Assembly (NCBI GenBank): GCA_964514975.1
Contig: CAZESS010000013.1
Location: 1 to 60,423 of the forward strand
Source of the DNA: an uncultured Thermoplasmatales archaeon
Lineage (GTDB): Archaea > Thermoplasmatota > E2 > UBA202 > DSCA01
Direction: 5' to 3'
DNA length: 60,423 nt
Shown here: positions 1 through 60,423 of the stretch, in pieces
Layout of the letters: every line of letters begins with the position of its first letter
How positions within the stretch are numbered: the first letter of the stretch is position 1
Made by a program: the position numbers and the translations under genes
The notes under the pieces: model-generated
The model's input: the letters and a program-made list of their open reading frames with translations, nothing else
What the model was told of the DNA's origin: nothing
Databases searched by the model: none

Positions 1-113
1 CGGGTCTCCCCGCTACATAGCTTCGGCTCCAATACATCGGCCACTGCTCGCGTCCTGACGGCTCCCCGGCTATCAAATGAGGATTCTGTTATACGGGGCT
101 ACCCGAATTCACC
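1..113 (-). ncRNA. Probable SRP (7S) RNA, 5' part; runs off the window edge
   Basis: The minus strand starts GGUGAAUUC ~30 nt after a TATA box (142-136). It shows Alu-like hairpins (CGGG-UAGC-CCCG, then UAUAA, then a second small hairpin) and a CGGG-GAGA-CCCG tetraloop hairpin like helix 6. No credible ORF. The diagnostic helix 8 would be outside the window. Confidence 0.45.
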
Positions 114-129
114 ATGCCAATTAGCCACG

Positions 130-142
130 GAAAGGTTATATA
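130..142. promoter_or_regulatory. BRE/TATA element, possibly bidirectional
   Basis: GAAAGG-TTATATA on +, TATATAA on -, between the putative ncRNA and the helicase gene. Confidence 0.5.
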
Positions 143-345
143 CCTCCCCGGCTTGAGGGACCGTTAGCACTGTAACATTAACGGAGTAATCGCTATCACT
201 CTTTTTTGTTGAATGCTGTTGACACCAGAACGACTATGAAAAAACATACGAGTGCGTCTCATCACGAGAAGAAAACACTCAGAAACAAGATGCAACCAAC
301 ACAAGACTCTTCTAGGAATATATAGAGTAATTGACAGGAAATAAC

Positions 346-1587
346 ATGAAATTTGATGATTTAGACATGGATTTGAGTTTTTTAGAGAAAACAAGAGAAA
401 ACGGCTTTGAGCGGCTTACACATATTCAGGAAAAATGTATCAATGAAATATCCCGCGGGCGGGATGTTGTGGGCCAGGCTGAGACCGGCTCAGGGAAGAC
501 GCTTGCCTTCGGCCTGCCCATACTGAACAAGGTTGTTCCCGGCGCCGGGGTGCAGGCACTTGTCCTTACTCCGACCCGGGAGCTCTGCGTACAAATCACC
601 GGCGTTTTCCGGGAGTTCGGCAAACGCCGGGGCATAAAGACAACGGGCATCTACGGGGGCGTTGGCATAGGCCCTCAAATAAAGGACATTCAAACCGCGG
701 ACATCATTGTCGGAACGCCGGGCAGGATACTGGACCACCTCGGGCGGAATACCATCTGTTTCAATGCGACTCAGTTTGTTGTGCTCGATGAAACCGACAG
801 AATGCTCGACATGGGGTTCATCGACGATGTAGATAAAATTATACGTCATACGCCGAAAAACCGACAGATGCTCATGTTCAGCGCGACCATTCACGGCGAA
901 TTCCAGAAAGTGATGGGACAATACATGATGCGTCCACTGGTCGTGAAGACGCAACCATATGTGTCAGCCCATAAGCTGGAGCAGCGATATTACGATATAT
1001 CGCCCAAAAATCTGAAGTTTTCCCTCCTCGTGCATCTCCTCAAAGACTCCGCAGCCGGGTCGACGTTGGTGTTCTGCAATACCCGGAGGGAGACAGATGT
1101 CGTCGCGCAAAACCTCAGGAAACAGAACATAAACGCCGTAGCATTACATGGCGGCATGACGCAGCCGGCGCGATTGAAATCCCTTAACGCCCTCAAGAAA
1201 AATACCATAGATGTGCTGGTGGCAACTGATGTAGCTGCCCGGGGACTTGACATAAAAAAGGTCACCCATGTGTTCAACTACGATGTACCAAAGACCACGA
1301 AACAATACGTCCATAGAATCGGGCGAACAGCGCGTGCCGGGGAAACAGGCGTCGCAGTTACCCTCCTCACCCGGCATGACCGGGACAGCTTCAGGCGGAT
1401 TCAAAAAGAATATGACGGCACCATCACGCCAGCAAAAATGCCCGCGCTCAAACAGGTTTCCTTCCACAGAGCTTCCACGAGGAAGCAAAAAACGTCCGGC
1501 AAGGGACAGAGGAAATATAACAGGAAACAGAATACATACCGACAAAATAGGCACAAGAAATCGAACGGAAGACATCGACGCCGCTAA
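346..1587 (+). CDS. DEAD-box RNA helicase (motif II reads DETD)
   Basis: Q motif GFERLTHIQ, AETGSGKT, PTRELC, TPGR, DETD, SAT, ARGLD, HRIGRTAR, basic C-terminal tail. Start placed at ATG 346. Confidence 0.95.
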   Translation: MKFDDLDMDLSFLEKTRENGFERLTHIQEKCINEISRGRDVVGQAETGSGKTLAFGLPILNKVVPGAGVQALVLTPTRELCVQITGVFREFGKRRGIKTTGIYGGVGIGPQIKDIQTADIIVGTPGRILDHLGRNTICFNATQFVVLDETDRMLDMGFIDDVDKIIRHTPKNRQMLMFSATIHGEFQKVMGQYMMRPLVVKTQPYVSAHKLEQRYYDISPKNLKFSLLVHLLKDSAAGSTLVFCNTRRETDVVAQNLRKQNINAVALHGGMTQPARLKSLNALKKNTIDVLVATDVAARGLDIKKVTHVFNYDVPKTTKQYVHRIGRTARAGETGVAVTLLTRHDRDSFRRIQKEYDGTITPAKMPALKQVSFHRASTRKQKTSGKGQRKYNRKQNTYRQNRHKKSNGRHRRR

Positions 1588-1756
1588 GGCACATCAGCAA
1601 AGGCACCGCCATGGGCAACGGACTCAGATATCTCGGTATATACTCCGCTCATGCCGAGGGATTATAAAGCAGAGGGAAAAAAGAAAGCCCGTTTTGCGGT
1701 GTTATGCCGCCTGCATGTGCCTGCTCGCTATTGGTGTGGACGACATCCAGTCGCTT

Positions 1757-1909
1757 TTACACAAATTCGAAGGAATCAAAGCAGCTATTGCAGGTGGCCG
1801 TTTTTATATTCCATGTTCGCCTGCCACATTTAGGGCAGATTGCATAATATTTGTTCAGTATTTTTACTTTCAACTCCTTCATTCGCTTCTTTTTCTCTTC
1901 TGCGCTCAT
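1757..1909 (-). CDS. 50-aa zinc-finger protein with L37e-like C-x2-C-x11-C-x2-C motif (absent from the ORF track)
   Basis: Hand translation: MSAEEKKKRMKELKVKILNKYYAICPKCGRRTWNIKTATCNSCFDSFEFV*. Upstream TTTATATA box and GAGGT SD-like sequence. Confidence 0.75.
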   Translation of the reverse strand: MSAEEKKKRMKELKVKILNKYYAICPKCGRRTWNIKTATCNSCFDSFEFV

Positions 1910-2089
1910 ACTATAGTAACCTCAACTGTATATAAACATATTTGTATTCGTAAAATATCTCATGATGTAACCGTATCATGCCGATGTATATTCCTCGGCA
2001 ACACCCATGCCGTGCCTGTACCCGGAGCGTAAGAAAAAAATACCCATTGTCCTTATGGAGTCGTGGTCACAGGGTTTGACCACGTGCCC

Positions 2090-2162
2090 GGGCTAGTGGT
2101 CTAGGGGTTATGACGTCGCCCTTACGAGGCGAAGGTCGCCGGTTCAAATCCGGCCTAGCCCA
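2090..2162 (+). tRNA. tRNA-Val(UAC)
   Basis: GGGCTAG/CTAGCCC acceptor stem, TCGCC-CT TAC GA-GGCGA anticodon arm, TTCAAAT T loop, no encoded CCA. Confidence 0.97.
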
Positions 2163-2163
2163 T

Positions 2164-2544
2164 TTATTGCTGTGTGGCGCTGACCTGCACTCTGCCGGGT
2201 GGCCCTTTGAGGAGGATGTCTATCCGCTGTCGTTCGTGTGGTTTTAGTCGCTCAAGGGTGAGGGTCATCTGCCGGTCGTTTATCATGCCGCCGTCGGTGA
2301 TGCGCGTGGTGCCGAGGTCGTATATTTTCCATCCCTTGATGATGGCCGGCGAGACGGCTATCTCGATGGTTGCATCTATGGGGCATCCATCGTCCTGGCT
2401 GATGTAGATGACGGCGATGCCGCGGCCGTCGCTGCACTGCCAGCCGGGGAGCTCCTCGGGTGGTGTGCCGTTGCCTTCGTTTTCGTCGACGGGCGCCGGC
2501 TGTCCGTTTATGCAGCGGTATCGGAAGACCTGGATGTGTATCAT
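2164..2544 (-). CDS. Hypothetical protein
   Basis: Only plausible ORF between the two tRNAs; start set at ATG 2544; no recognised motif. Confidence 0.55.
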   Translation of the reverse strand: MIHIQVFRYRCINGQPAPVDENEGNGTPPEELPGWQCSDGRGIAVIYISQDDGCPIDATIEIAVSPAIIKGWKIYDLGTTRITDGGMINDRQMTLTLERLKPHERQRIDILLKGPPGRVQVSATQQ

Positions 2545-2640
2545 CGTGGGATGAGGATGCAAGGGGGTATTAATCTTTTTGCTTCCGGCGGGTGGATGAC
2601 CGAAAACGTTTAGAACGTTGCTCTAATAAAGGTAGGCATG

Positions 2641-2713
2641 AGCCCCGTGGTGTAGTGGTCTAGCATAAGAGGCTCTGGACCTCTTGACGGCAGTTCGAAT
2701 CTGCCCGGGGCTG
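2641..2713 (+). tRNA. tRNA-Gln(CUG), A1-U72 pair, G73 discriminator
   Basis: AGCCCCG/CGGGGCT acceptor stem followed by G; AGAGG-CT CTG GA-CCTCT anticodon arm; GGCAG-TTCGAAT-CTGCC T arm. Confidence 0.97.
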
Positions 2714-2761
2714 TCCGTTCCCCCTGCCGTCTGGCGGGGCGATATATGCGGGAGACAGACA

Positions 2762-4441
2762 ATGGATACAGCTGGTTCAGAGGGCCGTGACTTCATCCGT
2801 ACCATTATCGACGAGGACCTGGAGACCGGCAGGTATGACGGCCGCGTTCATACCAGGTTTCCGCCGGAGCCCAACGGCTATCTGCATGTCGGGCATGCGA
2901 AGTCCATCTGCCTGAACTTTGGCATCGCCGAGGAATACGGTGGCATGTGCAACCTCCGGTTTGATGACACCAATCCCATCAAGGAGGCAGAGGAATACGT
3001 GGAGTCGATCATCGAGGATGTCCGATGGCTTGGCTTCGACTGGGAGGACCGGCTGTTTTTCGCCTCCGACTATTTTGACCAGATGTATGACTATGCGGTG
3101 CAGCTGGTTGAGCAGGGAGACGCCTACGTGGACGACCTGTCGGCGGAGGAGATACGTCGCTACCGGGGAACGCTGACGAAGCCGGGTAAAAACAGCCCCT
3201 ATCGGGACCGTGCCGTGGAGGAAAACCTGGGCATGCTGGAGCGGATGAAGGCCGGCGAATATGGGGATGGCGAGCGGGTGCTCCGCGCCAAAATCGACAT
3301 GTCGCATCCAAACATGAACATGCGGGACCCGGTGATGTACCGGATACTGCATGCCACGCATCATCGCACCGGCGACAAATGGTGTATCTATCCCACCTAT
3401 GACTGGGCGCACGGCCTTGAGGACTCGATAGAAAACATCACGCATTCCATCTGCACGCTGGAGTTCGAAAACCATCGCCCGCTGTATGACTGGTTCCTCG
3501 ACCGCCTTGACATCTATCACCCTCAGCAGATAGAGTTCGCGCCGCTCAACCTGACCCATATGGTGATGAGCAAGCGGATGCTCCGGTCGCTGGTCGAGGC
3601 CGGGCAGGTTGACGGATGGGACGACCCGCGCCTGCCGACGATACGGGGGATGCGCCGCCGTGGCTATCCGCCGGCCGCCATCCGCGAGTTCTGCAGCCGC
3701 GTCGGGGTGTCGAAGACCCTGAGCACCATTCCCATCGAGTTCCTTGAACACTGTGTCCGCGATCAGCTCAACAGGACGGCGACCCGCTATATGGGCGTGC
3801 TGCATCCACTCCGCCTGGTCATCGAAAATCTGCCGGAGGGTGAGGTGCAGGAGATGGACGTGGTGAACAACCCGGAGAATCCCGCTGCTGGGACACGAAC
3901 GGTGCCGTTTTCCCGTGAGGTTTACATCGAGCGCGGCGACTTCCAGCTGGAGCCGTCGAAAAAGTTCTACCGGCTGGCGCCTGGCCGCGAGGTCCGCCTG
4001 CGGAACGCCTACCTGGCCACCTGTCATGACGTCGTAACAGAGAACGGCGAGGTCGTCGAGCTCCGCTGCACCGTGGACCCGGACAGCAAGGGCGGCGACG
4101 CGCCCGACGGGCGGCGGGTCAAGGCGACGCTGCACTGGGTTCCCGCATCGCATGCCGTCGACGCAGAGCTCAGGGTGTACAACACGCTGTTCGATGTGGA
4201 GGATCCCGCCGGCGGGGATGGCGACTTCCGGGACCATCTCCACCCCGATTCACTCGAGGTGGTGCCGCATGCAAAGGTCGAGCCGGCGGTGCGGGAGCTC
4301 AGCCCGTATGACCGGTTCCAGTTTCTCCGCCTCGGCTATTTCTCCATCGACCCCGACACGACGGACGACAGGCTGGTCATCAACCAGACGGTCGAGCTCC
4401 GGGACACCTGGGCCCGCATAAAAAAACAGCGCCAGCAGTAA
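2762..4441 (+). CDS. glnS: Glutaminyl-tRNA synthetase (bacterial-type GlnRS)
   Basis: [106 protein letters not shown]. Real start is ATG 2762; the longer ORF overlaps the tRNA. Confidence 0.96.
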
Positions 4442-4444
4442 CCG

Positions 4445-5005
4445 TCATTCATGTATCTCGCCTTTTTCGACGACGTTGACCACTACCCGTTTTATCCGCT
4501 CGACCGCGCGCTCCGTCTCCCCGAGCTCCCTGTCGATGTCCCCTGATGTCTTGTGGCGTGCCAGCTCCAGGTTGCCCTCGGCGATGCAGATGGGGTTGAA
4601 AAAATAGTGGGCGGTGTCCCGCTTGAAGCAGAGCTCTTTTTCGATCGCTCGCTGTTTTTCGTCGCTGAGCATGCCGACCAGGGCGGCGACGATGATGAAC
4701 AGCAGCGCCGCTATCAGGCCGGAAAACAGTTCCTCCTGCGGGCTGCCGGTGAGCATGGCGATGGCGACGACCGAGCCGCCCAGGAAGGCTGCGACGGCAA
4801 TGCCCCGTGTGCCCCACCAGAAGGCGGCGAGCACGATGGGGAGATACAGGAAATGGAGGTAGAAGACGTATTCCTCGAGCTCCGCCCGGTACAGGGATAT
4901 CAGGAACAGGGAAAACGCTATGAGAAAGAGCACCGTGAGCACCTTGACGGTTTCCTCGAGCCGCTCGCCCGGGAAGCCATCCCCGGGCTGATACGCGTCG
5001 CCCAT
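4445..5005 (-). CDS. Membrane protein (about 4 TM, DUF4118-like) with C-terminal HisKA-like H-box and no ATPase domain
   Basis: YLHFLYLPIVLAAFWWG membrane motif; TAHYFFNPICIAEGNLEL H-box; ends ~40 aa later. Confidence 0.75.
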   Translation of the reverse strand: MGDAYQPGDGFPGERLEETVKVLTVLFLIAFSLFLISLYRAELEEYVFYLHFLYLPIVLAAFWWGTRGIAVAAFLGGSVVAIAMLTGSPQEELFSGLIAALLFIIVAALVGMLSDEKQRAIEKELCFKRDTAHYFFNPICIAEGNLELARHKTSGDIDRELGETERAVERIKRVVVNVVEKGEIHE

Positions 5006-5031
5006 GCTATCGGAGCATAAGTGCATGCAAC

Positions 5032-6297
5032 CTATTTAAAACATGCTTTTTTATTCGGGGATGCCATCGGTGCATCGCCGAGCTCCTCCTCGATGGCCAT
5101 CAGCCGGTTGTACTTTGCGGTGCGCTCCCCCCTGCAGGGTGCCCCTGATTTTATCTGCCCCGTCCCCAGCGCGACGGCCAGGTCGGCGATGAACGCGTCG
5201 CAGGTGTCACCGGAGCGATGGCTGACCATGACCCCGTAGCCATGCTCGCGGCAGACCGCTGCCACGGCGAGGCTTTCGGACAGTGTTCCGATCTGGTTTG
5301 GCTTCAGCAGCAGCGCGTTGCACGCCCCCCGCTTGATGCCCTGCCTGAGCAACATCTCGTTGGTCACGAACAGGTCATCCCCGACAATCTGGAGACGGTC
5401 GCCCATCGCCTCCGTCATGGCGATGAAGCCCTCCCAGTCGCCCTCGGCAAACGGGTCCTCGATCGACATGATGGAATACGTCTCGCTGAGTTGCTCATAG
5501 TAGGCCAGGAGCTCCTCGCGGGTGAGCCATCGCCCCAGCTCGTAGCGCCCCCTGCGATAAAAGCTGGTCGCGGCGGCATCCAGCGCGAGCGCCATTTCGC
5601 TTTCGTAGCCGTTGTCCTCGACCGCCTTTACGATGAGGTCGAGCGCCTCCTCGGTGCTCTTGAGCGGGGGCGCGAAGCCACCCTCGTCGCCCACGTTGAC
5701 ACCCGGGCTGCCGTAGCGCCGTATGAGAAGCGCTTTGAGCGTGTGATATACCTCGCTGCACATCTGCACCGCCACGGCGAAGCTTTTGGCGCCCGTCGGA
5801 ACGACCATGTGCTCCTGGATGGCGAGGTCGTTGCCCGCATGCTCGCCGCCGTTTATCACGTTCATGTAGGGCACCGGCATCACCCGATGGCCGCCGAGAT
5901 ATTCATAGAGCGGCAGATCGCTGCAGCGGGCGGCGGCGCGGGCGCAGGCCAGGGAGACGGCCAGGATGGCGTTTGCCCCCAGCGATGCCTTGTTGTCGGT
6001 CCCGTCGAGCTCGACCATCGTTTGGTCGATGGCCTCCTGCTCGCGGACATCCATGCCCATTGTGGCGGGGGCGATGATATCGGTGACGTTTCCGATGGCA
6101 CGGGTGACACCTCTGCCGTGGAAAGCATCGTCGTTGTCGCGGAGCTCGACGGCCTCCCGGGAACCGGTGGAGGCACCGGAGGGCACCATGGCGCTCCCCG
6201 TGCATTCTCCAGCCGTGACGGATGCCTCGACAGTTGGATTGCCCCGGCTGTCGAGCACCCACCGCGCCGCCACATCTGTAATCGAAAAATCGGTCAT
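5032..6297 (-). CDS. eno: Enolase
   Basis: LDSRGNPTVE, VPSGASTG, VGDEGGFAP, QIVGDDL, LLKPNQIG, SHRSG, KYNRL. Confidence 0.98.
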   Translation of the reverse strand: MTDFSITDVAARWVLDSRGNPTVEASVTAGECTGSAMVPSGASTGSREAVELRDNDDAFHGRGVTRAIGNVTDIIAPATMGMDVREQEAIDQTMVELDGTDNKASLGANAILAVSLACARAAARCSDLPLYEYLGGHRVMPVPYMNVINGGEHAGNDLAIQEHMVVPTGAKSFAVAVQMCSEVYHTLKALLIRRYGSPGVNVGDEGGFAPPLKSTEEALDLIVKAVEDNGYESEMALALDAAATSFYRRGRYELGRWLTREELLAYYEQLSETYSIMSIEDPFAEGDWEGFIAMTEAMGDRLQIVGDDLFVTNEMLLRQGIKRGACNALLLKPNQIGTLSESLAVAAVCREHGYGVMVSHRSGDTCDAFIADLAVALGTGQIKSGAPCRGERTAKYNRLMAIEEELGDAPMASPNKKACFK

Positions 6298-6351
6298 ACT
6301 GGATATAATGTGGAGCCATAGTTATATGCTTCGACCAGTGATGGCATCCAC

Positions 6352-6933
6352 TTATTGGCTGTCGATTATCTCTTTGATTTCTGGGAGGCGTTCGATGACG
6401 TGGTCGGCCATGCTGCGGTAGTCGGCATTGTGGTTGTGCTGGTTGAGGAGCAGGACGGTGGGGGTGCCCGCATTTTGTCCGGCGAGGAGGTCCCAGCGGA
6501 AGTCGCCGACGAACAGCATGTGCCCCGGCGGCACGTCGAGCCGGCGGGCGAGCAGCAGCAGTGGGGCGCCGGATGGCTTGGGCGGTGCGTCTTCCCGTCC
6601 GACAATGATGTCTATGGGAATGTCGAGCTTTTCGACGACCTGGCGTGCATGGCGGCCCGACGCCCGGGTGACGATGCCCGTGGCGATGTCCCGCTCGTGG
6701 AGAAAGCGCAGCAGGTCGTGCATGCCGCGTGGAGCAACGCAGTCCTCCAGGATACAGTTTTCGTAGTCGTCCAAGATGCGGCGGCATCGCTGCCGTTCTA
6801 TCTCGTCGAGACCGTCGATGTACTCAAGCACGTCGCGCTCGCTGCAGCCGAGCCGTTCGCGGAAGGGCGTGAACCGCACCCGTGTTTCGGCGAGCGTTCC
6901 ATCGAGGTCGAATGCCACGGCCTGCACGTCCAT
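6352..6933 (-). CDS. HAD-superfamily hydrolase (phosphoglycolate phosphatase-like)
   Basis: FDLDGTL, KP motif, VGDFRWD. Confidence 0.9.
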   Translation of the reverse strand: MDVQAVAFDLDGTLAETRVRFTPFRERLGCSERDVLEYIDGLDEIERQRCRRILDDYENCILEDCVAPRGMHDLLRFLHERDIATGIVTRASGRHARQVVEKLDIPIDIIVGREDAPPKPSGAPLLLLARRLDVPPGHMLFVGDFRWDLLAGQNAGTPTVLLLNQHNHNADYRSMADHVIERLPEIKEIIDSQ

Positions 6934-7017
6934 GCCCCGGTATCGCCGCACCCTTTTAAAGGATTCGTTGCCATAAGTTTTTAAAGCCGTATCTGCTTTT
7001 CTGGTGTGTATCCGTTC

Positions 7018-7470
7018 ATGCAGCGATTACAGGCCTTCGTCGACCGGCTCAGGGGGTCGCCCCGTCTGCTGGGCGCGCTCGTCGTGCTCGCCGTCCTTAT
7101 CTTTGTGGTTCTCCTCGCGCTGGTGATGGTGACGTCGCCGGAGCACTCGTTTTCGGTGACCTGTCTGGAATGCAACGGCCGGTATGGCGACCTCGTCGTC
7201 GTGGAGGGCGACGGCATAGTATCCGAGCGCGTTGCCGTGGTGGTGGCGGTGTCCGACGAGGAGGGGATGGCGGTGGCGAATGCGTCGGTGACCCTGTGCG
7301 CCGATGATGACGAGATGGAGGCGATGACCAACGAAACGGGTGTTGCGACGCTGGCGGTCAACGCATCGGTGCCCGCCGATGCCATGCAGGTGTTTTTGTC
7401 GCTGTCGGTGTCGAAGTCCAATTTTCATGACTATGGCAGCGATGCCTTTGTGACAGTGGTCCGGCGGTGA
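7018..7470 (+). CDS. Membrane-anchored hypothetical protein with beta-rich (Ig-like) domain
   Basis: One long hydrophobic helix followed by an acidic beta-rich region (VANASVTL, TNETGVATL). Confidence 0.65.
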   Translation: MQRLQAFVDRLRGSPRLLGALVVLAVLIFVVLLALVMVTSPEHSFSVTCLECNGRYGDLVVVEGDGIVSERVAVVVAVSDEEGMAVANASVTLCADDDEMEAMTNETGVATLAVNASVPADAMQVFLSLSVSKSNFHDYGSDAFVTVVRR

Positions 7471-7488
7471 AAGGTTTATTAGCCCCGG

Positions 7489-8829
7489 ATGTTTCAAAAG
7501 GCGATGGAAGACGATCTTGACAGCCTGGGTGTGCCGCCGTCGGACCGGAAAAAGCTTGAGTCGATGGGGCTGACGAGCCTCGAGCAGATCGCGCTGCTGA
7601 CCCATAAAAAGCTGGGGATGCGCCGGGGCAAGGGGAACACGATCATCCGGCGGGCGCGCAACATCCTGGCCAACCGGCATATCCAGGAGGTGATGGTCGA
7701 TGACGATGCTATCAGGGTGGCGGTCACCTCGCTGTCACGCCCTGTCGTGACGTCGGTGCTCGACGTCATCGGGGTATATGAGGCGTCGCCGGGTGCCGCG
7801 TCGATGGAAAAAAGCGATGGCGTTATTGTGCTGCGGCGTGAAAGCAGCGCGTTTGACGACATCGTGGAGCACGCGGAGGTACAGCGGGATGTGCTTGCGG
7901 GCCGGGATGCGTATGGCATGGAACGGGAGCGTCCGCTCGCCGAGGAGGAGGTGCGGACGTTTGCCCGGGAGCGTGGCTTCGAGGGCTTCTGGCAGCAGGT
8001 TTTCAGGGAGATCCGTGGCAACGAGGTGATGAAGCAGGCGCTGTCGGTGAGCATGTTTTCGACGTTCCGTGAGCCGGTGCACACGATTGTTATCGGTGAG
8101 CCGGGGAGCAGCAAGACCCTGGCAAAGGAGATCATCGAGCGGAATTTCCGTGACGTGACCACGGTTGGGGCGAACACGACGCGCGCCGGTTTGGTTATCA
8201 ACCTTGCGACGGGTGAGATGGGCGCGCTTGCATATTCGGATGGTAGGGTGGTGCTGGCTGATGAGCTTGATAAGATTCCGGATGAGGACATCGAGCACTG
8301 CTATGAGCTGCTGTCGAACGGGCGGTGCAGCGTGCATTCGGCGAAGGTACATGAGGAGATCGAGAGCCATTTCGTGATGATTTCGTTTGCGAATCCGTCG
8401 TCGCAGGTGTTCCGCGACCGCCCGATACGGGATATCCCGCTTCCGCCGCTGCTGATGAGCCGGTTTGCACTGATCGTGCGGACGGAGGCCATTGACCGTG
8501 ATGCCCGCCATGATTTGTTCAGACAGAAGTTTTATGGAACGGGGGAGCTGCAGGAGAAATCGGCGCTGTACAACCAGTGGGTTGAGCTTGCGAGGCGCCA
8601 TGACCCGGACATTGTTGCGTCGGATGCTGCCGTGGAGCGGTATCTGTCGGCGGTGAACGACCTGGTTGAGGAGCATTATCATACCGGTCTGCGCCGCGAT
8701 CTCCGGATGGGTGATTATATCAGGCGGGTGCCGCAGTCGATCGCCCGGGCCTCGTTTGGCGATGTGACGGATGAGACGCTGCGTTCGGCTGAAGATATTT
8801 TCCGGACGTCTGTTGAGAGCTGGCGGTAG
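7489..8829 (+). CDS. MCM-family AAA+ ATPase with N-terminal RadA-like helix-hairpin-helix domain
   Basis: IRGNEVMKQAL, Walker A IGEPGSSKT, TTRAGL, GALAYSDG, Walker B ADELDK, FANP, arginine finger LMSRF. N-terminus LDSLGVPPSDRKKLESMGLTSLEQIAL...TIIRRAR. Confidence 0.8.
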   Translation: MFQKAMEDDLDSLGVPPSDRKKLESMGLTSLEQIALLTHKKLGMRRGKGNTIIRRARNILANRHIQEVMVDDDAIRVAVTSLSRPVVTSVLDVIGVYEASPGAASMEKSDGVIVLRRESSAFDDIVEHAEVQRDVLAGRDAYGMERERPLAEEEVRTFARERGFEGFWQQVFREIRGNEVMKQALSVSMFSTFREPVHTIVIGEPGSSKTLAKEIIERNFRDVTTVGANTTRAGLVINLATGEMGALAYSDGRVVLADELDKIPDEDIEHCYELLSNGRCSVHSAKVHEEIESHFVMISFANPSSQVFRDRPIRDIPLPPLLMSRFALIVRTEAIDRDARHDLFRQKFYGTGELQEKSALYNQWVELARRHDPDIVASDAAVERYLSAVNDLVEEHYHTGLRRDLRMGDYIRRVPQSIARASFGDVTDETLRSAEDIFRTSVESWR

Positions 8830-9378
8830 CTAGAGGAGCAGCCCCTTTGCTTCGAGCTCCTGTTTGACGGCGTTGATGGCCTCGGTGACCTGCTCGGTTT
8901 TTCGGGCGCCGGTGCAGACGACCTTGCCGGAGCCGAACAGCAGGAGGACGACGCCGTGGTCTTTCATCCGGTAGACGATGCCGGGGAATATTTCGGGCTC
9001 GTATTCGGTGTTTTCGAGGCCGATGGCGAGGGCGGTGCTGACCAGGTTGAGCTCGCCGTGGAGGTCGCCGGATGCGACGATGTTCTGGACGGAGATTTCG
9101 GGCTCGTTGACGATGTCGATGCCAATGTCGCTGAGCCGGTCGCGGACCTGCCGCATGCTTTGTTTGATGCTATCGAGGTTTTTGGCACCGGTGCAGACGA
9201 CCTTGCCGCTCCGGAAGAGCAAAAACGCCGTCTTTGGATGCTGTATGCGGAGCACCAGCCCGGGGAAGACCTCGGGGTTGTAGGTGGTGTCCGGGACCGC
9301 CTCATCGATGCTGCGTAAATCCAGGCTGTCGGCGATGGTGGTGGAGGCGACGATGTTCTGGATTTGTATGTCCGCCAT
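8830..9378 (-). CDS. tbp: TATA-box binding protein
   Basis: Two repeats IQNIVAS...YNPEVFPGLV...LFRSGKVVCTGAK and QNIVAS...YEPEIFPGIV...LFGSGKVVCTGAR. Confidence 0.98.
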   Translation of the reverse strand: MADIQIQNIVASTTIADSLDLRSIDEAVPDTTYNPEVFPGLVLRIQHPKTAFLLFRSGKVVCTGAKNLDSIKQSMRQVRDRLSDIGIDIVNEPEISVQNIVASGDLHGELNLVSTALAIGLENTEYEPEIFPGIVYRMKDHGVVLLLFGSGKVVCTGARKTEQVTEAINAVKQELEAKGLLL

Positions 9379-9429
9379 GAGGCTACATGCGTTCCATGAC
9401 AATAAATGTTTCTGTCTCGGCGCGGTATG

Positions 9430-9660
9430 GGGGGCGGAAGGGGTGAGGGGAAAAAATCCCCCTTCCGGTGCCCGTGTGCCTGCCTGTGCCCGTTTTAGCC
9501 CGTTTTAGGGCGCTATACTGATACGCAGGATGTACAATATATAGAATATCCCGCGCCATATATAGTTTCTCGAAATATATTATATTGACATATATAGATA
9601 CCTCTGGGTGCTTGTGCAGTGCAGCCCGCGACCTGTGCCATTGTGCCCCTTCCGGCAATT
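9430..9660. repeat. Intergenic repeat cluster with AT-rich core
   Basis: GCCCGTTTTA tandem (9488-9507); TGTGCC four times; ATATATAG at 9537, 9558 and 9590; CGGAAGGGG motif three times in both orientations. Confidence 0.6.
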
Positions 9661-9709
9661 ATGGAAAACTTAATAAGGCCTCAGGCGATACCAATCTGGT
9701 GAGATAAAC

Positions 9710-9943
9710 ATGGCTATGGGATTCATCCTTATATCCACGGCTCCCGCCCGGGAGCACGAGGTATACAGCGAGCTCCTCAAGATAGAGGAAATCGTTGAAC
9801 TGCACCCGCTCTTCGGAGAATACGACCTCATAGCTAAGGTGGAAGCGGAGGATTTTGACACGCTCGGAAAAATAGTGGTTGATAAGATCCGGGCCATCGA
9901 GGGAGTGGCCGACACGAAAACGCTCACCGGAACAAAATTCTAA
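9710..9943 (+). CDS. Stand-alone Lrp/AsnC ligand-binding (RAM) domain protein
   Basis: ELHPLFGEYDLIAKVE...KIRAIEGVADTKTL; no HTH. Confidence 0.9.
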   Translation: MAMGFILISTAPAREHEVYSELLKIEEIVELHPLFGEYDLIAKVEAEDFDTLGKIVVDKIRAIEGVADTKTLTGTKF

Positions 9944-9955
9944 GGAGGAAAAAAT

Positions 9956-10261
9956 ATGGAACCATGGTTACAACTGTTTGTGAGCATGCTGATGCTGGTA
10001 TTCGCCATCGGTGCAATCATCGCAGGACTGTTCACCGCCTACTTCGGCTCCGGCAAAAGCCGCGCCATCGGCGGCATACTGCTGCTCATCGGTCTCATCG
10101 TCGCATTCCTGTTCTACAACTACAGCGGTGACAGCGCTATCTGGGGCGACCCCGAATGGACATGGGAAGCCGTCAAATGGGGTGTCTCCTCCGTCGTCGG
10201 CGCCATCGTCGGTGCGCTCGTCGCCTTGGGCGTGTTCCTCGCCGGCATCATGAAGGCGTAA
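9956..10261 (+). CDS. Small three-TM membrane protein
   Basis: GGAGG SD; three hydrophobic segments; YFGSGKSRAIG loop. Confidence 0.8.
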   Translation: MEPWLQLFVSMLMLVFAIGAIIAGLFTAYFGSGKSRAIGGILLLIGLIVAFLFYNYSGDSAIWGDPEWTWEAVKWGVSSVVGAIVGALVALGVFLAGIMKA

Positions 10262-10321
10262 ACGCGGGCTCACATTTACCGCAATCGATAACCGTTAATA
10301 GCTGCAGCTCCATGTAGAGCC

Positions 10322-11092
10322 GTGAGTGAACGCTACAAGCATCTCCTCTCGCTGTTACAGGACACCGGACCGGTCGCCATAGCGTTTTCCGGCGGCGTGG
10401 ACAGCGCGCTCGTCGCCGCCGCAGCCGCCGATGCCGGGATTGAAACGATGGCCATCACCGTGCTGTCGCCCGTCTTTGCAGTATGGCAGCGCCGGCAGGC
10501 CGTTGCAGCATCTAAGGAACTCGGCATCCGTCAGGTTCTCATTGAAACAGATGTTTTGCCGATGGCCGGCCCAAATCGCTGCTACCGCTGCAAACAGCAG
10601 ATGGCCGACCTGTGGAAGTATGTCGCTGCCGAACACTCCTTTTCCACCGTCGTCGACGGTGTCACCGCCGCCGACCTTGCCGACCCGTCGATGCCCGGCG
10701 CCCGTGCGGCAACCGAGGCGGGCATCCATCACCCGCTGGCCGACCTCGGGTTCTCCGGCGAAGCGATACGGGACATGGCCAGGCACCGAGGGCTCTCGGT
10801 CTGGAATACGCCATCAGAGGCATGCCTGGCAAGCCGGCTGCCATCCGATGAGCAGGCAACGGAAAAAAACCTCCAGATGATAGAAAACGCCGAGGTCATG
10901 CTCCGAGAGATAACGCCCCGGGTGCGGGCCAGAAAACACGGCGACCTCGTCCGAATAGCGGTGCCGCCCGAGCTATTCAAGGCGGTGCTCCAGCAGCGCG
11001 AGCGCATCGCCAGCCATATGCACGACCTGGGTTTCCGCTACGTGACGCTCGACGTCCAGGGCTACCGGCAGGGCAGCATGCACCCGCGTTAG
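10322..11092 (+). CDS. larE: LarE-like PP-loop ATP-dependent sulfur transferase
   Basis: AFSGGVDS, RCYRCK, CLASR, GFRYVTLD..GYRQGSM. Confidence 0.85.
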   Translation: MSERYKHLLSLLQDTGPVAIAFSGGVDSALVAAAAADAGIETMAITVLSPVFAVWQRRQAVAASKELGIRQVLIETDVLPMAGPNRCYRCKQQMADLWKYVAAEHSFSTVVDGVTAADLADPSMPGARAATEAGIHHPLADLGFSGEAIRDMARHRGLSVWNTPSEACLASRLPSDEQATEKNLQMIENAEVMLREITPRVRARKHGDLVRIAVPPELFKAVLQQRERIASHMHDLGFRYVTLDVQGYRQGSMHPR

Positions 11093-13017
11093 CCCGGTGC
11101 CAGCGCTCCGAACAGTGCCATCGCTATGATGGTAACGATGCTGAAAAACGCAACGGCGACAGGCAGTGCAACCCCCAGCCGGTACATGTATTCGACCCTG
11201 TCGTCACCCTCGTCGATGCCGTTGGCGAACCGGATGAGCAGGAAGACGAGCTCGATGACGTAGATGCCGACGACCAGCACAAACCATTCAGGGTGCAGGA
11301 TGTCGCTACCGATGCCGGCGGACAGCCCCGGCAGGCCGCCCAGTGCACCCCCGTCGGACATGCCGCCCAGGTTCATTCCCTCGAGCACGATTGAGATGAG
11401 CCTGGTGATGCCCAGGGTCACGCCGGCTATCAACGGCGCAAACACGGTGGCCGTCGACCTGAGCGTTGAGGTGAGCGTTCCCAGCGACCGCCGGATGCCA
11501 CCCTCGACGTCCTGTAGCTCCTTGAGATGTTCGGCGATGTTCACGATGGCGTTGCCGGCCGCCGCATGGCTTTTCTGCACGCCCTCCACGAAAAGGTGCA
11601 TGACCGCCCTGATACGGTCGGAATAGACATGGCGGAGCGACCCATGTTCCGCGTCGAAAAACGCGTCATGGAGGCCGGTACGCATCCCGGTGAGATTGAA
11701 CGCCGTCCGGGCAAAAATGCTGCCCATCTTGGAGCCCTCCAGCGTCCTCGCGGCATGCTGGAAGGCGTCCTCCGCCGGCCTGCCCTCCGTGATGCGCTTT
11801 CCGATGACATACAATGAATCGGCGAACTCCCGCTCCATCATCCTGATGTCGTCCCGTACCTTTTTGTATGGGCGGTAGGCACCCAGGCAGTACAGTCCAG
11901 CAGAGGTGGCGACGCCCCACAGGATGAAAAGCGTCGCCGGGAATACCTCGTTCAGCCAGCCCTGCATGGCGGGCATGAACAGAAAAACGGCGGACGGAAG
12001 CGCAATTACCAGTCCCGCGACAGCCGCTACGGCCAGCCACATCTGCCGGTCTACATCGGCCACGTCTGGATGGTCATCCGGGATGGACGGTGGGTTGAAC
12101 GTCGCCGGGCGGGACAGCAGCACCCGCCGGATGTAGACAAACAGGGCCAGCGGCAGCAGGATGTCATACAGGAGAAAAATGTGGACGAGCGACAGGTGCA
12201 GCCCGACCAGCGAGGCAGCCGGCATCATGGCGATGAGCGCCAGCGGAATCATGACCCCGATCGAATAAATGACCAGTGTGGGCTGATGCAGCCGCTGCGC
12301 AAACGACGTCATGCTGCGCCTGGTTCCCTCCATCACCAGGTCAAGCGACCGGTTCAGCGTCATCGCGCGTGCATCCTCGCTTCGCTCACGGATGGCGCTC
12401 CGCACCAGGTGCAGTGCCCGCTTGAGATAGTCGCTCCATGCTCCCCACCGGTCGGCGAAGGCTGTGACGGCGTCGTCGACGCTTGCATGCACCCGGATTT
12501 CGAGGTCCCACATCAGCTTGCGGAGGTCCCGACCCAGCGAGGTGGACGACTCACGGGCAGCAAACCGGAGCCCGTCCTCAATGTTGGGCACGAGCTTGAG
12601 GTACATCACGATGTAGCTCAGCACCTCGGGGATGTCGCCCAGCGAATGAACCTTCATGCGCCGCGCCCGGCTCTTCGGATACTCGCTCAAAAGATGCAGC
12701 GCCGCGAGTGGCAGCCCCAGCGTGACGGCGACCAGCAGGACCAGCGTCAGGCCGTCCATCGCAACGAGGGAAAACCCATACATGGCGAACACACCGATAT
12801 CGAGCAGCAGCGCCGCCAGGCCGGCCAGGAACGCGCCGGCGTAGGAACACAGCAGCACCTGGTATGGCTCAATGTCCATGCCGGTGAAGGCGAGCGCGTC
12901 GACAAACTCGTCCGACACGGCGCCGCGCGCCCTGCTTTCAAACATATCGAGGTCGCCGGCAAGCCATGCAAAATGCGTGGCGGCCAAGTCGCACAGCCGT
13001 TCAAACCATGCGGTCAT
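11089..13017 (-). CDS. Type IV pilus/T2SS-F platform membrane protein (fused TadB/TadC, FlaJ-like)
   Basis: Two cytoplasmic T2SSF-like domains separated by TM clusters; start overlaps the stop of the ATPase gene. Confidence 0.8.
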   Translation of the reverse strand: MTAWFERLCDLAATHFAWLAGDLDMFESRARGAVSDEFVDALAFTGMDIEPYQVLLCSYAGAFLAGLAALLLDIGVFAMYGFSLVAMDGLTLVLLVAVTLGLPLAALHLLSEYPKSRARRMKVHSLGDIPEVLSYIVMYLKLVPNIEDGLRFAARESSTSLGRDLRKLMWDLEIRVHASVDDAVTAFADRWGAWSDYLKRALHLVRSAIRERSEDARAMTLNRSLDLVMEGTRRSMTSFAQRLHQPTLVIYSIGVMIPLALIAMMPAASLVGLHLSLVHIFLLYDILLPLALFVYIRRVLLSRPATFNPPSIPDDHPDVADVDRQMWLAVAAVAGLVIALPSAVFLFMPAMQGWLNEVFPATLFILWGVATSAGLYCLGAYRPYKKVRDDIRMMEREFADSLYVIGKRITEGRPAEDAFQHAARTLEGSKMGSIFARTAFNLTGMRTGLHDAFFDAEHGSLRHVYSDRIRAVMHLFVEGVQKSHAAAGNAIVNIAEHLKELQDVEGGIRRSLGTLTSTLRSTATVFAPLIAGVTLGITRLISIVLEGMNLGGMSDGGALGGLPGLSAGIGSDILHPEWFVLVVGIYVIELVFLLIRFANGIDEGDDRVEYMYRLGVALPVAVAFFSIVTIIAMALFGALAPG

Positions 13018-15224
13018 CGTATCCGGCTCACATAGTCGCGGAACCAGCCCGTCCAGCGCTCCCGTATCTCCTCATAGCATGGAGTGCCGTGCTCCCGCCG
13101 GCTTTCCTCCGTCACCATCCAGAACGCGTTGTTGGCATCGCGGACCGCCCGTGCCTCGAGCACCTGGGATGTCCGCTCGCCATATGACGCCATCATCTCC
13201 CGGATGTCGGCGCGGAGGGCGATGTTCTCAATAGCGCGCTCGATGTCCATGCCCCACTCGCGGGCGATGCGCCCGATGACCTCGGACTGGCCCATGTCGA
13301 GCAGATCGGTCGCCTCGAGCACGTCGCCGGCAGGATTATAGCGCATGAGGTCGGCGAACACGTCATCCGGGTCGCATGTGGCGTTCCAGCCCGCCTTCGA
13401 CACCTCGGATATCTGGACGACGCGCCGTCGTTTCTCCAGCCCGCCGCCGGCCCGGATGGGCGCGGCAACGGTGACGACGTCCGTCGCCTTGAACGAGGTC
13501 GGGGCGACACCGATGTCGTAGACGATGCGCTCAAACACGTCCCGCGTCGTCGCGCCATGGATGGTGCCCAGGATGAGGTTGCCGGCGGCGCCGACGCGCA
13601 TCGCCTCGAACAGCACCCTGGTTTCCTCGCCCCTGACCTCGCCCAGCACGAGCACCGACTCGCCGAGGCGGAGCGCCGTGCGAAGCGCCGTCTCGGGGGC
13701 GACGCCGGAGTGGCCGCCCGAGGTGATGGGCTCGGTGACCAGCGACTGGACCTTGTATCCCATCTCCTGCAACGCGTCCACGGGCAGCTCCGGGGTGTCC
13801 TCCAGCGTCAGGATGCGGTAGCGCATCGGTATCTCGAGCAGCAGCGCGGAGAGCAGTGAGGTTTTACCGGCGCCGCGGCTGCCCGCGATGAGCATCGATG
13901 CCTGCCCGTCGACCAGGAAGCTCAGCAGGCCGGCGGCCATCGGAGTAACCATGTTATGATGGATGAACCTGGGCAGCGTCCACGGTGACGTGCTGTGCCG
14001 CCGTATCGCAAACGCGACGCCTTTTTCGGTCAGCGGCGGCGAAATGGCAGCGACGCGCGCATCGTAGCCATCCAGGCTCATGTCCAGGATTGGTGTGCCC
14101 TCGGAAAACGGGCGGCCGCTGAGGCTGCGGAAGCGGGAGGACAGGCTTTCAACGTCGTTCCGTGAGAAATAGATGTTGGAGGTATATTCCTCGCCGTCTA
14201 CGATGAGATGCAACGGGTTGTTGACCACGGGCGCGTTGATGTAGATGTCCTCCACCCGCTCGTCGAGCAGCAGGTCCTCGAGGATGCCCAGGCCTGCCGT
14301 ATATTTAGCGAAGATGTCCGACAGCCGCTCGAGCCGCGTCCGGGACAGCGAGATATCCATGTTGTCGGCCACGTCGGCGAGTCGCTCCCGTCCATATCTG
14401 AGGAAGTATTCCCGGGCCGCCGCAGGGTCCATGAACGACGACTCCGACGGCCGATACCGCGCCAGGCTTTGTTTCACCCGCTGCAGCAGCCGCAGCTCCC
14501 GCTCGGGTAGATTGTACTCGGGCGGGATCACAAAATACAGTTTTTCCGGCCGCGTTTGCAGCGCATACAGCGAAACGTCGAGCGGCCGTCCGTCCTCCTG
14601 TTGCACCCGGTATTTGGTGGTGAAAACCGCGTCGGACGGCGGCGTCAGCCGGATGTAGCTGTCAAAAAATCGTGGTCGGACATATGGCCGGATACGGTCG
14701 CGGTAGTACCTCTCGCTGTTTCCGTCGCCGACAACGCGCCGGGTGAGCCCGCGCCGTTCCAGCAGGTCGGCCAGCCCCGCGATATACCGCTTCCGGCATG
14801 AGACGCATCGCTCGTTTCCATCAGCGACATGGGTGCGCTCCTCCCGCAGCATCCGCCGAAGGCGCTGGACCGCCCGGACCGGGTCGGAGCCGGCGATGTC
14901 CTGTAGCTTTTGGACGGCCTGCCGGCGTTCGCCTGTGCACCCGGCGCATTGCTCCATGTCCGGCATGTCGGGGAGCGTATAGGTGGTAAGCCCCGTGTAA
15001 AAGGCTGCCAGGTCCTTCAAAAACGCGAGTGCGTCGCCGTCGAACACCTTGACCAGGGAATGCTGCAGGACGACGCGGTCCACGTCGGCCTCCGCGGCCA
15101 CCGCATCGATGAGGTTGCGCCGGCAGTTGGCATCGACAATCGAGGAGGCGCCGCCGCATGCCCCGCAGTCCATGACCGCCACCCGCAGGCTCCCCTCGTC
15201 CCGTATCTCATGGGGGCAGGTCAT
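13014..15224 (-). CDS. Type II/IV secretion ATPase (VirB11/FlaI family) with Cys-rich N-terminus
   Basis: Walker A GSRGAGKT, LEDTPEL, LGEVRG, GTIHG; N-terminal CxxC motifs; start set at ATG 15224. Confidence 0.92.
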   Translation of the reverse strand: MTCPHEIRDEGSLRVAVMDCGACGGASSIVDANCRRNLIDAVAAEADVDRVVLQHSLVKVFDGDALAFLKDLAAFYTGLTTYTLPDMPDMEQCAGCTGERRQAVQKLQDIAGSDPVRAVQRLRRMLREERTHVADGNERCVSCRKRYIAGLADLLERRGLTRRVVGDGNSERYYRDRIRPYVRPRFFDSYIRLTPPSDAVFTTKYRVQQEDGRPLDVSLYALQTRPEKLYFVIPPEYNLPERELRLLQRVKQSLARYRPSESSFMDPAAAREYFLRYGRERLADVADNMDISLSRTRLERLSDIFAKYTAGLGILEDLLLDERVEDIYINAPVVNNPLHLIVDGEEYTSNIYFSRNDVESLSSRFRSLSGRPFSEGTPILDMSLDGYDARVAAISPPLTEKGVAFAIRRHSTSPWTLPRFIHHNMVTPMAAGLLSFLVDGQASMLIAGSRGAGKTSLLSALLLEIPMRYRILTLEDTPELPVDALQEMGYKVQSLVTEPITSGGHSGVAPETALRTALRLGESVLVLGEVRGEETRVLFEAMRVGAAGNLILGTIHGATTRDVFERIVYDIGVAPTSFKATDVVTVAAPIRAGGGLEKRRRVVQISEVSKAGWNATCDPDDVFADLMRYNPAGDVLEATDLLDMGQSEVIGRIAREWGMDIERAIENIALRADIREMMASYGERTSQVLEARAVRDANNAFWMVTEESRREHGTPCYEEIRERWTGWFRDYVSRIR

Positions 15225-15309
15225 ACCAACATTAATCAACGAACATCCTATATACCTTTTGATGAGCATTACAATCCACAACGGAAGCGACGATGAGGCT
15301 GAACGGAGC

Positions 15310-16539
15310 ATGCTTAGTGACACGCTCCACGTCCTCGGTCGCCGGGGCGACGACACACGGGGGCTGCTTGAGCTCGGCAGGTACTACGCGCTCGACCAAT
15401 CGTTGGGCTCCCCCGTCTACATCGACGGCGCGAGCCCGCACGTCGTCCTCGTCTGCGGCAAGCGAGGCTACGGCAAATCCTACACCCTGGGCACCTTCAT
15501 GGAAGAAATGGCCATGCTGGACACAGAGACGCGCGCCGGTATCGCCCTGCTCGTCGTCGACACCCTCGGCATCTTCTGGACGTCCCGCCATGGCAACACC
15601 CGGCAGCGGGAGCTCCTGGAACGCTGGGGCTACGAGCCCCGGGGAGTTGACATCCGGCTGCTGACCGCACCCGGCCGCGTCGACGACTATGCGGCGCACG
15701 ATATCAACGTGGCACCGTTCACGCTCAGGACATCCGAGGTCACGCCGATGCAGTGGTGCCGGCTGTTCGACGCCGGCATGACCGACCCGCTTGGCGTCGC
15801 CATCACCAGAGCCATCATGTCCCTCAAGGCGCCCTACGCCATAGAGGACGTCATCGCGGCGGTGCAGGCAGACGAGCGCACCCCAGACAGGGTCAAAGGC
15901 GCCGCGGAAAACTTTTTCAAAATGGCATCGGAATGGCAGCTATTCAACCGACATGGCATGCCGCTCGACGACATCGTAACCGGCGGCCGGGTCACCGTCC
16001 TCGACATGAGCGCCTACCCGGAGGAGCTCAAACAGGTCGTCGTGGCCGTGCTCGCCCGCATGATATTCCAGCGGCGCGTCCGGGAGCGACAGCGGGACGA
16101 GGAACGCCAGATGAAGGAAACAACAAAAGACAGGCGTTTTCCCCTGGTCTGGATGGCCATCGACGAGGCGCAGGTGTTCCTGCCAGATGAACCCGGCATG
16201 GCAAAGGACGTGCTGATACAGCAATGGATGCGCCAGGGACGACAACCCGGCGTGTCGCTGCTCCTGGCGACGCAGCGCCCGGGCGCCCTCGACCCCGAGG
16301 CGCTCTCCCACAGCGACCTCATCATCTGCCATCGGCTGACCGCGCAGCAGGACATTGAGGCGCTGAACACCGTCCGCCCGACATACATGCAGGGCAGCAT
16401 CAGCGACGCGCTGAAAAAGGTGGGAACCGAGAAGGGAGTAGCCCTTGTCATCGATGACACCTCAGAATCCGTCCATGTCGTCAGGGTCAGGCCGCGCCTG
16501 AGCTGGCACGGCGGCGGGGAGCCATCGGCGCTGTGGTGA
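15310..16539 (+). CDS. HerA/FtsK-like ATPase (DUF87-type)
   Basis: Walker A GKRGYGKS, Walker B AIDEAQ, RQGRQPG, ATQRP; start uncertain (15262 or 15310). Confidence 0.85.
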   Translation: MLSDTLHVLGRRGDDTRGLLELGRYYALDQSLGSPVYIDGASPHVVLVCGKRGYGKSYTLGTFMEEMAMLDTETRAGIALLVVDTLGIFWTSRHGNTRQRELLERWGYEPRGVDIRLLTAPGRVDDYAAHDINVAPFTLRTSEVTPMQWCRLFDAGMTDPLGVAITRAIMSLKAPYAIEDVIAAVQADERTPDRVKGAAENFFKMASEWQLFNRHGMPLDDIVTGGRVTVLDMSAYPEELKQVVVAVLARMIFQRRVRERQRDEERQMKETTKDRRFPLVWMAIDEAQVFLPDEPGMAKDVLIQQWMRQGRQPGVSLLLATQRPGALDPEALSHSDLIICHRLTAQQDIEALNTVRPTYMQGSISDALKKVGTEKGVALVIDDTSESVHVVRVRPRLSWHGGGEPSALW

Positions 16540-16544
16540 CCAAT

Positions 16545-17387
16545 ATGCTATGGTATATCGGCGCCACCGTCGCGCTCGCAGGCACCATCCTTGCGACAGT
16601 TGTCGACCTCCGGACCCGGATGATACCAAACGCGTTATCCCTGGGCATGATGGCCATTGGCGGCGCGCTCGTCGCCATCCGCGTCATGCAGGGCGGGCCC
16701 TGGCCGTTCATCCTGCCCACCGTCGCCGTGGCCATGATGCTGGCATGGCTCCTCTGGCGCGCCGGCGTGTACGGCGGCGGCGACGCAAAGCTCGTGATGG
16801 CCATCGCGCTGCTGCTCCCCCTGTACCATGATGGAACATCCTTTCTCCCCACGTTTTTCGTCATGCTCGCCGTGGCGGCGTTCATCCAGTTCTACGTGTA
16901 CGGGCTGCTGTCGCTGCTCCGGAACCGCAGGGTGCTGCATGCGCTGCTGTTCGCCGTCCTCCCCCTCGTTATCGCCGTCGCTGCGCTGTATGCTGCCCGC
17001 CAGGTGTTTCCCTGGCCGCGGTATGTAGCGCTGCTGTCGCTCGCCGTGACCGCTGACCTGGTGAGCCCGATGCTGTCCTTTCGGCGCTGGATGCCGGTGG
17101 ACGACGAGCTCGAAGGCAGGCTGCTGGCGGAGACCATCGGCACCCGTGACGGCGACATCATACGTGAACCCGAGCCGGCGTCGATGCTCCGGCGGATGCT
17201 CCACCGTCATCCCGAGATGGACGAGGTCGTCGCTGCACCGCATCACCTCGGCGTGCAGCCCGCCGACATCGACAGGCTGCGGGGCATGGTCGAGCGAGTG
17301 GCCGTGTTCCCCGCGTTTCCGTTCGCCCCGGTGATACTGGCCGCCCTGGCTCTCTCGCTGGCGTTCGGCAACCTGCTGCCGGTGTAA
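16545..17387 (+). CDS. Prepilin peptidase (A24, FlaK/PibD-like)
   Basis: VDLRTRMIPN and GGGDAKL catalytic Asp motifs; multiple TM helices; C-terminal PFAP. Confidence 0.85.
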   Translation: MLWYIGATVALAGTILATVVDLRTRMIPNALSLGMMAIGGALVAIRVMQGGPWPFILPTVAVAMMLAWLLWRAGVYGGGDAKLVMAIALLLPLYHDGTSFLPTFFVMLAVAAFIQFYVYGLLSLLRNRRVLHALLFAVLPLVIAVAALYAARQVFPWPRYVALLSLAVTADLVSPMLSFRRWMPVDDELEGRLLAETIGTRDGDIIREPEPASMLRRMLHRHPEMDEVVAAPHHLGVQPADIDRLRGMVERVAVFPAFPFAPVILAALALSLAFGNLLPV

Positions 17388-17428
17388 CGGCAAAGAAACG
17401 GCTAAATACCGCCATACGTTCAACATAC

Positions 17429-18247
17429 ATGCGCTCCCTCGTTTTCCTCGGCCTCCTTGTAGCGCTGCTCCTCATCCCGGTCGCCGAGGTCACCATGCAT
17501 GTGGCACGGCAGCCCGCCGTATCTCTTACGTTTTCCGCCGACAGCGACGGCCGACAGGAGACATGGCTCAGCGGCCGCCGGGTCCTCTGGCAGCAGCCCG
17601 CCTTGCCGCCGCCACCGGGTGGCTACCCGGCCGTCATCCTGCTGCATGGCGCATCGCAGCGCGCCGACACCTGGTTTCACGGCCGGGACAGATGGAGCAC
17701 GGCGCAGACGTCGTTCACCCACATGGCACTCGAGCAAGGCATCCTCGTCGTCGCCCCCGAATCACGGCGCCCGCTGTTCTGGGGGCCACGGGGCTGGGAT
17801 GCCTTCGCCGCCACCCTGAACACCTCGGACGACCTGCCATTCATCCGGGACATCATCAGATGGCTCGACACGCTGCCGGTCAACACGAGTAGGCTCTCCT
17901 GCACCGGCTTCTCATCCGGCGCGTTCATGACCAGCCGCATCGCACGGGTGTTCCCCGACCGCTTCGCTGCCGTCGCCATCCATTCCGGAGCAGACGCCAC
18001 CGCCATCCATCTGGCATGGCGCGGCCCCGAGCTGGACTGCACCATGCCACTCGGGTTTCCCCCGGGCTATCCGCCAACCATGGTCGTCCACGGCCGCCAC
18101 GACCGGGTGGTACCCGCAACATGTGGCATCCATCTCTACGCCGAGCTCCGGCGCCACGACATCCCGTCAGCACTGCTGCTCACCGACGACGGCCACATCT
18201 GGCAGGCCGCATACAACGCGGAGATACTCAGCTGGCTTACCGCATGA
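17429..18247 (+). CDS. Secreted alpha/beta hydrolase (PHB depolymerase/LpqC-like esterase)
   Basis: Signal anchor, LLHG, GFSSG nucleophile, HGRHDRVVP, GHIW. Confidence 0.8.
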   Translation: MRSLVFLGLLVALLLIPVAEVTMHVARQPAVSLTFSADSDGRQETWLSGRRVLWQQPALPPPPGGYPAVILLHGASQRADTWFHGRDRWSTAQTSFTHMALEQGILVVAPESRRPLFWGPRGWDAFAATLNTSDDLPFIRDIIRWLDTLPVNTSRLSCTGFSSGAFMTSRIARVFPDRFAAVAIHSGADATAIHLAWRGPELDCTMPLGFPPGYPPTMVVHGRHDRVVPATCGIHLYAELRRHDIPSALLLTDDGHIWQAAYNAEILSWLTA

Positions 18248-18926
18248 ACATTCGCTGCAGCCCGGGCCGGAAGAGCATGGGTCCATCGCAGTCCACGTGG
18301 AGCTCCATGTCCATCCGTATCAGCGGCGTAACCAGCAGCCCGCGCACAATGTCACCAAGGCCCCATATCTCCCTGCGCCCCAGAATGGCCACGTAGTCGC
18401 CGCCGATCTCGGCGGGATCCCAGTAGACCACGTAATACTCGCCCGGGGTATCGACGACTTCGTCGTACACGGAGCTGTTGTAATACCATTTCCCGCCGAA
18501 CGGCTCATAAAACATGCCGCGCTCTCCCTCCGGCACAGGATTCAGAGTCACCACCGCCCCGTAGCCATCGGGCAGCTCAAACGGAACATCATACCCGGGA
18601 GCGGGCAGCCCCGGGCCAACCAGGGCGAACCAGGGAGCAAAATCCCGGTACTGCTCACAGACCGGGACGATACCCTCGATATATATCCGTGACGGCTCAT
18701 CGATGGAAAAGCGGTACACGTCGACATCCACACAGGGATTAACCCCGTCGTTCTCAAGCCAGGCATACACCGCGATGGACTGCTCGATGGACTTCCGCAC
18801 CTCAAACGGCTCGTCAGCTGTATAATCCTCGCGCTCCAGATAGGGCACATGCGCCACCGCCAGCAATCCCGACGACAAAAACAGCAGCGCTACCGCCAGC
18901 GCCGTCACCCGATGCATCGCTTTCAT
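18237..18926 (-). CDS. Secreted hypothetical protein
   Basis: Signal peptide; DVDVYRF, FYEPFGG, GEYYVV beta-rich motifs. Confidence 0.7.
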   Translation of the reverse strand: MKAMHRVTALAVALLFLSSGLLAVAHVPYLEREDYTADEPFEVRKSIEQSIAVYAWLENDGVNPCVDVDVYRFSIDEPSRIYIEGIVPVCEQYRDFAPWFALVGPGLPAPGYDVPFELPDGYGAVVTLNPVPEGERGMFYEPFGGKWYYNSSVYDEVVDTPGEYYVVYWDPAEIGGDYVAILGRREIWGLGDIVRGLLVTPLIRMDMELHVDCDGPMLFRPGLQRMFMR

Positions 18927-19146
18927 ACACTAACAACCCGACACTGCTTATAAGCATATCTTTCACGGCGAGCCCCGGTGTCTCCCATGGCTATCACGCA
19001 TTTCCTTCCGGCAGCAGCCAAACCAGCAGACCTCGTCCCATATCTTGAACGGCGTCCACATTTTTCCATCTCCACACAGAACAACGCCATGCCACAACAA
19101 AAAACACACCGTCACCGTTTTATCAATCCCCCTGCTTTACCAGGCA

Positions 19147-19788
19147 ATGCTCGCGCATGCAGTCCGGGCGCTCACCGCCGGGATGGACACCCTGCAGGGC
19201 ACCATCTCCGCCACCGCCGCCCCCGGCCGCTTTCCAGAAGAACAGCGGCTGACCGTGTACCTGACAGCGGACAACGCCGCAGCGCGCCTGCTCACCGTCA
19301 CCGTCTACCATGGATGGAAATGGTACGCCCCCTGGGCGGAGCTCACCGCAATCAACGGCACCATCAGCCTCGGCACCCAGCACCTTACCTACCACGGCTC
19401 CCCTATAGAAACCCGGCTCATCTCCCTGTTCGCGGACGCCATCAGACCACCCGCCCACATCTTCATATCATACCAGACCGACCACGAGACAGCCCGGGCG
19501 CTCGCCCACGATGTTCCCGCACCGGCCACCCGGCTGGGATACATGCTGTTCACCCGGGGCTTCACCTGGTACAAGGACTGGTACCACCCCGAAGGATGGA
19601 TGGAGGGCGACCAAAAACTCCAGGCCGAAAAACCCCTCGACATACAGCACCGGCAGCGCCACCACAAGGCAATCAAACGGGACATAACCGCGTATCTCAC
19701 AACGGACACCACAAACACCGACATCACCAGGACGGCACGGCAGCGCGCCCACCACATCCTCGAGCACCTCCGGAGGCACACCAGGTGA
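19147..19788 (+). CDS. DUF1122 family protein
   Basis: PATRLGY, GFTWYKDWYHPEGWMEGDQKLQAEKP. Confidence 0.8.
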   Translation: MLAHAVRALTAGMDTLQGTISATAAPGRFPEEQRLTVYLTADNAAARLLTVTVYHGWKWYAPWAELTAINGTISLGTQHLTYHGSPIETRLISLFADAIRPPAHIFISYQTDHETARALAHDVPAPATRLGYMLFTRGFTWYKDWYHPEGWMEGDQKLQAEKPLDIQHRQRHHKAIKRDITAYLTTDTTNTDITRTARQRAHHILEHLRRHTR

Positions 19789-19828
19789 GACAATTATTTA
19801 AACAGCGCCGCCATATTGCCATGGCGCT

Positions 19829-19900
19829 GCGGGCGTGATCTAGCGGTTAGGATTTGAGCCTTCCAAGCTCACAGCCCGGGTTCGAATCCCGGCGCCCGCA
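19829..19900 (+). tRNA. tRNA-Gly(UCC)
   Basis: GCGGGCG/CGCCCGC stem, TGAGC-CT TCC AA-GCTCA arm, CCGGG-TTCGAAT-CCCGG arm. Confidence 0.97.
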
Positions 19901-19901
19901 T
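19885..19901 (+). repeat. attL-like direct repeat (tRNA-Gly 3' end)
   Basis: AATCCCGGCGCCCGCAT, identical to 29660-29676. Confidence 0.9.
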
Positions 19902-19902
19902 C

Positions 19903-19918
19903 TTTTTACTAGTAAAAA
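19903..19918. repeat. Palindrome TTTTTACTAGTAAAAA inside the left end
   Basis: Perfect 16-bp palindrome; its 12-bp core recurs at 29638-29649. Confidence 0.85.
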
Positions 19919-20010
19919 AATGCAGGGGACGAGCCTCAGACTCCAAGTTCAAATTACTTAATTATGTTCCTGTATGTAAAAGGGTAAGAGTGTACAAGTT
20001 AAAAAAAATT

Positions 20011-20874
20011 CTATCTCACAGGTTTTACAAAAACTTGTTTAGCATTTTTTAATAATAGTGATATAATAAAGAGAAATGCTAATGAAATAACAATAGTTGC
20101 ACCAGGCGGTAGATTAAAATTAAGAGACATCAATGAACCATAAAAAGTAACAACGCAACCAATAATTATTGCAAAAAACATCATATTTTTAAGATTATGC
20201 GTAAAAAGATTAGAAATCGCTGCAGGAATAGTAAGCATAGCAATAACAAGAATAACTCCAACAACCTTTATCAAAACAACGGTGGTAAGCGCAATTAAAA
20301 CCATTAAAACCAAATATAAAAAATCAACTTTTATCCCAGAGATACGAGCAAATTCTTCATCAAAAGTTAGAATAAGTAAATCCTTATATAAAAAAAGTGT
20401 AACAAAAATTATTAAAATCAAAAGTCCTAGCATAAGATAAATATCTTGCATGTTAATTAAAAGTACATTTCCAAACAAAATGCTAACCGGATCCTGAACT
20501 AGTATTTCACTTCTATCAACCTGATTTAAAAATAAGACTCCAAGAGCCATACCAACAACCCATAAAATACCAATTGTTGAATCCTCACGTAGGCGAGTTC
20601 GAATAAAAGGAAAACCCATAATAATTGCAGCAACAAGTGCAAAAATCAAAGCACCAACCAAAGGCTCAATAAACAGTATACCCAAATACTGTAGATAATA
20701 AGCAAATCCGACACCTCCAAAAGTAGTATGAGCAATACCAGCACTAATAAAAACTACACGTTTAACAACAACATACGTACCTATGATTCCACAGGCAATA
20801 CTTGCCAGTAGACCTGCTATTAACATCCTTTGAACAAAAGGATACTGAACCATCTCAATTACATCTGCAGCCAA
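20011..20874 (-). CDS. Zn/Mn-type ABC transporter permease (ZnuB-like)
   Basis: GIAHTTFGG, LFGNVL, TFDEEFARISG, KVVGVILV. Confidence 0.92.
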   Translation of the reverse strand: MAADVIEMVQYPFVQRMLIAGLLASIACGIIGTYVVVKRVVFISAGIAHTTFGGVGFAYYLQYLGILFIEPLVGALIFALVAAIIMGFPFIRTRLREDSTIGILWVVGMALGVLFLNQVDRSEILVQDPVSILFGNVLLINMQDIYLMLGLLILIIFVTLFLYKDLLILTFDEEFARISGIKVDFLYLVLMVLIALTTVVLIKVVGVILVIAMLTIPAAISNLFTHNLKNMMFFAIIIGCVVTFYGSLMSLNFNLPPGATIVISLAFLFIISLLLKNAKQVFVKPVR

Positions 20875-20892
20875 TTATTTTACACCCTTTTT

Positions 20893-21666
20893 TCATTTTT
20901 TATGTTCATCAAGAACCCTATGAGGCACACCATGAGCAATCAAATCAACAGGACAACTATATGTTTTTTCAAGCATTTCTCTGCTTATCATTTTTTCATC
21001 ATCATGAGTAAACATAAATCTATTAAGACAAGCAACACGAGTAACATACGATGAAATTACACCGATATCATGTGTAACAAGAAGAATGGTGACATTTTCA
21101 TTCAATTCTTTTAAAAGATTATAAAAATTAATCTTTAGATCTTTATCAATACTTGCTGTTGGTTCATCAAGAAGAAGAATTTTAGGGTTTGAAACAAGAG
21201 CACGGGCAATAAAAACCCTTTGTATTTGCCCGCCAGAAAGTTCACTAATATGTCGTTTCTTATATTCTAACATGCTTACTTTCTTTAATGCCTCAGCTGT
21301 TGCTTTTTTATCATCGGGTGAATATAAGGGATGAACCCCTCGGATACTTCTACGACCCATTAAAACAATATCCCACACAAATATTGGATACTGTTTGTCA
21401 TATTCAAAATACTGGGGAACATAACCAATATTTTTCCGACCAATTTTAGGTGGTTTACCATATACTTTAATAGATCCTTTAAATGGATTTAACAAACCCA
21501 ATATTATTTTTAAAAGAGTGGATTTTCCTCCACCGTTAGGACCAATTATTCCAAAGAAATCACCATCATAAATATTACAATTAATATTTTCAATTACAAT
21601 GTCATTGTCATATCCAGCAGAGATATTTTTTAACTCAATTGCTATTTCTTCCTTCACTGAAAACAT
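20893..21666 (-). CDS. Zn/Mn-type ABC transporter ATPase (ZnuC-like)
   Basis: GPNGGGKST, LSGGQ, LLLDEP, VTHD, C-terminal AHGVPHRVL. Confidence 0.93.
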   Translation of the reverse strand: MFSVKEEIAIELKNISAGYDNDIVIENINCNIYDGDFFGIIGPNGGGKSTLLKIILGLLNPFKGSIKVYGKPPKIGRKNIGYVPQYFEYDKQYPIFVWDIVLMGRRSIRGVHPLYSPDDKKATAEALKKVSMLEYKKRHISELSGGQIQRVFIARALVSNPKILLLDEPTASIDKDLKINFYNLLKELNENVTILLVTHDIGVISSYVTRVACLNRFMFTHDDEKMISREMLEKTYSCPVDLIAHGVPHRVLDEHKK

Positions 21667-21713
21667 ACTCCTTATTTTTCTATACCAGAATAGATTATAA
21701 TTACTTATTGTAT

Positions 21714-22634
21714 TTACCTGTTTTCAAATCCAGTGACCATATCTTCAGCAAGTTTTGTAACTGTTTCCTCATAATTTGACATTAAAGGATTTGCAAAAAC
21801 AACATTTCCACCGATTTCATCGGCAATTGTTTCAGCACTTGATGTATCAAATTGAGGTGCAACAAAAATAACGGTAATATTTTCCTCTCTGGCTTGAGAA
21901 ATTATCGCATCAATTCCTGCTGGACCTGGTTGTTTTCCTCCATCTTCAATTGCAATCATTTTTAGACTATATTCATCACCAAAATAACCCCATGCTGGAT
22001 GATACACCATAAACGATTTACCTTCATATGGTTCTAAAAGAGTACTAACATTAGTATTTAGATTATCAAGTTTAGAAATGTATGCTTGATAGTTTGTGTA
22101 ATATTCCTCTTGATGATCAGGATCTATTTCAACAAGGCCATTATATACTACTTCAGCCATTTTTTTGAAATTCACAGGTGAAGTCCATATATGTGGATCA
22201 GTTCCCCCATGATCATGGTCATCCTCTTCTTCGTGATGACCCTCGTTTCCATAATGTTCATCAAAAGAAATTACTGAAATGTCTTCTGAACAGTCAAACA
22301 CCTGTAAATCTGAATTTTGCTCAAGAATCGTCTTCATATGAACCACTTCAAACTCAACACCGGAACCAACCTTAAAAAATGCTGTTGCTTCAGCTACCTT
22401 CTTCATTTGCTCAGGAGTTGGCTCGAAAGAATGAGGGCTTTCACCAGGTGGAACCATAATAGTAACATCAATATATTCTCCACCAATAAATTCTACCATT
22501 TCGGCCTGTGGAACAATAGTTACTAATGCACCTATTTTATCATTTGAATCAATATTATAACTTGCAAACAGCACTACACCGATTAATATTACAGCTATAA
22601 CACCGATTATCATTATTATTTGTTTTTTTTCCAT
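21714..22634 (-). CDS. Metal-binding protein (ZnuA/TroA-like) with His/acidic loop
   Basis: PPGESPHSFEP, HHEEEDDHDHGGTDPHIW, YHPAWGYF; N-terminal membrane anchor. Confidence 0.93.
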   Translation of the reverse strand: MEKKQIIMIIGVIAVILIGVVLFASYNIDSNDKIGALVTIVPQAEMVEFIGGEYIDVTIMVPPGESPHSFEPTPEQMKKVAEATAFFKVGSGVEFEVVHMKTILEQNSDLQVFDCSEDISVISFDEHYGNEGHHEEEDDHDHGGTDPHIWTSPVNFKKMAEVVYNGLVEIDPDHQEEYYTNYQAYISKLDNLNTNVSTLLEPYEGKSFMVYHPAWGYFGDEYSLKMIAIEDGGKQPGPAGIDAIISQAREENITVIFVAPQFDTSSAETIADEIGGNVVFANPLMSNYEETVTKLAEDMVTGFENR

Positions 22635-22737
22635 ATTATAACCCCCCATTATCAATCCAAATATTATTATTGTTTAAATAATTTGTTGTTAATTTTTATG
22701 GTTAAATATATAAATATGTTATTAATTATTGTATTTC

Positions 22738-23121
22738 ATGACGATTATAAGTATATCATTAAATGAGAATATGCTCAAAGATATTGAAAAAATAAAAACC
22801 GAATATGGGTACTCTGGTAGATCAGAAATATTTAGAGCGGGCATCAGACTTTTAATCTCAGTAAGTAAAGATATTGAACAATTATTTGGAGAAATAAATT
22901 CCATACTTCTTGTCATCCATCATCATGATTCAGAAAGTGCTGTTTCAGAAATTAAACATGATTTTAAAGATATTACAAAAACACAACTTCATAGCCATTT
23001 TGAAAAAGAACAATGCCTTGAACTATTTGTATTACAAGGTAAAGCAGAGAGAATAAAAGAGATGCATAGGCTTTTTAATACTCATAAAAAAATGGATATT
23101 GTTAAATTAATTGTCCCATAA
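22738..23121 (+). CDS. NikR-like ribbon-helix-helix metalloregulator
   Basis: IISISL...GYSGRSEIFR RHH domain; H-x10-H-x-H-x5-C metal site (KHDFKDITKTQLHSHFEKEQCLE). Confidence 0.88.
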   Translation: MTIISISLNENMLKDIEKIKTEYGYSGRSEIFRAGIRLLISVSKDIEQLFGEINSILLVIHHHDSESAVSEIKHDFKDITKTQLHSHFEKEQCLELFVLQGKAERIKEMHRLFNTHKKMDIVKLIVP

Positions 23122-23439
23122 ATTTGAAAATATACTACTGCAATGCAGGCGGTGTAGTTATCGATAAAATAATCGTCTGGCTTTTCAACCCGTAACTTTC
23201 GTTCTCTTCTCTGTCACCTCCAAAAATCTAACCTTAAATGTGGGTTCAAAACCCTCTCTCAGCAACACCATCCCAAGATTTCAAATAACTCATTAAAACG
23301 TTATTTTTCATGTAAACTTTATATAAAGTGTCATTTTTTATCTTTGATTTTAAATTGTATCTTGCTATTTGATGACAAGTAACACATATTATATACTGAT
23401 TGCTGATATAAGTTTAACTCTGTAGAGAGGCGTAAAAAG

Positions 23440-26400
23440 ATGATATTTAATAGTACTGTTAAGAGAGAAAATTTTCTTAAAATATTATTGCCAATAGCTA
23501 TAGCGACAATCGTAATATCGATTTTTTATGCAGGGGCAGCGTCTGCCCATAATGCCACGAGAACCCCTGACTGGACGATGATGGTATATATGTGTCGAGA
23601 CAACGATCTCGACGATATTGGTTATTACGATGCCATTGAAATAGAAAATTCTCAGGCCTCTAACGTTGATGTTCTTGTGTTAAAGGATTACAATACAACT
23701 TTTCAGGATGATACATATCTTCAACATGTTAACAACGGGAATTCTTATGTGTATAACCATAGTGATATTCCATGGTTGGACCATGAGGAAAATATGGGTG
23801 ATGGGGACACCCTCTATGATTTTGTGAATTGGTCTGTGGGTAATTTTCCCTCAGACCGTTATTTTTTGGTATTATGGGATCATGGAAGCGGTGTGTGGGG
23901 GTGCTGCAACGACGATAACAGCGGCGGTGAGAAGCTGCGTATGGAAGAGATTAGAGGTGCATTGAGCACCTCCATGCAGCAGCAGGGTATTGGAAAAATT
24001 GATATTATTCATTTTGACGCTTGTTTAATGGGAAACACTGAGGTATGTTTTGAAGTTCAGGAATTTGGGGATTATATTATTGGCTCCGAGAAAGTTTCAT
24101 GGGGAAAAGATGGGTATGGTACTCATTTTAATTTTAAAAAAATTATAAATGAAATGAATACCACCAGCAACGCAGAGTACATGGCCAAATGGGCGATGAA
24201 CCAAGCGATGAACAGCTCGGAGAATAACCATGGAGGAAGATCTCACACGTGGTCAGTAATAGATATAGACGAAATGACCACTCTAAATGAGAGTATCAAC
24301 TCATTTGCTGAAGAACTGATGGATAATTTTTATGACTATGCCGAAGAAATTTACACAGCTAGAAATAAAACAGAAGACTATCAACCCAACGTGAATAATA
24401 TATATGTAGATTTATATGACTTTGCGTATAACATATTTAACGACAGTTCTCTACCAACGCTTCTCAGAACAAGGGCATGGAGAGTCATAGACGCCATAGA
24501 CGGAAGTGATGGTGATGGAATAGTTGTACTGGAAAGACACCATACAGGCAATAACGACATACCAGTTGACAACGCTCATGGAATTACCATTTATTTTCCA
24601 CCTAACAAAATGTTCGAGTCTATAGCAAGTTACAATGATGCCTCTTTGGGTGTACAGAATTTTACGAATAACTCTCGGTGGGATGAATGGCTGTCCATGT
24701 TCTTTAACACCTTTTTTGTTGATGACAATTTCAATTCATCCACACCGGGATGGGGAATAGATCATTTTGATAACATACAGGATGCCCTCGGTGATGCAGG
24801 TACGGGGGATACAATACGCATATTCTCTGGGATATATCATGAACCTCCCGGCCTCACCATCGATAAAAGTGTTAAATTGGTGGGGGATGGTCCTCTTTCT
24901 ACCAAAATCAGTGATACACCTATAACGATTATGGTAGACAACGTGAGCATCTCTTCCTGCCGGATAAACAACACCGGTGGATCATACGTTATTTCCGTAG
25001 ATGCAGAAAATGTAACGATTTCAAATTGTTATTTACTTGATAATAACGGTTCCTGTTTAATAGGCGTTGACGCTGACAACCTCGTTGTGCAAAACTGTGC
25101 GATATCGCAAGCACCTAGTTATGGCATAGAACTCACTGATTCAGATTACGTCCAGATTCTTGATAATCATATCAACTATAATAGAGACGGCATTTATCTC
25201 GATAGCTCACATCATGCCCAGATATATGCAAAAAATTATTCCTCATATGTCCACGATAACAGTCGGTTCGGAATCTATATTTGGAGTTCAATTAATACGG
25301 AAATCTATGGTGAAGACCACTCATGTTGCCTCAATGTTCAAGACAATGGGGGCGACGGTATCGTTATCTTAAGTAACTCTTATAATAGCTCTATATCAAA
25401 TTATTGTCGCATCTTTAATAACAATGGAGATGGCATCCATATCCAGAAGTCAAACAATACAACGGTTGTAGATTGTGATATCGGTGTTACAACGTATAAC
25501 GGGGGCTATGGTATTTATGCTGATTCGAATTCGTTAAACACGGATGCACGTTTTAATTACTGGGGAGATGCAAGCGGTCCTGGTGCGATGAGCCCGGGGA
25601 GTGGTGGACCTGGATCTGGGGACGAAATAACCTCTAACGTTAACTATTCACCTTGGCTTGGATATCCTGCTGGTACTCTTCCTCAGGCATTCTATGTTGA
25701 TAGTACCGGAAAAATTCAGGATGCTATTGACCATGCGACCTCTGGTGATTCTGTGTTAGTATTTCCCGGCACCTATGTGGAAAACGTGCTGGTGTGGAAA
25801 TCTCACCTGACCATCTCTGGTTATTATGAAAATGACTATCCGATTATTAGCGGGCGGACCCGCGGAAATACTGTAGAGATAAAAAGACCAGCGCATTATA
25901 CAACGATTGAGCGTTTTAATATATCGGTATCGAGCAGAGGTAACGGCGTTTATATATACCGGTCATCATATGCGACAGTCTCCCAATGTAACGTTCACTC
26001 AACTGGCGGAAGCGGTATAAATTTCAGTTGCGGGTGCTCGCACAACGGCTTAGTTACAGAATGTCAGGTCAATCTTCATGATTTAGGGAAAGATGGAATT
26101 GTTCTCGGTTATTCTGAAGATGGTGGCAGATATTATTGTGGGGCGAATAATATTACGATAACCGATTGTCACATATCTAACTGTGTTGACAAGGGAATCA
26201 GTATTAAAAAATACTGCCGGGATAATACAATAGCAGACTGTGGTATATTCGATAACGGAATGAATGGCGTATTTAATAAGGGCAATAACACGGATATCCT
26301 GAATTGCAATATTTACGATAATGGTATGGGTAACGATGGTGCAGGGATTTTCTGTCATCCTAATTCATCTGCAGATTGGGAAATTGACGATACAACGAGC

Positions 26401-29355
26401 GTTTCAAATAATGACATCCGCTTTAAAGGTGATATAAATGTCCTTTCCGGCGGTCTTTTTAATTTCAGCAACGCACGATTAAATCTCCATTGCGAATCGA
26501 GTTCCTCACCCAAAATAAACGTTTATGGCAGTGGAGAGATGAACATTCGTAATAGCAATATCAGTAATCCATATACATCATACCCGTTCACATTTGTGGT
26601 GAGGGATGGTGCTACCTTCACAATGGCCGATAGTGAACTGCATGGATGCGGTTACGCCGACATTATCCCTTTAAAGTGGGGGTTATACATTGCAGCAGAT
26701 AATTCCAAAATCTCCAACTGCTCTATTTCAGATAATCATTATGGGATTGTTTTTAGCTATTCTGAGAATAATACAGTTCAAAATTGTGATATTTCAAACA
26801 ACATATTGGGCATTAAACTTCGTCACTATTCAAACAACAATACCATCGTGAGTAACACCATCTCCGATAACGACTATGGCGTGAACCTTACCTGTAGTGT
26901 AGATAATCTATTTTATCACAACAATTTTAACAATAATATTCGGAATGCGTACTGTGACGATGGCAACAACACGTGGCATAACACTACCGTATTAGAAGGA
27001 AATTACTGGCATGATTACACCGGCCTTGACTTGGATGACGATGGCATCGGCGATACACCTTATACCGTCCCTGGCCCCCCTGTTCAACATGACGAATATC
27101 CCTTGGAACATCCCTATGGCTCAATTACCAATCTCGATACAAAACTGATATTTTTAACGATTCAGTTGGCTGTTGATGATACTAGCACTTTTGACGGGCA
27201 TACAATCTATGTAAAAAACCATGTTTACTATGAAAACGTGTATATAGATAAAGCTATCAAACTAATAGGGGAAGACAGGAACATGACGATAATCGACGGC
27301 AGCGGTATTGATGATACTGTTTATGTAGACACAGACCATGTTAGCGTTAGCGGGTTCACCTTACGAGATGCCCCATTTGGCGATGCGGGTATCGACATAC
27401 GTTCCAGTTACAATAGTATTACCGATAACAAAATCCAATACAACGGTGATGGTATCTACTTGAAATATTCCAATAATAATACCATCACCAACAACATCAT
27501 CAGAAATAACCATGATGTAGGGTTAAGGTTGTCCTCAGCTAGCAATAGTTCCAGTTACAATATTATTACCGATAACAAAATCCAATACAACGGTGATGGT
27601 ATCTACCTGAAATATTCCAATAATAATACCATCACCAACAACATCATCAGAAATAACCATGATGTAGGGTTAAGGTTGTCCTCAGCTAGCAATAACACGA
27701 TTACGGGGAATAATGCCACCAGCAACGACTGCGGCATCTGGATAGATGCCTCTGGCAATAACACGGTTTATGATAATGTCTTTAAAAACATAAACAATGT
27801 TCACGGCGATGGAGACAATATCTGGAATATATCAAAGATATCGGGCGTAAATATAATCGGAGGGCCCTATCTCGGTGGCAACTACTGGGGCGATTACACC
27901 GGAGTTGATGTAGACGGAGATGGGCTTGGCGATACCCATGTTCCGTATAGGCCAGGGGATCAACTCCCACTAACAGATCCCAACTATGCACCGACTGCAT
28001 CGTTCACGGTAGAGCCGATGTCGCCGTCAACGGTGGATGTCGTCTATTTTAATAGCACGAGCAGTGATAGTGATGGAAATATCATGAATTGGACGTGGGA
28101 TATGCATGATGGCACAACTCTGTATGGTGAGGAGGTTATACATAGCTACACGGATGACGGCAGTTATAATGTTACTCTGACGGTGGAAGATGACGACGGA
28201 GCTGAGGGGATAGCACATTTTACCATCACAGTGTATGATATGAATCCGCCGGTCACCGTGAAGATGGTGGGCCAGCCGAGTTATGGCCCTGACGATATCT
28301 GGGTGACCTCATCGACTCAGTTCACTTTTACCGCGTTCGACAACGACTCTGGCGTGAATCATACCTATTACAGGATATGGTGTAACGGCAACTGGACACC
28401 CTGGGCTAAGTATACTGGAAGCTTCACGCTCTCTAGTCAGTGTTCACATTACCTTGAATATTACTCGGTTGATAATGCTGGGAATGTGGAAAATATAACG
28501 AACCACACCCATTATGTTGATGATACACCGCCGGTAGCCACCGTTGATTCAATCCAGAATGTGCCTGCTATCCCGTTCGCTGTAACAGCGACCGCTAGTG
28601 ACGATGGCTGCAACAATGGATGCGGCGTCGACCAAGTCACCCTGTGGTTCCGCTATAGTTATGATAATGTTACGTGGAGCAACTGGATATTGTATGGGAC
28701 TGATTATGCTGGGCCGTGGGAGTGGATGTTCTGTGCTCCACCCAATGGCTCTGCGTATTACCAGTTCTATGCCACCGCTATTGACCACCTCGGCAACGAG
28801 GAGGCTCAGTCCAGAGCCGTGGAGACCTCTGTGTATGTCCCCCAGACCACCCATACTTGTTCGATCTATCAGGGCTGGAACCTGATAACGGTGTCGATGG
28901 AGAATGATTATACTGCCTCATCACTTGGCCAAAACATTTCGGGCTGCACCATCGTTGCCTATTACAACGCGACGAGCGGAATGTTTGAGTCGTTCCTTGT
29001 TGGAGTGTCGCCCCCGTCCGCTGATTTCGTGATTGAGGATGGTGTGGGATATTTCGTCTATATGGCCACGGATACGTTTTATGGCGGTGTCGACATCCCG
29101 ATATCAAATGTGTCCGTTGATCTTTCTGCAGGCTGGAACACGTTGGGCTGGTGTAACACAACAGCGACCAGTGCAAGCGGTTTGGGCACCGCGATTAATA
29201 ACTGTACGATTGTGGCCTATTGGAACGCGTCGAGCAGCACCTTCCAGTCATATCTCGTCGGCATATCCCCGCCCTCGGTGGATTTCCATATTGAGCGGGG
29301 TATGGGCGTCTTCGTGTATGTGACAAAACCTGGTGTTTGGCATGGCGAGGGATAA
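23440..29355 (+). CDS. 1971-aa secreted protein: clostripain (C11) domain, beta-helix (NosD/CASH) repeats, PKD and Ig-like domains, duplicated C-terminal GWN domain
   Basis: Signal peptide; WTMMVYM..DNDL, LWDHGSG, FDACLMG; many I..N.I..N..GI coils; GNYW; PKD signature WTWDMHDG...HSY...GSYNVTLTV. Confidence 0.9.
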   Translation: MIFNSTVKRENFLKILLPIAIATIVISIFYAGAASAHNATRTPDWTMMVYMCRDNDLDDIGYYDAIEIENSQASNVDVLVLKDYNTTFQDDTYLQHVNNGNSYVYNHSDIPWLDHEENMGDGDTLYDFVNWSVGNFPSDRYFLVLWDHGSGVWGCCNDDNSGGEKLRMEEIRGALSTSMQQQGIGKIDIIHFDACLMGNTEVCFEVQEFGDYIIGSEKVSWGKDGYGTHFNFKKIINEMNTTSNAEYMAKWAMNQAMNSSENNHGGRSHTWSVIDIDEMTTLNESINSFAEELMDNFYDYAEEIYTARNKTEDYQPNVNNIYVDLYDFAYNIFNDSSLPTLLRTRAWRVIDAIDGSDGDGIVVLERHHTGNNDIPVDNAHGITIYFPPNKMFESIASYNDASLGVQNFTNNSRWDEWLSMFFNTFFVDDNFNSSTPGWGIDHFDNIQDALGDAGTGDTIRIFSGIYHEPPGLTIDKSVKLVGDGPLSTKISDTPITIMVDNVSISSCRINNTGGSYVISVDAENVTISNCYLLDNNGSCLIGVDADNLVVQNCAISQAPSYGIELTDSDYVQILDNHINYNRDGIYLDSSHHAQIYAKNYSSYVHDNSRFGIYIWSSINTEIYGEDHSCCLNVQDNGGDGIVILSNSYNSSISNYCRIFNNNGDGIHIQKSNNTTVVDCDIGVTTYNGGYGIYADSNSLNTDARFNYWGDASGPGAMSPGSGGPGSGDEITSNVNYSPWLGYPAGTLPQAFYVDSTGKIQDAIDHATSGDSVLVFPGTYVENVLVWKSHLTISGYYENDYPIISGRTRGNTVEIKRPAHYTTIERFNISVSSRGNGVYIYRSSYATVSQCNVHSTGGSGINFSCGCSHNGLVTECQVNLHDLGKDGIVLGYSEDGGRYYCGANNITITDCHISNCVDKGISIKKYCRDNTIADCGIFDNGMNGVFNKGNNTDILNCNIYDNGMGNDGAGIFCHPNSSADWEIDDTTSVSNNDIRFKGDINVLSGGLFNFSNARLNLHCESSSSPKINVYGSGEMNIRNSNISNPYTSYPFTFVVRDGATFTMADSELHGCGYADIIPLKWGLYIAADNSKISNCSISDNHYGIVFSYSENNTVQNCDISNNILGIKLRHYSNNNTIVSNTISDNDYGVNLTCSVDNLFYHNNFNNNIRNAYCDDGNNTWHNTTVLEGNYWHDYTGLDLDDDGIGDTPYTVPGPPVQHDEYPLEHPYGSITNLDTKLIFLTIQLAVDDTSTFDGHTIYVKNHVYYENVYIDKAIKLIGEDRNMTIIDGSGIDDTVYVDTDHVSVSGFTLRDAPFGDAGIDIRSSYNSITDNKIQYNGDGIYLKYSNNNTITNNIIRNNHDVGLRLSSASNSSSYNIITDNKIQYNGDGIYLKYSNNNTITNNIIRNNHDVGLRLSSASNNTITGNNATSNDCGIWIDASGNNTVYDNVFKNINNVHGDGDNIWNISKISGVNIIGGPYLGGNYWGDYTGVDVDGDGLGDTHVPYRPGDQLPLTDPNYAPTASFTVEPMSPSTVDVVYFNSTSSDSDGNIMNWTWDMHDGTTLYGEEVIHSYTDDGSYNVTLTVEDDDGAEGIAHFTITVYDMNPPVTVKMVGQPSYGPDDIWVTSSTQFTFTAFDNDSGVNHTYYRIWCNGNWTPWAKYTGSFTLSSQCSHYLEYYSVDNAGNVENITNHTHYVDDTPPVATVDSIQNVPAIPFAVTATASDDGCNNGCGVDQVTLWFRYSYDNVTWSNWILYGTDYAGPWEWMFCAPPNGSAYYQFYATAIDHLGNEEAQSRAVETSVYVPQTTHTCSIYQGWNLITVSMENDYTASSLGQNISGCTIVAYYNATSGMFESFLVGVSPPSADFVIEDGVGYFVYMATDTFYGGVDIPISNVSVDLSAGWNTLGWCNTTATSASGLGTAINNCTIVAYWNASSSTFQSYLVGISPPSVDFHIERGMGVFVYVTKPGVWHGEG
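27401..27694 (+). repeat. 147-bp in-frame tandem duplication
   Basis: 27401-27547 and 27548-27694 differ at two positions; the unit encodes 49 aa. Confidence 0.92.
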
Positions 29356-29455
29356 ATAAGGCCCAGGTGGTGCAATCCCCAGATGTGAGAGGGACGGCTA
29401 AAATTTTTGGGAGGGCAAAAGAATAAATTGCGGCAGCCCATATTATATATGATAG

Positions 29456-29626
29456 ATGATGGCACGGGTGCGGATTGAGGACATGGGCAGTCAAAAAGAA
29501 ACATATGGCAATGCGGAGATCGATTATTCCTGCAGGGCTGTCATTGTGCGTGGCGGGAAAGGCTTTGAATGCAAGGTCATTCCCTTTGAGCAGGTGAAGG
29601 CTGTGCTGGAATTATCCGATGAATAG
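29456..29626 (+). pseudogene. Tyrosine recombinase/integrase fragment
   Basis: MMARVRIEDMGSQKETYGNAEIDYSCRAVIVRGGKGFECKVIPF... resembles the L..EDID......VR.GKG.K.R.VP segment of Xer/Int enzymes; adjacent to attR. Confidence 0.5.
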
Positions 29627-29637
29627 GGCTTAGAGTA

Positions 29638-29649
29638 TTTACTAGTAAA
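29638..29649. repeat. Palindrome TTTACTAGTAAA inside the right end
   Basis: Same 12-bp palindrome as 19905-19916. Confidence 0.85.
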
Positions 29650-29659
29650 CTCGTGCGCA

Positions 29660-29676
29660 AATCCCGGCGCCCGCAT
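29660..29676 (+). repeat. attR-like direct repeat
   Basis: AATCCCGGCGCCCGCAT, copy of the tRNA-Gly 3' end. Confidence 0.9.
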
Positions 29677-29756
29677 TTTTGTTGGCAGGTTGTGGTGCAT
29701 GCATGGACGCCGCCGGTGTCCGCGAGGCTTATATATGAAAACCTGTATGAAACTGT

Positions 29757-32282
29757 ATGAAAAAGGTCATGTCGATACTGCTTGTCTGTATGCTGCTCTG
29801 TGGGGGGCTGAGCGCGGCTGCCATGAGCCGGGAGCGCCTGCTGCCCGGTGACGGCGTGGTGACGGCGCATCCCCGCGCCCGCCAGATGAGCCTATCGGTG
29901 CCGGATGTAGGCCTCGTGCAGGAGAGCAGCGGGTATGTGGATGTTTCCCTGCCGGAGGCGGATGCCTATCTGATGAACCCGGGGCAGCCCGTGCTTCCAA
30001 GGCTGGTGGAAACCGTCGAGCTGCCGTTTGGCGCCCGGAACATCCAGGTGGAGGTGACCGTGACGGGCACCCGGCAGATGTCCATTGAGGGACAGGTGCA
30101 GCCGGCGCCGGCGCCCCGGCCGCTGGCCACGAGCTACAACCGGGCGAGATTTCCAGAGCCACCGGGCAAGGACACATCGCTCTACCAGAGCTCCGAGCTT
30201 TTCCCGGAGGGCTGGTACACTTATCGTGTCGGATGCGGGCTCAACGGCGACATGGAGCACGTCACCCATGTGGCCATTCATGTCTACCCGGTCCGGTATA
30301 CGCCTGCCTCGGGCATTCTGACAGTGGCGGACGGCTTCGAGGTCAGCGTGACCTATGACCGGCCGCGGCGGGCTCTGTCTGCGGCGGATGAATACGACAT
30401 GGTCATCGTTGCGCCGGAGGCATTTGCCGGAGACCTGGAGCGGCTCGTTGAGCACAAAAACAGCCATGGCATCGCCACGCTGCTGAAGACCACCGCGGAG
30501 ATATACCAGGAGTATGACGGGGTCGACCGACCCGAGCAGATCAAGTATTTCATCAAGGACGCACTCGAAACATATGGCATCAGCTATGTCATGCTGGTCG
30601 GCGGCCTCAAGTCTATCTGGTATGCGAAGCCCCGCGACACCAAAAACTACGGCGTCCAGGGATGGCATGTGCCAGTCCGGTATTCCAACCTGTATTCGGG
30701 TGAGCCGGGCTACCCGTGCGACCTCTACTACGCGGACATTTACAGGGCAGGTGGCGCCTTCGCTGACTGGGATTCCAACGGCAATGGTGTCTTCGCGGAG
30801 TGGACCGATGAAAACGGCCAGCCGGAGGATGACCTCGACCTGTATCCGGATGTGGCGGTCGGCCGGCTTGCCTGCCGCAGCCGCACCGAGGTGACGAACA
30901 TGGTCGACAAGATCATCGCCTACGAGGGCAGCACCTATGGCAGCGACTGGTTCGACCGGATGCTCGTGGTCTCCGGCGACGGGTTTATGGACCAGCAGGA
31001 CCTCGACATCAGATGGGATACCTCGGGTCTGCCCGACGGCGACTATGTCATCCACGCGCAGAGCAGCAACCCCGCGGGCGATAGCGGGCCTGTCGACGTG
31101 GTCAACGTCACGGTGGACAGGACCGCGGAGACGGACATCAGTTTCAACCACGATGACCATCTCAACCCCGCGTTGCAGCCGCTCACCGAGAGCTACCCGG
31201 CGCTGCCCATCGCGGAGATATGTACCGTGTCCGAGGGAGACACCCTGGGCAGCTCCGATTACACGTATACGCCCACCGAGAGCGAGGCATACTGCAACAA
31301 CCTGTTCTGGTGGGCCAACGTGAGCTATGTCGACGACGTTTTGACCATCCGCGGCAAGAGCTACGACCCGCAGCCCTATGGCAACCTGACAGACATCCAT
31401 GTCTGGATTACCAACGGCGAGGGCGAGATGGTGTTCGAGGACTGGCGCAACGACACCGAGACATATTACGAGGGTGAATGGTGCACCGGCGAGGTGCCAT
31501 TGCACGGCCGCTCGGGCGCCCTGGGCTACATGCCCGCCTCATTTGAGCGGGACATCCTGTGGACGTCCAACGGCAAGTTCACCGGCCAGGAGGACGTCAT
31601 CGAGGCCTTTTCCAGGGGCTACGGCTTCGCGTTTTTCTCCGGCCACGGCAGCCCCGGGTACTGGGGCGACCAGTATCCCGGCATCCCGGGCAACCGGCAG
31701 CATGGCTCCGTGGACGGCCTCACCGTGTCACAGGTCTCGCCGTTTTTCCCCTGGGTGCAACGCCCGGCGTTTCCGATGAACCAGCTTGACAACAACGGCA
31801 AATATCCCGTGGTCGTGGTCGGCGGCTGCCACAACAGCCTGTTCAACGTCTCGGTCATCCCCTCGGTGCTTGACATCTTCATGCTCCTGTTCTTCGGCAA
31901 AAACATCTACATGCACACCTACGGCCAGCCGACCCCGGAATGCTGGGGCTGGTATATCGTCAAAATGCCCGACACGGGCGCCATCGCCTCCATCGGCAAC
32001 ACCGGCTTCGGCTGGGGCTGGGAGGGCGAATACTGCACCGTCGGTGCCGGTGACGGCTGGATAACCTCTGAGTTTTTCCGCCAGTACGGCGAACAGGGCT
32101 ACCAGGTGCTTGGCACCGCCCACAGCCAGACGATCACCACCTACATATCCCATCACAGGGACTTCCGGCTCCTGGAATGCTGGTGGAATCCAGATCGGGG
32201 ATGGGACTGGATAGACGAAAAAACGGTGCAGCAGTGGGTGCTCCTCGGCGACCCGTCGCTCCAGATGGGCGGCTATCCCTGA
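29757..32282 (+). CDS. Secreted C25 (gingipain-like) cysteine peptidase with propeptide and internal insertion
   Basis: Signal peptide, PGQPVLP propeptide, YVMLVGG, DLYYAD, VGRLAC, FSGHGSP, GGCHNS, LLGDPSL. Confidence 0.9.
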   Translation: MKKVMSILLVCMLLCGGLSAAAMSRERLLPGDGVVTAHPRARQMSLSVPDVGLVQESSGYVDVSLPEADAYLMNPGQPVLPRLVETVELPFGARNIQVEVTVTGTRQMSIEGQVQPAPAPRPLATSYNRARFPEPPGKDTSLYQSSELFPEGWYTYRVGCGLNGDMEHVTHVAIHVYPVRYTPASGILTVADGFEVSVTYDRPRRALSAADEYDMVIVAPEAFAGDLERLVEHKNSHGIATLLKTTAEIYQEYDGVDRPEQIKYFIKDALETYGISYVMLVGGLKSIWYAKPRDTKNYGVQGWHVPVRYSNLYSGEPGYPCDLYYADIYRAGGAFADWDSNGNGVFAEWTDENGQPEDDLDLYPDVAVGRLACRSRTEVTNMVDKIIAYEGSTYGSDWFDRMLVVSGDGFMDQQDLDIRWDTSGLPDGDYVIHAQSSNPAGDSGPVDVVNVTVDRTAETDISFNHDDHLNPALQPLTESYPALPIAEICTVSEGDTLGSSDYTYTPTESEAYCNNLFWWANVSYVDDVLTIRGKSYDPQPYGNLTDIHVWITNGEGEMVFEDWRNDTETYYEGEWCTGEVPLHGRSGALGYMPASFERDILWTSNGKFTGQEDVIEAFSRGYGFAFFSGHGSPGYWGDQYPGIPGNRQHGSVDGLTVSQVSPFFPWVQRPAFPMNQLDNNGKYPVVVVGGCHNSLFNVSVIPSVLDIFMLLFFGKNIYMHTYGQPTPECWGWYIVKMPDTGAIASIGNTGFGWGWEGEYCTVGAGDGWITSEFFRQYGEQGYQVLGTAHSQTITTYISHHRDFRLLECWWNPDRGWDWIDEKTVQQWVLLGDPSLQMGGYP

Positions 32283-33110
32283 TCAGGCACGCCGCAGATC
32301 CAGCGACAGATCGGCGCTCCGCACCGAATGGGTCAGCCAGCCCAGCGAGATGACATCTGCGTAGGTATAGTTGGTGATGTTGTCCGGGGTGATGCCCCCT
32401 GATACCTCGATGACCACGTCCGGGTAGACCTCCCGCGCCTCGCTCGCCGCTATTTTTCCCTTGGCGGGTGGCATGTTGTCCAGCATGATGATGTCGGCTT
32501 CCTCCTCGGCGGCGATGACCGCCTCCTCCACCGTCTCCACTTCCACCTCGACGGGCATATCCAGCTTTTGCTTGGCCTTGCGGACGGCCTCCCTGATGGA
32601 CATGAACGCCAGGTGGTTGTCCTTGATGATGACACCGTCGTAGAGCCCGTGGCGATGGGTCATGCCCCCGCCGATGTCGACAGCCTTTTTTTCATAGCGG
32701 CGGAACCCCGGCGTGGTCTTGCGCGTCGCGGCGACCTTCACGTCGGGGTTTTTTTTGCGGCAGGTCTCCATGAGCTCATGGGTCAGCGTGGCGATACCTG
32801 TCATCCGGGTGGCAATGTTCAGGGCGAGCCGCTCCGCAGCCAGAATAGCCGTCGCATTGCCGGCGACCCGCATCACGACGTCTCTGCGCTCTGCCTCGTC
32901 GCCATCCCCGGCAACTTGCTCCACGGCGACATCGAAATATTCGAACACCTCGCCGGCCTCGGAAAGCCCGGCCAGGATGCAGTACTGTTTCGCCAGCAGG
33001 TCTCCCTCGGCCCGCTGGTCCGTCAGCAACGCTTTCGATGTCACGTCGCCCGCGCTGCCAAGGTCCTCGTCGATGAAACGCCGCAGGTCTTTGTCGGATA
33101 GCTCGCTCAT
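32283..33110 (-). CDS. nadC: Quinolinate phosphoribosyltransferase
   Basis: EDLG..GDVTS, ATRKTTPG, HRHGLYD, IKDNH, EVEVE, IMLDN, SGGIT. Confidence 0.97.
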   Translation of the reverse strand: MSELSDKDLRRFIDEDLGSAGDVTSKALLTDQRAEGDLLAKQYCILAGLSEAGEVFEYFDVAVEQVAGDGDEAERRDVVMRVAGNATAILAAERLALNIATRMTGIATLTHELMETCRKKNPDVKVAATRKTTPGFRRYEKKAVDIGGGMTHRHGLYDGVIIKDNHLAFMSIREAVRKAKQKLDMPVEVEVETVEEAVIAAEEEADIIMLDNMPPAKGKIAASEAREVYPDVVIEVSGGITPDNITNYTYADVISLGWLTHSVRSADLSLDLRRA

Positions 33111-33145
33111 GGGAACGTATTAATAGAAAGCATCTATTTATTGCT

Positions 33146-33922
33146 ATGGATTCCCTGCAGCTCGGCATCATCGGCTGCGGCGCCATCGGCAGTGATGTCG
33201 CCCACGCGGCCGACCACATGGACGAAATCGAGGCCATCTATCTCTCTGACATCGACGAGGCAAAGGCCAGCGAGCTTGCATCCACGGTCGACAAAGCATC
33301 CGTGGCCGCCTTCGACGACTACCTCGACAGGGTCGACCTGGTGTTCGAGGCAGCCTCCCATCAGGCGGTCAGGCAGTACGCGGAGCGGGTCATCGAATCC
33401 GGCACCGACCTCATCATCATGAGCATCGGCGGGCTTCTGGACGACGAGCTCCGGGAGCGGCTCCGCGACACGGCGCGCCGCCACCGGTGCACCATCTATC
33501 TGCCCTCGGGCGCGGTCTGCGGCATCGACGGCATCAAGGCAGCGCATCATGCAGGCCTCGACGAGGTCACCCTGGTGACCACCAAGTCTCCCGAGTCCCT
33601 GGGCCGCGACCTCGACAAGCGCACCATCATCTTCGAGGGCAAGGCGCGCGATGCCGTCGAATACCTGCCTAAAAACGTGAACGTGGCCGCCTGCCTGTCG
33701 CTCGCCGGCGTCGGCTTCGACCGCACAAAGGTCAAGGTGGTCGCCGACCCCGTGGTCAAGACCAACAGCCACAAGGTCCTCGCCCACGGCGACTTCGGCC
33801 GCCTGCGCGCCGAGGTGGAAAACCTGCCCAACCCGAACAACCCCAAGTCGAGCTACCTTGCATCCCTGTCGGCCATCGCCACGCTCCGCCGGGCGATCGA
33901 CCCCATCCAGATAGGAGCCTAG
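33146..33922 (+). CDS. nadX: L-aspartate dehydrogenase
   Basis: GIIGCGAIG, EAAS, PSGAVCGID, PKNVNVA, NPKSSYLA; divergent from nadC. Confidence 0.95.
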   Translation: MDSLQLGIIGCGAIGSDVAHAADHMDEIEAIYLSDIDEAKASELASTVDKASVAAFDDYLDRVDLVFEAASHQAVRQYAERVIESGTDLIIMSIGGLLDDELRERLRDTARRHRCTIYLPSGAVCGIDGIKAAHHAGLDEVTLVTTKSPESLGRDLDKRTIIFEGKARDAVEYLPKNVNVAACLSLAGVGFDRTKVKVVADPVVKTNSHKVLAHGDFGRLRAEVENLPNPNNPKSSYLASLSAIATLRRAIDPIQIGA

Positions 33923-33923
33923 C

Positions 33924-34517
33924 ATGCGCGTGCTCCAGCTCGTGGCCATCGCCGTCATGGGCGTGCTCCTCGCCGCGGGCACCCACGTGGCCTACGAGAC
34001 GGCGCAGACCTTCAACGAAAACAGGTGCTGGGGCTGCCTGGCGCTCGACCCCGTCGGCACAGCCTTCGAGGGTTTCTGGACCACGTACCCCCCGGCATAT
34101 GATGGCCGGGAGGGCGACACCGTGACCCATCCGGGCTGGATCGACAGGGCGCTCAACGAGACCCCGGTCGTCATGCTGTTTTTCTGGTACCCGGGATGTG
34201 GCTCATGCAAGACGCTCTGGGACAAAATGAAGGACGAGGGCACCGTTGTCGGCGGCGAGGCAGACGGCGCCGTCACCCTGGACAACGTCACCCTGTACAG
34301 CATCGACTTCGTCAGCGGCGGCAACACCACATGGAGCCAAGCCTTCGATGTCTACACCATCGACAAGGGAGCGCCGACCACTGTGGTGCTGTACAAAAAA
34401 GACGGCACCATATACTGGTATGCCTTCGAGGGCGCTACCTACCCCAGGGACCGCAACGGCGACACATTGACCATACAGCAGCTCCTCGAACGGGCGCTGG
34501 AGGAGACGACGCCATGA
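33924..34517 (+). CDS. Membrane-anchored thioredoxin-fold protein
   Basis: N-terminal anchor, CWGC, FFWYPGCGSC, APT cis-Pro-like motif. Confidence 0.7.
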   Translation: MRVLQLVAIAVMGVLLAAGTHVAYETAQTFNENRCWGCLALDPVGTAFEGFWTTYPPAYDGREGDTVTHPGWIDRALNETPVVMLFFWYPGCGSCKTLWDKMKDEGTVVGGEADGAVTLDNVTLYSIDFVSGGNTTWSQAFDVYTIDKGAPTTVVLYKKDGTIYWYAFEGATYPRDRNGDTLTIQQLLERALEETTP

Positions 34518-35395
34518 CCCTGTGCGGGTTCAACTGCGGCGCATGTCCCTTTGCCTATCTCTGCATCCCGATGGCCGTCGGCGCCGCCATCGTCTGGAAG
34601 CAGTATGCGGAGTCCGCGATGCAGAAAAAGCGCTTTACCTCCCAGGTGTCGTTCCTGTTTATCTCCAACCTGGCCTTCCTCGTCGGCAGCACCGGGCTTG
34701 TGTACACCTATTTTTACTGCTGGGAGGCCCCGCTGGCGGCGATGGCCTGCCCCATCGGCATCCTGGAGCATGCGGCCATCGAGGTCAACCTCATGCTCGG
34801 CGTCTACCTGGCTGGCTTCGTCGGCCTTGTCTCCGTGGTCTTTGGCCGCGCCGCGTGCGGATGGGCCTGCCCCATCGGGTTTTTGCAGGACATGATCGGG
34901 ATACGGAAAAAAATCAGGAGCCGTCTGGCCCGAACGCTTGACCGGCATGGCAGATGGCTGAAATGGGGCATCCTGTTCGCCATCGCCCCCCTGTCATATG
35001 TTACCGGGCTGATGGCCTTCACCGAGATATGCCCCATCGGCGGGTTGACGGCGACGCTGCCCACGCTGGCGCTCGACCCCGGTGCCTACACCTTTTCGGC
35101 CTTTTTTTACCCGAAGATGCTTGCGCTCGCTGGCTTCTTTGTCCTGGCGGTGCTGCTCATCCGGGGATGGTGCCGCCATCTCTGCCCCATCGGCGCCATG
35201 ATGGCTCCGTTCAACCGCTTCAGCCTGCTGCAGCTCAGGGTTGACCATGAGAACTGCATCCACTGCGGCAGATGCGCCGACATCTGCCCGATGGACGTCG
35301 ACATGCCCGAGCATCCCGCCAGTGCGGAATGCGTCCGGTGCGGCCGCTGCGTCGAGGTCTGCCCGGTCGACGTTATCTCGCTGGGTTTTAGATGA
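34514..35395 (+). CDS. Membrane 4Fe-4S ferredoxin (NapH/MauN-like)
   Basis: ACPIG, GRAACGWACP, ICPIG, WCRHLCP, two CxxCxxCxxxCP motifs; ATG overlaps the upstream stop. Confidence 0.88.
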   Translation: MTLCGFNCGACPFAYLCIPMAVGAAIVWKQYAESAMQKKRFTSQVSFLFISNLAFLVGSTGLVYTYFYCWEAPLAAMACPIGILEHAAIEVNLMLGVYLAGFVGLVSVVFGRAACGWACPIGFLQDMIGIRKKIRSRLARTLDRHGRWLKWGILFAIAPLSYVTGLMAFTEICPIGGLTATLPTLALDPGAYTFSAFFYPKMLALAGFFVLAVLLIRGWCRHLCPIGAMMAPFNRFSLLQLRVDHENCIHCGRCADICPMDVDMPEHPASAECVRCGRCVEVCPVDVISLGFR

Positions 35396-35814
35396 CCCGA
35401 CCCGTCTGCTATGACGATTTACCGGCGGTGATGGCAATCGCCGAGGAGACCCTGACGTTGTCCTACACCCTCGACTTTTTTGTCGGGATGTGGCAGCTCT
35501 CCCCGGAGCATTTCCTGGTCACCGAGCGTGACGGCGCCATCGCCGGCTTCATTCTGGGGGTGGTGACCGACATCGGGTCGCTCCGCATCCTGCTGCTCTG
35601 CGTCCTCCCGCGGTGGCAGCGGCAGGGCGTCGGCTCGGCGCTGCTCCGCTCCATCTGTACGGGGGACGTCCGGCATGTGTATCTCGAGGTCAGACGGGAC
35701 AACGAGGGTGCGATAGCGTTTTACCGCCGGCATGGATTCGTGGTTACCGAGCACCTGCCCGATTTTTATCCCGATGGCACACCAGGATATCGGATGGAGC
35801 AGCGGATACGGTAG
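35392..35814 (+). CDS. GNAT acetyltransferase (RimI/Ard1-like)
   Basis: QRQGVGSALL, YLEVRRDNEGAIAFYRRHGF. Confidence 0.88.
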   Translation: MTRPVCYDDLPAVMAIAEETLTLSYTLDFFVGMWQLSPEHFLVTERDGAIAGFILGVVTDIGSLRILLLCVLPRWQRQGVGSALLRSICTGDVRHVYLEVRRDNEGAIAFYRRHGFVVTEHLPDFYPDGTPGYRMEQRIR

Positions 35815-35867
35815 CCGGTGACATGTCATGATGCTCTCCACATGATAACAAAAAAACGGGTTGGTAT

Positions 35868-35900
35868 AGATAAAAAATAATATTTTTTTATTTTTTATCT
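35868..35900. promoter_or_regulatory. Perfect 13-7-13 inverted repeat, possible operator
   Basis: AGATAAAAAATAA-tattttt-TTATTTTTTATCT upstream of the regulator gene. Confidence 0.5.
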
Positions 35901-35974
35901 TACATTTTAACATTTTTTAAGATTTTTTTCCCGCATTGGCCAAATTATTTAAATATCAAGCTGTTCGGGGATGT

Positions 35975-37045
35975 GTGCGAAACCATCTGACCGAGCGGGA
36001 ACAGCTCGTCCTCTACGGTCTTATCCGCTACCCGGATTTGAAGGACCGTGAACTCTCCGAGCAGCTCGGCGTCAAGCATTCAACGCTGACCTCGATACGG
36101 CGGCGACTTCAGCAAAAGCGATACTTCCGGACCATACGGCTGCCCTACCTGCAGCATTTCGGCTGCGAGCTCCTCGCCGTCATCCACACCCATTTCAACC
36201 CGGTCATCCCGCTGCAAAAACGCGTCGACATCACCGAGGAAAAAATCGAGGCAGCGGAGGAGCTTTTTTTCTCCATCGGCGAATTCGAAAAAGGATTCTC
36301 GCTCAGCCTATCCGAAAACTACACGGCCATCGGCAAAATAAACGACGTCAGAACGGAGACCTTCGGCAAGCTCGGCCTCCTGGAAAAAAACTATCCCACA
36401 GAGGCCATCTTTCCATTCGCGGCGAGCCGTATCTACCGCTTTTTCGACTACGCACCCCTGATAAAAAACCGCTTCAACCTCGACGGCAACCCACGCTGCG
36501 ATTTCATCTGGCCGCCCGACCATGTCCATCTCTCATCCACCGAGCGGCGGGTCCTCTACGGCCTCGTGAAACACCCAAACGAGTCGGACAAAACGCTGGC
36601 GGCCATCCTCGGCGTGGCGCGGCAAACCGTCTCCCGGCTGCGCAAACAGTTCGAGGAACAGGGATACCTGGCACAGATGCGCATCCCCAACCTCCGGCAG
36701 CTCGGCTTCGAAATCCTTGCCTTTTACCACGTCCGCTACGACCCGGCCAACCCGCCCGACTTCGAGGAGGGCGAGGCGGCGGCGCTGCTCAGCGACAATG
36801 TCATCTTCATGGCATCCCGGCCATTCGAAACCGTCATCATCGCCGCCTATCACACCTACGGGGAATACAAGGCAGACAAGGTCGAAAAAATGCAGATGCT
36901 CAAGGAACGGGAATGGATCGCCACCAACCCCGTCATACGGACATACAGCCTCAGCAAATCCGAAATCATCAAGGACTTCACGTTCGCGCCCATCACCAAA
37001 AAAATCCTGCACGTCGACGACCTGCCCGAACAAACAGAACAGTAA
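35975..37045 (+). CDS. Transcriptional regulator with two wHTH (Lrp/MarR-like) modules
   Basis: LTEREQLVLYGLIRYP...ELSEQLGV and LSSTERRVLYGLVKHP...LAAILGV repeats; GTG start ~20 nt after TTTAAATA. Confidence 0.85.
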   Translation: MRNHLTEREQLVLYGLIRYPDLKDRELSEQLGVKHSTLTSIRRRLQQKRYFRTIRLPYLQHFGCELLAVIHTHFNPVIPLQKRVDITEEKIEAAEELFFSIGEFEKGFSLSLSENYTAIGKINDVRTETFGKLGLLEKNYPTEAIFPFAASRIYRFFDYAPLIKNRFNLDGNPRCDFIWPPDHVHLSSTERRVLYGLVKHPNESDKTLAAILGVARQTVSRLRKQFEEQGYLAQMRIPNLRQLGFEILAFYHVRYDPANPPDFEEGEAAALLSDNVIFMASRPFETVIIAAYHTYGEYKADKVEKMQMLKEREWIATNPVIRTYSLSKSEIIKDFTFAPITKKILHVDDLPEQTEQ

Positions 37046-37079
37046 CGCATACATACCCTGATGTGTTTTATCCAGCGCT

Positions 37080-37162
37080 GCGGGGGTACCCGAGCGGCCA
37101 AAGGGGCAGGGCTTAGGACCCTGTGGTGCAGGCCTTCGAGCGTTCGAATCGCTCCCCCCGCA
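37080..37162 (+). tRNA. tRNA-Leu(UAG)
   Basis: GCGGGGG/CCCCCGC stem, CAGGG-CT TAG GA-CCCTG arm, long variable arm, TTCGAAT loop. Confidence 0.96.
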
Positions 37163-37206
37163 TTCGCCGGGCAGAAACGTTAAAATGCCGCGGCAGTTCA
37201 ACAGCC

Positions 37207-37767
37207 ATGAAAGTCTACGTGGTGGACAACGGCGGCCAGTGGACGCACCGGGAATGGCGCACGCTCCGCTATCTCGATACGGATGCGGCCATCGTGCCCA
37301 ACACGACGCCGTTCCATGAGATCAGCGATGCGGATGCGATCGTGCTGTCCGGCGGCGCACCCCGTATCGGGCTGTCCGGAGAATTGGGGAACTGCGCCGA
37401 ATACCTGGAACGGGCGGAGGTGCCCATCATGGGTATCTGCGCCGGCCATCAGTTCATGGCCCGGTTTTTTGGCGGCGAATGCGCACCGTCCGGGGTGCCC
37501 GAGTTTGGCAAGATAGAGATATCGGTGCGGGACAAGGACGCGTTGTTTTATCAGCTGCCCAAAACCATGACCGTCTGGGAGTCCCACAACGACGAGGTCA
37601 CCCGGCTGCCGGATGACTTCGTGCTCATGGCGTCATCGGACAACTGCCGGGTGCAGGCCATGCGCCACCACACGCGGCCGCTCTTCGGGCTGCAGTTCCA
37701 TCCCGAGGTCGAGCACACCGAGTACGGCGCACAGATTTTCGAAAACTTCCTGCGGGAAGGCGCATGA
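37207..37767 (+). CDS. guaAA: GMP synthase glutamine amidotransferase subunit A
   Basis: VVDNGGQW, LSGG, GICAGHQ, ESHNDEV, QFHPEV. Confidence 0.95.
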   Translation: MKVYVVDNGGQWTHREWRTLRYLDTDAAIVPNTTPFHEISDADAIVLSGGAPRIGLSGELGNCAEYLERAEVPIMGICAGHQFMARFFGGECAPSGVPEFGKIEISVRDKDALFYQLPKTMTVWESHNDEVTRLPDDFVLMASSDNCRVQAMRHHTRPLFGLQFHPEVEHTEYGAQIFENFLREGA

Positions 37768-38618
37768 TAGTTCGCGCATACGAGCCATGCCCCCGGTTTC
37801 CTCCGCTGTCGCTGTCCGAGAGCTGCATGTTGCACTGCCGGCACTGCCGTGGTCACTACCTGAAGGGCATGACCACGGTTGCGCCGCCGGCGCTCCTCGA
37901 CCATGCCATGGCTCTGGCGAACCATGGCGCCCATGGATTTCTGGTGAGCGGCGGGTGCGACCGCAGGGGCAGGCTGCTGCATCTCGACGAAGCGCTTGAT
38001 GGCCTTGCTGCCGTTCGACGGCGGACGAACCTTGTTGTTGCGGTGCACACCGGCGTCGTCGACGACGATATGACATCACGGCTTCTGGATGCCTGCGACG
38101 TCGCGTTCGTGGACGTTGTGGGCAGCGACGAAACGGCCAGGCAGGTCATCGGGCTTGAAAATGCCATGCCCTTCCATCGCTCGCTCTGGGTGCTCATTGA
38201 CGCAGGCGTCCCGGTTACGCCGCATGTCACCTTTGGTCTGCACCACGGCCGCGTCGTCGGGGAGCGGGCTGCGATCGATGTCATTGCGGCGCTGTCGGTC
38301 GAAAAGATGGTGGTGAACGTTATATGCCCTACACCGGCGACGGCCTTTGCATCTGTCTCGTCGCCCTCGCTCCCGGAGATGGCGTCGCTGTTCGAATATG
38401 CGGTCGACCGATGCGGCAGGGTGGCGCTTGGCTGCATGCGCCCCCGGGGGCGTCCTGACATCGAGCGCGCGGCTGTCGCCGCGGGGATACGGGACATAGT
38501 GCTGCCGTCCCGGGCAACCCGTGACATGCTGTCTTCTGACGGCATCATGGTGGAGCGGTTGCCTGTCTGCTGCGGTATCCCCGATGGCCTGGTTGAACGC
38601 TCTAAAAATTATATATAG
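37764..38618 (+). CDS. Radical SAM protein (biotin synthase-related)
   Basis: CMLHCRHC, LVSGGC, HTG, LGCMRPRG, C-terminal CC. Confidence 0.85.
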   Translation: MIVRAYEPCPRFPPLSLSESCMLHCRHCRGHYLKGMTTVAPPALLDHAMALANHGAHGFLVSGGCDRRGRLLHLDEALDGLAAVRRRTNLVVAVHTGVVDDDMTSRLLDACDVAFVDVVGSDETARQVIGLENAMPFHRSLWVLIDAGVPVTPHVTFGLHHGRVVGERAAIDVIAALSVEKMVVNVICPTPATAFASVSSPSLPEMASLFEYAVDRCGRVALGCMRPRGRPDIERAAVAAGIRDIVLPSRATRDMLSSDGIMVERLPVCCGIPDGLVERSKNYI

Positions 38619-38638
38619 CGGCATGTGTTGTAACGATT

Positions 38639-40516
38639 ATGAAAAAGATAGCAGTTCTGCTCGTTGTAGCGGTTTTTGCGGGCGGCGGCATGATGGCGGG
38701 TATATCGGGGCAGGTCAGCCATGAGACGGCATCGCCTGCCGGGCATGACACGGCGACGGAGTCGTACACGTTTTCGTTCGATGCGCCGGAGGTAACAGGG
38801 GACGGCTGGCTGCAGGTCGATGTTGATGGCTGCACCGCGGTGCAGCATCCGGGTGAGCCGATGCTGCCCCGTGCAACGCATACGATGACGTTTCCGCTGG
38901 GTACCCATATAAGAGATGTTCGGGTGTCCGTGGATGACATCCAGACACGGCAGCTCCAGGGCACGGTGGCGCCGGCACCGGAGCCGGTTCGGCTGGACAT
39001 GCAGCACCGGGAGCGCGTGCAGGAACCTGGTGCCGTGTATGACACCGATGTGTTGTATCCATCTGGATGGCTCCAGTATGACACGGGCGCCGGCCTCTAC
39101 CGGGGTGAGCATGTCACCATGCTGTCCGTGCAGGCCTATCCCGCGCGGTATGCACCGCAAAGCGACATGCTCCAGCATGTCGACAGCGTTACGGTCACGG
39201 TCTCCTATGAGCTGCCGGCAACGCCGCTGCTCACCGCCGACACCTATGATTTGCTCATTGTCACGCCGGGCGAGTTCACCGGGGCTTTGCAGCCCCTCGT
39301 CGAGCACAAGGAAGCCCATGGGCTGGCGACCAAGATGGTGACGCTGGACGAGGTGTACACCGGCGACTATTTTACCGTCGAGGGCCGCGACAGCCCGGAG
39401 CAGGTCAAATATTTCATCAAAAACGCGCTGGAGGATTGGGGCATCAGCTATGTCATGCTGGTCGGCGGCCGTAATGGCGGTGTTATGCAGGAGCGATGGT
39501 GGTGCCCGGTCCGGTACAGCCATCTCGCCGACGGCTCCGATGAGACGGCCTATCTCAGCGACCTCTATTTCGCTGACATCTACGCGCAGGACGGCGCCGA
39601 CCCGGTTTTTGCATCCTGGGACAGCAATGGCAACGGCGTGTTCGCGGAATGGACGATGCTTGCGAAGGACACGCTGGACATGTATCCTGATGTTTATGTA
39701 GGGCGGCTTGCCTGCCGTAACAGTTTTGAGGTGGATAGGATGGTGGATAAAATCATTACCTATGAGACGACGGCGGCGGGGAGCGACTGGGCGAAACGCT
39801 TCGTTGGTATCGCCGGCGACACCTACCCGGACAGCGGCGACCTCTCCTACTACGAGGGCGAGCTGGCCACCGAGGCCGCCTTCAACTATCTGGATGGCTA
39901 CGAGGCCGATTTCAGATGGACGTCGGATGGAACGCTGACAAGCGCCGATGACATCGTGTCCGCCATCAGCCAGGGCGCGGGATTCGTGCACTTCTCCGGC
40001 CATGGCAACCCGATGAGCTGGGCGACACATCCGCCGAAGGACCACGGTACATGGATCGGCATCGACGTGTCGCAGTTCCCCGGCCTGTCCAACGAGGGCA
40101 TGTATCCCGTGACCATCGTGGGCGGCTGCCACAACAGCCAGTTCAATGTCAGCCTGCTCAACCTGCTCAAGTTCCGGAACATCCAGAACATCTATTATCA
40201 TTCGGAGTGGTCCCCGGAAAGCTGGGGATGGTGGCTCGCCCGGAAATTCGGCGGCGGCGCCATCGCGACCATCGCCAACACCGGCTATGGCTACGGCGAG
40301 CCGGGCGAGGACTGCCTGGAGAAACGCGGGCGGTACATGGAGCTCATGTTCTTCAAGAGCTATGCGGAGGGCGCCGACATGCTCGGAGCCGCGCATGCGC
40401 AGGATCAGACCTACTACATGAACACGTTCCCGCCGATGGACGGACGCATCGACTGCAAAATCGTGCAGCAGTGGGTGCTCCTTGGCGACCCGTCGCTCAA
40501 AATCGGTGGCTACTAG
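38639..40516 (+). CDS. Secreted C25 (gingipain-like) cysteine peptidase
   Basis: Signal peptide, PGEPMLP, YVMLVGG, SDLYFAD, FSGHGNP, GGCHNS, LLGDPSL. Confidence 0.9.
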   Translation: MKKIAVLLVVAVFAGGGMMAGISGQVSHETASPAGHDTATESYTFSFDAPEVTGDGWLQVDVDGCTAVQHPGEPMLPRATHTMTFPLGTHIRDVRVSVDDIQTRQLQGTVAPAPEPVRLDMQHRERVQEPGAVYDTDVLYPSGWLQYDTGAGLYRGEHVTMLSVQAYPARYAPQSDMLQHVDSVTVTVSYELPATPLLTADTYDLLIVTPGEFTGALQPLVEHKEAHGLATKMVTLDEVYTGDYFTVEGRDSPEQVKYFIKNALEDWGISYVMLVGGRNGGVMQERWWCPVRYSHLADGSDETAYLSDLYFADIYAQDGADPVFASWDSNGNGVFAEWTMLAKDTLDMYPDVYVGRLACRNSFEVDRMVDKIITYETTAAGSDWAKRFVGIAGDTYPDSGDLSYYEGELATEAAFNYLDGYEADFRWTSDGTLTSADDIVSAISQGAGFVHFSGHGNPMSWATHPPKDHGTWIGIDVSQFPGLSNEGMYPVTIVGGCHNSQFNVSLLNLLKFRNIQNIYYHSEWSPESWGWWLARKFGGGAIATIANTGYGYGEPGEDCLEKRGRYMELMFFKSYAEGADMLGAAHAQDQTYYMNTFPPMDGRIDCKIVQQWVLLGDPSLKIGGY

Positions 40517-41724
40517 AGCGAGAGCAGCACCACCGCGATGACGGTGACGAGCACCGCCGGCGGCAGCATCAGCCGGTAGAGCCTGACGAAGCGGGGCTTG
40601 AAATATTCGTAGCTGACGACGACGCAGAGATGGAGCGGCGAGATGAGATATCCCATGAACGACGACACGTAGAGCAGGCTAACCAGCCCGATGTCGCCGC
40701 CTATCATCGACGCAACCATCGAATATACCAGCGGGATGGCCGCCATGTTGTGCGCCGTCAAAAAGCCGATGCTGAAGGACAGCACCGGGATGATGAGCAG
40801 GGGCGAGGCCGCGCTTCCCTGCAGATATCCGGCGACGACGTCGGTGACCCCCGAGGCGAAGGCCATGTCCCGGTAGAGCATGATACCGAAGATGGCGAGC
40901 CCGAGCAGCGGGGAAAATCCTTTTTTGAGCATCGCTGTGTGCTGTCCGCCCATGTAGAGCAGCAGCGACAGCAGGATGCCGGTTGGCAGCGCGACGAGCA
41001 ACGCCAGGTTGAGATGGACGACCTCGGCCAGGGTGAATGCCATGGCGACGGTGATGATGAGCGGCAAAAAGTTGACCAGGGTTTCCGCGACGATGCCCGT
41101 GATATGCCTGTCCTCTGTTGCCTCTCGCTCCTTTTTCCGGGACAGCCGGAGGATGTACAGGGCACCGACGGCCACGGCGACCAAAAAAATGGGTGCCTGC
41201 ACCACGATGAGGCGGTTGATGCTGACCTCGGACACCTGTGACATGACCACCAGGGCGGTCGACAGAGGAAACACCAGGAACCCGATGTGCCGGAACCACA
41301 GGTTGATGAACGTCCGGCCCTCTCTGTCAACACCGAGTTTTTTGCCCTGTTCGTCGACCATGGGCGCCGAGAGTAGCGCGCCGCCGGGGATGGGTAGCAG
41401 CCCGAAGATGAACGGGATCGTGGCCAGCATCCCCCGCTGCGGGATGGCTCGCTTGAGATGGTCGATGACCAGGGGTATCTGCCCGGTGTCCTGGAGCACG
41501 GTGGCGAATATCTTGATGAAGATGACGATGGCGACCAGCGTGAGCACCTGCCAGTCTGTTATGGTTTCATACAGGATGGTGGGGATGTCCGCCGGGCGTG
41601 CCAGCAGCCCGAGCAGCAGCGCGCCGAGCACCATGGCGACGCCGAAGTTTTTTTTGTTGGCAACGAGCACGATGATGACGGAAAACGAGATGAGCAGCGC
41701 CGCCAGCGACAGCAGGTCGCTCAT
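40513..41724 (-). CDS. DUF401-like multi-pass membrane protein
   Basis: GLLPIPGGALLSAP, NLWFRH, GYLISPLHLC. Confidence 0.8.
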   Translation of the reverse strand: MSDLLSLAALLISFSVIIVLVANKKNFGVAMVLGALLLGLLARPADIPTILYETITDWQVLTLVAIVIFIKIFATVLQDTGQIPLVIDHLKRAIPQRGMLATIPFIFGLLPIPGGALLSAPMVDEQGKKLGVDREGRTFINLWFRHIGFLVFPLSTALVVMSQVSEVSINRLIVVQAPIFLVAVAVGALYILRLSRKKEREATEDRHITGIVAETLVNFLPLIITVAMAFTLAEVVHLNLALLVALPTGILLSLLLYMGGQHTAMLKKGFSPLLGLAIFGIMLYRDMAFASGVTDVVAGYLQGSAASPLLIIPVLSFSIGFLTAHNMAAIPLVYSMVASMIGGDIGLVSLLYVSSFMGYLISPLHLCVVVSYEYFKPRFVRLYRLMLPPAVLVTVIAVVLLSL

Positions 41725-42647
41725 AGCATCCGCTCCTTTCCATGGCCGAGCAGCGCCACCCGAGACGCCGGTCGCTCCGCGAGCACTTCATAGCCGAGGT
41801 GATGGCCGAGCCGTTCAGCGAAGCTCTGTATCTGCTCGTGGGAGGGCATGTTGTCCATCGTCATCCGCTGTCGGGCCTCGCCGACGTGCACGTAGCCCTT
41901 CGGCTCGATGAACCATGGCTCTGCCATTGCATCGAGAGACGCATATTCCTGTTCATGCCCGAGGTTCCAGCCGTCCATCAGGGTGTGCCGGATGACCGTT
42001 CGGGTGTCAAGAGAGGGCAGCAACTCCAGTGTGTCCATGAGCCGGTCCCATCCATCGGGGATGAGCGGGCAGCACACCCTGCGATAGAGCTCCCGGGCGG
42101 GGGCGCACACCGACACGTAGAGCTGCGACGGCAGCGTGTCCAGCCCGGCGAGCACCTCCGGCCGTGTTCCATTGGTGACCAGGAAGGTGCTCATGCCATG
42201 CCTGTGGCAGATGGCAAAAAAGTCATCCAGGTAGGGATACAGCGTTGGCTCGCCCATCAGGGAGCAGGCAACATGTTTCGGCTGTCGCGCCTCCCGCCAT
42301 GCGTCGTCGGGGCAGCGTTCATCTCCCCGGAAGCCGGAGACAAGCTGCCGGTGTGCCTCGAGGCATCCCTCGAACACGTGTTCCGGGTCGTCCGCCTCCT
42401 GGTCGGGAACGGCCGTCCGGGTGAAGCCCTGGTGGCGCCAGCAGAAGAGGCATTTCTGGGTGCAGTGCGCCGCCGCCGGGGTCATCTGCATGCAGCGGTG
42501 GCTCTCGATGCCGTAGAACGTCTGCTTGTAGCAGGCCGTGCCGTGCAGCAGCGACCTGCGGAGCCAGTGGCAGTGTTTCACGGCGCTGTGTCCTCCCACG
42601 ACGGCGTAGCCCTGCTTGTCCAGGATGCGCCGGAACCGGTCGTCCAT
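41721..42647 (-). CDS. taw1: 4-demethylwyosine synthase Taw1/TYW1
   Basis: HSAVKHCHW, CYKQTFYGIESHRC, CTQKCLFCWR, SLMGEPTLY, EPKGYVHVG. Confidence 0.95.
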   Translation of the reverse strand: MDDRFRRILDKQGYAVVGGHSAVKHCHWLRRSLLHGTACYKQTFYGIESHRCMQMTPAAAHCTQKCLFCWRHQGFTRTAVPDQEADDPEHVFEGCLEAHRQLVSGFRGDERCPDDAWREARQPKHVACSLMGEPTLYPYLDDFFAICHRHGMSTFLVTNGTRPEVLAGLDTLPSQLYVSVCAPARELYRRVCCPLIPDGWDRLMDTLELLPSLDTRTVIRHTLMDGWNLGHEQEYASLDAMAEPWFIEPKGYVHVGEARQRMTMDNMPSHEQIQSFAERLGHHLGYEVLAERPASRVALLGHGKERML

Positions 42648-42802
42648 ACATGGAGGGCATCACAGCCGCGTTAATAAACCTTATCCGATATGACATCGAT
42701 GTATAATGACATCGTTGGAGAAAGCACCACAAGCGTTATATACCTGCCTCACCATTGCTTTAATAAATTATAATCCATCAGGGGAATAAGGGTTCAAACC
42801 GC

Positions 42803-43573
42803 CTATTTTTTAGCGTTTTCCTCCTTGCCCTTGTTCCCCTCCCTTTCATCAGCATCGCCGGATGGCAGCCGCACAGGCAGCCGGTCTTTGAACAACGCCA
42901 CGTCGCCATGCTCCGGCAGATACCACAGCCCGACGGCGTGCACGCCAACGCCGGCATCCGCCGCATCCACAATCAGGTCGGCCAGCTCCGCGTCGGCATC
43001 ACGGTTGGGCATAAACCCCGACACGTCCGGGAGCGCGGCCACGAAGAGCAGCAGCGCATTGCCACCCCGCCGGACATGGTCGATGAGCTCCGTTACATGC
43101 CGTCGCCCTCGCGTCGACGGACAGTCGGGATACATCGCCATCCGGCCTGACCGAAGCACCGCGCTCTTCACCTCAAGATAGCATGGCTTCCCGTTGCAGG
43201 TGAGCAGGTAGTCGATGCGCGAACCGCCGAGCGGGGCATCCCGCCGCTCTATGGCGCAGCCGTCGAGCCAGGAAATATGCTCTCCCTCGACGGCACGCTC
43301 AAACGCGTCCATCTGGAAACGGGTGTCTATCAGCGCCGCCGCGCCGCCGTCGGCCACGGCGAACAGGCGAACATCTGTTTTGCCCTGCTTTTTTGGGAGA
43401 CAGTATGCAGTCGTGCCGGGCTGCATGACCCCCGCGAGCCGGCCGGTGTTGTTTATCCAGGCACGCCGCCGCATCCCGTCCACGTCCACGGCGACAACGA
43501 ACCGGTTGACCCGCTCGATGATGGCGCATTCTATTACGTCTTCAAAGTAAAGCAGATGCTCCACCTGATTCAA
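42803..43573 (-). CDS. sfsA: DNA/RNA nuclease SfsA
   Basis: RVNRF, NTGRL, SRIDYLL, YLEVKS, YPDCPSTRGRRHV. Confidence 0.9.
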   Translation of the reverse strand: MNQVEHLLYFEDVIECAIIERVNRFVVAVDVDGMRRRAWINNTGRLAGVMQPGTTAYCLPKKQGKTDVRLFAVADGGAAALIDTRFQMDAFERAVEGEHISWLDGCAIERRDAPLGGSRIDYLLTCNGKPCYLEVKSAVLRSGRMAMYPDCPSTRGRRHVTELIDHVRRGGNALLLFVAALPDVSGFMPNRDADAELADLIVDAADAGVGVHAVGLWYLPEHGDVALFKDRLPVRLPSGDADEREGNKGKEENAKK

Positions 43574-43974
43574 CTGCCGAAGGGGTGTATGTACAGCACG
43601 CCGATTTCGTCACTTTCTTCGCCACCGACCGCCCGTAGCGTGTGGATGGGTGGCGGCTGCAGTCCGGTGTCCCACAGCCAGGTGTAGGGCGGCTCGTCAT
43701 CGGTTGCCATGAGCTCATCATCCACATAGAAGGAGATGTCGCTCACGCCCTCGGCGGCCACCTCCACCGTTATCCTGCCGACAACGATGGCCTGGAAGGG
43801 ACGGGGCGTGTCTGGCAACGACACCACCTCGACGCCCATGACGTACAGTGCCGCCTCAGGAGTCATGATGTCGACATTCTGCCGTGGAGAGGGGCTGGCT
43901 TCTGCCCAACTGATTGCCGGGGCGAGGAGCGTCGCCGCGATTACCACACAAACGACGGCTGGTTTCATCATCAT
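43570..43974 (-). CDS. Small secreted Ig-like domain protein
   Basis: Signal peptide; FYVDDEL..TDDEPPYTWLWD..HTLRAV. Confidence 0.75.
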   Translation of the reverse strand: MMMKPAVVCVVIAATLLAPAISWAEASPSPRQNVDIMTPEAALYVMGVEVVSLPDTPRPFQAIVVGRITVEVAAEGVSDISFYVDDELMATDDEPPYTWLWDTGLQPPPIHTLRAVGGEESDEIGVLYIHPFGS

Positions 43975-44079
43975 TCAACCTGTCTGTGTTATATAATCAT
44001 TCCGTACATTGATAGCAAAATGGGCATGACGGTAGATCGGGCACACAAACTATAAGGCCCCGTGAGCCATCGTCTTATT

Positions 44080-44259
44080 ATGGCAGCGGCCCGCTTCGAA
44101 ATATATACCGACACGGCCGGCGAATGGCGCTTCCGCCTGGTTGCACCCAACAACGAGATCATCGCGGTCGGCGAGGGCTACACCACGAAGCAGAACTGTC
44201 GCAAGGGTGTCGATGCGGTGAAGCGATATGCATCCGATGCAGATGTCGTCGAGCGGTAG
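44080..44259 (+). CDS. DUF1508/YegP-family small protein
   Basis: FEIYTDTAGEWRFRLVAPNNEIIA.GEGY..KQNC.KG. Confidence 0.9.
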   Translation: MAAARFEIYTDTAGEWRFRLVAPNNEIIAVGEGYTTKQNCRKGVDAVKRYASDADVVER

Positions 44260-44261
44260 CG

Positions 44262-45287
44262 TCAGCGCTTCGGATGCGTCTGGAAGAAGCTCCATATCAG
44301 TTCCGTGGCTGAAATCTCCTGCGATGGTCGGTCGCCCGTTGAGGAGCCGGGCCATCCGTGGCCGCCGTTGACGATGGTGTACAGCGTTACCATGCTGCCG
44401 TTTTCTCCTCCGGTGTAGGTTTCGCGGGTTATGTTGCCGCTGTCGCTCGTCCATCGCTCCGGCTCACGGCTGCAGTTGTTGTGCTCCACCCAGAACGAGA
44501 TGGAGGCGTTGACCGGCAGGTCGGTGCCCGTGCCCCACGTGTTGTTGCCGTGGCCGCCGTCGTAGGGCACGTTTTCGTCGAGCAGGCCATGGAAATGTAT
44601 CACCGAGACGGGATGCGCCGGCTGCGGGATGACCCAGAGCGGGCTGTCCGCGCTCGCCGTCCCGCCGATTGAGCCTGCAACGGGCCCGACCGCTGCGACG
44701 ATGTCGGACAGCTCGGCGGCGACGCGGTAGGCAAGGATGGCTCCGTTGGAATGCCCCGTCACGTATATCCGGCTGCCGTTGATGGCAAGGCTGTCCCGGA
44801 GCTCCGCTGTCATCGCCGCGACGAACCCGACGTCGTCCACGTTGCGCTCGTAGGCGACGCCGCAGCAGTAGCCGCCGTTCCACATCCGCCGCCAGGCCAT
44901 CCAGCGGTATATCCCCCGGGGATACACAACGATGAAGGTCTCCTCGTCCGCTTTTTCGGTAAAACCCGTCTTTGTTGCCATACGTGCAGGATAGCTCCCG
45001 CCGGCGTGCAGGACGACGACGAGCGGCACGGCGGTGCCGTTGTAGCCGGGTGGGACGTGCAGCCAGTAGCTCCGCAGGCGGCCGTCATGCCGGAGCCACC
45101 GCAACGAGGTGCCCGATGCCGCGGACACATCCCTGCCAGGTGACATCGATGGTCCCTCGTCCTTTATCCTGTCGGCGAAGCGCCCGCTGCGGGTCTGCTC
45201 ACCGTGATCGATGCAGGGTTGATGCGGCATCGCCGCCATGATGAGGGCGATGGCGAGCAGGACGGCCACGAGGAAACGCCGTGTCAT
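44262..45287 (-). CDS. Secreted PHB-depolymerase/LpqC-like esterase
   Basis: PLVVVLH, WNGGYCCG, DDVGF, TGHSNG, HGLLD, GHGWPG; start set at ATG 45287. Confidence 0.88.
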   Translation of the reverse strand: MTRRFLVAVLLAIALIMAAMPHQPCIDHGEQTRSGRFADRIKDEGPSMSPGRDVSAASGTSLRWLRHDGRLRSYWLHVPPGYNGTAVPLVVVLHAGGSYPARMATKTGFTEKADEETFIVVYPRGIYRWMAWRRMWNGGYCCGVAYERNVDDVGFVAAMTAELRDSLAINGSRIYVTGHSNGAILAYRVAAELSDIVAAVGPVAGSIGGTASADSPLWVIPQPAHPVSVIHFHGLLDENVPYDGGHGNNTWGTGTDLPVNASISFWVEHNNCSREPERWTSDSGNITRETYTGGENGSMVTLYTIVNGGHGWPGSSTGDRPSQEISATELIWSFFQTHPKR

Positions 45288-45349
45288 GGACACATCTCCA
45301 ACGCCGTCGCTGTTTATAAACATGTTCCGTTGCTTCACCGGCGAGGCGT

Positions 45350-46855
45350 TTATTTGTAGTCGAAGGTGACCTCGGGATACCGGTCGGCAAGGCCGAGAAG
45401 CGTGTCGAGCGGCTGACCCTTGAGGTAGACATCGAAAAAAGCCAGGGTGTAGGCGTTGCTGATCGCCATCAGCCGCTTCGGCTCGATTGAGCCAAACCCG
45501 ACGAGCGGCCGCGGTATCAGCGGTGCCAGATGCGTCAGCAGCAACCCGACGTCGGTATACGAGTAATGGGCGGCGCCCGCCACCTCCGCCATGTAGATGT
45601 CGTCGCTCGTCCGGTTCCACATCTGCCGCAGCGTCGTATCCCGCTGGAAATGTCCCTCGGCGAGCAGCGACAGAAACGGCCTGGCTGTCCCGTTCTCCGC
45701 CGGCCCGCCGTGGAAAAAGCCATCCAGCGCCGCGCCCGCGGTGACCCGTTCATCCCGGTTGCAGGTTGCTGCCGACGCGCCGCCGCCGAAGGAATGACCG
45801 TAGATGCCCACCCGGCCCAGGTCGAGGCATGCCCGCACCGGTGCATCCAGTTCGGGGAGCACGTCGAGCACATATTCGATGTCATCGAGCACGGTGTCGA
45901 ACGCCATCCTGAAATAGGCATCCGCCTCTTCAGGGTCAGATGGCGCCGGCTGATGCTCTATCACCCGCCCGTCGGGAAACACGGTGACACCCGCCACGTA
46001 GGGATGCTGGACGGCGGCGACGACGTAGCCATGGCTGACCAGGGTCTCTATCAGCGAGGTGTATATCTCCCGGACGCCGTCGTAGCCATGTGAAAACAGC
46101 AGCACGGGAAACCGCCCATCGGCAGGCGGTGCATCACCGGCCGCATGCGGCATCACCGAGGTATATGCGTCGTCCGGTATCCAGAACAGCGGGATGGGCG
46201 CCTCATGTTTCAGCCAGTCGAACGTCTCCGCGTCCATGTAGGCTGCCCGGTCGCCGACGGCCTGCGCGGCGGGATACCAGAGCTGCAGCATCATCTCTCT
46301 GACATCGGATGGGTCCTCGGTGAACCGTTCCTCGCGCTCCCGGTCGACGAGGTGCACCGATGTGGTGCCGATGTCGTATGGGCCGTCCGGCGCCGGCAGA
46401 AAGGAAGCGCTGCGTGCCCCGGATACATGTATCTGTCCCGGCGGGCTGATGATGCGGACGGAGAACCATGAGGTGTTGCTCTGCATGATGCCGACCAGCG
46501 GCATCGAGATGCCCGTCGACGTGGTGCAGCACCCGAGGAGCAGCATGCCGAAAAAGACGCCCGACATGTTCCCCTGCGTTGCCCCGAGGGTCCATGTGCC
46601 GCTGAACCAGCCGCGCTGGCTGTTCCTGCCGAGCCTGATGAACCCGGCTGCGGTGCCGGCCCGCTCATCGTTTTGGTAGATCGTGCCGGTGAACGCGCCG
46701 TCGGCCCAGCCCGGCCGGCCGGATGCCCCGCATTTTTCTGTCATCGATGCCCGGCTCCGGGGAGCGGCGGTGTGCATGATGCTGCCTGACGCTGTGCCGC
46801 CTATAATGATGCCGATGAGCAGCAGGACGGCGAGCGTGCGATGTCCCGGGTGCAT
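45350..46855 (-). CDS. Secreted PAF-acetylhydrolase-like alpha/beta hydrolase with N-terminal extra domain
   Basis: LQLWYP, FSHG, GHSFGG, ALDG, AHYSYTD. Confidence 0.85.
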   Translation of the reverse strand: MHPGHRTLAVLLLIGIIIGGTASGSIMHTAAPRSRASMTEKCGASGRPGWADGAFTGTIYQNDERAGTAAGFIRLGRNSQRGWFSGTWTLGATQGNMSGVFFGMLLLGCCTTSTGISMPLVGIMQSNTSWFSVRIISPPGQIHVSGARSASFLPAPDGPYDIGTTSVHLVDREREERFTEDPSDVREMMLQLWYPAAQAVGDRAAYMDAETFDWLKHEAPIPLFWIPDDAYTSVMPHAAGDAPPADGRFPVLLFSHGYDGVREIYTSLIETLVSHGYVVAAVQHPYVAGVTVFPDGRVIEHQPAPSDPEEADAYFRMAFDTVLDDIEYVLDVLPELDAPVRACLDLGRVGIYGHSFGGGASAATCNRDERVTAGAALDGFFHGGPAENGTARPFLSLLAEGHFQRDTTLRQMWNRTSDDIYMAEVAGAAHYSYTDVGLLLTHLAPLIPRPLVGFGSIEPKRLMAISNAYTLAFFDVYLKGQPLDTLLGLADRYPEVTFDYK

Positions 46856-46926
46856 GTACAACGAACGGCCGTGCTGGATAAAAAATTATCTGTGCGGCGG
46901 ATGACGGCGCTGGTGGATAAAAAGAG

Positions 46927-47046
46927 TAGCGGGGAGTGGATTTGAACCACTGATTTCCGGGTATCTCAGACCCTTTGGGGATGAAACACCTTGTCCAAAG
47001 GGGTTCATATGAGCCCGACGGGTTTTCCTGACTACCCCACCCCGCT
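46927..47046 (-). tRNA. Initiator tRNA-Met(CAU) with 45-nt intron (46963-47007)
   Basis: AGCGGGG/CCCCGCT (A1-U72), GGG/CCC anticodon stem, CAT anticodon, BHB motif with CTCA/TGAG central helix and 3-nt bulges at position 37/38. Confidence 0.93.
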
Positions 47047-47168
47047 GTGGCGTGGCGAAGCAATATAGCGGGGCAACTTATTTTAATGTTTTGGATGCTC
47101 TGCATGACGCCTGCGCGGCGCCGGCGAGGATAATAACAACCAATAAATACGGCGCGGGCATTAGTGAC

Positions 47169-47882
47169 ATGATAACCATGAGGCATGGAGGACATGTGCT
47201 TATTCTGTGTGCCATCGCGCTGCTCATCACGCCGTCATTGCTGGCGCCCCTGTCCGCGGCGACCGAGGCCGAGGGTGTGGAGCTCCGGTTTACCATGTCG
47301 ACGGATGCGGGCACCCGGACGGAAACGCAGCATGTGCCGGCAAGCAGGATAGAGGGGCTGCTGCAGACCATCGAGCGCATACGGCAGGATTTTTATCTGC
47401 TGCGTGTGGCGGGCTCCGCGGCCGAGCAGGAGGATGCGAAAGAGATGCTGTTTTCTGATGTGGCGTCGCTTGAATGGCTGAAGATTTTTGCCTACCTGGT
47501 TGACAGGATTGAGGACATGGTCGATGCCTATATCACGCCCTGGACGAAGGCCACCTGTCTTGCGCACGTGCTGAGCTATGGCCATGGCAGGGCGCATGTG
47601 CCGCTGCATCATTCGCTGCCCTTCGGTGTCACCAGGGAAACGTTTGTGGGGCTGCTGCTGCGGCCGGTGTGGTGGCAGTACAACAGCCTGAGCATGACGG
47701 TGGTGCGGAAGGGCCATCTGCTGCCCCCGCGCATCGACTGGTGGGACATGTGGGGCCGTCAGCAGGGGATCATGGCCGGCTTCCTGGGCCTGCACATGAG
47801 CATCGATCGCCCGGTGCTGCCGGACACCCATCTGTTCGTCGGCCGCACCCTTTTTATGGTGAACAAGGATTTGGCGTGGTGA
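47169..47882 (+). CDS. Secreted hypothetical protein
   Basis: Signal-peptide-like N-terminus; stop overlaps the gatE start. Confidence 0.7.
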   Translation: MITMRHGGHVLILCAIALLITPSLLAPLSAATEAEGVELRFTMSTDAGTRTETQHVPASRIEGLLQTIERIRQDFYLLRVAGSAAEQEDAKEMLFSDVASLEWLKIFAYLVDRIEDMVDAYITPWTKATCLAHVLSYGHGRAHVPLHHSLPFGVTRETFVGLLLRPVWWQYNSLSMTVVRKGHLLPPRIDWWDMWGRQQGIMAGFLGLHMSIDRPVLPDTHLFVGRTLFMVNKDLAW

Positions 47883-49747
47883 TGGACTACGAGCAGCTTG
47901 GATTGCGGGCCGGCCTTGAGATCCATCAGCAGCTCGACACGGGGAAGCTTTTCTGCCGCTGTCCCTCCGACATCAGCGACGAGGTCGATTACACGTTCCG
48001 GCGGCAGCTCGTGCCCACCCGTTCGGAGCTGGGCGATGTCGACCGGGCGGCGCTGGCGGAGGCACGGCGGGAGCGCCGGTTTGTCTATCGTGCATCCAAT
48101 AGGTCGACCTGTCTGGTTGAGGCAGACGAGGAGCCGCCGCATGCTGCCAACCAGGATGCCATCGATGTCTGTCTGACGGTGGCGATGCTGCTGGACGCCC
48201 GCGTGGTGGACGAGATACAGTTCATGCGGAAGATCGTGATTGATGGCTCGACGACGTCGGGGTTTCAGCGGACCGGGCTGGTTGCCACCGGCGGCGCTGT
48301 CGACGACGTGGATGTGGAGACCATCTGCCTGGAGGAGGATGCGGCCCGGATGCTGGAGGAGCAGGACCGCGTGGCCGTGTACGGCCTCGACCGCCTGGGT
48401 ATCCCGCTCGTTGAGGTTGCGACGGCGCCCGATATCAGGTCGCCGGAGCAGGCCGAGCAGATCGCGCTTCGCATCGGCCGGCTGCTCAGAGCGACGGGGC
48501 AGGTGCGGCGCGGCATCGGCACCATCCGGCAGGATGTCAACGTGTCCATCGAGGGGGGCAGCCGTGTTGAAATAAAGGGCGTCCAGGAGCTGGGGAGCAT
48601 CGCCGCTATTTTGCGGTATGAGGTGCGCCGGCAGCGGGAGCTTCTCGTGGTGAGAGACCGCCTTCGCTCCAGGACGTCGAGGGATGCCCTCGACATGGTG
48701 TCGGTGGTGGATGTGAGCGAGGTGTTCGAGGGCATCGCCTCGGATATGGTGGCGCGGGCGCGTGCCGACGGCGTGGTGATGGCGGTCAGGCTGCCGGGGT
48801 TTGACGGGCTGCTGGGGGGTGTGACCTTTGAGGACGCTCGCCTGGGCAACGAGCTCGCGGCGCATGCGGAGCATGTCGGCGGCGGTATCATGCATTCCGA
48901 CGAGCTGCCCGCCTATGGCATTTCGGGGCGTGAGGTTGCATCGCTCCGTGAGCGGCTTGCATGCGATGATGGGGATGCGTTTGTCCTGTCGTTTGGCCCT
49001 GCAGGGGTGGCACGGTGCTGTCTTGGGCAGGTGATTTCTCGAGCAGCTGCCGCGTTTGAGGGCGTGCCCGAGGAGGTCCGGCGGGCGCTGCCCGATGAAA
49101 CGACGCGCTACATGCGGCCGATGCCCGGTGCCGAGCGCATGTATCCCGAGACGGATGTGCCGCCCGTTGCCGTCCCGCGGGAGCGCCTCGACCGTGTTGC
49201 GGGGTCGCTGCCCGAGCTCCCGGAGGAGAAGCGGGAGCGGTATGTGGCGCTGGGGCTGAGCGAGGAGGAGGCTGGCCAGCTGGTGTACGGCGACCGTGAC
49301 GCCTGGTTTGACGTGCTGGTGGAGCGATATCCCGGTATGGCGAAAACGGTTGCCCGGATGCTGTTGCATACGGTGCCGGAGGTTGAGCGGGAGACGGATG
49401 GCGACGTGGAGCTTGACATGGTCGACAGGGCGTTGTCGGGCGTGCAGCGGGACCTGTTTTCCCGGGAGGGTGTTCCGCAGGTGCTTTCGTATCTGGCGGC
49501 GCATCCCGATGCCTCACTGGAGGATGCGGCTGCCGCCTGCGGGCTTGAGGCCGTTGAAGAGGCGGCGGTGCGGGACGTGGTTGAGCAGGTGGTTGATGAC
49601 AACATGGGGCTGGTGGAGGAGCAGGGCGAGCATGCCGTCGGAGCGCTGATGGGCATTGCTATGGAGGAGCTGCGGGGGAGGGCGGATGGCTCGCTGGTGC
49701 ACCGTTTGCTTTTGAGCGAGGTGCGCCGCCATCTGAACCACACGTGA
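47882..49747 (+). CDS. gatE: Glu-tRNA(Gln) amidotransferase subunit GatE
   Basis: GLEIHQQL, KLFCRCP, MRKIVIDGS, LEEDAAR, LDRLGIPL, RGIGTIRQD, EIKGVQ, HSDELPAYGI, RMYPETD, C-terminal LMG..M..LRGRADG. Confidence 0.97.
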   Translation: MDYEQLGLRAGLEIHQQLDTGKLFCRCPSDISDEVDYTFRRQLVPTRSELGDVDRAALAEARRERRFVYRASNRSTCLVEADEEPPHAANQDAIDVCLTVAMLLDARVVDEIQFMRKIVIDGSTTSGFQRTGLVATGGAVDDVDVETICLEEDAARMLEEQDRVAVYGLDRLGIPLVEVATAPDIRSPEQAEQIALRIGRLLRATGQVRRGIGTIRQDVNVSIEGGSRVEIKGVQELGSIAAILRYEVRRQRELLVVRDRLRSRTSRDALDMVSVVDVSEVFEGIASDMVARARADGVVMAVRLPGFDGLLGGVTFEDARLGNELAAHAEHVGGGIMHSDELPAYGISGREVASLRERLACDDGDAFVLSFGPAGVARCCLGQVISRAAAAFEGVPEEVRRALPDETTRYMRPMPGAERMYPETDVPPVAVPRERLDRVAGSLPELPEEKRERYVALGLSEEEAGQLVYGDRDAWFDVLVERYPGMAKTVARMLLHTVPEVERETDGDVELDMVDRALSGVQRDLFSREGVPQVLSYLAAHPDASLEDAAAACGLEAVEEAAVRDVVEQVVDDNMGLVEEQGEHAVGALMGIAMEELRGRADGSLVHRLLLSEVRRHLNHT

Positions 49748-49804
49748 GCGAAAAATTTTTATAGAACCGCATATATATTGTGCTGAACGGAGGTGATATA
49801 CCAC

Positions 49805-50404
49805 ATGCCACGAAAAGAAAGAAATGAAGACGAAAACGAAAACTGGAGCCCGCTCGACGACTGGTTCGGCAACCGGCCCCGCAAACGACGCGGCCTGTTC
49901 ACATCAGACATATTCGACGACCTCGAAGAACAGTTCAAGCGCGACTGGCAGTACATGAACCGCATCATGCAAAACGCCATGAGCGGCGACACGAAGCCAC
50001 CCGAAGAAGGCGGTCCCTACGTCTACGGCTGGTCGCTCCGCGTCGGCCCCGACGGCAAACCCCGCTTCCGCGAGTTCGGTAACGTCTCACCCGACGAAAG
50101 CATGCGCCCTCGCCAGCTCTCCAGCACCCGGGAACCGCTCGTCGACATCGTCGAAAAAGACGACACCATAACCGTCACCGCCGAACTGCCGGGCGTCGCC
50201 AAAGAAGATATCGACCTCGAGGTCACCGAGAACACGCTGACCATCAACGTCGAAGACGACGAACGAGACTACTACAAGGAAGTCGAACTGCCGGCCGAGG
50301 TCGAAACCGAAGGCGCAGCAGCGACCTACCAAAACGGCATCCTGGACATCGAGCTGCACAAAGCCGAACAGAAAAAGAAGGGCACCAAGATACAGCTCGA
50401 CTAA
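49805..50404 (+). CDS. hsp20: Archaeal small heat-shock protein Hsp20
   Basis: GPYVYG..VGPDGKP..EFGN, REPLVD, AELPGV.KEDI, YQNGILDI; GGAGGTGA SD. Confidence 0.93.
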   Translation: MPRKERNEDENENWSPLDDWFGNRPRKRRGLFTSDIFDDLEEQFKRDWQYMNRIMQNAMSGDTKPPEEGGPYVYGWSLRVGPDGKPRFREFGNVSPDESMRPRQLSSTREPLVDIVEKDDTITVTAELPGVAKEDIDLEVTENTLTINVEDDERDYYKEVELPAEVETEGAAATYQNGILDIELHKAEQKKKGTKIQLD

Positions 50405-50432
50405 CCCCCCTCTCCCTCTTTTTCCCGTTTTT
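50405..50432 (+). terminator. Pyrimidine/T-tract terminator
   Basis: Pyrimidine run with two T-tracts right after the hsp20 stop. Confidence 0.5.
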
Positions 50433-50474
50433 TATACCTGCAAACCCATTTAAACACCGCAGCCATTGCGATAT

Positions 50475-51677
50475 ATGCACATCGACGCCGACCTGCACAT
50501 CCACTCACGCTTCTCAGGCGGCACCTCCCCAAAAATGACAGTGCAGCGGCTCGCAAAAGCAGCACAGCAAAAGGGCATACACCTCCTCGGCTCCGGCGAC
50601 TGCCTCCACCCGGTCTGGCGGGAGGAACTCAGCCAGGAAGGCGACATGAACAAAGGTGTCATCGCCGTCGGCGACACCAGCTTCGTGCTGACCACCGAAA
50701 TAGAAGACAGCAACCGCGTCCACCATCTCATCCTTTTTCCATCATGGCAGGCCGTTGACACGTTCATAGCAGCCATAGCGCCCGCAGCCGCAGCGCTCGA
50801 CACCGCCGGCCGCCCCCACGTTGCTACCAGCGGCGCCGCCATCGCCGACATGGCCCACGACGCAGGAGCGCTCATCGGCCCCGCGCACGCCTTCACCCCC
50901 TGGACGGCCATGTACGCATACCACGACAGCCTCCAGGACTGCTACGATGGCGCCACCGTCGACTTCCTGGAGCTGGGGCTGAGCGCCGACAGCGACTACG
51001 CCGACACCATCGACGAGCTGCACCATCTCACATTTCTCTCCAACTCCGACAGCCATTCGCCCTACCCGGTCAGGCTCGCCCGCGAGTTCAACCGGCTCGA
51101 CATCCAGGCGGTTACCTGGGGCGAAATACGCAGCGCCCTGCTCCACCGCGCCGGACGAAACATCGTCCTCAACGTCGGGTTCCCGCCCGGCGAGGGCAAA
51201 TACAACCGCACGGCCTGCACCGCCTGCTACCGTCAATATGACATCGATGCTGCCCGGAAACGGAACTGGCGATGCGGCTGCGGCGGACGCATCAAAAAAG
51301 GCGTGCGGGACAGGATAGATGAGCTCGCCTCGCATGGCGAAGTGCGGCATCCGGAGCACCGGCCGCCATATCTCCATCTGCTCCCTCTGGCAGAAATCAT
51401 CGGGGCGGCGCTGCGGTTCTCCCCCCGCTCCAGGACGGTGCAGCGACGCTGGACACATCTCATGGACCATTTTGGGAGCGAAATCGCGGTGCTCATCGAC
51501 GCCGACAGCGAGGACATTGCACAAGTTGCGTCCCCGGCGGTCGCCAGCGCTATCCAGGCGTTCCGCAGCGGCACCATCACCGTCCATCCAGGAGGCGGCG
51601 GAAAATACGGCGAGCTGGAGCTGCCCCGCGCTGGCAGCGAGACCAAAAACCAGCGGAGGCTGATGGAATGGAACTGA
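50475..51677 (+). CDS. PHP-domain protein, TIGR00375/endonuclease Q-like
   Basis: DLHIHSRFS, VHHLI, PAHAFTPW, ELGLSAD, SNSDSHS, GKY..TAC..C, KGVRDRI, PGGGGKYG. Confidence 0.88.
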   Translation: MHIDADLHIHSRFSGGTSPKMTVQRLAKAAQQKGIHLLGSGDCLHPVWREELSQEGDMNKGVIAVGDTSFVLTTEIEDSNRVHHLILFPSWQAVDTFIAAIAPAAAALDTAGRPHVATSGAAIADMAHDAGALIGPAHAFTPWTAMYAYHDSLQDCYDGATVDFLELGLSADSDYADTIDELHHLTFLSNSDSHSPYPVRLAREFNRLDIQAVTWGEIRSALLHRAGRNIVLNVGFPPGEGKYNRTACTACYRQYDIDAARKRNWRCGCGGRIKKGVRDRIDELASHGEVRHPEHRPPYLHLLPLAEIIGAALRFSPRSRTVQRRWTHLMDHFGSEIAVLIDADSEDIAQVASPAVASAIQAFRSGTITVHPGGGGKYGELELPRAGSETKNQRRLMEWN

Positions 51678-52327
51678 CCTGCGGCATCGACGAAGCGGGC
51701 CGCGGCCCGGTCATCGGCCCCATGGTGGTCGCCGGCGTCTGGATTGACGAGGCAGCAAAGCATGAGCTCCTCGAGCTCAACGTCAAGGACTCAAAAAAAC
51801 ACAGCCCGAAGCGGCGGGAGGAACTCGCAGCCATCATCGGTCAGCGGTTTTACCATCGCCTCAAGGTCGTCAGAGCAGCGGACATCGATACCCTGCGCGG
51901 AGCGATGACCCTCAACGAGCTCGAAGCCCACGTCTTCGCCAAAATCGGCAGTGAAAAAAAGGCTGACACCTACTATCTCGACTCGGCCAGCACCAGCGAG
52001 GCATGGTTCGGCGAGCGCTTCCAGGCCAGCCTGCCATTCAGTGCCACGGTGATATCGCGGCACGAGGCAGACGACACCTATCCCGTGGTCTCCGCCGCAT
52101 CCATCATGGCAAAGGTTGAACGCGACCGCCAGGTAGACATGATAGCCGGCGAGCTCGAGCCACATCTCGACCTGCCACTCGGCTCCGGGTATCCATCCGA
52201 CCCCAGGACACGGCAGTTCCTCAAAACATGGATGCAGGAACACGGCGACGTCCCACCGTACACCCGCCGGTCATGGAAAACAGTCCAAAAAATCAGGGGT
52301 GAGCTCGAGCAGAACACCCTGTTCTAA
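51668..52327 (+). CDS. rnhB: Ribonuclease HII
   Basis: GIDEAGRGPVIGP, KDSK, VSAASIMAK, GSGYPSDP, RRSW. Confidence 0.97.
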   Translation: MELTCGIDEAGRGPVIGPMVVAGVWIDEAAKHELLELNVKDSKKHSPKRREELAAIIGQRFYHRLKVVRAADIDTLRGAMTLNELEAHVFAKIGSEKKADTYYLDSASTSEAWFGERFQASLPFSATVISRHEADDTYPVVSAASIMAKVERDRQVDMIAGELEPHLDLPLGSGYPSDPRTRQFLKTWMQEHGDVPPYTRRSWKTVQKIRGELEQNTLF

Positions 52328-52371
52328 CCACGCAATACATATAAAAACCTCCGGCAGATATAATACCCTCC

Positions 52372-52614
52372 ATGAGCGCATATACCACCGTTTCCCTCCC
52401 CAAGGGGCTGCATCGGCATCTCACCGGCTACCTGGAACAACACCCGGAGCTGGGATACGGCAGCGTCGCCGAGTTCGCCAAAGAAGCAATCCGGCTCCGC
52501 ATCGAAGAAATGCAGGAGGAAGCACTCCAGATATCCCTGGGAAAGCTCCGGCGGGCACGCACCCCTGACTGGCGGACACGCTGGGAGCGCTACCGGAACA
52601 GCGCCCGTCGGTAG
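52372..52614 (+). CDS. Ribbon-helix-helix (CopG-like) protein
   Basis: YTTVSLP...LGYGSVAEFAKEAIR. Confidence 0.8.
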   Translation: MSAYTTVSLPKGLHRHLTGYLEQHPELGYGSVAEFAKEAIRLRIEEMQEEALQISLGKLRRARTPDWRTRWERYRNSARR

Positions 52615-52673
52615 CCCCGGGGTGATAACGAAGTGTTTATGTAAGCTTTTTTCATTACCTCTGTGGTGGTTGT

Positions 52674-54125
52674 ATAGCGAGAGAACAGTGGCGCTCCCGC
52701 ATGGCCTTCGTCATGGCAGCCATCGGCTCAGCCGTCGGTCTCGGCAACATCTGGCGTTTTCCCTATGTCTGCTACCAGAACGGCGGCGGCGCGTTCCTGA
52801 TTCCCTACCTCGTGGCGCTGTTCACCGTGGGCATCCCGCTGCTCATGGTCGAGTTCGCGGTCGGGAAATGGTTTGGCTCCGCGGCGCCCCGATCCTTCGC
52901 CCGGATACAGAGAAAATGGGAATGGGCGGGCTGGTGGGCTGTCGTCGCCGCGTTCGTCATCGCCGTCTACTACTCGGTCATCATGGCCTGGTGTCTCTCC
53001 TACATCGTGCATTCATCCGGCCTCGTCTGGGGCAGCAACGCCGCCGCGTTTTTCGACCAGTTCCTGGGTACGACGGCCTCTCCGTTCACGGCTGGTGGCC
53101 TCAACCTCCAGATCGTGTTCGCGTTGCTCTTCATCTGGACGGCCATCTACCTCATCCTGTACAAGGGAGTCCGTTCCATCGAATGGGCCATCGCCTTCAC
53201 CGTCCCGGTGCCGACCATCCTGCTCATCATTCTGGCCGTGCGGGGCGTCACGCTGCCCGGCGCCATGGAGGGCCTGAGCTTCTATCTCACCCCGCATTTC
53301 GCCGAGCTCGCCTCGCCGTCGGTCTGGCTTGCAGCCTACGCCCAGATTTTCTTCTCGCTGTCGCTGGCCCAGGGCATCATGATTGCCTATGCCAGCTATC
53401 TAAGCAAGAAAAGCGACGTCACCAACAACGCCTGTATCGCGGCGCTGGCCGACGGCGGCATCGCATTTCTTGCGGGCTTCGCCGTGTTCTCCGTCCTGGG
53501 TTATCTCTCCCACTCAACGGGCATGGCCATCGGCGAGGCGGCGGGCAGCGGCCTCGGCCTGGCGTTCATCACCTACCCCACGGCAATCTCTGAGCTGCCG
53601 GTAGCGGCGGCGCTGTTCGGCGCCATCTTTTTCCTGGTACTGCTGACATTCGGCATCAACTCCGCCTTCAGCATGATCGAATCCGTCAGAGCCGCCGTCA
53701 CCGAAAAAGGCTTCAACCGGTTCCGGGCCACCGTTGTCATCTGCACCCTCGGGTTCCTGCTCAGCGTGCCCCTGGCTACAGGCGCTGGCCGCTACTGGGT
53801 GAACATCGCCGACCATTTCATCTCCAACTTCGGCCTCGTCCTCATCGGCCTTGCCGAATGCATCGTGTTCGGCTACGTCATGGGTGCCAGGCACATCCGG
53901 CGGGCCATCAACGAGATATCGGACTTCCCCGTCGGCAGATGGTGGGAACACCTGGTGCGCGTCGTCGCCCCCGTCATCCTGGTCGTCATCGCCCTCGCCT
54001 CTTTCCTGGAGCTCATCGCCGAGGGCTACGACGATTTGCCTGCTGGAGCGCTCATCGCCGGCGGCCTCATCGTCATCGCAAGCATCATCGTCGCACGAAC
54101 GTTCGCACGGATACGGAGGAGCTAG
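52674..54125 (+). CDS. Sodium-dependent NSS-family transporter (probable ATA start; first ATG at 52701)
   Basis: REQWRSR then IGSAVGLGNIWRFP, NGGGAFL, QIFFSLS, GLAFITYP. Confidence 0.92.
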   Translation: MAREQWRSRMAFVMAAIGSAVGLGNIWRFPYVCYQNGGGAFLIPYLVALFTVGIPLLMVEFAVGKWFGSAAPRSFARIQRKWEWAGWWAVVAAFVIAVYYSVIMAWCLSYIVHSSGLVWGSNAAAFFDQFLGTTASPFTAGGLNLQIVFALLFIWTAIYLILYKGVRSIEWAIAFTVPVPTILLIILAVRGVTLPGAMEGLSFYLTPHFAELASPSVWLAAYAQIFFSLSLAQGIMIAYASYLSKKSDVTNNACIAALADGGIAFLAGFAVFSVLGYLSHSTGMAIGEAAGSGLGLAFITYPTAISELPVAAALFGAIFFLVLLTFGINSAFSMIESVRAAVTEKGFNRFRATVVICTLGFLLSVPLATGAGRYWVNIADHFISNFGLVLIGLAECIVFGYVMGARHIRRAINEISDFPVGRWWEHLVRVVAPVILVVIALASFLELIAEGYDDLPAGALIAGGLIVIASIIVARTFARIRRS

Positions 54126-54127
54126 CT

Positions 54128-54229
54128 ATGCCGGCAAGCGCCATCGCTATGTTCATCATCGGATGCACGGTTTTCTACGGCGGCCTCGCCTGGTGTCTCT
54201 ACGTCGCGCTGAAAAAACGGCGGCTTTAA
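54128..54229 (+). CDS. MetS-like NSS transporter small subunit (33 aa)
   Basis: MPASAIAMFIIGCTVFYGGLAWCLYVALKKRRL directly after the NSS gene. Confidence 0.8.
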   Translation: MPASAIAMFIIGCTVFYGGLAWCLYVALKKRRL

Positions 54230-54285
54230 ACGCACGAACAAAACATTTTAAACAACGCCCGGTTATATAGCATGAGGATGACACA

Positions 54286-55449
54286 ATGAACGAGCGTTCA
54301 CTGTTTTGGCGCCATCGGGTGCTCTGCATCGCCACGGCCATGCTGGTCACGTCGACCTGTTTCGCCGGCGTGCACGCCGACATCGCGCAGCCCGTAACCG
54401 GATATGTCGACGGCTACGAGGACATATCCGTCGGCGAGGCATACAGCCTGCTGAGCAACACGTCCAACGGCGTCCAGATACCCATCGACGTGCGGACGGA
54501 CAGCGAATGGCGCAGCGAGCGAATCGACACCCCATATCCGGAGTTCCCCCGACATTTTCCTATCTCGCAGTTAAGCGGGAGCGGCATCCAGGAGTTCAAG
54601 GCACGCTACGGCGGCCAAACCATCATCTTGTACTGCAAAAGCGGCGGGCGGAGCAGCAGCGCCGCGCAGACCCTTGCCGACAATGGCTTCACCGGCACGC
54701 TCTACAACATGGAGGGCGGCATCACCGCCTGGAAAAACGCCGGCTATCCCACCCGGGCCGGTAACACGGCGCCCGACGTTCCGGCGCGGCCGTCCGGCCC
54801 CTCATCCGTCCACGCCGGCTACCAGGTTTCATATACCACGATGGCGGCCGACCCGGACGGCGACCCCGTCCGCTATGGATGGGACTGGGACGGCGACGGC
54901 ACCGTCGACGAATGGACCGGCTACCAGCCCGAGGGCACCACGACAACCGCCTATCAGGCATGGACGCAGCCCGGCTCCTACCAGGTCAGCGTACAAAGCC
55001 AGGACACCGTCGGCGACGAAAGCGAGTTTTCCCCCGTGCTCACCATCACGGTCGACGATGAGGAAAACAGTGCCCCTGCACCACCGGAAATCGACGGGCC
55101 GTCACGGGGAAAAGCAGGAGAACAACACGAGTACACGTTCACCGTGTCCGACCCCGACGGCGACCAGATATACATCTGGGTGGAATGGGGCGGCGGCTGT
55201 CCCGCCGTGCAATGGCGCGGTCCCTATGACAGCGGCGACGCCATATCACTGACGAACACGTGGAACGACACCGGAACATATCTCGTCAAAGCCCGCGCCA
55301 GGGACATCTACAACGAGCAGAGCGACTGGGGTACCCTCGAGGTCACCATGCCCTTCACCCAGGTATATGCCGATGCCTGGGATGCATGGGAATACATCAG
55401 GGCGTGGTTCGTCGGGATAACCGGACGGCAGCTCCTCCCGCAGCTCTAG
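54286..55449 (+). CDS. Secreted rhodanese-domain protein with two PKD/Ig-like domains
   Basis: IDVRT..EW, LYCKSGGRS, MEGGITAW; DPDGD..Y..DW repeats. Confidence 0.85.
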   Translation: MNERSLFWRHRVLCIATAMLVTSTCFAGVHADIAQPVTGYVDGYEDISVGEAYSLLSNTSNGVQIPIDVRTDSEWRSERIDTPYPEFPRHFPISQLSGSGIQEFKARYGGQTIILYCKSGGRSSSAAQTLADNGFTGTLYNMEGGITAWKNAGYPTRAGNTAPDVPARPSGPSSVHAGYQVSYTTMAADPDGDPVRYGWDWDGDGTVDEWTGYQPEGTTTTAYQAWTQPGSYQVSVQSQDTVGDESEFSPVLTITVDDEENSAPAPPEIDGPSRGKAGEQHEYTFTVSDPDGDQIYIWVEWGGGCPAVQWRGPYDSGDAISLTNTWNDTGTYLVKARARDIYNEQSDWGTLEVTMPFTQVYADAWDAWEYIRAWFVGITGRQLLPQL

Positions 55450-55868
55450 CCGTCATCCTCGCCGTCGCTGTACAGCGAGTTGAGCACCTTGCAGACCACC
55501 GGATATATCTCAAATTTGGAAAACTTCTCGTCCCCGTTGTTCGACAGCGCCGCCATGACCTGGCCAACCGTCGGCTTCTCCGGAAATTTTTTTACGGTGT
55601 CCAGCACCTGCTCCTCTATCGTGGAATACTTCTGAGCATACGAAATGTGCTCATGGATTTCCTTGATAACAGCCACTATTTCCACGGAGGACAGAATGAG
55701 CACGATGGATGAAAGGAAAATAAGCGTGATCTTATGGTGCGTCCAGGCATAGTAAAAAATATCCGCGTCGATGATGAGCACGACAAACGGGATAAAGAGG
55801 ACGACCCGTTCCCATTTCGTCGTCGTCACGAGCTCTCTGCATATTTGCCTGACCAGTCTATGACGCAT
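55446..55868 (-). CDS. Two-TM hypothetical protein
   Basis: Two hydrophobic helices and a soluble C-terminus; start uncertain. Confidence 0.65.
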   Translation of the reverse strand: MRHRLVRQICRELVTTTKWERVVLFIPFVVLIIDADIFYYAWTHHKITLIFLSSIVLILSSVEIVAVIKEIHEHISYAQKYSTIEEQVLDTVKKFPEKPTVGQVMAALSNNGDEKFSKFEIYPVVCKVLNSLYSDGEDDG

Positions 55869-55981
55869 TCTAGGTGGCAATACTGTACATATGTAAAAGG
55901 TTATCGTGCCCGCAAGCGTCTTCACGCTGCCTGTCGTTTATTGAGCAGTATGTTTTTTTACCCCATCGCCGTTATAACGTG

Positions 55982-56386
55982 ATGACCCGCTACGAAATCA
56001 TCAAGATTAAGGAAGACGGGAAAATAACGTTTCCATCGGACTGTGCCGTCCAGATTGGTATCGTAAAAGGGGCATATTTTTTGCTGGAGGTCAGCCCGGA
56101 TTTGAACGAAACACGGCTGGAGCGGGTGGCGCTCCCCGGCAAAAACCTTGCAGAAGTCGAGCTCCTCCTCAAAGACGAACCAGGCGTTCTATCAACGATA
56201 AGCAGCGTTTTCGCACGGCACAAGGTCAACATACTTTTCAACGAAAGCGAGGAAATCAGCGATAAGGAGGCCGTACTGATAGCCGTGATAGATATCAACG
56301 ATATGGACACCACGCTGGAAGAACTGCAGGAAGAAACATCTGCCCAGGACGCGGTCATCGAGATGTCAGTAAAAAAGCTGGACTAG
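55982..56386 (+). CDS. AbrB-like plus ACT-domain regulator
   Basis: KIKEDGKITFP...GI..G AbrB-like start; KDEPGVLSTIS..FARHKVNI ACT motif. Confidence 0.8.
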   Translation: MTRYEIIKIKEDGKITFPSDCAVQIGIVKGAYFLLEVSPDLNETRLERVALPGKNLAEVELLLKDEPGVLSTISSVFARHKVNILFNESEEISDKEAVLIAVIDINDMDTTLEELQEETSAQDAVIEMSVKKLD

Positions 56387-57913
56387 GAACAGGACGATAA
56401 CGAAAACGAACGTTCCCGTGTACAGGTTAATCTCCCGGCCAAGGCCGTCAACTGTAAACAGGGAGGGCATGGTTTTCCTGAACAATCCCAGATATCGAAG
56501 GGAAAAAAACACTGCTACCGCTATCACGATGAGCACGGCATCCAGATATTTTAGCCGGGGATACCAGTATACTCCGAAAATGAGCGTCAGCAGCGCCAGC
56601 GAAACCGTCGCTAGCTTTTCAAGATACGAAGCCGTCGAAGCCCTCATGCTTCGTGTCCCCGGCTGTAGAAGCCTGTAATTAAGTTTCATAAACGAGACCA
56701 GCGTGCCAATCCCTGCCATGTAAAACAGATATACCTGGACGCCGGTGAGATTCGACAGCAACTGGTTTTTACAGAACCCACCGATAAACGGGGAAACGCC
56801 GCCGATGGCTAAACTGAGCATGACAATGGCAACCATAATAATCGGGCTGCCCCGATATGACAGCTCATCCAGATTTGTTGTACGCTGTGCACGTGCCAGC
56901 GTGCCAACCCCAAGAAACAACCCGGATTTAAACAACGTATGGGCAAATGCATAAAAAATAGCGGCATCAACATCACCGGTTGCAATCCCCAGCAGAACAA
57001 ATCCCATCTGGGAAACGGTATGATACGCCAACAATTTTTTTGCGTTATTTTGAAGGACGGCCATAAATATACCGAAAAACATGGAGGCAAAAGCAATCAC
57101 AACCAAAAGATCAGCAAAAAATCCTATCCCCAAATATACCAGTAACAATATAGCGCCATACATCGGCACCTTGACAACCACGCCCGACAGCACAGCGCTT
57201 ATCGGAGCATCCGCTTTTGCATGTGCCTCGGGAAGCCAAAAATGGAGCGGGAAAACCCCCGCCTTGACAAGCAGAGACACCAGCGCAATGGCGACAGCCG
57301 CCCGTATCTCTTCCGACATCACCATGTTATCCCGGATGAGGACAAGGTTGAGGTAGCCCGTTTTCGCATATATTATGCCGATCGCGAAAATAAAAAAGAA
57401 CGACGAGATAAGATACAGCATCAAATATCGATACGACGCCCGTTTCGCTCCCGTCTCGCCGGAGCAGGATACAAGGATTATGGAAGAAAGCGAGGCTATT
57501 TCCATGTACACATAAAAATTGAAAAGATCGCTGCTCACGAGCGCCCCCAGTATCCCGCCGTGCAGCAATACCATCAGGGGCAGGATGTATTTGACGGAGA
57601 CACCGTTTGACCTGTCCCTGTCGGCATAGTAGTGCAGGGAATACAGCCCAACAAGCGAAAACACGATCAACTCGCCGAGGATAAAATAGTAATTGTATTC
57701 GTTCAACACGATCTCGATGCCCGAAATCCGTTCCCATCCCCCAACGATAGCGCTCACGGGCATACCCCCGATGTTCAAAAGAAAAACAGGCCAGGGAGAC
57801 ACAATGCCCAGCATAAAAAGCAACCTGTATATCCGGTGGTCTGCCCTGAACGCGTTTACAAGCGTGGCCAGGAAGGCAAACAACAGCGGGAGTGCCACGA
57901 TAAAGGGAATCAT
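56366..57913 (-). CDS. mnhD: Mrp antiporter subunit D (MbhH-like)
   Basis: SDLFNFYVYMEI, KAGVFPLHFWLPEAH, KKLLAYHTVSQMG, HTLFKSGLF. Confidence 0.92.
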   Translation of the reverse strand: MIPFIVALPLLFAFLATLVNAFRADHRIYRLLFMLGIVSPWPVFLLNIGGMPVSAIVGGWERISGIEIVLNEYNYYFILGELIVFSLVGLYSLHYYADRDRSNGVSVKYILPLMVLLHGGILGALVSSDLFNFYVYMEIASLSSIILVSCSGETGAKRASYRYLMLYLISSFFFIFAIGIIYAKTGYLNLVLIRDNMVMSEEIRAAVAIALVSLLVKAGVFPLHFWLPEAHAKADAPISAVLSGVVVKVPMYGAILLLVYLGIGFFADLLVVIAFASMFFGIFMAVLQNNAKKLLAYHTVSQMGFVLLGIATGDVDAAIFYAFAHTLFKSGLFLGVGTLARAQRTTNLDELSYRGSPIIMVAIVMLSLAIGGVSPFIGGFCKNQLLSNLTGVQVYLFYMAGIGTLVSFMKLNYRLLQPGTRSMRASTASYLEKLATVSLALLTLIFGVYWYPRLKYLDAVLIVIAVAVFFSLRYLGLFRKTMPSLFTVDGLGREINLYTGTFVFVIVLFLVQLFY

Positions 57914-58227
57914 GAGCCATCCTCCTTTATGCGCATTATGAGCGCCAGGCCAAACGAGGTAATGGCAACGTCGATGACAAGTGTCGTGAGCATCAGCGTA
58001 GCCGGGAGCGGGTCAACCATTACAGCACTTGAGATAAGGGGCGCCTCTCCACCCGCCACGTATCCGATATTTGTGAAATACAGCACCACGCCGGTAGAGA
58101 TGACGTTCACCGAGATTACCTGCTTGACAAGATTCGTTTTTGTCATCAGTCCATACAGGCCGATGAGCACCAGCACGATGCCGGTGGTCTCCCCTGTCAG
58201 GTATCCGCCGGTCAATGACTCAAGCAC
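57910..58227 (-). CDS. mnhC: Mrp subunit C (MbhG-like)
   Basis: GLYGL..KTNLVK, VDPLP.TLMLT..VI. Confidence 0.92.
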   Translation of the reverse strand: MLESLTGGYLTGETTGIVLVLIGLYGLMTKTNLVKQVISVNVISTGVVLYFTNIGYVAGGEAPLISSAVMVDPLPATLMLTTLVIDVAITSFGLALIMRIKEDGS

Positions 58228-58642
58228 GTTCCGCCCTCCTGAGCAACATGTAGAACAGCAGGGTGAAAGCTACCCCTACCTCGAGACCAATGATGCTGTT
58301 TACCAGCGCGACGGTTCCTCCGCTGAACAGCGTCCCCGGTGTGCCTCCTTTCAGAAAGTTGTAAAAGAACGAGCCGCCGATGACGCCCGCACATGCCAGT
58401 GCGATCAGCAGCACAATGGAGGTGCTTTCAATCAGCCTGACCATTTCCAGTCTGAATTTCTTTCGGACCGTGGTATATCCATGCGAGGTTATCAGCAGAA
58501 TCACGCTGACCGCCAGGATGACCCCGCCCTGGAAGCCACCCCCCGGGCTCACATGTCCATGTATTATGAGATAGGCCCCATAGGTTACCAGAAACGGCGA
58601 CACGAGCTTTGCGCTGTTCCGGACGATGGATGACATCTTCAT
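58220..58642 (-). CDS. mnhB: Mrp subunit B (MbhF-like)
   Basis: HGHVSPGGGFQGG, SGG. Confidence 0.92.
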   Translation of the reverse strand: MKMSSIVRNSAKLVSPFLVTYGAYLIIHGHVSPGGGFQGGVILAVSVILLITSHGYTTVRKKFRLEMVRLIESTSIVLLIALACAGVIGGSFFYNFLKGGTPGTLFSGGTVALVNSIIGLEVGVAFTLLFYMLLRRAERA

Positions 58643-58887
58643 CTGTCTCGCCTCCCCAGGGCCATGTACACGCCCAGGATTGCGGTGAAAAGGACGATGG
58701 CTTCCCCCATCGTGTCATACGCCCGCCAGTCTGCGAGTACGGATGCGACCAGGTTGCTTATCCCGACCTCTTCCGGATGCGAAACGTAGTACGCATAGCT
58801 CCCGTTTCCCTCCCGGGAATAGTCGAGCTGGAGCACCAGCGCGGCGAGGACGACCAGGAGCACAAATGCGATTACCTGTTTTTTGAT
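58639..58887 (-). CDS. Mrp subunit, MbhE-like (start ATC 58887 or GTG 58863)
   Basis: NLVASVLADWRAYDTMGE. Confidence 0.85.
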   Translation of the reverse strand: MKKQVIAFVLLVVLAALVLQLDYSREGNGSYAYYVSHPEEVGISNLVASVLADWRAYDTMGEAIVLFTAILGVYMALGRRDR

Positions 58888-59114
58888 GTGCTCACCTCCT
58901 CGATGGTATACAAAAAGATGCCGATGAGCACTGCGCTGACCACGATGGCGGAGAGCGCCACGTCAGGTGCCTTCAACTGGAACAGGGCAACGGTGAGCAT
59001 GAGATTGAGCAGGGCGAAGGCGATAACCGCCCGTAGCAGGTTTCTCTGCTCGATGACGACGACGGCGAGCAGCATCATGGCGATGAGCACAATTTCATGG
59101 ATTATCCCGAGCAT
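58872..59114 (-). CDS. Mrp subunit, MbhD/DUF4040-like
   Basis: RNLLRAVI, LKAPDVAL. Confidence 0.88.
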   Translation of the reverse strand: MLGIIHEIVLIAMMLLAVVVIEQRNLLRAVIAFALLNLMLTVALFQLKAPDVALSAIVVSAVLIGIFLYTIEEVSTSKNR

Positions 59115-59409
59115 ACATATCCACCTCTCCTTTTGGCTTAACGCCTGATTTATGGGCACCCCGTGCGATGGCGTGTGACACCATGGGGTTGATCATCACG
59201 ATGAGAAACGTCAGCACCAGCAGCTTCACTTTCACCATCGTGGGCGCCGGGATTATCAGCGCCGTCGCGACCAGGATGCTCATGGCCCCGCCCGTATCGC
59301 ACTTCGTCGAAGCATGCAGCCGGGTGTAGACGTCGGGAAAGCGAAGTATCCCCAGCGCGCCCAGCACCATGATGGCTGCTCCCAGCAGCAGCAGTACATA
59401 TTCAATCAT
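59095..59409 (-). CDS. mnhG: Mrp subunit G (MbhC-like)
   Basis: GILRFPDVYTRLHASTK, NPMVSHAIARGA. Confidence 0.93.
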   Translation of the reverse strand: MIEYVLLLLGAAIMVLGALGILRFPDVYTRLHASTKCDTGGAMSILVATALIIPAPTMVKVKLLVLTFLIVMINPMVSHAIARGAHKSGVKPKGEVDMYARDNP

Positions 59410-59686
59410 CTTTTTTCCCCCTCTCGAAATGTTTGGCGAGGATGAGACCGCCCACCGCGTTCACCATGATGAGCACGATGGCCAGGTCGATCAAAAAATA
59501 TTCCTCCAGAAACCCGGCCATCAGCGCGATGACCACCACAACTTTCGTTGTGATGGTGTTGAGGCCGACGATTCTGTCGGGCATGGTGGGACCGGTGAGC
59601 ACCCGGTAGAACAGGATGAGGCTGGTGGCCAGCAGGACGAGTATCGTCCACCCGAGCGGGTTTACCAGAAAATCTTCCCCAGCCAT
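59402..59686 (-). CDS. mnhF: Mrp subunit F (MbhB-like)
   Basis: YRVLTGPTMPDRIVGL. Confidence 0.92.
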   Translation of the reverse strand: MAGEDFLVNPLGWTILVLLATSLILFYRVLTGPTMPDRIVGLNTITTKVVVVIALMAGFLEEYFLIDLAIVLIMVNAVGGLILAKHFERGKKDD

Positions 59687-60267
59687 CTCTCCACGTCTCC
59701 CTTTATTTCATCTCCTGCTTTGTCCATGTTCATGGTTTTCAGATGTATCCAGTGCACATACAGATAGGTCCTGTCCATTTTTTTCGCCAGGTCGATGGTC
59801 AGCGTTCCCGGGGTTAACGTGATGGAGTTGGCCAGCAGCGTGGTTCCCGTGTTGGAGCGCAGGTCGGTTTCTATCCGTACGATGCCGGGATTGATGTCCA
59901 GAAGCAGCGCGTGCTTGGCGACCCTGAAGTTGCTTTCCAGCAGCTGGAATATCATAATGAACACGTACTGCGGAAGATGAATGAACAATAGCGCGAGGAT
60001 TTTTTTGGCGAGGCTTCCCTCACATCGCAGGTCATCGGTCAGGTTTTCATACATAAATGAAGCGATGATCAACGCGATGGCTCCACCGATCAGCAGGCTT
60101 TGCCAGGAAAGGTCGCCGCTGACGATAAGCCAAAAAAGCAGAATGGCGATCCATGTCAGGATGATTTTTTCCGATTTAGGCACCCGTTTACAGTACAATT
60201 TTTCCTGAGTATATCTGTTTTTAACCTGCTCGATGCGTTCCTTCAGGTAAAAAGATATCCTGCTCAT
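59662..60267 (-). CDS. mnhE: Mrp subunit E (MbhA-like)
   Basis: INPGIV, LANSITLTPGTLT, LYVHW. Confidence 0.93.
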   Translation of the reverse strand: MSRISFYLKERIEQVKNRYTQEKLYCKRVPKSEKIILTWIAILLFWLIVSGDLSWQSLLIGGAIALIIASFMYENLTDDLRCEGSLAKKILALLFIHLPQYVFIMIFQLLESNFRVAKHALLLDINPGIVRIETDLRSNTGTTLLANSITLTPGTLTIDLAKKMDRTYLYVHWIHLKTMNMDKAGDEIKGDVERWLGKIFW

Positions 60268-60423
60268 AACACGTGGTTATATGTTGAGAGCCGGTTTATA
60301 CTTTTTGGAAAAACCATCCACATCATCTCCTCTGCACCTTGCCATTTATAGAGAAGAACGCCTTATACCCCAAGTTTGACACTTTGCACAGCTAATTTTG
60401 CCGGGAAAATAAGTTTGACAGTA

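What the first reader, a model, noticed from the sequence alone, without database searches (positions are those of the whole stretch)
2641..4441. Bacterial-type GlnRS in an archaeon, encoded directly behind tRNA-Gln(CUG)
Seen: a complete 559-aa class I synthetase with GlnRS signatures ([28 protein letters not shown], and the C-terminal anticodon beta-barrel motifs [18 protein letters not shown]). It starts 48 bp after tRNA-Gln on the same strand, has host-like GC and sits among archaeal genes. Known: the textbook view is that archaea lack GlnRS and make Gln-tRNA(Gln) through non-discriminating GluRS plus GatDE. Inference: an old, ameliorated bacterial transfer that provides direct glutaminylation and may be co-transcribed with its substrate. 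I cannot check whether similar cases already exist in databases.
Basis: partly seen in the sequence, partly recalled or inferred. Interest (0 to 1): 0.9.

Follow-up and report, generated by a model that had tools for sequence, protein, structure and literature searches.

The report
Bacterial glutaminyl-tRNA synthetase in archaea
An archaeon carries a working-looking bacterial-type enzyme that loads glutamine directly onto its tRNA, placed right behind that tRNA's gene, next to the usual archaeal two-step route, and relatives show every stage of the new enzyme replacing the old route.

Summary
Confirmed. tRNA-Gln(CUG) lies at 2641-2713. A 559-aa ORF (2762-4441) 48 nt behind it scores as glnS (710 bits, cut-off 426) and aligns end to end with E. 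coli GlnRS.

All three genes are intact and under purifying selection.

It is not a one-off. 73 of 401 sampled genomes of the phylum have GlnRS. All Thermoplasmatota copies form one clade (100/100) nested among bacterial GlnRS. 64 of 75 loci have a tRNA-Gln gene beside glnS, against 3 of 69 bacterial loci. 29 of 75 carriers lack GatE, including closed genomes with only gatD relics.

The glnS-linked tRNA here has the bacterial discriminator G73, and the other tRNA-Gln keeps archaeal A73. Among G73-bearing carriers, A73 copies occur in 18 of 25 with GatE and 3 of 26 without. But G73 also occurs in GatDE-only families, and some carriers use A73, so it is no strict rule.

Reviews to 2022 state that archaea lack GlnRS. 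My searches found only a passing mention in Heimdallarchaeia.

Function and co-transcription are inferred, not shown.

The parts
2600..2615 (+). Promoter-like box (BRE/TATA-like, ccgaaaacgtttagaa) 26-41 nt upstream of tRNA-Gln(CUG)
   Evidence: Read. The same box stands at the same distance in G001, G003 and G006, and AAAnnTTATATA-like boxes stand 25-45 nt upstream of the tRNA in other families. Reading it as an archaeal promoter is inference from general knowledge; no transcript start was mapped.
2641..2713 (+). tRNA-Gln(CUG), 73 nt, A1-U72, G2-C71, C3-G70, G10, discriminator G73
   Evidence: ARAGORN; direct parse. The body is archaeal in type: acceptor stem, D arm and T arm match the genome's other tRNA-Gln. 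It is the only tRNA-Gln(CUG) in the genome and the only G73 match.
2714..2761 (+). 48-nt spacer, no T-run longer than 2, GGGAG at 2750-2754 seven nt before the ATG
   Evidence: In 29 of 32 loci with a tRNA-Gln at most 200 nt upstream, the spacer has no T-run of 5 or more, and most end in GGTG/GGAG-like motifs.
2762..4441 (+). glnS: bacterial-type glutaminyl-tRNA synthetase, 559 aa (stop at 4439-4441)
47882..49726 (+). gatE: subunit E of the archaeal Glu-tRNA(Gln) amidotransferase (coordinates of the model match)
   Evidence: TIGR00134, 636.1 bits against a cut-off of 319.55, no stops. dN/dS 0.17-0.24 within the genus. Partner gatD lies at G000:C2:68040-69221 (507.2 bits). tRNA-Gln(UUG, A73) lies at G000:C4:29289-29361 on the - strand. 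The GluRS gene lies at G000:C10:21569-22948.
2090..2162 (+). tRNA-Val(UAC), conserved upstream neighbour within the genus and in G006
   Evidence: tRNA-Val stands about 600-1330 nt upstream of glnS in G000, G001, G003 and G006.

Best explanation
The ORF is a functional glutaminyl-tRNA synthetase of bacterial type. An ancestor within Thermoplasmatota acquired it by horizontal transfer, and the gene is now fully at home in the archaeal genome. It sits directly behind tRNA-Gln(CUG), probably in one transcript made from a promoter upstream of the tRNA; tRNA processing would then release the mRNA. In this genome it has not replaced the archaeal indirect route. GluRS, GatD, GatE and a second tRNA-Gln(UUG) are all kept intact. 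The two tRNA-Gln genes differ at the discriminator: G73 (the bacterial state) on the glnS-linked CUG species, and A73 (the archaeal state) on the UUG species. My preferred reading, at about 45%, is a division of labour: GlnRS charges tRNA-Gln(CUG, G73) directly, and GluRS plus GatDE make Gln-tRNA on tRNA-Gln(UUG, A73), which would keep both routes under selection. Shown: the gene, its family, the linkage, the coexistence, the selection, and the distribution of states in relatives. Inferred: glutamine charging, co-transcription, and which enzyme uses which tRNA.
For: Family and active site.

Not an artefact: contigs of studies X2, X3 and X4 bridge 2687-2918 or 2640-2841 and 3988-4584 or 4295-4871. 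The same locus occurs in closed genomes.

Purifying selection: glnS dN/dS 0.07-0.12, gatE 0.17-0.24, gatD 0.14-0.25 among genus members, with no stops.

One archaeal clade: 51 of 51 Thermoplasmatota rows at 100/100; 81 of 81 in FastTree at support 99.

Linkage: a tRNA-Gln lies in the fetched flank of 64 of 75 Thermoplasmatota loci and upstream on the same strand in 57 of 75. In bacteria, 0 of 69 have one upstream and 3 of 69 downstream.

The enzyme suffices alone in relatives: 29 of 75 carriers lack GatE (3 of 13 in the order; 26 of 62 outside it). G351 and G416 (single contigs) have no GatE or GatB and only gatD relics, one with 3 stops. The closed chromosome behind L010 has no GatD, GatE or GatB.

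Division of labour:
- In the order, all 38 tRNA-Gln genes found in the 26 GlnRS-less genomes have A73, while 10 of 13 carriers have a G73 copy.
- Among G73-bearing carriers, an A73 copy is present in 18 of 25 with GatE and 3 of 26 without.
- G157 and G348 hold a full A73 set elsewhere plus a G73 pair flanking glnS.
- G011, which lacks GatD and GatE, has a tRNA-Gln(UUG) identical to that of its congener G009 except A73 to G73.
- Both tRNAs keep A1-U72, which GatDE reads together with the D-loop (PMC2943598, passages).
Against: No enzyme assay and no RNA data: no RNA run holds the locus.

G73 is not specific to GlnRS. Of the 70 genomes in 401 with a G73 tRNA-Gln, 21 have no full GlnRS. Families f34, f38 and f40 (95-99% complete, some closed) have G73 tRNA-Gln, GatE and no GlnRS. 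So G73 is compatible with the indirect route there.

G73 is not needed either. f23 (14 of 14 with GatE), f39 (0 of 4 with GatE), G009, G014, L010 and L012 have A73 tRNAs beside glnS. In f39, L010 and L012, GlnRS must therefore charge A73 tRNAs.

In the set of 25 G73-bearing, GatE-positive carriers, 7 showed no A73 copy.

Related genomes are not independent, so none of these counts is a probability.

Genome gaps can mimic absences, although closed genomes agree.

No eukaryotic GlnRS was in the tree, the root on GluRS is a very long branch, and the bacterial sister group is weakly supported (Planctomycetota, 71/91).
Confidence: 0.8

Rival explanations
1. GlnRS already charges both tRNA-Gln species. 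The GatDE route is redundant, a back-up on its way out, and the A73/G73 difference is a neutral lineage trait.
For: Relatives with GlnRS alone exist in at least 8 families. Some of them use A73 tRNAs (f39, L010, L012). G73 also works with GatDE in f34, f38 and f40. Within the genus, gatD and gatE evolve about three times faster at the protein level than glnS (dN about 0.15 against 0.05). In G323 and G247 the A73 copies have damaged anticodon loops although GatE is present.
Against: gatD and gatE are intact with dN/dS 0.14-0.25 in four GlnRS-bearing genus members. That is not neutral decay. A73 copies track GatE closely in f4 (11 of 16 against 1 of 18) and in the order (9 of 10 against 0 of 3). 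Whole families keep both routes (f23 14 of 14).
Confidence: 0.35
2. The protein is GlnRS-like in sequence but does another job in the archaeon, for example glutamylation or a tRNA modification like GluQRS.
For: No assay. Position 235 (E. coli numbering) is Asn, as in the E. coli chain 1qrs that is the best PDB match. That 1qrs is a relaxed-specificity mutant is recalled, not from a call.
Against: It scores far above the glnS cut-off and below the GluRS and GluQRS cut-offs. It has the full anticodon-binding domains. The C229 and Q255 columns are GlnRS-like in 150 of 150 sequences. Asn at 235 also occurs in 15 of 67 bacterial GlnRS. Genomes without any amidotransferase need it for Gln-tRNA.
Confidence: 0.04
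3. Bacterial contamination or a chimeric contig.
For: The genome is a metagenome bin with 2.92% estimated contamination.
Against: Archaeal genes and archaeal-type tRNAs flank the gene on one 60-kb contig. Contigs from three other studies bridge both boundaries. Orthologous loci lie in closed archaeal chromosomes. GC3 is host-like.
Confidence: 0.01

Closest known systems
Bacterial GlnRS (E. coli enzyme; PDB 1gtr, 1qtq, 1qrs and others)
   Same: Full-length alignment at 684 bits. HIGH and VMSKR motifs. The columns of E. coli R30, Y211, C229, Q255, L136 and I129 are conserved. Same three Pfam domains. No appended domain.
   Different: The host is an archaeon. The substrate tRNAs are archaeal in type (A1-U72, C3-G70). 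The gene is linked to tRNA-Gln genes, which 0 of 69 bacterial loci show upstream. Asn replaces Asp at E. coli position 235 in 77 of 81 Thermoplasmatota copies.
Bacteria that hold both GlnRS and an amidotransferase (Deinococcus, Thermus, Bdellovibrio; PMC4206432, abstract seen)
   Same: The direct and the tRNA-dependent route coexist in one cell.
   Different: There GatCAB is explained by its other client, Asn-tRNA. Archaeal GatDE amidates only Glu-tRNA(Gln) (PMC2943598), so here both routes make the same product. This genome has no GatB.
Helicobacter GluRS2 and Acidithiobacillus GluRS1/GluRS2 (PMC9976931, passages)
   Same: Duplicated Glx enzymes split the tRNA-Glu and tRNA-Gln species between them by acceptor-stem and D-arm features.
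   Different: Those are two GluRS feeding one amidotransferase. Here a foreign GlnRS stands beside the native GluRS/GatDE, and the split is only inferred.
GlnRS genes of Heimdallarchaeia
   Same: Archaeal hosts; both tRNA-Gln genes (G73) lie beside glnS in L062 and L063. GlnRS is named in passing as a neighbour of coxABC in bioRxiv 10.1101/2024.07.04.601786 (one passage).
   Different: 56% identity, a long branch, placed apart from the Thermoplasmatota clade with weak support. The AU test does not reject one common archaeal clade (p 0.23; p 0.77 against the quick tree). The tRNAs lie downstream on the opposite strand.
Deinococcus-type GlnRS/YqeY fusion (NF011291)
   Same: The best-scoring NCBIfam model (841 bits).
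   Different: The match covers only model positions 11-562 of 769. The protein ends at residue 559 and has no YqeY domain.

Membership tests
GlnRS (NCBIfam TIGR00440, glnS equivalog) | Whole-protein score above the curated cut-off | tested here: met
   710.3 bits against 425.8; model positions 1-523 of 524
GlnRS (NCBIfam TIGR00440, glnS equivalog) | Class I signature motifs and three-domain build with beta-barrel anticodon-binding domains | tested here: met
   HVGH and VMSKR are in the translation and conserved in the alignment. PF00749, PF03950 and PF20974 all match.
GlnRS (NCBIfam TIGR00440, glnS equivalog) | Residues that tell Gln from Glu enzymes (E. coli C229 and Q255; their roles are recalled from the literature) | tested here: met
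   C and Q in 150 of 150 GlnRS aligned, including the window protein; R and L in the genome's own GluRS
GlnRS (NCBIfam TIGR00440, glnS equivalog) | Charges tRNA-Gln with glutamine | not testable with these tools
   Indirect only: closed relatives have GlnRS and no GatD, GatE or GatB
Bacterial-type (as against eukaryotic) GlnRS | No N-terminal appended domain; groups with bacterial sequences | tested here: inconclusive
   559 aa, aligned 8-553 to E. coli 7-551; eukaryotic chains match only from their residue 244-285 on. Nested among bacterial sequences. But no eukaryotic sequence could be placed in the tree.
Archaeal non-discriminating GluRS (TIGR00463) | Score above the cut-off | tested here: not met
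   361.4 against 401.75. A separate GluRS gene lies on contig C10.
GluQRS / YadB | Truncated paralogue without an anticodon-binding domain | tested here: not met
   Best score 65.3 bits against a cut-off of 250; both anticodon-binding domains are present
GlnRS/YqeY fusion (NF011291) | C-terminal YqeY domain | tested here: not met
   The match ends at model position 562 of 769
Archaeal indirect pathway (GluRS + GatDE) | gatD and gatE both present and intact in the same genome | tested here: met
   507.2 and 636.1 bits, no stops; dN/dS 0.14-0.25

The most novel reading that the evidence does not exclude
Thermoplasmatota are archaea caught in the act of replacing the archaea-specific GatDE route with a bacterial GlnRS. 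The intermediate genomes run two parallel Gln-tRNA systems, each with its own tRNA set: a glnS-linked set, mostly G73, for GlnRS, and a native A73 set for GluRS/GatDE. That would be a natural orthogonal synthetase/tRNA pair living beside the native one. The window's genome would be a minimal form of it, with one isoacceptor per system. The variable discriminator in this phylum would then explain why the tRNA-identity barrier proposed in 2000 for all archaea fell here.
Probability: 0.4. Interest if true: 0.85.

Novelty: new variant of a known kind. Interest (0 to 1): 0.78.

Why it matters
Reviews up to 2022 state that no archaeon has GlnRS. They treat this as an anomaly and explain it by archaeal tRNA-Gln being unreadable to GlnRS, naming A73 against bacterial G73 (PMC9499178 and PMC8762117, passages). 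A survey of more than 2500 genomes found none in archaea (PMC5388404, passages).

Here a whole archaeal clade has the enzyme. The genomes offer natural series:
- GatDE only
- both routes with split or doubled tRNA sets
- GlnRS only, with gatD relics

This makes an old hypothesis directly testable with a handful of transcripts and three recombinant enzymes. It gives a rare view of how an essential translation pathway is swapped without breaking the code. It also points to natural GlnRS/tRNA pairs that work in an archaeal setting, which is of interest for genetic-code engineering.

I cannot exclude that this is described in a paper outside the searchable library, or that databases already name these proteins routinely.

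Tried and rejected
Chimera or contamination: rejected.

Mis-called GluRS: rejected.

G73 as a general switch that shuts the tRNA out of the GatDE route: rejected as a rule after the phylum-wide pattern search. f34, f38 and f40 have G73, GatE and no GlnRS.

G73 as a requirement for GlnRS: rejected (f23, f39, L010, L012).

A tRNA co-transferred from bacteria: rejected. The linked tRNA has the archaeal A1-U72 and shares acceptor, D and T arms with the native tRNA-Gln.

A glnS-plus-tRNA cassette moving among archaea: not pursued. The linked tRNA body type also occurs without an adjacent glnS in G291 and G407, and in G404 as far as its contig reaches. f1 GlnRS falls in two places in the gene tree, which hints at transfer within the phylum or old paralogy.

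A separate Heimdall transfer: favoured by the best tree but not established (AU p 0.23 and 0.77).

Expression: no RNA holder was listed for the locus. All runs laid were DNA contigs.

Relaxed selection on gatDE: the ratios are higher within genus g1 than for the one G012-G007 pair. There is no proper baseline, so I make no claim.

Asn at E. coli position 235 as an adaptation to C3-G70: left as a lead, because 15 of 67 bacterial GlnRS also have Asn. In one search three row labels were one residue off; the row printed as 'N236' is the D235 column.

My acceptor-stem parser gave wrong ends for two rows (G416 and G236, length 76). One search shows a G73 match just upstream of glnS for both.

Database names of the archaeal proteins could not be looked up. 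Supplements of papers were not opened; the genome tables of PMC5388404 may list what was scanned.
Full report
THE OBSERVATION

tRNA-Gln(CUG) lies at 2641-2713 on the + strand. An open frame runs from 2684 to 4441. NCBIfam places it in glnS (TIGR00440, 710.3 bits, cut-off 425.8) and below the cut-offs for archaeal GluRS (361.4 against 401.75) and GluQRS. Pfam finds the class Ic catalytic domain and both beta-barrel anticodon-binding domains. Against the PDB it aligns from residue 8 to 553 with E. coli GlnRS residues 7-551 (684 bits).

In an alignment of 150 GlnRS plus the genome's own GluRS, the columns of E. coli C229 and Q255 hold C and Q in every GlnRS, and R and L in the GluRS. R30, Y211, HIGH and MSK are conserved. 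The roles of those residues are recalled from the literature, not taken from a call.

The neighbours are archaeal in kind: TBP, an MCM-like protein, enolase, a DEAD-box helicase. GC3 of glnS (0.793) matches them (0.75-0.84).

IS IT REAL?

The window is contig C13 of a 1.96-Mb genome in 66 contigs, 98.9% complete with 2.9% contamination.

I laid Logan contigs of four runs over 1900-5200. In the possible source sample, pieces 2090-2918 and 3385-4598 cover both gene boundaries without a difference. In three other studies, related strains give pieces 2687-2918, 2640-2841, 3988-4584 and 4295-4871 that bridge tRNA-Gln to glnS and glnS to the downstream gene.

The same arrangement stands in many other genomes, including closed chromosomes. 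A chimera or a contaminant is excluded as far as sequence can tell.

The genome keeps the whole archaeal indirect route:
- gatE in this same window (47882-49726, 636 bits)
- gatD on contig C2 (507 bits)
- a GluRS on C10
- no GatB

It has exactly two tRNA-Gln genes. The CUG species lies beside glnS. A UUG species on contig C4 is followed by tRNA-Glu(UUC). Both have A1-U72 and the same T arm, so the linked tRNA is native in type. They differ at the discriminator: G73 on CUG, A73 on UUG.

A 2022 review names exactly this position (archaeal A73, bacterial G73) as part of the reason why GlnRS never entered archaea (PMC9499178, passages).

Within the genus, all three genes are intact. glnS has dN/dS 0.07-0.12, gatE 0.17-0.24 and gatD 0.14-0.25. 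Both routes therefore look functional.

DISTRIBUTION

In the window's order, 13 of 39 genomes have a GlnRS above the cut-off, and all 39 have a GluRS-level match.

In an even sample of the phylum, 73 of 401 genomes have one (46 of 262 high-quality genomes; 40 of 162 genera). It is concentrated in some families (f4 34 of 54, f23 14 of 24, f1 9 of 11) and not found in others (f10 0 of 48, f13 0 of 36, f31 0 of 58).

Record titles of the loci name Thermoplasmatota, Thermoplasmata, Thermoplasmatales and Methanomassiliicoccales MAGs, and two Heimdallarchaeota MAGs.

PHYLOGENY

FastTree on 151 sequences puts all 81 Thermoplasmatota GlnRS in one clade (support 99) inside bacterial GlnRS. I left out L005 and L006 (duplicates of L086 and L085), L013 (masked residues) and rows under 440 aa.

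A careful IQ-TREE run used LG+G4 on 92 rows and 561 columns. I chose 51 Thermoplasmatota, 2 Heimdall, 38 bacterial rows and the genome's GluRS as outgroup. The Thermoplasmatota clade gets 100/100. Its sister is Planctomycetota, at only 71/91. The Heimdall pair sits on a long branch elsewhere, with weak support.

An AU test does not reject one clade of all archaeal GlnRS (p 0.77 against the quick tree; p 0.23 against the careful tree). I therefore do not claim two transfers.

No eukaryotic GlnRS could be obtained. The direction bacteria to archaea rests on the nesting, on the many bacterial phyla around one tight archaeal clade, and on the patchy archaeal distribution.

GlnRS of family f1 falls in two places in the gene tree. 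That suggests transfer within the phylum or old paralogy.

LINKAGE TO tRNA-Gln

I fetched glnS with flanks from all 75 carriers: 13 from the order and 62 from the phylum sample.
- 64 of 75 have a tRNA-Gln in the flank.
- 57 of 75 have one upstream on the same strand.
- Of the 67 with at least 250 nt of upstream sequence, 37 have tRNA-Gln(CUG) within 250 nt.
- Of the 66 with at least 350 nt downstream, 28 have a tRNA-Gln within 300 nt downstream.
- Of 69 bacterial loci, none has a tRNA-Gln upstream and 3 have one downstream.
(All.)

In 32 loci with a tRNA-Gln at most 200 nt upstream, a BRE/TATA-like box stands 25-45 nt before the tRNA. In the window it is ccgaaaacgtttagaa at 2600-2615, identical in G001, G003 and G006. 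29 of the 32 spacers have no T-run of 5 or more, and most end in a GGTG/GGAG-like motif before the start codon. Nine spacers are 21-37 nt, too short for a promoter of their own.

Co-transcription of the tRNA and the mRNA is thus the economical reading, but it is inference. No RNA run holds the locus.

REPLACEMENT OF THE INDIRECT ROUTE

In the order, GatD and GatE are both missing from 3 of 13 carriers: G011 (91% complete), G013 (85%) and G038 (71%). Among the 26 non-carriers, only one 70%-complete genome lacks both, and one 87%-complete genome lacks GatD only.

Outside the order, 26 of 62 carriers lack GatE; among high-quality genomes, 22 of 37 have it. Whole sampled groups differ: f39 0 of 4, f11 0 of 2, f23 14 of 14.

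The single-contig genomes G351 and G416 have no GatE and no GatB. Each retains only a short C-terminal gatD relic of 58 bits, and the one in G351 has three stop codons. The closed chromosome behind L010 has none of GatD, GatE or GatB.

These genomes can only make Gln-tRNA with GlnRS. That is the strongest genomic evidence that the enzyme works in archaeal cells.

THE DISCRIMINATOR

Within the order the pattern is clean. All 38 tRNA-Gln genes found in the 26 non-carriers have A73. 10 of 13 carriers have a G73 copy. Where GatDE is kept, G73 sits on the CUG species and the UUG species stays A73 (G000, G003, G006, G012; in G004 the CUG gene is cut by the contig end but matches the G73 pattern). 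Where GatDE is gone, every tRNA-Gln found has G73 (G011 and G038 both species; G013 one). Exceptions are G009 and G014 (both species A73) and G005 (a G73 copy with a UUG anticodon).

G011's UUG gene is identical to that of its congener G009 except for A73 to G73.

Across the phylum sample, the 3' end of tRNA-Gln with G73 occurs in 70 of 401 genomes. 49 of those are carriers and 21 are not. Of the 21:
- Five are in f4. One has glnS cut by a contig end, one has glnS with an internal gap, and three have none adjacent.
- Sixteen are in f34, f38, f40 and f47.
The five of those sixteen that I checked (in f34, f38 and f40) have GatE at 414-698 bits. The four of these I scored against glnS (G400 was not scored) gave only GluRS-level hits.

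So G73 is compatible with the indirect route and is not a mark of GlnRS.

Nor is G73 needed. f23, f39, L010 and L012 have A73 tRNAs beside glnS, and f39, L010 and L012 have no GatE.

A narrower regularity does hold. Among carriers that have a G73 tRNA-Gln, an additional A73 copy is found in 18 of 25 with GatE and 3 of 26 without. In f4 the figures are 11 of 16 against 1 of 18; in the order, 9 of 10 against 0 of 3. The exceptions are G380 and two f39 genomes.

G157 and G348 have four tRNA-Gln genes. A G73 CUG/UUG pair flanks glnS. An A73 CUG gene, and an A73 UUG gene followed by tRNA-Glu, lie elsewhere. Their GatE-less congeners G219 and G244 have only G73 matches. In G323 and G247 the A73 copies carry changes in the anticodon loop; this may be decay or assembly error.

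All these counts come from related genomes and are not independent.

READING

The gene is a working GlnRS of bacterial origin. The lineage is in a mixed state in which it coexists with GatDE.

I prefer a division of labour between the two tRNA species (about 45%) over plain redundancy (about 35%). Four observations lead me there:
- Both routes are under selection.
- Each isoacceptor exists here in only one discriminator form.
- A73 copies vanish together with GatDE in the G73 lineages.
- Some relatives keep two complete tRNA sets.

GatDE is known to read the D-loop and A1-U72 (PMC2943598, passages), which both tRNAs keep. Any exclusion would therefore have to act at GluRS or through other features, such as the 1-2 nt shorter glnS-linked tRNAs of f4 (71-72 nt against 73). 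The f34, f38 and f40 cases show that G73 alone cannot be the barrier.

An alternative worth testing is that a variable discriminator in this phylum came first and opened the door to GlnRS.

LITERATURE

Seen as passages:
[quoted passage not shown] - PMC5388404 (2016), a survey of more than 2500 genomes, detected none in archaea.
- bioRxiv 10.1101/2024.07.04.601786 names GlnRS among the neighbours of coxABC in Hodarchaeales and Kariarchaeaceae, without comment.

Searches found no paper that describes GlnRS in Thermoplasmatota. The only two papers holding both a GlnRS term and a Thermoplasm* term use them in unrelated contexts. The library lacks most subscription journals, and supplements were closed.

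VERDICT

The protein itself is an ordinary GlnRS. The setting, the tRNA linkage and the coexistence with GatDE are what is new.

Noticed in passing
relatives: e.g. G015:C12:108376-109705, G017:C5:9855-11187, G009:C13:7344-8760, G012:C5:15127-16565: In many genomes of the order, tRNA-Gln(UUG) lies within about 160 nt of gatD, and it is usually followed by tRNA-Glu(UUC). So the native route also keeps an enzyme gene next to its substrate tRNA gene. In the window's own genome gatD (contig C2) and this tRNA (contig C4) are apart.
   Followed up: partly
G351:C1:2113069-2113290 and G416:C1:536851-537003: Short C-terminal relics of gatD (58 bits each; the G351 one has 1 TGA and 2 TAA inside) in single-contig genomes that have GlnRS but no GatE or GatB.
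   Followed up: partly
L254 and L259 (G323), L258 (G247): A73 tRNA-Gln genes with altered anticodon loops: an 8-nt loop, a loop that ARAGORN reads as a 4-base anticodon, and a CUG-type body that now reads UUU. They lie in genomes that still have GatE. This could be decay of the native tRNA set or assembly error.
   Followed up: partly
L235 (G315:C88:1500-3961): glnS matches only query residues 1-72 and 232-559, with about 105 nt between the two pieces. It is either a broken gene or an assembly fault. tRNA-Gln genes flank it as usual.
   Followed up: no
window position 237 of the protein (E. coli position 235): Asn in 77 of 81 Thermoplasmatota GlnRS and Asp in 4. Bacteria have Asp in 32, Asn in 15 and other residues in 20 of 67. 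Heimdall has Thr in 2 of 2. In E. coli this residue reads the 2-71 and 3-70 pairs (recalled), and the archaeal tRNA-Gln has C3-G70.
   Followed up: partly
G003:C6:83105-83177 (L086): The glnS-linked tRNA-Gln(CUG) has C at position 33 instead of the near-universal U33.
   Followed up: no
G407 (single contig, 83% complete): No match to the glnS model at E <= 1e-5, not even at GluRS level, although every other genome tested gave a GluRS-level match. It has a G73 tRNA-Gln(CUG) with no glnS behind it.
   Followed up: no
G011:C115:32-52 and 157-177, C109:4166-4186: Three matches to the G73 3' end of the CUG-type tRNA-Gln, two of them 125 nt apart. This suggests tandem copies of the tRNA in the GatDE-less genome.
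   Followed up: no
window 2164-2562 (- strand): A 132-aa ORF between tRNA-Val and tRNA-Gln with no Pfam match.
   Followed up: no
L008 (record CP070751, 5.2 Mb): Three tRNA-Gln genes around glnS (CUG-G73 and UUG-G73 upstream, CUG-A73 with a different body downstream) and two GatE genes in the genome. This is either a double system or a mixed assembly.
   Followed up: no
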